From a bacterium (GTDB lineage Bacteria; JADJOY01): a DNA stretch of 37,985 nucleotides. Below the pieces are notes generated by a model, which saw only the letters and a program-made list of their open reading frames with translations, ran no database searches and was not told the origin of the DNA. Position 1 is the stretch's first letter, and every line of letters begins with the position of its first letter. Made by a program: the position numbers and the translations under genes. Where the stretch lies: NCBI GenBank assembly GCA_046331705.1, contig JAXLQJ010000067.1, positions 1 through 37,985 on the forward strand, in the 5' to 3' direction. Of this stretch, positions 1-37,985 are shown one piece after another.

Positions 1-2
1 CT

Positions 3-647
3 TCAACGCGGGGACTGGGCGAGCACCGCGCGGCGCACCAGCCGGCGGACCTCGTCCTTGAGCGCCGTGGTGGAGTCCGATTCGCCGCGCTCGGCCGGCA
101 GGTAGCCGGCCAGCACGACTGGCGCGGCAGCGAAGTAGAAGAGGATCATCCCCACGCTTCCGATGAGCACCGCGGGCGGATCGAAGCGCTGGAACTCGCC
201 GCGTTCTTGCCCGGCGCGCACGTACTCGGTGACGACCCGCAGCATGGGATGAACGTGATCGCTGAGCAACGTGGCGATGTCGATGTTGTGGTCCACCAGC
301 TCGCGAAACGCGAGGATCGCGAACTGCGGCTTGCGAGCGATGAGATCGACGAACGAGTCGGTGAGGTGCTCGATCTGCTCGGCCGGCGTGCCGGGCCGTT
401 GGATCGCCGCCACCAGCATCTCCTGGAGGTCGCGCAAGATCGCGCGCAGCACCTCCGAGTAGAGCTCGGCCTTGGTCGGGAAGTGGTAGTAGAGCGAGGC
501 CTTGCGGATTCCCACGCGCTCCGCGATCTCCGCGAGGTTGGCGCCGCTGAATCCGCTGCGGCAGAAGGCCGACTCGGCCTCCTCCAGGATCCGTTCGCGA
601 GTGGCGGGCCCGTTCCGGGGGCGGCTCGGTTTCGGGTCGTGGGTCAT
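3..647 (-). CDS. TetR/AcrR family transcriptional regulator
   Basis: C-terminal 214 aa of ORF 3..2231. ATG at 647 (MTHDPKP...). N-terminal HTH RERILEEAESAF..GFSGANLAEIAERVGIRKASLYYHFPTKAELY. Confidence 0.93.
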   Translation of the reverse strand: MTHDPKPSRPRNGPATRERILEEAESAFCRSGFSGANLAEIAERVGIRKASLYYHFPTKAELYSEVLRAILRDLQEMLVAAIQRPGTPAEQIEHLTDSFVDLIARKPQFAILAFRELVDHNIDIATLLSDHVHPMLRVVTEYVRAGQERGEFQRFDPPAVLIGSVGMILFYFAAAPVVLAGYLPAERGESDSTTALKDEVRRLVRRAVLAQSPR

Positions 648-709
648 CGGCGGCGAGTCGGGATCGAAGCGCGCGGCGCGAGCCCGCGCGCGGGGTCGCG
701 TCGCTTCGT

Positions 710-2218
710 TCAGTAGCGATAGATCAGCGTGGCGCCGAGCGACAGCGCCAGCGCCTCGAGCTCGAGCGGAAAGTCGTTGACGGTGGTCGAGAAGTCCTTG
801 CTGCCACCGAGGTTGACGCTCTGGCCCACGGCGAACTTGCGCGACGGATAGTGGAGGAGCTGCGCCACCGTCGACAGGTCGAGGCCCGCGAGCGCGGGCT
901 CGTCGAGGCTGTGATGAAGGAACTCGCGCCACGTGCAGCCCAGGCTGTAGATGAAACGCGTACCGTCGAGCGTGCCGGAGTCGACGGTGGTCTTGGGTAC
1001 CGGTGTCGGGTCGTACCAGAAGCCGGCCTGGACCCTCACGTCCGCGGTGACCCGATACTCGATGCCCGTGCGCACGGAGAACGTGTCGTTGAACTGCCGC
1101 TCGAAGAGCTGCTCCTTCACGCCGAGCAGCCCGTCGCCCAGGAACTGGATGCGCTGCTTGTTCCAGGCGGTCGCCCAGTTGGTCCACACCCCGTCGACGG
1201 CGACGAGCAGCTCCTCGGACGGGCGATACGCGATGCCCACGGCCACCTGTCGGGGGAAGATGATCCGGTAGCGAAACCGTGTGGCCTCGTCGACGAGCGG
1301 CCCGCCGTTCAGGCTCACGAGCAGCGGGTTGTCGTTCACCAGTCGCTTCACGTCGTCGGCCCAGATCACGGCGGCGCGTCCCTCGTAGTCCACCGCCATC
1401 AGGTCGCGATACGTGATGCCGTAGCTGAACGGCACGCCCGGTTTCCGAAACAGCAAGCCCAGGTGGTAGTTGAAGTGGGCGAAGTCGATGTCGAGGGTGT
1501 TCGAGGGGGCGAGGCCGGTGGGGAATTCTTGGTCGCTCTGGATCTCGAACTTCCCGTCGTCGACGCCGTTCTTCGAGTCGAGCAGCTCGCGCAGGAACGG
1601 CAGGTCCACGCCGATGTCCGCGATCGCGGCGTCGGTGAAGAAGCCGTCGCCGAGCTTCTGACGGTTCTCCATCTGGCGAAGCGCGCTCACGTTGAAGGTG
1701 GCGCCGACGTAGAAGCCCGACTCGCCGATGTGGTAGCCGACGGCGGGCGAGAGCGTCTCGACGAAGGTGCTCGTCTCGTACGCCGAGTAGCGCAACGGCC
1801 CGTGATCCTGGTCCCACTCGATCGCCGTGCCCCAGGTCGTCCCACCGCCGAGATCGAAGACGAGCCCAGGAACGCCGACGCGGAACGTGCCCGGGAAGTA
1901 GACGTTGTAGATGGGCGGGGTGATGTCGTGGCTCGCGCCGCCCTCGGCCGCCGACGAACGTTGCGTCACGAACGGCAGCACCACTTGCGAGAGGCCGACT
2001 TCCTGGATGTCTTCTTGCTCGAGCTGACCGAGCCCCGCCGGGTTGTAGTACCAAGCGGAGGCGCTGTCCGCCACGGCGGTGGCGGCGCCGCCCATCCCCG
2101 CTTCGCGGGGCCCGAAGCCGATGGTCTCGATGTAGCCCGCGCGGCTGGTGGCCGCGCCGAGCATGCCCATGAGCGCGCCACACACGAACAACGCGATCGG
2201 AAGAATGCGCCGTTGCAT
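710..2218 (-). CDS. FadL/OmpP1-family outer-membrane long-chain fatty acid/hydrophobic compound channel
   Basis: Signal peptide, hatch motif GFGPREAGMGGA...YYNPAG, amphipathic beta strands (FSVRTGIEYRV, VQAGFWYDPTP), C-terminal aromatic (..LIYRY). Confidence 0.88.
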   Translation of the reverse strand: MQRRILPIALFVCGALMGMLGAATSRAGYIETIGFGPREAGMGGAATAVADSASAWYYNPAGLGQLEQEDIQEVGLSQVVLPFVTQRSSAAEGGASHDITPPIYNVYFPGTFRVGVPGLVFDLGGGTTWGTAIEWDQDHGPLRYSAYETSTFVETLSPAVGYHIGESGFYVGATFNVSALRQMENRQKLGDGFFTDAAIADIGVDLPFLRELLDSKNGVDDGKFEIQSDQEFPTGLAPSNTLDIDFAHFNYHLGLLFRKPGVPFSYGITYRDLMAVDYEGRAAVIWADDVKRLVNDNPLLVSLNGGPLVDEATRFRYRIIFPRQVAVGIAYRPSEELLVAVDGVWTNWATAWNKQRIQFLGDGLLGVKEQLFERQFNDTFSVRTGIEYRVTADVRVQAGFWYDPTPVPKTTVDSGTLDGTRFIYSLGCTWREFLHHSLDEPALAGLDLSTVAQLLHYPSRKFAVGQSVNLGGSKDFSTTVNDFPLELEALALSLGATLIYRY

Positions 2219-2313
2219 GGCGCGGGATCATAGACCGTAGCGCTACGCGTGCCCATCCCCGCGCGCAGGTCTTCGCGCGGAACGAGCTGCGCGCCTGTGT
2301 CGCGATCGGCCCG

Positions 2314-4269
2314 TCAGGCCTTGAGGATCGGCAGGTCGCGGTAGAGCTCGAGCACGTCCGGATTCGCGAGCGCCTCGCGATTCTCCACGGGCTTGCCGTG
2401 GACGAGGTTCCGCACCGCCAGCTCGACCTTCTTGCCCGAACGCGTGTACGGGATGTCGGCGACGGGGACGATCTTCGCCGGCACGTGGCGCGGGCTCGCG
2501 TTGTCGCGGATGGTCTTCCGGATCTTGGCTTCCAGCGTCGCGTCGAAACGCACGTCCGGGCGCGTCTTCACGAACAGCACCACGCGCACGTCGCCCTGCC
2601 AGTCCTGACCGATCACCAGGCTGTCCGCGACCTCGGGCAGGCTCTCCACGGGACGATAGATCTCCGCGGTGCCGATCCGGACGCCGCCCGGGTTGAGAGT
2701 CGCGTCGGATCGCCCGTACACGACCACGCCGCCGCGCTCCGTGATCTCGATCAAGTCGCCGTGCGTCCAGATCCCCGGGAAGCGCTCGAAGTAGGCCGCT
2801 CGGTAGCGCTTGTCGTCCGGATCGTTCCAGAATCCCACGGGCATCGACGGGAAAGCCCGCGTGCAGACGAGCTCGCCCGGTCTGCCGGTGACGGATGCGC
2901 CGGCGTCGTCGAACGCATCCACCGCCATGCCGAGCCCCCGACACTGGATCTCGGGCGCCACGACGGGCAAGCGCGGATTGCCGAGCACGAAGCACGACAC
3001 GATGTCGGTGCCGCCCGAGATCGAGGCCAGGTGCACGTCGCGCTTCACCTCGCGGTACACGTACTCGAAGCTCTCGTGCAGCAACGGCGAGCCAGTCGAG
3101 AGCACCGTGCGCAGCGCGTGGAGGTCGTGCTCGGCGCCCGGTCGCACACCCTCCTTCTCGACCGCGGCGAGGTACTTGGCGCTGGTGCCGAAGATCGTGA
3201 CGCCTTCCTCGGCCGCCATGCGCCACAGCGCGTCGGCCCCGGGATGGAAGGGTGAGCCGTCCCACAGCACCAGCGTGGCACCCGAGGCGAGACCGGAGGC
3301 GAGCCAGTTCCACATCATCCAGCCGCAGGTCGTGAAGTAGAAGAAGCGATCGTCGCGCTTGAGGTCGGCGTGCAGCCACTGTTCCTTCACGTGCTGCAGC
3401 AGCGTGCCGCCGGCGCCGTGGACGATGCATTTGGGAACGCCGGTCGTCCCCGAGGAGTAGAGGATGTAGATGGGGTGATCGAAAGGCAGCGCCGCGAAGG
3501 CCAGCGGTCGGCCGGCCGCGCGCTCGATGGCCACGTCGAAGCGCTCCGCCGGCACCGAGAGATCGGCGAGGCTCGGCTCGGGCGACGCGTACGGGATCAC
3601 CAGCACGCGTTCGATCGATCCGACCTCGCGCACCAGCCCCCGCGCCCGGTCCAGGCAGTCGTGGCTCTTGCCGCCGTACGGATAGGCGTCGGCCGTGATC
3701 AGCACCTTGGGCTCGATCTGGCCGAACCGATCGACCACGCCACGCAAACCGAAGTCGGGCGAGCACGACGACCAGACGGCACCGAGGCTGGTGGTCGCGA
3801 GCATCGCGATGACCGCTTCCGGGACGTTCGGCACGAACCCCGCCACGCGATCGCCGACGCCGACCCCCGCGTCGGCGAGCCACGCCGCGAGGCCGGCGAC
3901 GGCGGAATGAAGCTCGGCGTAGCTGACCACGCGGCGCCGGCCGTCCTCCGCGCGCGCGACCAGCGCGGGATGATCGTCGCGGCGGCGCAGCAGGTTCTCG
4001 GCGAAGTTGAGCCTCGCCCCGGTGAACCAGCGCGCGCCCGGCATGCGCTCGCCGTCGACCAGCACCTCGTCCCACGGACGGGCGGCGCGGACCTCGGCGA
4101 GGTCCCAGATCGATCTCCAGAACGCCGCGCGATCGTCGATCGACCATTGCCAGAGCTCGTGGTCGTCGGCGAAGCGGCGGCCCAAGCGCGCCTCGAGCTG
4201 CGTCTGGTAGCGCGTGAGGTTGGCGGACGCGATGCGTTCGGCGTTGGGTGTCCACAGTCGCGAGGTCAT
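2314..4269 (-). CDS. Acetoacetyl-CoA synthetase (acetoacetate--CoA ligase)
   Basis: Adenylate-forming motifs YSSGTTGVPKCIVH, GRSDATLNPGGVRIGTAEIY and SGKKVE, plus the AACS-typical FTTCGWMMWNW. Confidence 0.93.
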   Translation of the reverse strand: MTSRLWTPNAERIASANLTRYQTQLEARLGRRFADDHELWQWSIDDRAAFWRSIWDLAEVRAARPWDEVLVDGERMPGARWFTGARLNFAENLLRRRDDHPALVARAEDGRRRVVSYAELHSAVAGLAAWLADAGVGVGDRVAGFVPNVPEAVIAMLATTSLGAVWSSCSPDFGLRGVVDRFGQIEPKVLITADAYPYGGKSHDCLDRARGLVREVGSIERVLVIPYASPEPSLADLSVPAERFDVAIERAAGRPLAFAALPFDHPIYILYSSGTTGVPKCIVHGAGGTLLQHVKEQWLHADLKRDDRFFYFTTCGWMMWNWLASGLASGATLVLWDGSPFHPGADALWRMAAEEGVTIFGTSAKYLAAVEKEGVRPGAEHDLHALRTVLSTGSPLLHESFEYVYREVKRDVHLASISGGTDIVSCFVLGNPRLPVVAPEIQCRGLGMAVDAFDDAGASVTGRPGELVCTRAFPSMPVGFWNDPDDKRYRAAYFERFPGIWTHGDLIEITERGGVVVYGRSDATLNPGGVRIGTAEIYRPVESLPEVADSLVIGQDWQGDVRVVLFVKTRPDVRFDATLEAKIRKTIRDNASPRHVPAKIVPVADIPYTRSGKKVELAVRNLVHGKPVENREALANPDVLELYRDLPILKA

Positions 4270-4323
4270 GGTCGCGCACCCCGAGGTCGAGGGTTCCAGG
4301 AGGAGAGGCGAACGCCGCGGCGC

Positions 4324-4788
4324 TCAGCTCGCGCCGCGCTCGTCGAGCCCGCTCACGGCGAGGCGGATCGCCTCCACCGGATCCTCGGCGCGGATCACGC
4401 CGGGGAGGTCCCAGGTGTTGAGGCCCACCACGCGCTTGCCGAGCTTGAGCGCGATGGCGATCTCGGAGAGCGTGCCGTACTCGCCCGCCACCGCGATGAA
4501 CGCGTCCGCGCTGTGCGCGAGCACCACGTTTCGCGCGTGGCCCATGTTGGTCGCGATGGCGATCTGGATGTGCGGGTTCGCGCGGTGCCGCGTGGGGGTG
4601 GGCAGGATGCCGACGGTGACGCCGCGCTCCTGGCGGGCTCCGCGGGCGGCCGCTTCCATCACGCCGCCCAATCCGCCGCACAAGAGCACGTGCCCGGCGC
4701 GCGCGACCTCGCGCCCGACTTCCATCGCGAGCGCGTAGACCGCGCCATCGCACGTGCCAGCGCCGATCACGGCCAGTTGCAGAGGCAT
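4324..4788 (-). CDS. TIGR00725/SLOG (LOG-like) Rossmann-fold nucleotide-binding protein
   Basis: Motifs GGLGGVMEAAARGA, GILP, MGHARN, GEYGTLSE. Confidence 0.85.
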   Translation of the reverse strand: MPLQLAVIGAGTCDGAVYALAMEVGREVARAGHVLLCGGLGGVMEAAARGARQERGVTVGILPTPTRHRANPHIQIAIATNMGHARNVVLAHSADAFIAVAGEYGTLSEIAIALKLGKRVVGLNTWDLPGVIRAEDPVEAIRLAVSGLDERGAS

Positions 4789-4840
4789 GGTTCCTGGGGG
4801 GCGCGGCGGGTTTCGGCGGCGAGCGCGCGTGCGTCGTGAA

Positions 4841-6238
4841 TCATGTCAGATACGTGAGGGCTTTGCGCATCAACGGATAGGTCGCGCCCGATGTCCACGC
4901 GTCGCGCAAGGTGCGGAGCAAGATGCGCGGCCGTCCGTAGAAGCGAACCAGCATCGTGCGTTGCATCGACTTCAACCATTCCACCGAGAGCGTCCCGCGG
5001 CTCGCCACGGGATTCGAGAAACTGCCACGAGCGGGATCGGATGCCCAGCCTTCGATGCGTCCCAGGCTCACCAGCTCCTCGCCGGAGCGGGTACCCGGCA
5101 GCGGACGGAAACCGTGGAAGTTGGCGCCGGTGAGGTCGAGACGGAGCGCCAGATCGAGCGTCGCCCTCACGTCCTCCGGCTCCTCGTCGGGGTAGCCGAG
5201 CATGAAGAAGCCGTGCACGGGGAATCCCTCGCTTCGCGCCAGGCGGACCTTCTCCTCGATCAGCGGGACCGACAGCGCCTTGCGCATGCGCTTCAGGATC
5301 CGCGGCGATCCCGACTCGATGCCCACGATGAGCGCATAGCAGCCTCCGGCGCGCATCTCGCGCAGCATCTCGCGCTCGAGCGTCTCGAGGCGCACACCGT
5401 TCGGCATCGTCCACGTGATGCCGAGCCCGCTCGCGCGCATGGCGCGGCTGAACCGGATCACGTAGTCGCGATCCCACGTGAAGTTGTCGTCCTCGATGTG
5501 GATCTCGCGGATGCCGTAGCGGCGATGCAGGTGCTCGATCTCGCTCAGCACGTGCTCGACCGAGCGGCTTCGCATCGCTCGGCCCGTGACGGTGAAGCCG
5601 GCGCAGAACGTACAGCGGTACGGGCACCCACGGGTCACGATGATGGGCGCGAAGGGCCGCTGGCGCACGAAGAGCGTCGGGGGGAAGCGCTGATACGCAC
5701 GCGGATCGATCGACTCCCAGGCGGGGAACCCGAGGGCGTCGAGATCGTCGCTGAAAAGCGGCTCCGACGAGACGATCCTGTCGCCCCGTCGAACGGTGAG
5801 GCCCGGGATCTCCGCCGGGTCGAGCGCTCGGCCGTCGGCGATGCGATCCGCGATCGCGACGAGGCCTCGCTCGCCCTCGCCCCGAAACGCGAGGTCGAGG
5901 CTCGGGATGTCGCGCAACGACTCGCTGGCGGCCGCCGACGCATGCGGTCCACCGAGGATCGTCGGCACGCCGGGCAGCGCACGGCGGACCACCGCGCACA
6001 TCGGCTCGATCGTCGAGACGTCGGACGTGAAGGCCGTGAGGCCCACCAGCTCCGGACGGAAGCGGTCGAGCGCGTCGTACCAATCGTCGAGATCGCCTCC
6101 GCTCAGCGTGAGATCGACGACCCTCGGCTGGTGGCCGGCGCGCGCGAGCGCCGCGGCGAGATAGCCGAGCCCGAGCGGCGGCAGGATCTGGAGTACCTGG
6201 CTGCGCGGGCGCGGAGGGACGGCGAGCAGGACTCGCAC
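4841..6238 (-). CDS. Cobalamin-binding radical SAM protein
   Basis: N-terminal B12-binding domain (PPLGLGYLAA, ILGGPHAS), CxxxCxxC (TRGCPYRCTFC), EDDNFT, GIESGS. GTG start. Confidence 0.9.
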   Translation of the reverse strand: MRVLLAVPPRPRSQVLQILPPLGLGYLAAALARAGHQPRVVDLTLSGGDLDDWYDALDRFRPELVGLTAFTSDVSTIEPMCAVVRRALPGVPTILGGPHASAAASESLRDIPSLDLAFRGEGERGLVAIADRIADGRALDPAEIPGLTVRRGDRIVSSEPLFSDDLDALGFPAWESIDPRAYQRFPPTLFVRQRPFAPIIVTRGCPYRCTFCAGFTVTGRAMRSRSVEHVLSEIEHLHRRYGIREIHIEDDNFTWDRDYVIRFSRAMRASGLGITWTMPNGVRLETLEREMLREMRAGGCYALIVGIESGSPRILKRMRKALSVPLIEEKVRLARSEGFPVHGFFMLGYPDEEPEDVRATLDLALRLDLTGANFHGFRPLPGTRSGEELVSLGRIEGWASDPARGSFSNPVASRGTLSVEWLKSMQRTMLVRFYGRPRILLRTLRDAWTSGATYPLMRKALTYLT

Positions 6239-6259
6239 GTCGTTCGTCCGGAGGGCGGG

Positions 6260-6508
6260 TTACGCCCCGCCCGTGGCGACGCGGGCTACCGATTCGGCGA
6301 CGACCGGCGGCGCCGAGCTGGTCGCCGAAGGGCGCGTTCTCGCGATCCAGAGGTTGGCCCACCACATCAGGAGCGCCACCGCCAGGGTCCCGGCGAGCAG
6401 CGCAGCGAGACTGAGCACGAAGCCGCGCATCAGGCGGCGCTCTTCGGCTCGGTGCAGGCGGATGTCCATGGTGCGGGCGGCGCGACTGCTCGGCGTGCGC
6501 GTGGTCAT
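6260..6508 (-). CDS. Small hypothetical single-pass membrane protein
   Basis: 82-aa ORF filling the gap between co-oriented genes, with one hydrophobic helix (FVLSLAALLAGTLAVALLMWW). Confidence 0.5.
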   Translation of the reverse strand: MTTRTPSSRAARTMDIRLHRAEERRLMRGFVLSLAALLAGTLAVALLMWWANLWIARTRPSATSSAPPVVAESVARVATGGA

Positions 6509-6545
6509 GCTACCACCAGCCGCCGCCGAACGGGCCAGGCCGCGA

Positions 6546-8264
6546 TCACGGGAACGGTACCTCGCCGAGCAACGCGCGACGCGTGAGCGCGGGCGAGAGG
6601 CTGCCGAAGCTCAGCAAGTGGTCGTGGAAGCGGGCGAGCTCGAACCCGGCGCCCGCGCGCTCGCGAACGCGCGCGCGCAGATCGAGCAAGAGCTCGCGCC
6701 CGACCAGGTAGGTCGAGGCCTGCGTCGGCCATGCGGCGTAGCGACGCACCTCGGCGCGGGCGGTGGCGGGATCGAGCCCGACGGCGTCGACCAAGCGCTC
6801 GGCGCTCTCCTCGACGGTCCATTCGCCGCGGTGCAGCCGCACGTCGACGTCGACCCGCCAGGTGCGGAAGAGGGCGTCGCGCAGCTGGGTCAGCTCGACT
6901 CGTGGATCCTCGCTCAGTCCTTCTTCCACCATCAGCTGTTCGCAGTAGAGCGCCCAACCCTCGCAGAGCAGCGGCGTGCCGTAGAGCGCTCGCGCCCTCG
7001 ACCCGCACCGCTTGGCGCGGGCGAGCTGCAGGTGGTGCCCGGGAAAAGCCTCGTGGACCACCAGCTGGGTGATGTTCGGCCATGCGTGATGGGCAAGCCA
7101 CGCTTCGCGCGCCTCGCCCTCGAGGCCGTCGGGAAGCGGCGTCACGTAGAAGAGCCCGCGTCCAGCGGGCTCGAGCGGGGCGGGGGGGAGGTAGGCGGCG
7201 ATCGGGATCAGCGGCCGCTCGAACTCGGGAGTCGCGACCACCGCGAGGTCCTCGTCGGCGATCGCGACCAGCCCCCGCTCGGCGACGAACCGGCGAACCC
7301 GGGCGACCTCGCCGCGGTAGGCGTCGAGAACGGCCTCCGCGGGCGGGTGGTCGCTGCCGATCTCGCGCCACAGCTCGCGCCAGCTGCGATGGGGATCGAT
7401 CCTCGCCGCGACCTGGCGGAGGCGTTCCTCGGTCTCGCGACGCACGCGGGCGGCGAGCTCGAGCAGCGCGTCGGTCGTGATGGCGAGGCCGTGGGCCTTC
7501 TCGAAGCGCAGCGTGAACGCGGCCTCGCCGATCGCTGCGTTACGAACCGCCCCACCGGCGTCGAGCTGCTCGCGCAATCGCGCCGCATACGCGTCGAGCG
7601 CGGCCGTCGCGTCGGCCGAGCCTGCCGCGACCCGGTCACGGATGGCGGGCGCGGTCGCGGCCGCCACGGCGGGAAGCGTGGTGCCGAAGAGCTCGCGAGC
7701 GCCGGCACAGGTTTCGATGGCGTTCTCGGAGAGGACGCGCGCCGGGCCGTCGAGGTTGGCGAGACCCTCGGCGAGCAGCCGCGGGATCTCACTCAGGCGC
7801 GCCGCGAGCGCTCGCATCCGCTCCTCGAGCGGACGGGACTCGCGCACCGCGAGCAGATAACACGCATAGATCGCGGTTTCCGGATAGATCGCCGGGTTCC
7901 ACGTCCAGGTGCGCACGTGGTGCCAGTCGTGAAGATCCGCTTCGAGCGTGCCGAGGACCTGGGCTCGGTCGAGGCGCTCGTCCGCCGTCAGCGCATCGTC
8001 GGGCAGCTCGGCGAGCAGCCGCGCCAGCCCCGCGGTCTCGGCGAGCTGCGCTTCCAGGGTGCGGGGGGCGAAGCTATCGAGCTCGTGATCGTGTCCCGCG
8101 ACACCGTCGATCGTCGCGGTGACGGGGCTCGATCGCCAGCGGTGCTCGAGAATGCGGCGGAAGATGGCCGCGAAGCTCGGTGCGGACTCCGCCGTCGGCG
8201 CGCCCGCGAGCGAAGCGCCGATGGATGCGCCGCCCGCGTCCACGCGCGCGCGAGGCTCGCTCAA
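6546..8264 (-). CDS. DUF885 family protein (putative zinc metallopeptidase)
   Basis: HEAFPGHHLQ and EGWALYCE motifs, ending ..FHDHLLSFGSLSP. Start uncertain: TTG 8264 overlapping the upstream stop (TTGA) or GTG 8243. Confidence 0.85.
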   Translation of the reverse strand: MSEPRARVDAGGASIGASLAGAPTAESAPSFAAIFRRILEHRWRSSPVTATIDGVAGHDHELDSFAPRTLEAQLAETAGLARLLAELPDDALTADERLDRAQVLGTLEADLHDWHHVRTWTWNPAIYPETAIYACYLLAVRESRPLEERMRALAARLSEIPRLLAEGLANLDGPARVLSENAIETCAGARELFGTTLPAVAAATAPAIRDRVAAGSADATAALDAYAARLREQLDAGGAVRNAAIGEAAFTLRFEKAHGLAITTDALLELAARVRRETEERLRQVAARIDPHRSWRELWREIGSDHPPAEAVLDAYRGEVARVRRFVAERGLVAIADEDLAVVATPEFERPLIPIAAYLPPAPLEPAGRGLFYVTPLPDGLEGEAREAWLAHHAWPNITQLVVHEAFPGHHLQLARAKRCGSRARALYGTPLLCEGWALYCEQLMVEEGLSEDPRVELTQLRDALFRTWRVDVDVRLHRGEWTVEESAERLVDAVGLDPATARAEVRRYAAWPTQASTYLVGRELLLDLRARVRERAGAGFELARFHDHLLSFGSLSPALTRRALLGEVPFP

Positions 8265-9451
8265 CGCGGCCGGCTCGTGCCCGACGGGAGCGCGAGGGTC
8301 TCGACCAGCTCGAGACCGAAGCCCTCGAGCCCGACCGGACGTAGTGCAGGATTGTGCGTGATGAGACGCAGCTTCTTGAGTCCGAGCCGCCGAAGCACCT
8401 GGGCGCCGAGACCGTAGTCGCGCAGCGCGGTGGGGTAGGTGTCGGTCTCGCGCAGATCCCCGAGCGCGTGCTCGACGGCTTCGGTGTGGCTCTTGAGCTT
8501 GCGCACCAGCCCGTCGGCGGTGAACGGCTTGAGGATGTAGAGGACGACACCGCAGGGGGCGCTGGCGATCTGCTCGATGGCGCGATGAAGCAACACGCCC
8601 TGGTCCCGCCGCAACGCCGTGAATGCATCGCCCCAGACGTCGCTCGAATGGACCCGTACCAGCGTGGGCACGTCGGGATCGATCGCGCCGCGCACCAGCG
8701 TCAGGTAGTGGAGCTGGTTCACCTTGTTGGTGAAGACGCGCACCTCGACCGGACCCGCGAGGTCGGTGTCGAGCCGCGCCCGCGCCACCTCGTCGACCAG
8801 CTCCTCGTTGGCGATCCGCCACGCGATCACGTCGGCGACGCTGACGATCGGAAGGTGGTGGTCGGCGGCGAGCTTGCGCAGCGCCGGCATGCGCGCCATC
8901 TCGCCGTCCTCTCCGAGCACGGCGCAGGTGACCGCCGCCGGACCGAAGCCCGCCAGCACCGTCAGGTCGGCCGCCGCCTCCGCGTGGGCCGCGCGCTCCA
9001 GCACGCCTCCCTCGCGGATGGCCACGGGGAAGACGTGTCCCGGCGAGATCAGGTCCTGCGGCCGGGTGTCCTCGGCCACGGCGACCTCGATCGTGCGTGC
9101 GCGGTCGGCGGCGCTGATGCCGGTGGTGACGCCGCGGCGGGCCTCGATGGAGACGGCGAACGCGGGGGTCGCGGGTCCGCGGTTCCGCACCGGCATCAAC
9201 GCCAGGCCCAGGCGGCGAATGCGCTCGAGCGTGAGCGCCACGCACACCAGCCCGCCACCGAAGCTGGCCATGAAGTTGACCGTCTCGGGGGTGATGCGCG
9301 CTCCCGCCATCACCAGCGCGCCTTCGCTCGAGTCGCGCTCGTCATCCGTGAGCACGACGAGACCGCCGTTGCGGATCGCCTCGATGGCGCGGGCGGCGCG
9401 GTGCCGGATGGCGTCGGGCTCGGGCAGGTGATGGGCAGGCGGTGTGTTCAC
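8261..9451 (-). CDS. RibBA/RibBX-like DHBP synthase-GTP cyclohydrolase II fusion with degenerate active sites
   Basis: C-terminal 396 aa of ORF 8261..10747, GTG start at 9451. RibB motifs TTGISAADRA and PGHVFP, and RibA-like RVHS..GD and RDYGLGAQVL. Several catalytic residues are substituted. Confidence 0.85.
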   Translation of the reverse strand: MNTPPAHHLPEPDAIRHRAARAIEAIRNGGLVVLTDDERDSSEGALVMAGARITPETVNFMASFGGGLVCVALTLERIRRLGLALMPVRNRGPATPAFAVSIEARRGVTTGISAADRARTIEVAVAEDTRPQDLISPGHVFPVAIREGGVLERAAHAEAAADLTVLAGFGPAAVTCAVLGEDGEMARMPALRKLAADHHLPIVSVADVIAWRIANEELVDEVARARLDTDLAGPVEVRVFTNKVNQLHYLTLVRGAIDPDVPTLVRVHSSDVWGDAFTALRRDQGVLLHRAIEQIASAPCGVVLYILKPFTADGLVRKLKSHTEAVEHALGDLRETDTYPTALRDYGLGAQVLRRLGLKKLRLITHNPALRPVGLEGFGLELVETLALPSGTSRPR

Positions 9452-9657
9452 GGGGCGGCTCTCGCGTCGCGGATCGTTGGGTCGGGGCGCGAGTATTCCA
9501 CTGGCGCCCAGAGCGTTCCAAGGACGCCCGAGCGCTGCAGCCGAGCGCCAGGCACCGTCGTCGGGTCCGGCGCTTGGAGCTCGCGGGCCGAACGACGAAG
9601 GGCGCGCTGCGCGGAACCCGCAGCACGCCCCTCGAGCGCGGTGGACGAAGCGCGTCG

Positions 9658-11130
9658 TCAGGCTTCGGGCATCGGCTCGCCGCCGCGCAGATCTTCGATC
9701 CTGAGCGGCCAGCTCGAAGCGGGCTCGGACGCCGTGCTGCCGACCACGCTCAAGGCCGGCGGCTCGTCGCACAGCTGCGCCGCGTCGCTCGCGGCGGCCG
9801 CGAGCTCGTTGCCGGCGCGCATCCACTTGTCTTCGTACTTCACCGTGCAATCGGTCTGCAGCGGTTGCGGGTAGTGGAAGGCGCGACCCTCGAAGTTGCG
9901 CATCAACGCCTTGGACTGGGTCAACGCGTTCAAGTAGTTGGGCGCGACGGGCGCCTTCCCACCACCGCCCGGCAGATCGACGACGAACGTGGGCACGGCG
10001 AAGCCGCTGGTCCAGCCGCGCAGCGACTCCATGATCTCGATGCCGGTCTCGACTGGCGTCCGGAAGTGCTCCAGCCCTTCCTCGTTGTCGCATTGGAAGA
10101 GGTAGTAGGGCCGGATGCGGTTTCGCACCAGCTTGTGCATCAGCTCCTTCACCACCCGCGGGCTCGAGTTGACGCCGCGGAGCAGCACCGTCTGATTGCC
10201 GAGCGGGATCCCGGCGTTGACGATGCGCGCGCAGGCCGCCTGGCTCTCGGAGCTCAGCTCCTTGGGATGGTTGAAGTGCGTGTTGATCCAGATGGGATGG
10301 TACTTGGCCAGCATCCGCACCAGATCGTCGGTGATGCGCATCGGCAAGAACATCGGCATCTTGGTGCCGAACCGGATGATCTCGATCGACGGGATCTCGC
10401 GCAGGTGAGAGACCACGTACTCCAGGTTCTTGTCCGACATGGTGAACGGGTCGCCGCCCGAGATCAGCACGTCGCGCACTTCCGGGTGCTTGCGCAGATA
10501 AGCGAGCGTCTGCTCGATCTGCTGCTTGGGCAGGACCTCGTTCGGCAGCCCGGTGAGGCGCTTGCGCGTGCAGAACCGGCAGTAGCTCGCGCACATGTTG
10601 TTGACGAGGAAGAGCACGCGGTCCGGATAGCGGTGCACGAGCCCAGGCGCCACCCGATGGGCGTCCTCGCCGAGGGAGTCCGTCATGCCCGAGCCGAGCC
10701 CGGACATCTCGGCACCCCGCGGCACGAACTGCATGCGCACCGGGCAATGCGGATCGTACGGGTCCATCAGTGCGCAGAGATAAGGCGTGATGGACATCTG
10801 GAACTCGCGCTGGGTGGAGAGGACCCCGTCACGCTCCTCGGGCGTGAGGTGAATGACCTGCTCCAACGCCTCGAGAGACTGAACGCAGTTCTGAAGCTGC
10901 CACCGCCAGTCCGCCCATTTCTCGGCGGGAACGTCCTTCCACAGATCGATCGCAGTGTGGGGTCGGCCGTGGCGGCACAAGTGAGGGTCGGCGTCGAGCT
11001 CCGCCGACCGTTCTCCCCTGGGGCTGACGGATGCCACCGGAGCGACCTTCGCTGCTCGAAGCGACGTGTCGCGCGACGCGATCTTGAGTCGGGGCCGCCG
11101 GCTACGAAGCCCCCTGGCTGGTTCGAGCAT
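9658..11130 (-). CDS. kamA: KamA-family radical SAM/PLP lysine 2,3-aminomutase-like protein
   Basis: HRYPDRVL, CASYCRFCTRKR, LISGGDP, NTHFNHP, RPYYLFQCD and the PLP-lysine motif DLPGGGGK. ATG 11130 is preceded by GAGGAGG. Confidence 0.9.
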   Translation of the reverse strand: MLEPARGLRSRRPRLKIASRDTSLRAAKVAPVASVSPRGERSAELDADPHLCRHGRPHTAIDLWKDVPAEKWADWRWQLQNCVQSLEALEQVIHLTPEERDGVLSTQREFQMSITPYLCALMDPYDPHCPVRMQFVPRGAEMSGLGSGMTDSLGEDAHRVAPGLVHRYPDRVLFLVNNMCASYCRFCTRKRLTGLPNEVLPKQQIEQTLAYLRKHPEVRDVLISGGDPFTMSDKNLEYVVSHLREIPSIEIIRFGTKMPMFLPMRITDDLVRMLAKYHPIWINTHFNHPKELSSESQAACARIVNAGIPLGNQTVLLRGVNSSPRVVKELMHKLVRNRIRPYYLFQCDNEEGLEHFRTPVETGIEIMESLRGWTSGFAVPTFVVDLPGGGGKAPVAPNYLNALTQSKALMRNFEGRAFHYPQPLQTDCTVKYEDKWMRAGNELAAAASDAAQLCDEPPALSVVGSTASEPASSWPLRIEDLRGGEPMPEA

Positions 11131-11306
11131 TGCTTCGGTGTCCTCCTCGGCGGTCTGGGTGACGTCGTTGCGACCGCGGGACCGATGTGCGCGCATGATA
11201 GGGGTCGAGGCTTTCGCCCACAAAGCGTGTGGGCTCGACGCGTGAGATTCCTCGCTGAGCGGGGTGCGTCGTCGTGGCATTCGAGTCGTCGGAACGCGTC
11301 CTGGTT

Positions 11307-11337
11307 CTTATCGTGAATGGATTAACTTCATGATAAG
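11307..11337. promoter_or_regulatory. Palindromic operator overlapping the kamA -10 element
   Basis: CTTATCGTGAA-N9-TTCATGATAAG: 11-bp inverted repeat with 1 mismatch, AT-rich in a GC-rich genome. Confidence 0.65.
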
Positions 11338-11349
11338 GAAGCTCGTCAA
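11321..11349 (-). promoter_or_regulatory. Putative sigma70 promoter for kamA
   Basis: Minus strand TTGACG-17 bp-GTTAAT, within a locally AT-rich patch of the 345-bp intergenic gap. Confidence 0.55.
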
Positions 11350-11475
11350 TCGACACAAGCGTTTTGTTGCGATCTCGATTCGATCTCGTCGTTCGTCGCG
11401 ACGAGGCAACGTCGAACGGTGAAGGACGTGAAGCGCGCCCGCGTCGCGACGTCTCGGGCGTCGATCGCGGTCACC

Positions 11476-13491
11476 TCAAGCGACCCGGCGCCCTGCGCGG
11501 AAGCGCCGGATCGCGGGTGCGAGAATGCGACCGATCAGATCGCGATACTCGATCCCCGCGCTCGCGGCGATGAGGCAGAGGTCCGACCAGCCCGGTGAGA
11601 GCCCGGGCAGCGGATTGAGCTCGACGAAGTTCACGCGTCCCGCCGCATCGAGCCGCAGATCCACCCGCGCCACGTCGCGGCAGCCGAGCGCGTGGAACGC
11701 GGTCAACGCGGCCTTGGTGAGCTCGCGCAGGAGCGCCGGGTCCACCCGCGCGGGGGTGTCGTAGCGGATCTCCTTGCTCCAGTCCTGCTTGTGCTCGAAG
11801 GCGTAGACCGGCCGCTTCTTGCGCTTGTCCAGGAACACGATCTCCATCGGCGGCAGCGCGCGTGGATTGCGCTCGCCGAGCAGCCCCACGGTGAACTCCC
11901 GGCCCGGCAGGTAGCCCTCCACCAGCGCCGGTTGCTGGTAGCGCTCGATCATCTCGCGGGCGACGGCGCGCGCCTGCGCTTCGTTCTCGACCACGCTCTT
12001 CGGCACCACGCCCTTCGAGCTGCCCTCGGTCACCGGCTTCACGATCGCCGGGAAGCCGAGCTCGCGGGGGAAGCGCTCGCGGCCGGTGTGCGCGAGGAAC
12101 CACGCCGGCGTCGCGACCCCCGCGGCGGCCACCAGCCGCTTGGCGAGCTCCTTGTCGAGCGCCATCGCGAGCGCCGCGGGATCGGAGCCGGTGTAGGGGA
12201 TGCCGAGCAGCTCGAGCAGCGCCGGCACCTGCGACTCGCGATTTCGGCCCAGCACGCCTTCCGCCATGTTGAAGACCACGTCGGGCGCCGCCGCCACCAG
12301 GCGAGTGGGGAGCTGGGGCGTCGCCTCGAGGTCGATCACCTCGTGGCCGAGCGACGCGATCGCGTCGTGGATGGCGCCGATGGTCTTCGGCGAGTCGTAC
12401 TCGGCCTCGCTCTCGTCGACGCCTTCGATCGGCGTCGTGCGCTTCACGTTGAACGTGAATCCGACGCGCAGCGGCCGCTTGCGCGTCCGCGCCGCGCGTC
12501 GCGCGTGCGTCGGGATCCCGTAGCGTCGCGCGGTGCTGCGGACGATCGCATCGAGCACTCGCTCCGGCCCCTCGAGACCGCGCAGCGCGGCCGCGACGCA
12601 CAGCGTGGCGCTCGGCTCGAGCCCCGGCAGCGGATCGACCTCGATGACGAACGGGGTCTCGTCCTCGGCGATGCGGAAGTCCACCCTGCCGAAGTCGCGG
12701 ATGTCGAGACACTCGATCACGGCGCGGGTCGTGCCCACGAGCGCTCGCCGCAACGACGTCGAGAGCCGGGCGGGGGCCTCGATGGTCCACGCGGGCAGCT
12801 CGGCGCGCGCGGCGGTCGAGCCCCGCGAGCGCCGCGCGCGCGCCGCCGAACGGGGACTTCCCGCGGGCCTTTCGCGCGGCACGATCGCGATCGGATCGAG
12901 CACGCCGCCGGGAGCGGCGCCCGCCTCCAGCACGGGCACGACCACGTGCCGGCCGGGAACCACCTCCTCGATCCACACGCCTTGGCCGCGCGCGAGCTCG
13001 GCGGTCACGCGCTCCTCGAGCATCGCGTAGGAGTCGATTCGCTCGACCTCGCCGGGCGCGGCGTCGCTGCGCAGGGTCACGGGCATGCGGAAGGTGTTGG
13101 GCGCGGTGTGGGCGAGATCGTCACGGTCGACGATGCGTCGGCTGCGCAGCGTGCGGATGCCGTGCGCCGCGAGGTGGCGGCGCGTCAGCGCCGGGTTGAG
13201 CGTGAGCGCGTGGACGGCGGCGGCCGAGCCCGTGTGGTGGAGGCCGAGGTCGGCGAAGAGCGCGGGGTAGAAGGACTCGCGACCGCGTCCGCCACGAGCG
13301 CGCGCGGTGTTGAGCACCAGGTCGGGAGCGAGCTGCGTCAGCAGGCTCACGGTCGCGACCAGCGGTTCGGCGACGTCGACCAGCGTGACCTCGTGTCCCA
13401 GTCGCGTGAGCGCCGCGGCCATGTCGCGTGCCGCTGCGTGCGCCTCGTTCGCGTCGCCGAGATCCGAGAGGTACGTGAACGCGATCTTCAT
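11476..13491 (-). CDS. Tandem (two-domain) D-Ala-D-Ala ligase-like ATP-grasp protein
   Basis: ATG 13491 (MKIAFTY) after GGAGG. C-terminal unit has VFNMAEG, YTGS, VKPVTEGSSKGV, RVDLRLD and ELNPLPGL. N-terminal unit has the corresponding but degenerate LNTARA, HTGS, RVDFRI and EVDPLPGL. Confidence 0.88.
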   Translation of the reverse strand: MKIAFTYLSDLGDANEAHAAARDMAAALTRLGHEVTLVDVAEPLVATVSLLTQLAPDLVLNTARARGGRGRESFYPALFADLGLHHTGSAAAVHALTLNPALTRRHLAAHGIRTLRSRRIVDRDDLAHTAPNTFRMPVTLRSDAAPGEVERIDSYAMLEERVTAELARGQGVWIEEVVPGRHVVVPVLEAGAAPGGVLDPIAIVPRERPAGSPRSAARARRSRGSTAARAELPAWTIEAPARLSTSLRRALVGTTRAVIECLDIRDFGRVDFRIAEDETPFVIEVDPLPGLEPSATLCVAAALRGLEGPERVLDAIVRSTARRYGIPTHARRAARTRKRPLRVGFTFNVKRTTPIEGVDESEAEYDSPKTIGAIHDAIASLGHEVIDLEATPQLPTRLVAAAPDVVFNMAEGVLGRNRESQVPALLELLGIPYTGSDPAALAMALDKELAKRLVAAAGVATPAWFLAHTGRERFPRELGFPAIVKPVTEGSSKGVVPKSVVENEAQARAVAREMIERYQQPALVEGYLPGREFTVGLLGERNPRALPPMEIVFLDKRKKRPVYAFEHKQDWSKEIRYDTPARVDPALLRELTKAALTAFHALGCRDVARVDLRLDAAGRVNFVELNPLPGLSPGWSDLCLIAASAGIEYRDLIGRILAPAIRRFRAGRRVA

Positions 13492-13691
13492 CGACGAGGC
13501 CTCCGCGCGTGCGCTCTCGTCGCGAGAGCCGGGGCGCTCGCTGCAAATGCCATCGGCCGTCGCGCGCGTCAAGGATCTTCGCGGCCGCCAGCGGCGACTT
13601 GTTGCGGACGGCGTGGGCGTGGTATCCGACCGCGCCGGTCGCGGTCGCGCGCGTGTGCGCGGAACATGACTCGATCGGTCGGCCATCCCCC

Positions 13692-15413
13692 ATGCCCATC
13701 CCCGCCGCGGCCGACCCGGGCACCCGAGCGCCGCGGCGGCGCTGGCTCGCGCTCGCGCTGGTCGCCGCCAGCGTCTGCGCGGCGCGCGACGCCGGCGCCG
13801 CCACGCTGGTGGAGTGGGGCGACGGATCCTTCGCGATCGACGGCGCGTATCGATTCCGGCTGGCCTACGCGTCCGAGGTGCCGGCCTACGCGACGCCGCC
13901 CCAAGCCACGCTCCCGATCACCGAAGGGCTCGACGCGGGGCTCACCGGCGAGCACCGACTGCGCGTGGAGCCACGCCTCGAGCTCTTCGGCCAGCTGAGC
14001 GTGCACGCGCAGATCGACGTGCTGGACGGCGTGCTCTTCAGCGACACGGGTGATCGCTCGTTCCTCGCCTATTCGGATCAGCCGCCGCCGAACGAGCTGG
14101 GCGACAGCCTCGACAGCTTCCGCGTCAACCGCGCGTGGGCCGAGTGGCGATCCCCGGCGGGCACGCTGCGCTTCGGTCGCCAGCCCAGCCATTGGGGTCT
14201 CGGCATGGTCGCCAACGACGGCGACCGCGACGACGCGGCGTTCGGCGATTCCCACCTGGGCGACGCCTCCGACCGCGTGCTCTTCGGCACCAAGCCACTC
14301 TCCGTGATCGAGGCGTTGACGACCGGCACGCGTCCCGACGCGGCGAGCGACCCGCTCACGCTCGGCCTCGGCTACGATTTCGGCGTCGATCGCGGCGCCG
14401 TCGTCGAGCCCGGCGACGACGTCACGCAGTATCTGGCGGCGCTGCTGTGGGATGCCCGCGGCTCGACGGCGTTTCGCGAGCCGGTCGCCCATCGCGGCGC
14501 CGGCGGGCCGCGCGGCGCCGCCAGCCGCATCGGGTTCTACGCGGTCCGCCGCGAGCAGACCCACGACGACCGCCTCGTGAGCGGACCGGCACGTCCCGCG
14601 CGCGAGATCCTCGATGCCTGGGTTCTCGACACCAGCGGCCGCATCGTGGTGGCAGCGGATACCGCACGCGGATTCGAGCTCCGCGTCGAGTGGGAAGCCG
14701 CCTACGTGACGGGCAAGACCAACTTCACCGTGTCGCGGGTCGCCGCGACTCCGTCGGACCCGTTTCCGGTGAGCGACGCCGAGCAATGGGGCGGCATCGC
14801 GCGGCTGGTCGCCGAGTCGGAGTCGGTGGCGATCCGGCTCGAGGGCGGCGCGGCCTCGGGTGACGGCAACCGCTTCGACGACCGCGTCACGGATTTCCGA
14901 TTCCATCCCGACTACAACGTCGGCTTGATCCTCTTCGACGAGCTGTTGGCGACGGTGACCGCGGCCCAGGCGTTCAACGTGGTGGACCAGCTCGGCGAGG
15001 GCGGCCCCGTGGCGTTCCTCGGCGCGAACTACCTCGCCAGCGACGGCTCCGTCACCAACGCGCTCTACCTCAATCCGGTCGTGGAGGTGGATCCCGTGCC
15101 TGGCACCTCGCTGGTCGCGGGCCTGGTCTGGGCTCGCGCCCTCGAGCCGTGGGTCGACCCCTTCAACGACGCGTTCTTCGGGGGTGGTGCCGGCACGCTC
15201 AACTCGTTCGGCGGGGACGTCCGCTCGAAGGATCTCGGCGTCGAGGTGGACGTCGCGATCCACCAGGCGCTGCCGCTCGGCCTCGACGTGGTGCACGCCG
15301 AGGCCGCGCTCGAATACGGTCACCTCTTCAGCGGTGCCGCGTTCCGCGACGGGCAGGGCGCCGATCGGGTCGACATCGACGAGGTCCGGCTGCGTCTCGA
15401 TCTCGGCTGGTGA
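13692..15413 (+). CDS. Outer-membrane beta-barrel protein (TIGR04551-like myxobacterial/alginate-export-like)
   Basis: Signal peptide, motif VNRAWAEW...LRFGRQPSHWGLGMVANDG...DRVLF, and C-terminal beta-signal LRLDLGW. Confidence 0.7.
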   Translation: MPIPAAADPGTRAPRRRWLALALVAASVCAARDAGAATLVEWGDGSFAIDGAYRFRLAYASEVPAYATPPQATLPITEGLDAGLTGEHRLRVEPRLELFGQLSVHAQIDVLDGVLFSDTGDRSFLAYSDQPPPNELGDSLDSFRVNRAWAEWRSPAGTLRFGRQPSHWGLGMVANDGDRDDAAFGDSHLGDASDRVLFGTKPLSVIEALTTGTRPDAASDPLTLGLGYDFGVDRGAVVEPGDDVTQYLAALLWDARGSTAFREPVAHRGAGGPRGAASRIGFYAVRREQTHDDRLVSGPARPAREILDAWVLDTSGRIVVAADTARGFELRVEWEAAYVTGKTNFTVSRVAATPSDPFPVSDAEQWGGIARLVAESESVAIRLEGGAASGDGNRFDDRVTDFRFHPDYNVGLILFDELLATVTAAQAFNVVDQLGEGGPVAFLGANYLASDGSVTNALYLNPVVEVDPVPGTSLVAGLVWARALEPWVDPFNDAFFGGGAGTLNSFGGDVRSKDLGVEVDVAIHQALPLGLDVVHAEAALEYGHLFSGAAFRDGQGADRVDIDEVRLRLDLGW

Positions 15414-15419
15414 GCGCGA

Positions 15420-17183
15420 TCACGCGCTCAGCGCGCGGCGCTGGCCCCAGCGCAGGGTCGCGGTGCTGGAGACCTCGATGCGGTTCCGTCCCCGCTCCTT
15501 GGCGCGGTAGAGCGCGCGGTCGGCGGACGCCACCAACGGCGCGGGGTCGGCGCCGAGCGGCGGTCGCGCGGTCGCGATACCGAGGCTCAGCGAGAGCATC
15601 CCGTCCTCGGGCGACGGCCCGAGACGGATCCCCAGCGCGCCGACCGCCGCCTGCAACGCGGTGGCGACGTGCAGTGCCCCGGACGCGTCGGTGTCGGGAA
15701 GCACCACGGCGAATTCCTCGCCGCCGAAGCGGGCCACGACGTCCGCCGGCCGGTTGAGCGCGTGGCTGAGCGCGCTCGCGACCCGGCGCAGCGCTTCGTC
15801 GCCGGCGAGGTGCCCGAAGGCGTCGTTGAAACGCTTGAACCAATCGAGGTCGGTCATGATCAGCGAGATCGAGGCATCGACGCGACCGGCCCGGGCCCAC
15901 TCGCGTGCGAGCACCGTGTCGAAGCTGCGGCGATTGGGGATGCCCGTGAGGTCGTCGATCGCCGAGGCGTGCTCGGCGCGCTCCTTGTCGCGTCGGATCG
16001 CGCTCACCCGATCCGCCAATCCCACGGACAGCAACAGCGCGAACAGCAGCATGCCGCCGTCGAAGCCGAAGCGGGTGAGCCAGCTCGGCTCGATCCAGCC
16101 CAGGTTCTCCAATCCGAACAGAATGCCGCCGGCGAACGGCGCCGCCAGCCCGGCCAGGTAGAAACGCGCCGAGCGGTGATGGCGGCGCGCCGCTCCCGCG
16201 GCGCACGCCGTGAGCAGCGGGATGGCGCCGAAGGTGAGCAGCGTCGCGGCGCGGATTCCCACCCAATAGGGAACGATCATTGCCAGCGGCACCGTCGCGG
16301 CGGCGGCCAGCGTCACTCGTCCGAGGAAGCGATCGAGGCGCGGAAAGAGCTCGTGCGTGTCCAGGTAGTGCCGCGAGAACTGGATGAAGCACACCGCCGC
16401 GAGCGCCAGCAGCACCAGCAGCGAGTGGTTCTCCCACCACGGCCAGTTGGGCCAGAAATGCTGGTACGCGACGCCGTCCTCGACGAGGTCACCGGTGACG
16501 AGCGAGGCGATGGCGAGGAAGCTCCACCCGTAGGCCGGCTCGCGCAACGATGCGAAGAAGAGCAGGCTCTGGATGGCGAGCGCCACCAGCACGCCGCACA
16601 GGATGCCGAGCGCGTAGTTGTCGACCTGCTGATGGCGCCGGAACGCCTCGGCCGACCACAGCTCGAGCGGCACCACGACCGGACCCGCGCTGGCGACGCG
16701 CAGCAGCAGCACCGTGGTCTCCGGCCCACGAAGCGCGAGCCGGAACGCCGGGAAGCGATTGGCCACCTGTCGCACCGTGAACGGCTTGCGATCCCCGGCG
16801 GACGACACGGAGAAGCCGCCGTGCCCGTCGGGCACGTAGAGCTCGACCTCGTCGAGACCGCGGTAGGCGATCTCCAGGAACCACTCCGTGGGCGTGCCGA
16901 GCGCGGGCGCCAGCTCGATCCGTAGCCAGTATGCGGAGGAGCTGAAACCGTAGTTGAGGTCGGGAGTCTCCACGGCGCGGAACCGCGCCGCCATCGGCGC
17001 CGTGCTCACGTCCGCGATCGTCCAGCGGCGCGTGGCGTCCTCGGCGATCGAGACGTGCTCGGCGAGGCGCACGCGCTCGTGGCGCGGATCGATCGAGAGC
17101 GGAGTGGCGTGAGCGATCGCCGCCCCGACGAGCACGGCCGCGGCCACGATTGGCGCGGAGGCTCGCCAGCGGGCGACGGTCAT
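15420..17183 (-). CDS. 7TMR-DISM sensor diguanylate cyclase
   Basis: ATG 17183 overlaps the upstream stop (ATGA). Signal peptide, DISMED2-like domain (NYGFSSSAYWLR), about 7 TM helices, DDLTGIPNRR, DLDWFKRFND, I-site RPAD and RFGGEEF. Confidence 0.9.
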   Translation of the reverse strand: MTVARWRASAPIVAAAVLVGAAIAHATPLSIDPRHERVRLAEHVSIAEDATRRWTIADVSTAPMAARFRAVETPDLNYGFSSSAYWLRIELAPALGTPTEWFLEIAYRGLDEVELYVPDGHGGFSVSSAGDRKPFTVRQVANRFPAFRLALRGPETTVLLLRVASAGPVVVPLELWSAEAFRRHQQVDNYALGILCGVLVALAIQSLLFFASLREPAYGWSFLAIASLVTGDLVEDGVAYQHFWPNWPWWENHSLLVLLALAAVCFIQFSRHYLDTHELFPRLDRFLGRVTLAAAATVPLAMIVPYWVGIRAATLLTFGAIPLLTACAAGAARRHHRSARFYLAGLAAPFAGGILFGLENLGWIEPSWLTRFGFDGGMLLFALLLSVGLADRVSAIRRDKERAEHASAIDDLTGIPNRRSFDTVLAREWARAGRVDASISLIMTDLDWFKRFNDAFGHLAGDEALRRVASALSHALNRPADVVARFGGEEFAVVLPDTDASGALHVATALQAAVGALGIRLGPSPEDGMLSLSLGIATARPPLGADPAPLVASADRALYRAKERGRNRIEVSSTATLRWGQRRALSA

Positions 17184-20100
17184 GGCGCGGCGTCCGGCGG
17201 AGCGTCGGGGGTGAGCTCGCACGAGTGGTTGGTGGCCGGGCACGCGCAATCCACCGGCGGCTCGCCGCCATCGTGATCGAAGAACGCGGCGATCTGGTTC
17301 TGCGCGTAGATGCCCCAGTTCACCGGGATGGTCCAGTCGGAGAAGGCCATGAACCAGTGCTCGCCCTTGTTGACCAGCGAGCCGTCGGCCTCGCGCACCG
17401 GCTGGCTGGCGAAGGGATAGCGCACGGCCGAGTAACCGCTCGCGCCGTGGTGCGCTGCCAGCGGTCCGAGGCCCCCGCAATGCTCCCGGCCGTCGATGTC
17501 GTAGCGCGGGTGCTCGGGGGGCTCGTCGAAGCCGAGCATCACTTCCTTGGCGGCGAGCGTCAGGTTCACGCAGTCGCAGTCGGAGGTGAGGTCCGCGCCG
17601 CATTCCTCCAGGGTCCGCGGGCTGCCGTCGCAGCGGTCGTCGACCGAGCCGAAGAGCCCCGCCGCGCGCGCGACCGCGACTTGGGTGTTGATCGGCACGA
17701 AGGTGTCGCCGGGGACCGAGAGCATGAGGATGTTCTTGGCGGGCACGCCGGCGAGCGGCTCCCGAAACCAGTGGGGCGCGTAGTTGATCGGGTCCGCGGG
17801 CTCCAGCGCGATCTGTCCGAGGGTGACGAGGCGGCGGAAGTCGGGCGAGTTGCGGGTGAGGCCGAGCCCCGTCGCGGGAGCCGGGGCGCTCAACGTGCCC
17901 ACCACCGCGCCGTCGGCGGCGCGGGCCTCGAAGGTGACGGCGTCGCCGCGATCCGCGGCGATGGCGAGGCTCGCCGGCTCGTCGCTGGTGATCGCGACGC
18001 TCGCCTCCTCGCCGTTCGCGCCGTTGGCGAGACGCAACGACCCGCCGGCCGGAATGACGAGCTCGCCGACCGGCACCCGGAAGGTGTTGTCGATCATCGA
18101 CGGGTCGATGCCGAAGCGGACCCGGTCCAGCTTCTTCCGCACCAGGAACGAGAGCGCGTAACGCTCGGGGTCCCCGCCGCTCGGCTCGGCGACCACCACC
18201 GGCCCGAGCAGCTCGTGGAACACCGGATCGGAGACCGGGCGCAGATCGAGTCGCAGGAGGATGTCCGAGGCCATGCCGCCGCCCGGCACCACCACCGCGC
18301 CGGTGGTGGTCTCGGGCTCGAGCGCCATGAGGGTCGAGGTGAGGATGCCGCCGAGCGAGAACCCGGTCCGGAAGAACCGCTGCGGACCACTGGGCTCGCC
18401 CAGCGATCCGTCGTCGTTTCGCGCGTACGCGCTAGCACCGCCCAGGTCGAGGACGCCGTCGCCGTCGAAATCGCCGCTCAGCAGGTGCGGGCGCAGCGCC
18501 TCGCTCGAGGCGCGCGCCGGATCGGGAAGGGCCGGCGGCACCTTTGCTTGATCGAGCCCGCGCAAGAGCCGCATGAGCTGCAGGTGATCGACGAGCGTCT
18601 GACGGACTCGATCGCGCGACTCGAAGAGGTCGAGGGTGAAGAAATACCCGTGGTCGGTGTTGCCGTCGCCGTCCGCGTCGATCGCGCGCCCCTCCACCAG
18701 GAGCTCGCGGAAGAGCCCGGTGCTGAGCAGCTCGGTGAGCGCGCTCTGGAAGTCGAGGCCGCCGGCCTCGTCGCCGCAGCGGCCGAACAAGACGCAGCCG
18801 ATGAGCTTGACGATCGGCTCGCCGAGCCCGTCGAGGACGCTCGGCACCAGCGTGGCGCACAACGGCTTGGGCAGCACGCTACACAGCCCGTCCTCCACGC
18901 CTCCCACCACCGAGCCCAGCAGGATCTGCACGTCGCGGATCGAGATCACGGGCGAGTGGTTCACGGCATCCATGCACACGCTCGCGTAGCCGTGCTTCGC
19001 CCACTCGTTGGCGAGGGTGATGACCTCCCAGCGGAAGCTCGGCAGGCCGTGGGCGTGGACGATGACCGGGAACGGCTGGTGGTGTCCCGCGCTCGGCTTG
19101 GGGATGGCGATCAGAAACGGCACCGAGCCCTCGCGCACCTCCGCGGTGCCCGCCGCGGTGTCCACGTGGATGAGCTGATCCGAGGTGCCGCGGAAATCGG
19201 GAGAGCGGAACCGGCCGAAGACGAAGTAGTCGATGGCGTCGACGCGCATCATCATCCGCACGTCCTCGCCCAAGTCCACGCCCAACGCGAGCTTCGCGAA
19301 GCTCGCCACCAGCGCGCCGCCCTCGGGCGTGCCGAGCAGCGGCTCGAGGAAGGTGTCGAGCATCTCGGCCTGCAGGATGTGGACGTTGTCGACGCACGGA
19401 TTCGTTTCGTAGCCGGGCCCGCCGCAGAAGAGCGCGTCGAGCTGGGTCTCCATGCTGTCGACGGTGAGGATCTCGGCTGGATAGCGCGTCGCCAGCCAGC
19501 CCAGTGAGCCCTCGCCGCGGATGCCGGCGGCGAGCGCTTCGGTCTCGCGGGTGACGGATTGGGTGGTGAAGGTCCACGCGAAGGCGATGTGCTGCCGCTC
19601 GACTCCGGCCTGGGCGAGCAGCGGCAACGCGCGCGTCAGGCTCTCGGTCTGGAACGTGTGATTCACGTACGGAAACGGCGAGCGCACGGCCTGGCCACTC
19701 GCGTCGCGGAGCCCGTCGGTGAGCACCACCGCGTATTCGCTGGCGGGATCGAGCGGGACGAGGGGCCGGATCACGAGGGTGTTGGTCTGGCGCTCGTAGT
19801 GGTCGGCGAAGCCGGGATCGTGGATGTCGCCGAAGCGTGGATCGAAGAGCAGCTGGCGTGCGTCGCGTGCGGGATCGTACGGCGGGAACGCCCACGGCGT
19901 GATCTCGATCGGGAAGCTGCCGCCGCCGATGTCGAGCGGTGCAGCCTCGCCGGCCCGCGCTGAGCCGGGTTGGATGTCGACGACGCGGATGGTGTCGGAG
20001 TTGGCCGTGGCGAGGTCGATGGGAGCGTCGAACGCCACGGTGATCGGCGCGAACGTGCCGAAGCCGTCGAGGCGGTCGACCTTGCCGCGAATCCGACGCT

Positions 20101-20377
20101 CGAGGCTCGTCGGGGCCCAATCGCGGACGTTGAGCCGGCGGCCGGTGGGGGCGCTGGGATCGAGGACCGTGACCAGGTCGTTGGGGAAGGGGACGTCCGA
20201 GGTGGGCCGGTGCTGTGGGTCCCAGACCACCCGCGGCCCGCTGCCCGCTGGCGTGAGGCGAAGCCCCTGCGGCTGCGCATCGTCGCCACCGCAAGCGGCG
20301 GCGACGATCAGCGCGAGCGCGACGGCCGCGAGCGCGGTTCCGCGGCGGGTGGATCGGTGGGCAGGCGCGCCGATCAC
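17180..20377 (-). CDS. Large lipoprotein alpha/beta-hydrolase (VolA/Pla-1-like lipase) with Ig-like N-terminal region
   Basis: Lipobox VAAAC-GG, then PFPNDL..LDGFGTFAPITVAF and PLVPLDPASEYAVVLTDGL (Ig-like). Hydrolase motifs AHGL (oxyanion), GFSLGG (nucleophile), GDTFVP and GEHWF. Confidence 0.72.
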   Translation of the reverse strand: MIGAPAHRSTRRGTALAAVALALIVAAACGGDDAQPQGLRLTPAGSGPRVVWDPQHRPTSDVPFPNDLVTVLDPSAPTGRRLNVRDWAPTSLERRIRGKVDRLDGFGTFAPITVAFDAPIDLATANSDTIRVVDIQPGSARAGEAAPLDIGGGSFPIEITPWAFPPYDPARDARQLLFDPRFGDIHDPGFADHYERQTNTLVIRPLVPLDPASEYAVVLTDGLRDASGQAVRSPFPYVNHTFQTESLTRALPLLAQAGVERQHIAFAWTFTTQSVTRETEALAAGIRGEGSLGWLATRYPAEILTVDSMETQLDALFCGGPGYETNPCVDNVHILQAEMLDTFLEPLLGTPEGGALVASFAKLALGVDLGEDVRMMMRVDAIDYFVFGRFRSPDFRGTSDQLIHVDTAAGTAEVREGSVPFLIAIPKPSAGHHQPFPVIVHAHGLPSFRWEVITLANEWAKHGYASVCMDAVNHSPVISIRDVQILLGSVVGGVEDGLCSVLPKPLCATLVPSVLDGLGEPIVKLIGCVLFGRCGDEAGGLDFQSALTELLSTGLFRELLVEGRAIDADGDGNTDHGYFFTLDLFESRDRVRQTLVDHLQLMRLLRGLDQAKVPPALPDPARASSEALRPHLLSGDFDGDGVLDLGGASAYARNDDGSLGEPSGPQRFFRTGFSLGGILTSTLMALEPETTTGAVVVPGGGMASDILLRLDLRPVSDPVFHELLGPVVVAEPSGGDPERYALSFLVRKKLDRVRFGIDPSMIDNTFRVPVGELVIPAGGSLRLANGANGEEASVAITSDEPASLAIAADRGDAVTFEARAADGAVVGTLSAPAPATGLGLTRNSPDFRRLVTLGQIALEPADPINYAPHWFREPLAGVPAKNILMLSVPGDTFVPINTQVAVARAAGLFGSVDDRCDGSPRTLEECGADLTSDCDCVNLTLAAKEVMLGFDEPPEHPRYDIDGREHCGGLGPLAAHHGASGYSAVRYPFASQPVREADGSLVNKGEHWFMAFSDWTIPVNWGIYAQNQIAAFFDHDGGEPPVDCACPATNHSCELTPDAPPDAAP

Positions 20378-20403
20378 GCGAGGGGAGCGCGTCGAGACGC
20401 GCT

Positions 20404-21753
20404 TCAGTTGACGCCCACGTGCGTCACGTTGGGATACGAATCCGCCCAGTAGGCCACGTCGATCTGCTCCGGGTGGTGGTGGAAGAACTGAGCCCAGCGC
20501 GTCGAGACCGACGAGTCGTAGCTCCCGCGCGTGTAGAGCGTCCAGCCGCTGAAGCTCGTCTCCCCCTTGGCCTTGTGGAAATAGAAGAGGTCCTCGCCGA
20601 TGTCGCCGATGCCTGGAACGGGCGTGCCGTGGCCGTAGATGAAGACACCGCCGTCGCGGTCCGGGCCGAGCGCGGGATTGTGCGTGACCTGGTCCGCGGG
20701 CTGGCGGTCGCCGCGGAAGCCCCGCCCGTCGTCGTACCAGTAGCGGATGCGATTGCCGCGGTCGCAGAACGTCAGATGCACCACGCCGTTGGCGGTGACC
20801 AGGATCGAGGGGCCGTTGTCGAGGCCGCTCTGCGCCTTGTCGTCGATGCGCGTCGAGTCGCCCCAGCTTCCGTCCGGCTCACGGCGGCGCACGCGAATCG
20901 TGCCGTCCTGGGTGTAGGCGCCGGTGCCGTTCAGCCAGGCCACCAGGAGCGCGCCGTTGGGCGCGAAGGCGATGGCGGGATGCCAGGCGCTGCACGCGTC
21001 GGATTGGGGGTCGCAATCGACGACGTCGTCGAGGTCGCGCCGCTGGTGCCAGTTGCCGCCGGTGCGGTTCGCGTAGCGCAGGTGCAGCCGGCCGTCCTCG
21101 CCGCGGTAGCTCCACACGGCGTGCGGCGCGCCGTTCGCGTCGAGTGCCAGCGCCACGCCCTGGTCGCCCTGGCGGAAGTCCGTCCAGTTGGTGGCGTCGA
21201 GCACTTCCGAATCGCCCCAGCGGTCCGTGCGCGTGTCGAAGAGCCCGTAGCGCGCGTTGCCGCCGACGTCGTTCCAGAGCACGTGGATCCGATCGTCGGC
21301 GTCGATCGCGATGGCGCTCGAGCCGATGCGGCCGCTCGGCGCGTGCGCACCGTCGCGCTCGCTGAAACCACTCGGCGTGCCGGCGCCGGTGGCGCCGTAG
21401 ACCTTGAGCTCGGTGTCGCCGCAGTTGGGGAAGAACGCCTGGCAGGTGGGCACCACCACGTAGAGCACGTTGGCCTGGGTGCGAACCAGCTGGTGCGGGC
21501 CGACGTCCGTGAACCCGGCGCCGACCACGATGTCGTGGTTGGTGGCGGTGGGGTCGTCGCTGGGCTCGGGGGTGGGTTCCGGTGTGGGCTCCGGGGTCGG
21601 CTCCGGCTCCGGTGTGGGCTCGGGAGTCGGCGTCGGCGTGCTGGACGAGTCGTTGCTCCCTCCGCAGCCGCTGAATCCAGCGGTCACGGAGAGCGATAGT
21701 GGCGCGAGCAGCAGCGCGACGACCCAGAGTCGTGACGATCGCATCGATGGCAT
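20404..21753 (-). CDS. Lipoprotein with Pro/Thr/Glu linker and BNR/sialidase-like beta-propeller
   Basis: ATG 21753 after GGAAGGA, lipobox FSGC, PT/PE linker, repeated blades (IAIDADDRIHVLW, LALDANGAPHAVW, IAFAPNGALLVAW, ILVTANGVVHLTF). Confidence 0.72.
   Translation of the reverse strand: MPSMRSSRLWVVALLLAPLSLSVTAGFSGCGGSNDSSSTPTPTPEPTPEPEPTPEPTPEPTPEPSDDPTATNHDIVVGAGFTDVGPHQLVRTQANVLYVVVPTCQAFFPNCGDTELKVYGATGAGTPSGFSERDGAHAPSGRIGSSAIAIDADDRIHVLWNDVGGNARYGLFDTRTDRWGDSEVLDATNWTDFRQGDQGVALALDANGAPHAVWSYRGEDGRLHLRYANRTGGNWHQRRDLDDVVDCDPQSDACSAWHPAIAFAPNGALLVAWLNGTGAYTQDGTIRVRRREPDGSWGDSTRIDDKAQSGLDNGPSILVTANGVVHLTFCDRGNRIRYWYDDGRGFRGDRQPADQVTHNPALGPDRDGGVFIYGHGTPVPGIGDIGEDLFYFHKAKGETSFSGWTLYTRGSYDSSVSTRWAQFFHHHPEQIDVAYWADSYPNVTHVGVN
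21563..21639 (-). repeat. Coding low-complexity repeat (TPTPTPEPTPEPEPTPEPTPEPTPEP linker)
   Basis: Degenerate 12-nt units encoding PEPT repeats right after the lipidated Cys. Confidence 0.85.
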
Positions 21754-21824
21754 GGTCTCGGTTCCTTCCCCCCGACGGGTACAAGCTTGCCACGCGGTGG
21801 GTTGCGTGAGGAAAGGCAGCGACG

Positions 21825-21841
21825 CGGCAGCGACGCGCACC
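21825..21841 (+). repeat. Left target-site duplication (17 bp)
   Basis: CGGCAGCGACGCGCACC, matching 23204..23220 at 16/17. Confidence 0.9.
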
Positions 21842-23203
21842 TGTTGTTAGCAAGTGAAAGTGTCCGGTGGTTTTGACAAGTGATCTGTCCGGTCAGATCT
21901 CAGGCGGCCTCACCGACCCCCGAGGGGGTCGGTGCGCGAAGCAGGGGTAGAGGGTTGCCGTCACGGTCGAACCGTCCGAGGCATTGCTCGGCTCGCCACA
22001 CCGTGTGACTGGCGTCCAAGTGCCGCCGCACGAGGACCCGCATCCCTTCGCAGCTGCGACGCCCGCGCTGCTTGGCGATCTGCAGCCGCACCTTCTCCAG
22101 GACCACGGTGTTGTCCTTGCCCACGACCCGTTCGTGTTCGTGACACAGCACCTGATTCAGGTCCACGCCCCCCAGCCCCACGAAGGCCGACGCGGGGTCC
22201 CGAGCCGGGCGCGCAAACAATCGGTTGTACTCCGGACGAAACCGCTCCTCGAGGTAGCGGTTGGCGTCGACCACGGTGCGGATCCCGGCCACCCGTAGCT
22301 CGTTGACCAGGCGGTCCTGCAACGTCCGGTTCGCCCGTTCACTTCGGCCTCGCGCCTGGGGAGAGCGCGCCCGGATGTGCTCGATCCCCAAGCGATCCAA
22401 CGCGCGGCCGACCTGCGTCCGCATCGTCGGATCGGGCGCCTCGCCGGCACGACGCGTGATCGCCGCCCAGCTCGCGCGATCCGTATAGAGCGTCATCGGC
22501 AGACCCTCTTGCTCAAACACCGCCTTTAACCCCGCCATGACCGTGTCCGTGCTCTCGCTTTCCTCGATCCGACCGTAGAGCAGCTCGCTGGTGGCATCGT
22601 CGACCAGGGCGATCAGGGTCTGCTTCTCGTCGGGGCACAGCGCCAGCCATGCGTGGGGGCTGCCGTCGAGGTGCAGCATCTCGCCCCGGCAGGCCTTCGG
22701 CTCGCGGCGACGACGGTGCCGCCCCCGCGACCGCCGTCGGCGTACCAGGCCAGCCGCCTGCAGCGCCGTCTTCACCGTCGTGTACGAAAGCGTCACCGCA
22801 TGCTCTCGCTGCGCGATCTGGTGAAAGTGGCGGACGTTGAAGCCGGTGTAGGTGTCGCGGTACAGCCGCAGCACGCGCTCGAGCTCCGCCGCGGGTGTGC
22901 GGCGGCCCGAGGGCCGACCTCGGCGACGGTCGAGCAAGCCGTCGTAACCGTGGCTCTCGAAGCGCGCCTTCCACCGACGCAGAGACCGTGGATCCATGCC
23001 CAGGATGTCGCTCGCCTGGATCCAATTGATCTCCCCGCTCATCGCTCGAAGCATCACCTCACGAATCCGCATCGCCCGCTCCAGCGCGGTCGGACCGTAG
23101 AGCATCGGCAGCATCCCCCTTGGGGACCGCCCTCTACCTCCCGAACGCCGAAAGCGGACACTTCACTTGCTCTTCGGAGCGGACAGATCATGTGCTCCCT
23201 ACA
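21842..23203 (-). mobile_element. Complete IS1202-family (ex-ISNCY) insertion sequence, 1362 bp
   Basis: Ends TGT...ACA, with two subterminal repeats per end (left GCAAGTGAAAGTGTCCG and ACAAGTGATCTGTCCG; right, reverse-complemented, GCACATGATCTGTCCG and GCAAGTGAAGTGTCCG). Flanked by 17-bp direct repeats. Confidence 0.92.
21900..23114 (-). CDS. DDE transposase (IS1202/ISNCY type)
   Basis: N-terminal HTH, then GEMLHLDGSPHAW, VDDAT, LYTDR and SPQARGRSERANRTLQDRL. Alternative start at 23105. Confidence 0.92.
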   Translation of the reverse strand: MLPMLYGPTALERAMRIREVMLRAMSGEINWIQASDILGMDPRSLRRWKARFESHGYDGLLDRRRGRPSGRRTPAAELERVLRLYRDTYTGFNVRHFHQIAQREHAVTLSYTTVKTALQAAGLVRRRRSRGRHRRRREPKACRGEMLHLDGSPHAWLALCPDEKQTLIALVDDATSELLYGRIEESESTDTVMAGLKAVFEQEGLPMTLYTDRASWAAITRRAGEAPDPTMRTQVGRALDRLGIEHIRARSPQARGRSERANRTLQDRLVNELRVAGIRTVVDANRYLEERFRPEYNRLFARPARDPASAFVGLGGVDLNQVLCHEHERVVGKDNTVVLEKVRLQIAKQRGRRSCEGMRVLVRRHLDASHTVWRAEQCLGRFDRDGNPLPLLRAPTPSGVGEAA

Positions 23204-23220
23204 CGGCAGCGACGCGGACC
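23204..23220 (+). repeat. Right target-site duplication (17 bp)
   Basis: CGGCAGCGACGCGGACC, immediately after the terminal ACA. Confidence 0.9.
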
Positions 23221-23249
23221 TTGCGCGGCGCAGGGGCACTCCGTAGGAT
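23221..23249 (+). promoter_or_regulatory. Putative sigma70 promoter of the fadL-fadL-propeller operon
   Basis: TTGCGC-17 bp-TAGGAT, ending 11 bp before ATG 23261. No Shine-Dalgarno, so a very short leader is likely. Confidence 0.5.
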
Positions 23250-23260
23250 GCGCCGCCCCC

Positions 23261-24727
23261 ATGTCCCGCTCGTCCGCTTTCGTTCGAACGGCGCTCGGCG
23301 CGCTGGTGCTCGCGGCCGTGGCTCGCCCGCTCACGGTGTGGGCCAACGACTTCACGACCTTCGGCTTCGGCGCCCGCGCGGTGGCGATGGGCGGCGCGAT
23401 GGCCGGTCACGTCGACGACTACACCGCCACGTACTACAACCCGGCCGGCGTCGTGCTTCGCCCGGGCCGGGAATTCGCGATCGGCCTTCAGTACGGCGAT
23501 TTCCAGACGCGCGCGACCAATCCCGCGCCGATCCCCGAGGGATCGGTGCGGGACTCGGATGCGTTCCCGATCGACGACACGCTCGGCGCGTACGGTGGCA
23601 TGCGCTTTCTGATCCCGTTCGCCGACGCCCTGCACGAGCGCGTGGGGTTCGGGGTGGGCTTCTACACCGGCTTTCCGCACCTCTTGAACGCGCAGGTGCC
23701 CGAGAGCTTCGTGCCGCAATACGTGCTGCTCGGGGGCCAGACCGAGCTGGTGGTGACCCAGCCGGCGGTGGGCGTGAAGATCGCGGACGGGCTCGCCGTG
23801 GGCCTCGGCTGTGTGTTCTTCGCGGACGTGGGCGGCAATCTCGAGATCCCCACCGGCGTGCGCGGCGCGGACGGCGTGGACGACGCGCACACCACCATCG
23901 ATCAAGAGATCCAGCCAGTGGTGCGCGCGACGGCCGGCGTGATCGGCGACGGCCGGCTGATCGCCGAGGATCTCGCGGCGTGGAGCGTCGGCGTCACGTG
24001 GCGCGACGCGTTCTCGATTCCCTTGCAGATCCCCGTCACGGTCACGTTGGGGCCGATCCCGCTCAACATCGACCTCGCGAGCTCGTTGCTCTACTCGCCG
24101 CAGCAGGTCGTGCTCGGGTTCGCCCACCGCGGTGAGGACCTCACGGTGGCTGTCGACGTGTCGTGGAACCAATGGTCGGGCTATCAGCCGCCCACGCTGG
24201 AGCTGGACCTCGACGTCACGATCCCGATCGTGCCCATCGATCTCAAGGACGCGTTCAACGCCGACCCGCGCACCAAGGATACGGTGACGCCGCGGGTGGG
24301 AATCGAGTGGCGGGCGTGGCACGGCGAGAAGAACGACTTCTGGCTGCGCGGGGGATACGCCTTCGAGCCCACTCCCTTTCCCGAGCAGACCGCGCTCACG
24401 ACCTACCTCGACGGTGACCGTCATCTGCTCTCCGCGGGTGTGGGCGTGACGCTGCGCGAGCTGCCCGTCTTCGGTGACCTGACCGAGGATTCCGCGGTCC
24501 GCTTCGACGCTGCGATCCAGTACGACGTGATCGCGGCGACGGTGCACCACAAGGAGCGGGTCAACCCGCTCTTCGTCATCGACGGCAATCCGCTGGCGTT
24601 CCCGCCGCTCACCGACGCGGCGGGCCATCCCATCGCGGACCCGTCCTATCCGTCGATCCGCGGCGAGGCGGACGTGTTCGTGCTGATGTTCACGGCCAGC
24701 ACCACGTTCGGCGAGGTGGGGCGATGA
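23261..24727 (+). CDS. FadL/OmpP1-family outer-membrane channel
   Basis: Signal peptide (MSRSS...VWA), GFGARAVAMGGA...YYNPAG, PRVGIEW, LRGGYAFEPTP. Confidence 0.87.
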   Translation: MSRSSAFVRTALGALVLAAVARPLTVWANDFTTFGFGARAVAMGGAMAGHVDDYTATYYNPAGVVLRPGREFAIGLQYGDFQTRATNPAPIPEGSVRDSDAFPIDDTLGAYGGMRFLIPFADALHERVGFGVGFYTGFPHLLNAQVPESFVPQYVLLGGQTELVVTQPAVGVKIADGLAVGLGCVFFADVGGNLEIPTGVRGADGVDDAHTTIDQEIQPVVRATAGVIGDGRLIAEDLAAWSVGVTWRDAFSIPLQIPVTVTLGPIPLNIDLASSLLYSPQQVVLGFAHRGEDLTVAVDVSWNQWSGYQPPTLELDLDVTIPIVPIDLKDAFNADPRTKDTVTPRVGIEWRAWHGEKNDFWLRGGYAFEPTPFPEQTALTTYLDGDRHLLSAGVGVTLRELPVFGDLTEDSAVRFDAAIQYDVIAATVHHKERVNPLFVIDGNPLAFPPLTDAAGHPIADPSYPSIRGEADVFVLMFTASTTFGEVGR

Positions 24728-26100
24728 GCCTGGCCACGCGCCGCCCGGTTGCCGGCGCGACGGTCGCCTGGGTGCTCGTCGCCGTGCTCCTCGGCGCGAG
24801 CGCAGCGCGCGCGAACCCGTTCGAGACCATCGGCGCCGGGCCGCGGGCCTCGGCGATGCTCGCCACGGTCGCCAGCGGAGGCGACGCCTCCTCGACCTTC
24901 TACAACCCCGCGGGCCTCACGCGTGGCGACGCCACCGAGATCTCGATCAGCGGCGCGTACACGGACCTCTCGCTCGAGATCAACGGCCGCGACATCGACG
25001 ACCAGCCGATCACGGGCACCCTGCTCGGCGTGCTGTATCCGACGGATTTCTTCGATTACCGCGTGGCCATCGGAGCGCTGGTCTACGTGCCCGCGCAGCG
25101 CGCCGCACGGCTCTTGGCGCTGCCGCTCGATCAGCCGCAATTCCTCTACTACGGCACGCGCAACCAGCGACTCGTGGTGATGGCGGCGGGGGCGCTCGAG
25201 GTCACGAGCTGGTTGTCGGTGGGCGCTGGTCTCCAGACGCTCCTCGATACCTCGAGCGAGCCCGACTTCACCCTGGTCCAGGACCCCGATCCCTCGAACG
25301 ACCAGAGCGACCCCGACGCGGATCAGCTCGAGCCGCAGAGCTTCGGCTTCGCGAGCGCCGTGCAGGACCCGGTGCTCTCGCCGACGGTGGGGCTGACGTT
25401 CACGCCGGACGAGCGGTTGCGATTCGGCCTCTCCTACCGCGCCGAGATCAAGGCCCACCTCGCGGCGCCGTTCCTGGTGACCATCCAGGAGATCGAGCTT
25501 CTGGGCCTCACGCTCGCCGACACTCGCTTCGTGCTGCCCAACGATGCGGAGCTCTTCTTCAGCCCGCAGACGGTGTCGTTCGGGGGGGCCTACACCGGCG
25601 AACGTCTCACCGTGGACGTCGACGTGAGCTGGTACGACTACTCCGAGTTTCCCGCGACCTTCTCCGCCGCGACCCCCACCTTCGAGGGTGGGCTCGCGGG
25701 GCTCATCCTGCCCGTTCCCGCGTTCCTGCCGATCGCGCCGCCCGCCCGCGACATCGTGGTGCCCTCGCTCGGTGTGGAATGGCTCGCGGCTTCGGATGCG
25801 GATCTCGATCTGCAACTGCGCGCCGGGTACGCGTATCGCAGCGCCATGCTCCGTCCCGACCGCGGCCTCACGAACTTCCTGGACACCACGAGCCACGTCA
25901 TCGGCCTGGGCTTCGGTCTCACCCTTCGCGATTGGAGTCGCTTCGTGCCGAAGCCGCTCACGATCGACGGTTACACGCAGATCCACGTCCTCGAGACCCG
26001 CGACATCGTGAAGGACGATCCGGCCTCGTCGCCGTACGGCGACCTGCGGATCGGCGGCCTCGGTGTCGGCGGCGGCATCCAGGCGACGGTGCGATTCTGA
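24724..26100 (+). CDS. FadL/OmpP1-family outer-membrane channel
   Basis: ATGA overlap with the upstream gene, signal peptide, GAGPRASAML..FYNPAG, LGVEW, LRAGYAY, C-terminal F (ATVRF). Confidence 0.85.
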   Translation: MSLATRRPVAGATVAWVLVAVLLGASAARANPFETIGAGPRASAMLATVASGGDASSTFYNPAGLTRGDATEISISGAYTDLSLEINGRDIDDQPITGTLLGVLYPTDFFDYRVAIGALVYVPAQRAARLLALPLDQPQFLYYGTRNQRLVVMAAGALEVTSWLSVGAGLQTLLDTSSEPDFTLVQDPDPSNDQSDPDADQLEPQSFGFASAVQDPVLSPTVGLTFTPDERLRFGLSYRAEIKAHLAAPFLVTIQEIELLGLTLADTRFVLPNDAELFFSPQTVSFGGAYTGERLTVDVDVSWYDYSEFPATFSAATPTFEGGLAGLILPVPAFLPIAPPARDIVVPSLGVEWLAASDADLDLQLRAGYAYRSAMLRPDRGLTNFLDTTSHVIGLGFGLTLRDWSRFVPKPLTIDGYTQIHVLETRDIVKDDPASSPYGDLRIGGLGVGGGIQATVRF

Positions 26101-27620
26101 TGCTCTCGAGAAACCTCGCGCGCAGCACCGCACGTCGCGTCCGAGCGGCGCGTCGCGCTCGCTCCCGCAGGGCGCCGCTGCTCGCGGCTGCGTTCGTCGC
26201 GCTCACCGGCTGCGGTTATCTCGCTGAGAAGGGCGAGGAGAGCCGCGGCACCGAGAACCTGCCGTCGCAGGGAATCGGTCCCTGGGTCAAGTACGACGCG
26301 GTCTGCGCGGACGAGAAGCCGGTGCCGCCGGGAGCGTCCCCGGATCTCAGCCTCCAACCGGTGCTCCTCGGCAGCGGCGTCGGCCACTACATGGCGGAGC
26401 CTTCGGTGGTGTCGGATGCGAGCGGCCTCACGGTGTTCTACGAGGACCGGGCGTCCTCGCGCAGCGAGATCCGGCGCGCGGGAGTCGTGCTCGGGCCCGA
26501 GGACGACTGCCGTCCGGCGACGGTCGCCGTCTTGGACGACGCGATCGTGCTCACTCCGTCGACAGGCGGGTTCGAGCGCGGCCGCGTCGGCGCACCCGCC
26601 GTGGTGCAGGGCGCCTCGCTATCGGGCGTCGACCCGTCGCTGCCCACGACCTACGCGATGTACTACGCGGGCGGAAACGGCGACGGAATCGGTCTCGCCG
26701 TGAGCGCCGACGGTCGCTCCTGGCGGCGCGTGGGTCCGGACGGTCGCGAGCAGAGCGCACGGGCGCCCGAGCCGCTGCTCACGTCGCTGGCGCAGGGCTG
26801 GGACGCCGGCAACGTCGGATCGCCCGCCGTGGTGCAGCGCCCGGATGGTACGTGGCTGCTCTATTTCGACGGCGATCGGTTCGGGAGTCGCTCGATCGGC
26901 GTCGCCACATCCACGGACGGCGTCCACTGGACGCGGGTGGGGCTCGATGGTCGCACCGGCGAGGCGGCGGGCGCGATCGTGACGCCGTCGTTCACGGGGC
27001 CGAAGGAGCAGACCAACTGGGAGTTCCAGCGCTCGGACGATCCCAGCTCGGGTTCGGTTGGCGCTCCCATGGTCCTGCTCGATCGCGGTCCGATCCGCGA
27101 CCTCTTCATCCTCTACTACACGGGAAACCTGCGCGGGCCGCTGATCGACGACTACGACGCGGTGGACTCGAGCGTGGGTGTGGCGTGGTCGAGCGACGGC
27201 ATCCACTTCGAGAAAGCCTCCACCGAGGTGCATTTCCCGGACACGGCGAACGAGGTCAATCCGGTGCTCGCCGAGCATTTCCCGCTGTGCGTGTCGAACG
27301 ACGATCTGGCGTGCTTGCTCGGCGCGATCCAGCCGATCTTCGATGCGCTGCACGGCCCGGACGGTTTCTGCACCGAGGCCGGCAACGAGCTGGCGCCGCT
27401 CTGCACGCGCAAGGACCCTGGCGACGGCACGCCCGGCTCCGGATCGAGCAACTCGCTCAATCCCTTCTTCATCGTCGACGAAGCCGAGCCCTCGGTCGTC
27501 CAGCTCGGCGAACGCTTCGTGATCTTCTACCACCAGCAATCGGACGCGCTGAACCTGCTGACCAACGGCTTGGCGCAAAACGGCATCGCGGTGGCGCTCG
27601 ACAATTTCCGGCCGTTCTGA
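26100..27620 (+). CDS. Lipoprotein with five-bladed beta-propeller (GH43/32/130-like fold)
   Basis: TGATG overlap start, lipobox LTGC. Three full blades (VGxPxVV..LYYxG..IGxAxSxDGxxW) plus two AEPSVV..FY blades. Confidence 0.72.
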   Translation: MLSRNLARSTARRVRAARRARSRRAPLLAAAFVALTGCGYLAEKGEESRGTENLPSQGIGPWVKYDAVCADEKPVPPGASPDLSLQPVLLGSGVGHYMAEPSVVSDASGLTVFYEDRASSRSEIRRAGVVLGPEDDCRPATVAVLDDAIVLTPSTGGFERGRVGAPAVVQGASLSGVDPSLPTTYAMYYAGGNGDGIGLAVSADGRSWRRVGPDGREQSARAPEPLLTSLAQGWDAGNVGSPAVVQRPDGTWLLYFDGDRFGSRSIGVATSTDGVHWTRVGLDGRTGEAAGAIVTPSFTGPKEQTNWEFQRSDDPSSGSVGAPMVLLDRGPIRDLFILYYTGNLRGPLIDDYDAVDSSVGVAWSSDGIHFEKASTEVHFPDTANEVNPVLAEHFPLCVSNDDLACLLGAIQPIFDALHGPDGFCTEAGNELAPLCTRKDPGDGTPGSGSSNSLNPFFIVDEAEPSVVQLGERFVIFYHQQSDALNLLTNGLAQNGIAVALDNFRPF

Positions 27621-27639
27621 GCCGTCCCGCCGGGGTGGG

Positions 27640-28644
27640 TCACGGGCGCTTGGACGGCGGGAAGAGCACGTCTAGGCGATCGAGGTCGGCGGCGCGCCGG
27701 AACTCGTCCCCGGAGAAGTGGCGCTCGCGCAGCTGATTGAGCGCGTCCACCCGCTTCACGGGATCGAGTGACGGATCGCCGAGGATCGCGTCGCGCTCGA
27801 CGCGGTAGGCGGCGAAGCGCGCGTCCCACGTGGCGTCGGTGGCGCGCGGCGCGGCGGCCACCCCACTCGGCGCGGCCTCGTGGGAGCCGATCGTGGGGCG
27901 ATCGTCCGGGGATGGCGCCAGCGATGGGTCCACGCGGTGGATCAGGCGCGCGAGCGCCGCCTCGCTGGCATCGTGCTCCGGGTCGAAGAGGGTGGCGGCC
28001 AGCGCGTCGCCGAAGATCGTGCGCTCGATCGCGCGGGTCTCGGCGAGCCGCTCGGCCAGCGCACGCACGTCCCGGCCCGCGGGCGGAAGTGCCCGCGTGG
28101 CGTCGACGTAGCGGAAGTAGCGATCGAGGAGGTCGCGTGCCTCGCTCGCCGCGGGTGCCGCCAGCTCGCGATCGATCGTCGCCTCGATCGCCTGACGCGC
28201 CTGCTCGCGGCGCCAATCGCCGATCTCGTCGTGGATCTCGCGGAAGAGTTGGATCGCGCCGGGAGTGGGCCGGAAATGGCCAGCGCCATCCACCTCCAGC
28301 AGCCCGGCACGTGACGGCGGCGGGTCCAGGGCGGCGCTCGGCGCGACGACGGGCTCGGGCGCTCGGGGCGCGGGCGCGAGCATGCGCGGCATCCCGTGAC
28401 CCGAGTCCTCCGCTGCCGCTTCCGCGGGTGGTTCGGGGACGATCGGCGGGGCGGGCGTCCCGGGCAGCCGGGGCAGGTACTTGGCGGGAACCCGGAAGCG
28501 CTCGGGATCGGGTGGCGGCAGCGTCAGGCTGAGCGTGCCCACGACCAGCGTCGTGACGAGAACCGCGCAGCCCGCCGCCACGACCGCGAGCCGCGCGAGC
28601 CGTCCGTGCGACGCGCCCGAGCCACCGTTGCCGAACCGATCCAT
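27640..28644 (-). CDS. Lipase chaperone (Lif/LimA)-like protein
   Basis: N-terminal TM anchor, Pro/Ala-rich spacer, helical core LLDRYFRY..IFGDALAATLFDPE and C-terminal WDARFAAYRVERDAIL..LNQLRERHFSGDEFRR. Alternative GTG start at 28656. Confidence 0.72.
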   Translation of the reverse strand: MDRFGNGGSGASHGRLARLAVVAAGCAVLVTTLVVGTLSLTLPPPDPERFRVPAKYLPRLPGTPAPPIVPEPPAEAAAEDSGHGMPRMLAPAPRAPEPVVAPSAALDPPPSRAGLLEVDGAGHFRPTPGAIQLFREIHDEIGDWRREQARQAIEATIDRELAAPAASEARDLLDRYFRYVDATRALPPAGRDVRALAERLAETRAIERTIFGDALAATLFDPEHDASEAALARLIHRVDPSLAPSPDDRPTIGSHEAAPSGVAAAPRATDATWDARFAAYRVERDAILGDPSLDPVKRVDALNQLRERHFSGDEFRRAADLDRLDVLFPPSKRP

Positions 28645-28824
28645 CGTCTCACGCACGCCTGCGCACCGCCGGATGCGCGTCGCTCGCGAGCCGCCGAGCG
28701 AACGTGCCCGGGTATGCTACACGAGCCGGAGCGGCTTGGATCCGCGCGCGGGCCGCCACGGCCGCGTCCGCACAGTGCGACGGTGAACGGCCCGAACCGA
28801 CCCGCGTCTCCGTCGCCCGCGCAC

Positions 28825-31800
28825 ATGTCGCCCACCTGGCACGTCTCGATCTCGCATCCGCCCGCGGAGCGAGCCGCCGCGATGCGCTTGGCCGAGCGGC
28901 TGCTGGGTGTCGGGATCGCGGTGGCGCTCGACGACTGGTCGCTCGCGAGTCGGGAAGGCTCCCACGAGCGATCCGCGGGGGCGTGGAGCGAGGCGTTGCT
29001 CGTCTCGCGCGCCGCCTTCGACGAACGCTGGCACGCGGAGCTCGCACGGCGCCTGCTCGGCGGCGCCGTGGCGGGACGTCGCCGGCTGGTGCCGGTGCTG
29101 CTCGAGGACCTCGGCGAGGTGCCCGCGGCCTTGCGCTCGCGGCCGAGCGTGGACGCGTCCACGGACCCGACGTTCGCCAGCACCGCGTGGCTGTGGCGAT
29201 TGGTGGCGATGCTGCGTGGGGAACGCGGCGACTCGCCGCCGCCGAGCGATTGGCCGGCGACGCTCGCGCCCCTCGCCGGGCAAGCCGTGATCGCTGCGGT
29301 CGATCTGCGGCTGACGGCCGATCGCATCATCGCCACGCTCGACGGGCGAGAGGTCGAGCACGTCTTCTCCGCCGACGCGCTCGCGACCCTCGAGTCGGCG
29401 ACCCATGCCGGCGGGCTCGACCGGACGGCGCTCGCGCCGGTGCTGCTCGGTGGAGCCGTCGGGGCTTGCGTTCGGGACGCGGTGCGCGCCGAGCGCGAGC
29501 GTGCGGGCTCGGTCGAGCTGCGCTTCGAGGTCGCGCACCGCCCGTGGCAGCCCTTCGATTGGGAGAGCGCGCTGGCGTCGGCGCTCGGCGTGTCGTCCGG
29601 CGCGCAGGGAGTCGCGGGCTCGCCGTGGCTGCGCATCGCGCGCGTTCAGCCATCGTGCGCGGTGGCGCTGCCCGCGGCGCGCGGCGGACCGCTCGAGCTC
29701 CTCGTGATCCTCGCCAGTCCGGATTCGCGTCATGGCTCGGGCACGCGCGTCGACGTCGAGCGCGCGTCGCGCGCGCTGCTGGCCGCGGTGGAGCCAGCCT
29801 GCGCTGGCGGGCTCGTGCGCGTGACCCTGCGGGATCGGGCCGTCGCGAACGAGATCCGCGCCACGGTCGCCGAGCGTCCGCCGCACGTGGTGCTGTTGGT
29901 GGCGGCGATGCGTCAAGGAGAGCTGGCGCTGGCACGGCCCGACGATCGCGAGGAACGCATGGTCCCGTCGCGCTGGGTCGCCGAGGCGCTCGGGGGGCCG
30001 AGCGCCGTCCCGCTGCTGATCGTGGCGAACGCGCCGCTCAAGGACGCCGTCACTCCGCCGCGCGATCTGGCGCTCGAGGCCGCGCGCGTGGGCTACGAGC
30101 TGGTGGCCGCGGGCCTGCCCGCCGTGCTGGCGCTTTCCGACGTCGAGGGGCACGCCGCACTCGTTTCTCGGCTGCTCGCCCACGCGAGCGCCGACGCGAA
30201 CGACTCCTTGCGGGACGTGTTCGCGCGGGCGCGAGCGGTGGGAGACGCGTCGAGCGACGCGTCCGAGTCTCTCGCTCCTCCGACCGCGCTCTTCCTCACG
30301 ACACCGCTGGTGCGTCCGGTCCTGGCGAGCGGCGGCCGCGCGGAAGACGGCAGCACGACTGCGCCGCAACCGCCCCGCGTCGGCGTGCTGGGACGGCGCG
30401 GCGAGCTGCGCGCGTTGCGCAAGGTGTTGCAGGCCACCGATCGCTCGGGGCTCTGGATCACGGGCGCCGCCGGCGTGGGCAAGACGACGCTCGCCGCCGC
30501 GCTCGTGGAGGCGCACGACGACGCGCCACGCCTGGCGGTCACGCTCACCGGGCGCGTGGTGCCCGAGGACATCGTCGAGGAGGTCGGCCGACGGATCCGC
30601 GCGCAGCTGCGCGTGAGCTACGAGCGCGAGGACCCCGAGGCCGATGGCCGCGAACCGTTGCGGGTGCTGGCCGAGTATCTGTGCCGCGCGGACGTACCGT
30701 GGCGCGAGCGCTGGGAGCGGCTGACGCGGGAGACGGCGGGACGGCTGGCGATCGTGATCGTTCTGGACGCCTTCGAGGAGAATCAGGACGACGACGGCCG
30801 GATCATCGACGGCAGCCTGCGCGAGCTGCTGGAGGTCTGGCCGCGTGAGGCGGGCGCGCCGCGCTCGGTCGTGGCGTCGCGGCGGCCACTCGCCCGCGAC
30901 GAGCTGCGCCCTGCGCACCTCGAGACGGTGCTGCTCGAGCCGCTCCCCGCGGACGCGGCGAGCTGGATGCGCATCGGCACGGAACACGCGGTCGCGTTGC
31001 CGCGGGAGCTCGCCGAGCGCTTCGCCGCTGCCTGCGGCGGGGTGCCGCGCCGCCTCCAGCTGCTCGAGTCGGTGTTGGCGTCGGGTGGCACGTCGGCGCT
31101 CGCGGACGTGCTCGCGAGCGACCACGCGGATCTGGTGCCGAGCAGCATCGCGCGGCTGATCGCCGGTCTGGCGAGCCCGTCGGCGCGGACCCTGCTGCGG
31201 CGCGCGTGCGTGCATCGCGTCGCGGTGGATCGGCTGGGCCTCGCCTGGCTGATCGGGCGCGAACGCGACCAGCACCACGACGCCGCGGTCGCGGAGCGGC
31301 TGGCGCGCTTCGACGAGGCGATCCGCGCCGCGCGGGTGCGCGGCGAGGAGCCGAGCGTCGAGTCGTTGGGGCTCTCGCGCGACGACCAGCGGGTGCTGGA
31401 GCAGGACATCGCGTCGCGCTTGCGGCCGCCGATCGAGCCGCCCGAGGGGCTGGATGAAGCGCTCGACGAGCTGGTCGCTGCAGGCTTGCTCGAGCGTCGG
31501 GGGGAAGCGGAAGGAAGTCGCTTCGTGGTGCCGCGCTGGCTCGTGCCCCATCTCGACGCCACGGCGGAACCGGGTGAACGGGTGCTCGCCCACCAGCGGG
31601 CAGCGCGCTACCGGCACTGGCGGGTGCGCACGCTGCCGCGGCCGGCGCACGCCGACCTGGCGGATCTCGTCGAGCTTCGCCGCCACCTGCTCGCAGCCGA
31701 CGAGCTGCAGCAGGCGGCGCGAATCGCCGAGGTGGTGGTCACGCAGCTCGATGCGCTGGGTGCGCTGGAGCGCGCCGAGCGGCTCTGCCACGAGGTGCTG

Positions 31801-32856
31801 GGGCAGCTGCCGCGGGACTCCGCCGCGGCGCGCGCGTTCCGCCATCAGCTGGGCATCTGCGCACGCCGACGTGGCCGCATCAGCGAGGCTCGAACCTTCT
31901 TCCACGAAGCCGCGACCCGCGAGGACGCGCACCGCGACGGGCCCGGGCTGGCGCGCTCGTGGGGCGAGCTCGGGGTGGTGGCGGCGCTCGACGGCGACCT
32001 CGCCGCAGCGCAGGCGTGGTTCGAGAAGTCGCTGGCGCTGGCGGTCGAGGCCGGCGACGAGGACGCCGAGGCGACGAATCTGCACCACTTGGCCGTGCTG
32101 GCACGGCATGCCGGCGATCTCGCGTCCGCGTCCTCCCGGATCGAGCGCGCGTTGGCGATCCGGGAAGCGCGTGCATCCGACCCCGAGCTGCTCGGCGTGC
32201 TGCTCACCGCCGGCGAGCTGCTGCGCGCGCGTCAACGCTTCGACGATTCGGCGGCGGCCTCGTCGCGGGCCTTGGTGCTGGCGCGGGCGCGCGGTGACAC
32301 GGCGCGCGCCCATCGGGCGTGGCTCGCGCTGGCGCGCACGGCGCGCGAGCGCGATCAGCCCGAAGAGGCCGCTCGTCACCTTGGCGCCGCGCTGGAGGCG
32401 GCGGCGGCGCGCGGCGACCGCGCGCACGTGAGCGAGGCCGCTGCCGAGCTGGGACGCTTGGCCGAGGTTCGCGGCGAGCCGGACGAGGCGTGGCGGGCGT
32501 TCCGGCGCGCGCTCGAGTCGTCGGAGCGCGACGGCGATCGCGAGGGCATGATCGCGGCGTATCTGGATCTGGCGCGGCTCGATCGGCGGCGCGGTCACGC
32601 GATCGACGCCCTCGGCTGGGCGGTGCACGCGGTGGCGGCGGCGCTCACGATCGGCTCGGCGCGCACCGCCGAGGCGCTGGATGCGCTCACCGAGCTGGCC
32701 CGCAACGCGGGCAGCAGGAAGCGCTGGCGCTCGAGCTGGAAGCGCGCGTACGACGTGGAGCCGCCGCCCGAGGTCGTCGCGTGGGTCGAGGCGCCGTGGT
32801 GGCGTCGCGTGGCGCGGCGCCGCGAGATCCGCGCGCGCGAGGAAGCGCGCGGCTGA
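28825..32856 (+). CDS. TIR-like - CHAT-like - STAND NTPase - TPR protein (NLR-like)
   Basis: ATG 28825. TIR_2-like VSISH..RLAERL..GIAVALDDW..RLVPVLL, CHAT-like FDWE..PLELLVILASP..AGLPAVLA, Walker A GAAGVGKTT, Walker B IVIVLDAFE, C-terminal TPR array. Confidence 0.78.
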   Translation: MSPTWHVSISHPPAERAAAMRLAERLLGVGIAVALDDWSLASREGSHERSAGAWSEALLVSRAAFDERWHAELARRLLGGAVAGRRRLVPVLLEDLGEVPAALRSRPSVDASTDPTFASTAWLWRLVAMLRGERGDSPPPSDWPATLAPLAGQAVIAAVDLRLTADRIIATLDGREVEHVFSADALATLESATHAGGLDRTALAPVLLGGAVGACVRDAVRAERERAGSVELRFEVAHRPWQPFDWESALASALGVSSGAQGVAGSPWLRIARVQPSCAVALPAARGGPLELLVILASPDSRHGSGTRVDVERASRALLAAVEPACAGGLVRVTLRDRAVANEIRATVAERPPHVVLLVAAMRQGELALARPDDREERMVPSRWVAEALGGPSAVPLLIVANAPLKDAVTPPRDLALEAARVGYELVAAGLPAVLALSDVEGHAALVSRLLAHASADANDSLRDVFARARAVGDASSDASESLAPPTALFLTTPLVRPVLASGGRAEDGSTTAPQPPRVGVLGRRGELRALRKVLQATDRSGLWITGAAGVGKTTLAAALVEAHDDAPRLAVTLTGRVVPEDIVEEVGRRIRAQLRVSYEREDPEADGREPLRVLAEYLCRADVPWRERWERLTRETAGRLAIVIVLDAFEENQDDDGRIIDGSLRELLEVWPREAGAPRSVVASRRPLARDELRPAHLETVLLEPLPADAASWMRIGTEHAVALPRELAERFAAACGGVPRRLQLLESVLASGGTSALADVLASDHADLVPSSIARLIAGLASPSARTLLRRACVHRVAVDRLGLAWLIGRERDQHHDAAVAERLARFDEAIRAARVRGEEPSVESLGLSRDDQRVLEQDIASRLRPPIEPPEGLDEALDELVAAGLLERRGEAEGSRFVVPRWLVPHLDATAEPGERVLAHQRAARYRHWRVRTLPRPAHADLADLVELRRHLLAADELQQAARIAEVVVTQLDALGALERAERLCHEVLGQLPRDSAAARAFRHQLGICARRRGRISEARTFFHEAATREDAHRDGPGLARSWGELGVVAALDGDLAAAQAWFEKSLALAVEAGDEDAEATNLHHLAVLARHAGDLASASSRIERALAIREARASDPELLGVLLTAGELLRARQRFDDSAAASSRALVLARARGDTARAHRAWLALARTARERDQPEEAARHLGAALEAAAARGDRAHVSEAAAELGRLAEVRGEPDEAWRAFRRALESSERDGDREGMIAAYLDLARLDRRRGHAIDALGWAVHAVAAALTIGSARTAEALDALTELARNAGSRKRWRSSWKRAYDVEPPPEVVAWVEAPWWRRVARRREIRAREEARG

Positions 32857-32906
32857 GCTCGAGCGCTCGGCGCGCGCGGCTGGAGCACGCGCGCGGGGAG
32901 GACGAC

Positions 32907-33503
32907 GTGGGCGTCACGATCGGGGTGCTGCTCTTCGACGACGTGGAGGAGCTCGACTTCGTCGGGCCGTGGGAGGTCTTCACGATGGCGGCGAAGCTCC
33001 GCGACGCGGGCGACCGGGTGCTCAGCGTGGCCGAGCGCGAGGCGCCGGTGCGGGCCGCCAAGGGGCTCCGGGTCTTGCCCGATCACACCTTCGCGAACGC
33101 GCCGAAGCTCGACGTGATTCTCGTCCCGGGCGGGCAGGGCACGCGCCGCGAGGTGGGAAACGCAGCGCTCGTCGACTGGATTCGCTCGGTCGGCGCCAGG
33201 TGCACCTGGGTCACCAGCGTGTGTACCGGTGCGCTGCTGCTACGCGAAGCCGGGCTCGCCCGCGGCAAGCGTGTCACCACCCACTGGCGCTTCGTGGAGA
33301 CGCTGCGCGGCTTCGGCGATCTCACCGTCCTCGACGACGTACGCTACGTGCGCGACGGCAACGTCGTCACCGCGGCGGGCGTGTCCGCGGGGATCGACAT
33401 GGCGCTGTGGCTGGTCGGGGAGCTGTGGGGGATTGCGCACGCGCGCATCACGCAGCGTGCGATCCAGTACGATCCGGCGCCGCCCTACGCGGCGGAGGTG
33501 TGA
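32907..33503 (+). CDS. DJ-1/PfpI family protein (isonitrile hydratase-like)
   Basis: GTG after GGGGAGG. Motifs EELDFVGPWEV, VPGG, SVCTGA (catalytic Cys), TAAGVSAGID and YDPAPPY. Confidence 0.9.
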   Translation: MGVTIGVLLFDDVEELDFVGPWEVFTMAAKLRDAGDRVLSVAEREAPVRAAKGLRVLPDHTFANAPKLDVILVPGGQGTRREVGNAALVDWIRSVGARCTWVTSVCTGALLLREAGLARGKRVTTHWRFVETLRGFGDLTVLDDVRYVRDGNVVTAAGVSAGIDMALWLVGELWGIAHARITQRAIQYDPAPPYAAEV

Positions 33504-33528
33504 GCGGCGCCCGCTCGCGGCCGCCGGA

Positions 33529-33870
33529 TCAGGAGAGCTTGGGCACGATCTGAATGACGGTGCGATGCAGGGGCTTCGGACACAGGGTGCCGGATGTCTC
33601 CTCGGCACGCTCGTTCGACGGCTCGATGACCACGACCTGATTGCCCTGCACGTCGGTGCCGACCTTGTCCGCGGGAACGGCGCGGATCTCCCAGATCTCG
33701 TCGACACACGTGGACTTGCCGGCGGCGCCCTTGGTGTTCGCCGCGGTGGCCGCCGAAGCGCTGCTGGCGAAGGTGGCGGCGAGCAGGAGGACCGCCGCGC
33801 AGGGCGCGACGCCCCGCCCGGGAATCCGGGAACGGCGGGTCTGGATCGGGTGCGGTCGCTGGTCGTTCAT
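33529..33870 (-). CDS. Small hypothetical secreted protein
   Basis: ATG 33870 after GAGG, signal peptide ending SASA, mature part of about 70 aa with two Cys. Confidence 0.6.
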   Translation of the reverse strand: MNDQRPHPIQTRRSRIPGRGVAPCAAVLLLAATFASSASAATAANTKGAAGKSTCVDEIWEIRAVPADKVGTDVQGNQVVVIEPSNERAEETSGTLCPKPLHRTVIQIVPKLS

Positions 33871-34129
33871 CGTTGCCTCGCGCGGTGAGGGCAGTCGACG
33901 TCTGGCGCAGGGTACGCCGGCGCGGCGTCGCCGCCCAAGCGATGGCGCGTCAGGGCGTTGGATCCGGGATCGATCCGAGCGCGCTCCGGCGCTCCCGTGT
34001 CCGGTCTCGGATCGCCGCCGTCCGTTACGGCGAGCGGCCGCGAAACCCCTTGCCCTGGGTTCGAATACGCGCGCGATGGCCGTGGACGCTGGCGCGTGAG
34101 CCGATGGCGCCAGCGCCGTCGGCGGATCG

Positions 34130-35308
34130 TCACACGACGAGGGGCAGCCCGAGCTGGCGGCGGGCGATGATGTTCTTCTGGATCTCGGAGGTTCCGCCGC
34201 CAATGGTGTTGACCACGGTGTAGCGATACGAGCGCTCGAAGCGCCCGTCCATCGGTGCGCCCTCGTTGCCGCGCTTCAGGAGCCCCGCGGGGCCCATCAG
34301 CTCCATCGCCCAGTTGGCGATGCGCTGGTCGAGCTCGTTGGCGTAGAGCTTGTACATCGACGATTCGACGGTGGGCACGCGACCCTTGAGCGCCTCGCTC
34401 ACGACCCGACGCTGCATCATGCGCGCGACCTCGAGCTGGGTCACGAGCAGCGCGATGGTGTGCCGCGCCACGGGATCGTCGCGCAGCGGGGCGCCGTCGC
34501 GCTCGGCGCGCATGACCCATTTGCAGAGCGTGTCGACCTTCATCTCCATCGCGCCGATCGGCATCATGCCGAAGCGCTCGAGGTCGAGGGCCTCGCAGAT
34601 GTAGGTCCAGCCCTTGTTGAGCTCGCCCACGACGAAGTCGTCTCCCACCCACACGTCGTCGATGAACACCTCGTTGGTGCGCTCGTCGCCGATGGTCCAG
34701 GTGGGCTGGATGGTGATGCCGGGGTGGCGCATCTCCACCAGGAAGAGCGTGATGCCCTTGTGCTTGGGGGCGTCGGGATCGGTGCGCGCGCCGACCCAGT
34801 ACCAATCGGCGAAATGCGCCGAGGTCGTCCAGATCTTGCGACCGTTGAGGCGCCAGCCGTCGCCGTCGCGGGTGGCCTTGAGCTGCATCGCGGCCGCGTC
34901 CGAGCCGGCTTGCGGCTCGCTGTAGCCGATCGCGAACTCGATCTCGCCGCGCGCGATCCGCGGCAGGAAGTATTCCTTCAGCTTGGCGTTGCCGTGGCGG
35001 ATGATCGTCTTGCCGATGGTGCCGACACCCTTGCCCGGCTGGGGTGCGCCCACGCGCGCCAGACGCTCGGTGAGCAGGAACTCGTACATCCCGCTCAGAT
35101 CCTTCCCTCCGTATTCCTTCGGCCAGGACATGCCGAGCCAACCCTTCTGGGCGAGCTTGCGCATGAAGGCGCGCTTGGGCGGAGTGTCGACCACCTGCGA
35201 GAGCTGCTCGGGCATCGGGTCCATGACCTCGGGGTCCCAGTTGTCGCAGATGAACTGGTCCACCTCGGCCGCGAATGCCTTGAGCTCGTCGGAAAGCTCG
35301 AATTCCAT
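34130..35308 (-). CDS. Acyl-CoA dehydrogenase (steroid-type FadE/ChsE alpha-subunit-like)
   Basis: WPKEYGG, GYSEPQAGSD, NGRKIWTT, TNEVF.DDV.V, ALDLER, TIGGGTSEIQKNIIA. Confidence 0.92.
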   Translation of the reverse strand: MEFELSDELKAFAAEVDQFICDNWDPEVMDPMPEQLSQVVDTPPKRAFMRKLAQKGWLGMSWPKEYGGKDLSGMYEFLLTERLARVGAPQPGKGVGTIGKTIIRHGNAKLKEYFLPRIARGEIEFAIGYSEPQAGSDAAAMQLKATRDGDGWRLNGRKIWTTSAHFADWYWVGARTDPDAPKHKGITLFLVEMRHPGITIQPTWTIGDERTNEVFIDDVWVGDDFVVGELNKGWTYICEALDLERFGMMPIGAMEMKVDTLCKWVMRAERDGAPLRDDPVARHTIALLVTQLEVARMMQRRVVSEALKGRVPTVESSMYKLYANELDQRIANWAMELMGPAGLLKRGNEGAPMDGRFERSYRYTVVNTIGGGTSEIQKNIIARRQLGLPLVV

Positions 35309-35317
35309 CTCGTCACC

Positions 35318-35767
35318 TCAGGACAGGGTCCAGCAGGGTAGGCGGGTGCCGGCTTGGTCGTGAAAACGAACGGCCACCTTGCGCCCGATCGCGACACCTT
35401 CCGTCGTGCCGTCGGTCTTGAGGAGCGCGCCGGACTCGTCGACCAGGTAGCCGAGCAGCCGCACCCCCTCCACCAGCTCCACGAGCAGCACCACGAACGG
35501 GGTCTTGTCGGCGTACGCGGGCAACGTGGGCGGACGCATCACCACCCACGACGCGATGACGCCGTCGCCGCTCACCCGCGTCCACACTGGCGCGGGAGCC
35601 TGACAGGTGGAGCAGATCGGACGCGGCTGCCAGAGCCAGGCGTTGCAGCGCGCGCAGCGCTGGATGCGCAGCTCGCCGGCGCCAACACCGTCCCAGAAGG
35701 GCTGGGTGTCGGCGTCCGCCACCGGGATCGGAAAGGCGGTCTTGGGGTCGAGCACGGGCGCGCTCAC
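35318..35767 (-). CDS. DUF35 Zn-ribbon/OB-fold protein (ChsH2-C-like)
   Basis: GTG 35767. PFWDG..GELRIQRCARC..PRPICSTC, then OB fold PFVVLLVELVEGVRL. Confidence 0.88.
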   Translation of the reverse strand: MSAPVLDPKTAFPIPVADADTQPFWDGVGAGELRIQRCARCNAWLWQPRPICSTCQAPAPVWTRVSGDGVIASWVVMRPPTLPAYADKTPFVVLLVELVEGVRLLGYLVDESGALLKTDGTTEGVAIGRKVAVRFHDQAGTRLPCWTLS

Positions 35768-35771
35768 GGGC

Positions 35772-36923
35772 TCACCACGGTTCCTTCGCGAACACGAGCG
35801 CGCCGGTGGGCACGACGTTGCCGCTGGTGACCAGGCAATGGCGGACGTTCCGCGCCTGTGAGGTGGACGTGCCCCGCACCTGGCGCACGCCCTCGACCAG
35901 GAGGTTGAAGCCGTGGACGTACGCTTCGGAGATGCCGCCGCCGCTGGTGTTGTAGGGCGGGTTGCGGCACTCGGCCATGTACGCGGGCGACTCGCCCTCG
36001 CCACAGAAGCCGAACTCCTCGAACGCGATGGGAATCTGCGGCGTGAAGGCATCGTAGAACTGGCACACGTCCATGTCGGCCGCGGTGAGCCCGGTGCCCT
36101 TCCAGAGCTCGGGCGCCACCCACGCATTGGGCGTCTTGCCGAGTGTCTCGTCGTAGAAGAACGTCATCGCGGTCATCTGCGGACCGGAGCCCATGGCGAA
36201 ACCATGGACGTAGACCGGCGTCACGCCGAGATCGCGCGCGCGCTCGGCGCTGGTGAGCACCATGGCGAGCGCGCCATCGGTCTCGAGGCAGCAATCGAAG
36301 AGCCGGAGCGGATCGCAGATCATGCGCGCCGCCAGGTAATCCTCCATCGTGAGCGGCTTTTGCATCATCGCCGCCGGATTCCTGCGGGCGTGCTCGCGCT
36401 GGGTGACCGCCACGCGTCCCAGCACCTCGGGGGTCCAGCCATAGCGGTGGATCCAGTAGCGGGTGTGGAAGGCCATGCCGTCGACGGGGCGGGCGACGTG
36501 GTAGGGGCGCTCGAACTGATCTTGCCCGGTGGCCATGTATTGCTGCGACCACGGACGCACGCCCGAGCCGCGATTGCGGGCCCGCCACGTGACCACGACG
36601 TCGGCGAGGTGGTTCTCGATGGCGAGCGCCGCGTGCGCGACGGTCGGGCAGCCGGCGCCGCCGCCGTAATCGACCTCGCCGAACGCACGCAGGTTGGGCA
36701 CGCCGAGGATGCGCGCCATCTCCATCTCGGTGGTGCCTTCCCAGACGTAGCGGAACATGCCGTCCACGTCCCGCACCGTGAGGCCGGCGTCGGCGAGGGC
36801 GCCGAGGATGGCGAGCGCACCGGAATGGCGCTCGGTCATGCCGATGTTCTTGGAGAACGGCAGCGCGTGGATGCCCACCACCGCCGCTTGGCGGTGCTTC
36901 GAGACTCGAGCCGGAGCCGTCAC
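35772..36923 (-). CDS. Ltp2-like SCP2-thiolase-fold protein (putative aldolase)
   Basis: GTG 36923. YGGGAGC, DCCLETDG, FYDAFTP and NTSGGGISEAYVHG. Adjacent to DUF35. Confidence 0.85.
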   Translation of the reverse strand: MTAPARVSKHRQAAVVGIHALPFSKNIGMTERHSGALAILGALADAGLTVRDVDGMFRYVWEGTTEMEMARILGVPNLRAFGEVDYGGGAGCPTVAHAALAIENHLADVVVTWRARNRGSGVRPWSQQYMATGQDQFERPYHVARPVDGMAFHTRYWIHRYGWTPEVLGRVAVTQREHARRNPAAMMQKPLTMEDYLAARMICDPLRLFDCCLETDGALAMVLTSAERARDLGVTPVYVHGFAMGSGPQMTAMTFFYDETLGKTPNAWVAPELWKGTGLTAADMDVCQFYDAFTPQIPIAFEEFGFCGEGESPAYMAECRNPPYNTSGGGISEAYVHGFNLLVEGVRQVRGTSTSQARNVRHCLVTSGNVVPTGALVFAKEPW

Positions 36924-36997
36924 GGATTGGCGTTCCCTGGCGCTTCGGCGCGCCGCTCGAAGCGGAGCGAAATGCGCGAAGTGCCCTGTTTTTCCGC

Positions 36998-37035
36998 TTG
37001 AAACGTGGTGGACGCGCAAGATAGAACGTGTTTCA
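36998..37035. promoter_or_regulatory. KstR-type operator(s) overlapping a putative promoter in the divergent region
   Basis: TAGAACGTGTTTCA (37022-37035) fits TnnAACnnGTTnnA perfectly, and TGAAACGTGGTGGA (36999-37012) is a one-mismatch copy. Together they overlap TTGAAA-18 bp-TAGAAC. Confidence 0.7.
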
Positions 37036-37125
37036 CTTCGGGTCAAGGAAGCCCCGTTCGCGCCGCGGCGCAGTCGCGCCGGCGCGGGACCGCGTGTCGA
37101 ACGAACGAGGCGAGAGAGGCGAACG

Positions 37126-37437
37126 ATGGCGCAGCTCAAGGCAGGAACACGGCTCAAGAGCGCGGTGTGCACCACCGAGGTGATGGTGATCGCCGCGCCC
37201 AAGGACGACGTCGCGGTGACGTGCGGCGGTGCGCCGCTCCTGGCGATGGCCGACGCCAAACCCGACGGTGGCGCCGTCGCCGCCGACGCCAACGGCGGCA
37301 CGCTCCTCGGCAAGCGCTACGTGAACGCCAGCGGCGATCTCGAGCTGCTCTGCACGAAGGCGGGACAGGGCGCCCTGGGCGCCAACGGCGCGCTCTTGGT
37401 CCTCAAGGAGGCCAAGCCGCTGCCCTCGTCGGATTGA
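37126..37437 (+). CDS. Conserved small hypothetical protein (103 aa)
   Basis: ATG after GAGAGG. MAQLKAGTRLKSAVCTTEVMV..CGGAP..LGKRY..ELLCTKAGQG, with internally duplicated halves. Resembles small proteins found beside acyl-CoA synthetases. Confidence 0.75.
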   Translation: MAQLKAGTRLKSAVCTTEVMVIAAPKDDVAVTCGGAPLLAMADAKPDGGAVAADANGGTLLGKRYVNASGDLELLCTKAGQGALGANGALLVLKEAKPLPSSD

Positions 37438-37574
37438 GCGGTGGCGGACCTTATCGACGTTCGCTGCTTCGCGCGCGGGTGGGGTCTCGCCCTCGCCACC
37501 GCGTGGCCTCTGGATCGCAGTCGTAGCGACGCTGGCTTCGTTCCCCGTCGCGAAAGGCGCACGGCGTTCTTGCC

Positions 37575-37985
37575 ATGAACCTGATGATGCTCCTCGAGAT
37601 GGCGGCTTCGGGCTTCGGCGATCGCATCGCCGTGCAGAACGGAGCGACCAAGCTCAGCTACCAGCAGCTCTTCGATGCCGCCGGCAGCGCGGCGCGCATC
37701 CTGCGCGCCAGCGGCGCCGAGCGCGCCGCGGTGCTCGATGTGTCGAGCCTGGCCGTGCCGGTTGGCCTCTTCGCCAGCGCGTGGGCGGGCGTGCCCTTCG
37801 TGCCGCTCAACTACCGCCTCACGGCCGAGGAGGTCGAGAAGCTCCTCGAGCGGATCGCACCTTCGTATCTCGTGACGGAGGGCGGTCGGGTGGCGTCGCT
37901 GGCGCACGTCGCGCGCACCACCGTGGTCACGCGTGATGCGTTCCTCGACGCCGCCACCTCGGGCCAGCCCGGCGAGCCCGACTGG
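37575..37985 (+). CDS. AMP-binding acyl-CoA synthetase, N-terminal part (runs off window)
   Basis: MNLMMLLEMAASGFGDRIAV..LSYQQL..AWAGVPFVPLNYRL. Open to the window end. Confidence 0.8.
   Translation, partial: MNLMMLLEMAASGFGDRIAVQNGATKLSYQQLFDAAGSAARILRASGAERAAVLDVSSLAVPVGLFASAWAGVPFVPLNYRLTAEEVEKLLERIAPSYLVTEGGRVASLAHVARTTVVTRDAFLDAATSGQPGEPDW

Follow-up and report, generated by a model that had tools for sequence, protein, structure and literature searches.

Organization of the KamA/ATP-grasp Locus

The window, i.e. the whole stretch of DNA analyzed here (37,985 nucleotides), corresponds to contig C67 of a bacterial genome that is 95.7% complete. A first-pass annotation had reported a KamA-family protein and a 671-residue protein made of two ATP-grasp units in this DNA. 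Both were found at these positions on the minus strand, with the ligase gene upstream, the KamA gene downstream and 195 bp between them (Table 1). The genes 3' of the KamA gene encode RibBA-like, DUF885, B12-rSAM, LOG-like, acetoacetate-CoA ligase and FadL proteins. Their synteny holds within the family only, and they are not counted as parts of the KamA/ligase system. Contig C4 was considered as a paralogous second locus and rejected, because it duplicates the window contig in full, with many indels.

Table 1. Positions of the KamA/ligase features in the window and of the related genes on contig C8
Feature	Position	Strand	Description
Fused tandem Ddl-like ATP-grasp protein	11476-13491	minus	671 aa; start MKIAFTY
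N-terminal ATP-grasp unit (residues 1-335 of the 671-aa protein)	12487..13491	minus	Ddl-like fold, ATP-site residues gone
C-terminal ATP-grasp unit (residues 336-671)	11476..12486	minus	Predicted intact "type A" Ddl-like amide ligase
Conserved intergenic element, 5' of KamA	11307..11369	minus	From alignment of six family genomes
KamA-family radical-SAM/PLP enzyme	9658..11280	minus	540 aa; NCBIfam and Pfam scores, 2A5H alignment
Type-B ligase	C8:197716-198642		Same genome, other contig than the window
Cassette-type small GNAT	C8:198650-199117		Directly after the type-B ligase

KamA Resembles Lysine 2,3-Aminomutases

KamA comprises a core (residues about 101-480), an Arg-rich N-terminal extension of ~100 residues and a C-terminal tail of ~65 residues. 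Two sister genomes conserve this extension, in frame and starting with MPRRR. The protein scored 351.8 bits against the KamA family model TIGR00238 (cut-off 199.2; 353.5 bits in the genome search), and its gene is the sole KamA-family gene in the genome. The best score of all models was obtained with the AblA equivalog TIGR03820 (505.9 bits, 20 bits short of the cut-off of 525.4). Scores were below the cut-offs for the EpmB model TIGR03821 (230.3 versus 369.3) and the glutamate 2,3-aminomutase model TIGR04368 (426.9 versus 650). As evident from an alignment with the solved lysine 2,3-aminomutase (PDB 2A5H; 468 bits over 365 residues, E = 2.6e-139), the radical-SAM motif CxxxCxxC and the equivalents of Asp293, Asp330 and Lys337 are all present; the motifs FQCD and VVDLPGGGGK align with residues 293, 330 and 337. 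We take Asp293 and Asp330 to be the residues that hold the epsilon-amine of lysine, and Lys337 to be the PLP lysine. The three positions are kept in every KamA homologue readable there (36 aligned, from 35 loci and the window) with the exception of three tandem Myxococcaceae paralogues, which carry Arg at the position of Lys337. The zinc-binding cysteines of the clostridial enzyme, read off the same alignment at what we take to be their positions, are absent. The earlier proposal that both lysine-binding aspartates are kept and that the enzyme is of the lysine rather than the glutamate type was borne out, and KamA is, as judged from its sequence, a lysine-type 2,3-aminomutase.

The Fused Ligase Has One Intact and One Degenerate Unit

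The 671-residue protein matched Pfam Dala_Dala_lig_C with 149.5 bits in two stretches, and its start is common to relatives in three sister genomes. A single-unit tree placed both halves among Ddl-like ATP-grasp units. Structural matches to an AF2 model (pLDDT 83) were confined to Ddl (target TM 0.72-0.85), and names from the ESM Atlas were limited to "Ddl family." The first-pass description of two Ddl-like units thus stands for the fold; it does not stand for two working ligases, since the N-terminal unit is degenerate in five of five family members.

In the C-terminal unit, every catalytic and ATP position is kept (residue names for the ligase units follow what we take to be the E. coli DdlB numbering). 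Matches to Ddl structures were weak; the best one, 8EVV, reached 135 bits and covered the C-terminal half only. This half falls in the type-A clade of the single-unit tree (95). Its sequence identity is ~40-45% with the first ligase in loci linked to KamA and 34-50% with the ligase portion of natural KamA-ligase fusions. The fused ligase carries the motifs EAEYDSP (in the N-terminal domain) and GWSDL. EAEYDSP is missing from the true Ddl of the genome at the aligned columns, and the residue following the omega-loop lysine is Gln in the fused ligase versus Tyr in the true Ddl.

In the N-terminal unit, all five family sequences have Pro and Arg in place of the two ATP lysines, a deleted EGSS loop, Arg or a gap at the omega-loop lysine and Asp for the Mg asparagine. 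The regular ATP-site residues are retained in 38-39 of 39 other fused N-terminal halves. Because these residues are lost, the unit, which sits on a long branch of the single-unit tree (0.82), is likely a pseudo-enzyme half. The AF2 model shows it folded except for residues 210-232. The dN/dS estimates (0.16-0.44 versus 0.07-0.18 for the C-terminal half) indicate that it is still under purifying selection despite the lost ATP site.

A Conserved Element Precedes the KamA Gene

The intergenic element consists of CAACAAAACGCTTGTGTC, a 17-nucleotide spacer and the -10-like hexamer TATCAT. An imperfect palindrome, CTTATCATGAA-N9-TTCACGATAAG, read from the alignment, overlaps this promoter-like element. 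All six family genomes share the element almost unchanged, with diverging flanks. A second copy with three mismatches in 31 positions is located on contig C17 upstream of a gene for a MerR-family regulator. A scan for consensus sigma-70 promoters found none, and Rfam gave no match between positions 9300 and 13800. The element is probably KamA's own regulated promoter.

RNA-library contigs from three runs in two studies end at positions 11309-11311, which is a weak hint only. The RNA contigs of four runs include none over the ligase gene and are uninformative on its expression.

KamA and Type-A Ligases Are Linked across Phyla

KamA adjoins the fused ligase in all five other genomes of the window's family. 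Among ligase loci not of the Myxococcota type, which come from other phyla, archaea included, 19 of 38 contained KamA; the corresponding number for Myxococcota-type ligase loci was 1 of 42. Four of 35 unrelated genomes possess a type-A ligase (E ≤ 2.2e-64). All four have a LAM-like KamA (E ≤ 2.6e-113), which is adjacent to the ligase in three, and a KamA at E ≤ 1e-100 was present in only two of the other 31. Moreover, PF04055/PF12544 occurred together with PF07478 in 37 of 54 long KamA homologues, representing natural KamA-ligase fusions. Their ligase parts scored 183-311 bits against the C-terminal half of the window's protein and 59-117 bits against the type-B ligase of the genome, which assigns them by similarity to type A, the type of that C-terminal half. 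Clustering of ORFs over the KamA-linked loci yielded ligases, KamA and shadow ORFs only, the small GNAT being merged in the main cluster. The KamA loci of Myxococcaceae, with a kinase, SpoIID and QueA as neighbors, gave no functional hint.

The linkage of KamA and ligase is not due to chance and is conserved far beyond the window's lineage. Conserved linkage across genomes had been set beforehand as a test of a joint pathway, and the objection that none exists fails because of the cross-phylum linkage and the natural fusions. The fused protein itself is most closely related to Myxococcota-type fusions (48-54% identity), and in 41 of 42 loci these have no linked KamA; in 23 of these 41 loci a homologous ORF follows the fusion, and one member that was scanned matched Peptidase_S58. 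A rearrangement specific to the lineage could therefore account for the adjacency in the window.

A Type-B Ligase and a Small GNAT Lie at a Second Locus

The two-gene pathway originally proposed turned out to be incomplete. KamA adjoins a type-A ligase in the window, as in the cassette found elsewhere, and a type-B ligase and a small GNAT are found not in the same locus but on contig C8. This pair also occurs in three sister genomes and three Myxococcaceae genomes, and the small GNAT is present in 12 KamA-linked loci. At E ≤ 1e-15, two of the six family genomes (86% and 90% complete) yielded no match to this GNAT, which is a generic one of ~160 residues; its best match was RimI (38 bits), and the AblB model was absent from its matches at E ≤ 0.001.

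Alternative Roles for KamA and the Ligase

The usual partners of KamA had been reported missing. This holds for the window, as whole-genome family searches placed no EpmA, EF-P, PF09043 or AblB match on its contig. It does not hold genome-wide. EpmA is encoded at C14:14117-15082 (310.8 bits, above the cut-off of 286.9), and EF-P genes are present on contigs C11 and C21, the former with a KPGKG loop. Because these genes coexist with a single KamA gene, beta-lysine may also feed EF-P modification. A stricter version holds that KamA is essentially an EF-P enzyme, a counterpart of EpmB that makes beta-lysine for EpmA, and that its adjacency to the ATP-grasp gene is meaningless here. EpmA exceeded its cut-off in six of six genomes of the phylum and in four of the five Myxococcota genomes searched. 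None of the Myxococcota KamAs tested reached the EpmB cut-off, so that an active EpmA there must draw on a LAM-type enzyme, and KamA's own conserved promoter-like element also speaks for this version. Such an exclusive role is nevertheless unlikely, given that the window's KamA resembles AblA far more than EpmB, that the ligase adjoins it throughout the family, that KamA is linked or fused to type-A ligases across phyla and that the remaining cassette parts are retained in the genome. Service to EF-P as well as to the cassette is a different matter; the two uses are compatible, and we regard the chances of this dual role as roughly even.

It is hardly credible that the 671-residue protein is a peptidoglycan D-Ala-D-Ala (or D-Ala-D-X) ligase with KamA as an unrelated neighbor. 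Its matches are indeed confined to Ddl families and Ddl structures, and its NF002378 score of 242.9 practically equals the cut-off of 243, but this score sums three stretches of a double protein. TIGR01205 gave 184.6 versus a cut-off of 245.65, and every equivalog model stayed far below its cut-off. Furthermore, one half has no ATP site, Gln in place of the omega-loop Tyr and the EAEYDSP motif set the protein apart from the true Ddl, and the genome has a canonical ddl (363 bits, cut-off 243) on contig C12, after murC and murB. With scores at or below the cut-offs and this murC-murB-ddl string elsewhere, the initial view that the protein is not the cell wall Ddl was upheld. Another reading, in which KamA opens lysine fermentation or catabolism (kamA-kamDE-kdd-kce-kal) or makes N-epsilon-acetyl-beta-lysine together with an AblB-type acetyltransferase, would agree with the closeness of KamA to AblA and to the clostridial type of lysine 2,3-aminomutase and with the presence of one PF09043 aminomutase. 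The sole PF09043 match in the genome, on contig C9, contains an ornithine-aminomutase dimerization domain and is accompanied by 2,4-diaminopentanoate dehydrogenase, a PLP enzyme and a MutL-like protein; domain and gene company thus assign it to an ornithine pathway. AblB (TIGR03827) had no match at E ≤ 0.001 in the whole genome. With the search for lysine-pathway genes covering PF09043 and AblB, we consider this reading very improbable.

A Proposed Beta-Lysine Pathway

We favor, with a probability of about 0.6, the explanation that the window contains two parts of a widespread four-part set, KamA plus two Ddl-like ligases plus a small GNAT, which is split here over two loci and makes a beta-lysine product. 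Some observations weigh against it. Among the proteins most similar to the fused ligase, linkage to KamA is rare, co-transcription is uncertain across the 195-bp gap with its promoter-like element, the type-B ligase and the GNAT map to a different contig, and the latter was not found in every family genome. KamA narrowly misses the AblA cut-off and has no clostridial zinc cysteines, and EpmA with the KPGKG EF-P offers a second, known use for beta-lysine.

The chemical steps proposed are all inferred. KamA would convert L-lysine to beta-lysine. At the type-A unit, an acyl phosphate would be formed at the expense of ATP, and beta-lysine would be coupled to a partner by an amide bond. The type-B ligase would contribute another amide bond, with the GNAT acetylating an amine. 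This would give an N-acetylated amide or peptide of beta-lysine, small and cytoplasmic, e.g. a compatible-solute-like compound. The role of structural partner, normally that of a second Ddl subunit, could fall to the dead N-terminal unit. KamA would be under its own conserved promoter and operator and might supply beta-lysine to EpmA for EF-P. In its full form, the idea is tentative and carries somewhat less than even odds: the product of the four-part set would be an N-acetylated amide or peptide of beta-lysine, so far undescribed and widespread among bacteria and archaea, and in the window's lineage a single KamA with a MerR-type operator would feed both this product and EF-P, the N-terminal half of the ligase having turned structural. 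A full-text literature search, with subscription journals and supplementary files outside its scope, found no published description of a KamA/ATP-grasp pathway or cassette.

The known fates of beta-lysine are few, namely EF-P modification, the osmolyte acetyl-beta-lysine, lysine fermentation and some antibiotics. Natural gene fusions, and neighboring genes in many phyla, connect KamA with ATP-grasp ligases and point to a further, common fate. The present genome is a useful test case, with separated cassette parts, one KamA and one ligase half that is naturally dead, which narrows the choice of the unit handling beta-lysine. It also raises the question of whether a LAM-type KamA can serve EpmA in lineages without EpmB.

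Comparison with Known Systems

KamA shares the CxxxCxxC motif, the PLP lysine and both aspartates with the Clostridium subterminale lysine 2,3-aminomutase (2A5H) and methanogen AblA. It differs from them by its Arg-rich extension and C-terminal tail, its score below the AblA cut-off, the missing clostridial zinc cysteines and a genome without the partners kamDE and ablB. With the D-Ala-D-Ala ligases DdlA and DdlB, the window's protein has the fold in common and, in its C-terminal unit, the ATP, Mg and catalytic residues. Unlike them, it has two units fused in tandem, one of which is dead, carries the EAEYDSP and GWSDL motifs and Gln for the omega-loop Tyr, and is encoded outside a mur/dcw context in a genome that has its true ddl elsewhere. 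The beta-lysylation of EF-P by EpmA/EpmB likewise relies on a KamA-family enzyme as the source of beta-lysine, and the genome has EpmA and a KPGKG-type EF-P. The window's KamA, however, falls short of the EpmB model and is not encoded beside epmA or efp.

Closest to the proposed cassette in its logic is the AblA/AblB pathway, in which a beta-lysine synthase and an acetyltransferase produce N-epsilon-acetyl-beta-lysine, as we understand it also a small cytoplasmic derivative. In contrast, the cassette has a generic GNAT and two additional ATP-grasp ligases, and its parts occupy two loci here. In the Ngg/AsnO system, a GNAT and an ATP-grasp ligase build N-acetylglutaminylglutamine amide, an N-acetylated dipeptide osmolyte. 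This system uses a different ATP-grasp subfamily, no aminomutase and alpha-amino acids only; it provides a precedent for pairing a GNAT with an ATP-grasp ligase, the likeness being one of function and not of family membership.

Gene Order around KamA

Genes of the window, which has a G+C content of 70%, were called by third-position G+C and are listed below with related features found elsewhere in the genome. As the first-pass annotation had stated, the gene for KamA adjoins that of a tandem ATP-grasp protein (the fused ligase), and both genes were confirmed on the minus strand. The order of eight genes from the ATP-grasp gene to that of the FadL-type porin is also conserved in a second genus of this family. 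The 80 loci sampled elsewhere all lack it, and the genes downstream of KamA were therefore not counted in the system.

Features of the KamA locus and related features on other contigs of the same genome (C numbers)
Feature	Position	Strand	Remarks
ATP-grasp gene (fused ligase)	11476-13491	-	671 aa, starts MKIAFTY
KamA gene	9658-11280	-	540 aa; 195 bp after ATP-grasp gene
RibBA-like gene	8261 to about 9400	-	directly downstream of KamA
DUF885 gene	downstream of KamA	-	
B12-binding radical-SAM gene	4841-6259	-	downstream of KamA
LOG-like gene	downstream of KamA	-	
Acetoacetate-CoA ligase gene	downstream of KamA	-	978 bits, cut-off 639
FadL-type porin gene	downstream of KamA	-	
Type-B ligase	C8:197716-198642		in type-B clade of tree
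Cassette GNAT	C8:198650-199117		directly after type-B ligase
D-Ornithine 4,5-aminomutase cluster	C9:128503-135436		aminomutase with OAM dimerisation and B12 domains, MutL-like protein, PLP enzyme, 2,4-diaminopentanoate dehydrogenase
MerR-family regulator gene	fetched locus L115:4859-5389 (C17)		176 aa

The RibBA-like protein scored below every NCBIfam cut-off, its GTP cyclohydrolase II half being weak (65.8 versus 205.85). A second RibBA with 46% identity to it is encoded on contig C3; the gene in the window is a paralogue that is syntenic within the family. The B12-binding radical-SAM gene gave about 70 tblastn matches over about 35 contigs of the genome, an unusually large expansion. Elsewhere in the window, a 1513-aa ORF (28315-32856) with TIR, NACHT/AAA, and TPR domains has the architecture of a STAND-type signalling/defence protein, and an IS481-like transposase ORF (21900-23162; HTH domains plus integrase core) lies between a Big_5 protein region and two FadL-like genes.

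Region 42189-79757 of contig C4 duplicates the entire 37,985-base contig at 94.4% identity. With 947 gap openings and almost no long ORFs between normal flanks, the C4 copy was read as a second assembly of this locus, redundant and rich in errors, and not as a paralogue.

Linkage of KamA to ATP-grasp Ligases

More than 1100 homologues of the ligase were found, those of full length (48-54% identity) being fusions of two ATP-grasp units and originating mostly from Myxococcota. In a tree of 99 single ATP-grasp units, calculated by a quick method with SH-aLRT as the only support measure, the N-half (residues 1-335) and the C-half (residues 336-671) of the window's protein nest in the N- and C-halves of this Myxococcota-type family (support 100 and 96). 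A type-A clade (support 95) encloses this entire family along with the first ligase of KamA-linked loci; type B, a clade of its own (support 99), is formed by the second ligase of these loci.

The proposed linkage held up when it was followed across genomes. The sample consisted of 80 ligase loci, one genome per species, 42 of which were of the Myxococcota fused type. Of the other 38 loci, 19 include KamA, compared with just 1 of the 42. The linked loci hold KamA and two ligase units; among the 19 are loci from Bathyarchaeia, Thermoplasmatales, Acidobacteriota, Gemmatimonadota, Planctomycetota, Desulfovibrionales, and Ignavibacteria. KamA and the ligase are also adjacent in all five other genomes of the window's own family. 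Among 35 unrelated genomes, a KamA resembling lysine 2,3-aminomutase (LAM) was encoded in all four with a type-A ligase (E <= 2.6e-113; adjacent in three) and, at E <= 1e-100, in just two of the other 31.

Furthermore, 37 of the 54 KamA homologues of at least 771 residues proved to be single proteins joining KamA domains to a Ddl-type domain. This domain scored 183-311 bits with the window's C-half versus 59-117 bits with the type-B ligase. The strongest case for the ligase acting on the product of KamA comes from these natural fusions, in which KamA is joined to exactly the ligase type of the C-half. Other fusion forms (P0134 and P0151) comprised one protein with Peptidase_S51, type-A ligase, and KamA domains and a eukaryote protein (Paratrimastix) with KamA and a GNAT domain.

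Intact and Degenerate Halves of the Fused Ligase

Every ATP, Mg, and catalytic position is conserved in the C-half. As evident from the alignment, the N-half lacks both ATP lysines, the EGSS loop, the omega-loop lysine, and the Mg asparagine in all five family sequences, whereas 38-39 of the 39 N-halves from other fusions retain these features. Its branch in the unit tree is long (0.82). According to Nei-Gojobori estimates, which are rough in this G+C range, dN/dS was 0.16-0.44 for the N-half versus 0.07-0.18 for the C-half; amino acid evolution of the N-half is thus 2-3 times faster, yet the ratio stays below 1. The N-half was folded in an AF2 model (pLDDT 83), the pTM of 0.51 making the arrangement of the two halves unsure, and Foldseek retrieved only Ddl structures with the fused-ligase model. 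We read the N-half as a putative pseudo-enzyme kept for structure, which might take the place of the other subunit in a Ddl dimer.

Remaining Parts of the Cassette

A GNAT of about 160 aa occurs in 12 KamA-linked loci. In the window's genome, it is encoded together with a type-B ligase on contig C8, and the same pair was found in three sister genomes and three Myxococcaceae genomes. Two sister genomes (86% and 90% complete) gave no match to it at E <= 1e-15. The cassette protein is a generic GNAT and not AblB, for which there were zero matches in the genome. With type-B ligase and GNAT present on C8, the genome would functionally possess the standard set of KamA, type-A ligase (C-half), type-B ligase, and GNAT, split over two loci.

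Homologous ORFs follow the Myxococcota-type fusions at 23 of 41 loci; the single such ORF that was scanned encodes a Peptidase_S58 (DmpA/BapA-type aminopeptidase family). The window's genome has one S58 gene, on contig C9. Some S58 peptidases remove beta- or D-amino acids from the N-terminus, which would fit a beta-amino-acid peptide and is taken as a lead only.

Upstream Element and Transcripts of KamA

Within the 195-bp spacer upstream of KamA, a block (11307-11369) is near-invariant across six genomes, and its flanks diverge. In this block, the hexamers TTGTGT and TATCAT form a promoter-like pair 17 nt apart, and an imperfect palindrome, CTTATCATGAA-N9-TTCACGATAAG, overlaps the pair. The sole other near-copy in the genome (C17:108792-108822, 3 mismatches in 31) lies upstream of the MerR-family gene, making its product a candidate binder of both sites. 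Metagenomes from activated sludge and wastewater, generated in several studies, contain the stretch. Metatranscriptome contigs (99% identity; four runs, three studies) covered parts of KamA only (9843-11311), and in three runs from two studies their ends fall at 11309-11311, some 30 nt before the ATG. These ends hint weakly at the 5' end of a transcript specific to KamA, DNA carry-over being possible.

Alternative Roles of KamA and the Ligase

The component enzymes belong to known families; a description of the pathway or its product was not found in the searchable literature. Lysine fermentation is an unlikely role for KamA as judged from a search for PF09043, the sole protein of this family lying in the D-ornithine 4,5-aminomutase cluster. 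The suggestion that the ligase simply makes D-Ala-D-Ala for the cell wall was excluded for practical purposes by a canonical ddl (363 bits, cut-off 243) that follows murC and murB on contig C12.

The serious rival is that KamA serves only the beta-lysylation of EF-P. The window's KamA is the sole KamA-family gene of the genome, EpmA scored above its cut-off on contig C14, in 6/6 genomes of this small phylum, and in 4/5 Myxococcota genomes, and one of two EF-P genes has the KPGKG loop. None of the scored Myxococcota KamAs reached the EpmB cut-off, so that a LAM-type KamA must feed EpmA if the latter works in these lineages. However, the KamA-ligase fusions and the retained cassette parts render an exclusive role in EF-P modification unlikely; for dual use, in the cassette and for EF-P, we put the odds at about even. 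Of the beta-lysine/ATP-grasp pathway put forward in the first-pass annotation, the core stands: the synthesis of beta-lysine is coupled, in a conserved manner, to an ATP-grasp ligase other than that of the cell wall. The proposal has to be amended on three points: one half of the ligase is dead, two more components are encoded elsewhere in the genome, and EpmA/EF-P is a second possible sink.

Relationship of KamA to Lysine 2,3-Aminomutase

KamA passed the KamA family model (351.8 bits). The NCBIfam model for AblA ranked highest, the score remaining below its cut-off (505.9 versus 525.4 bits), as was the case for the models for glutamate 2,3-aminomutase (426.9 versus 650 bits), arginine 2,3-aminomutase (389.3 versus 600 bits), and EpmB (230.3 versus 369.3 bits). 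Myxococcaceae harbor two KamA paralogues in tandem (loci L103:3632-5008, L091, L093, and L098); the more distant one shares 32-33% identity with the window's KamA, has R aligned at the PLP lysine, and stays under the family cut-off (184.4 versus 199.2).

The sole solved relative is lysine 2,3-aminomutase 2A5H (468 bits). The CxxxCxxC motif is found in KamA, and FQCD and VVDLPGGGGK align to residues 293, 330, and 337 of 2A5H, the first two being the aspartates that bind the epsilon-amine and the third the lysine that binds PLP. Retention of both aspartates, as noted previously, was thereby verified. KamA differs from the solved enzyme in an Arg-rich N-terminal extension of about 100 aa (10981-11280), which is probably translated, as judged from in-frame conservation from MPRRR in two sister genomes. 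In our own reading of the alignment, the zinc-site cysteines known from the clostridial enzyme have no counterpart in the window's KamA.
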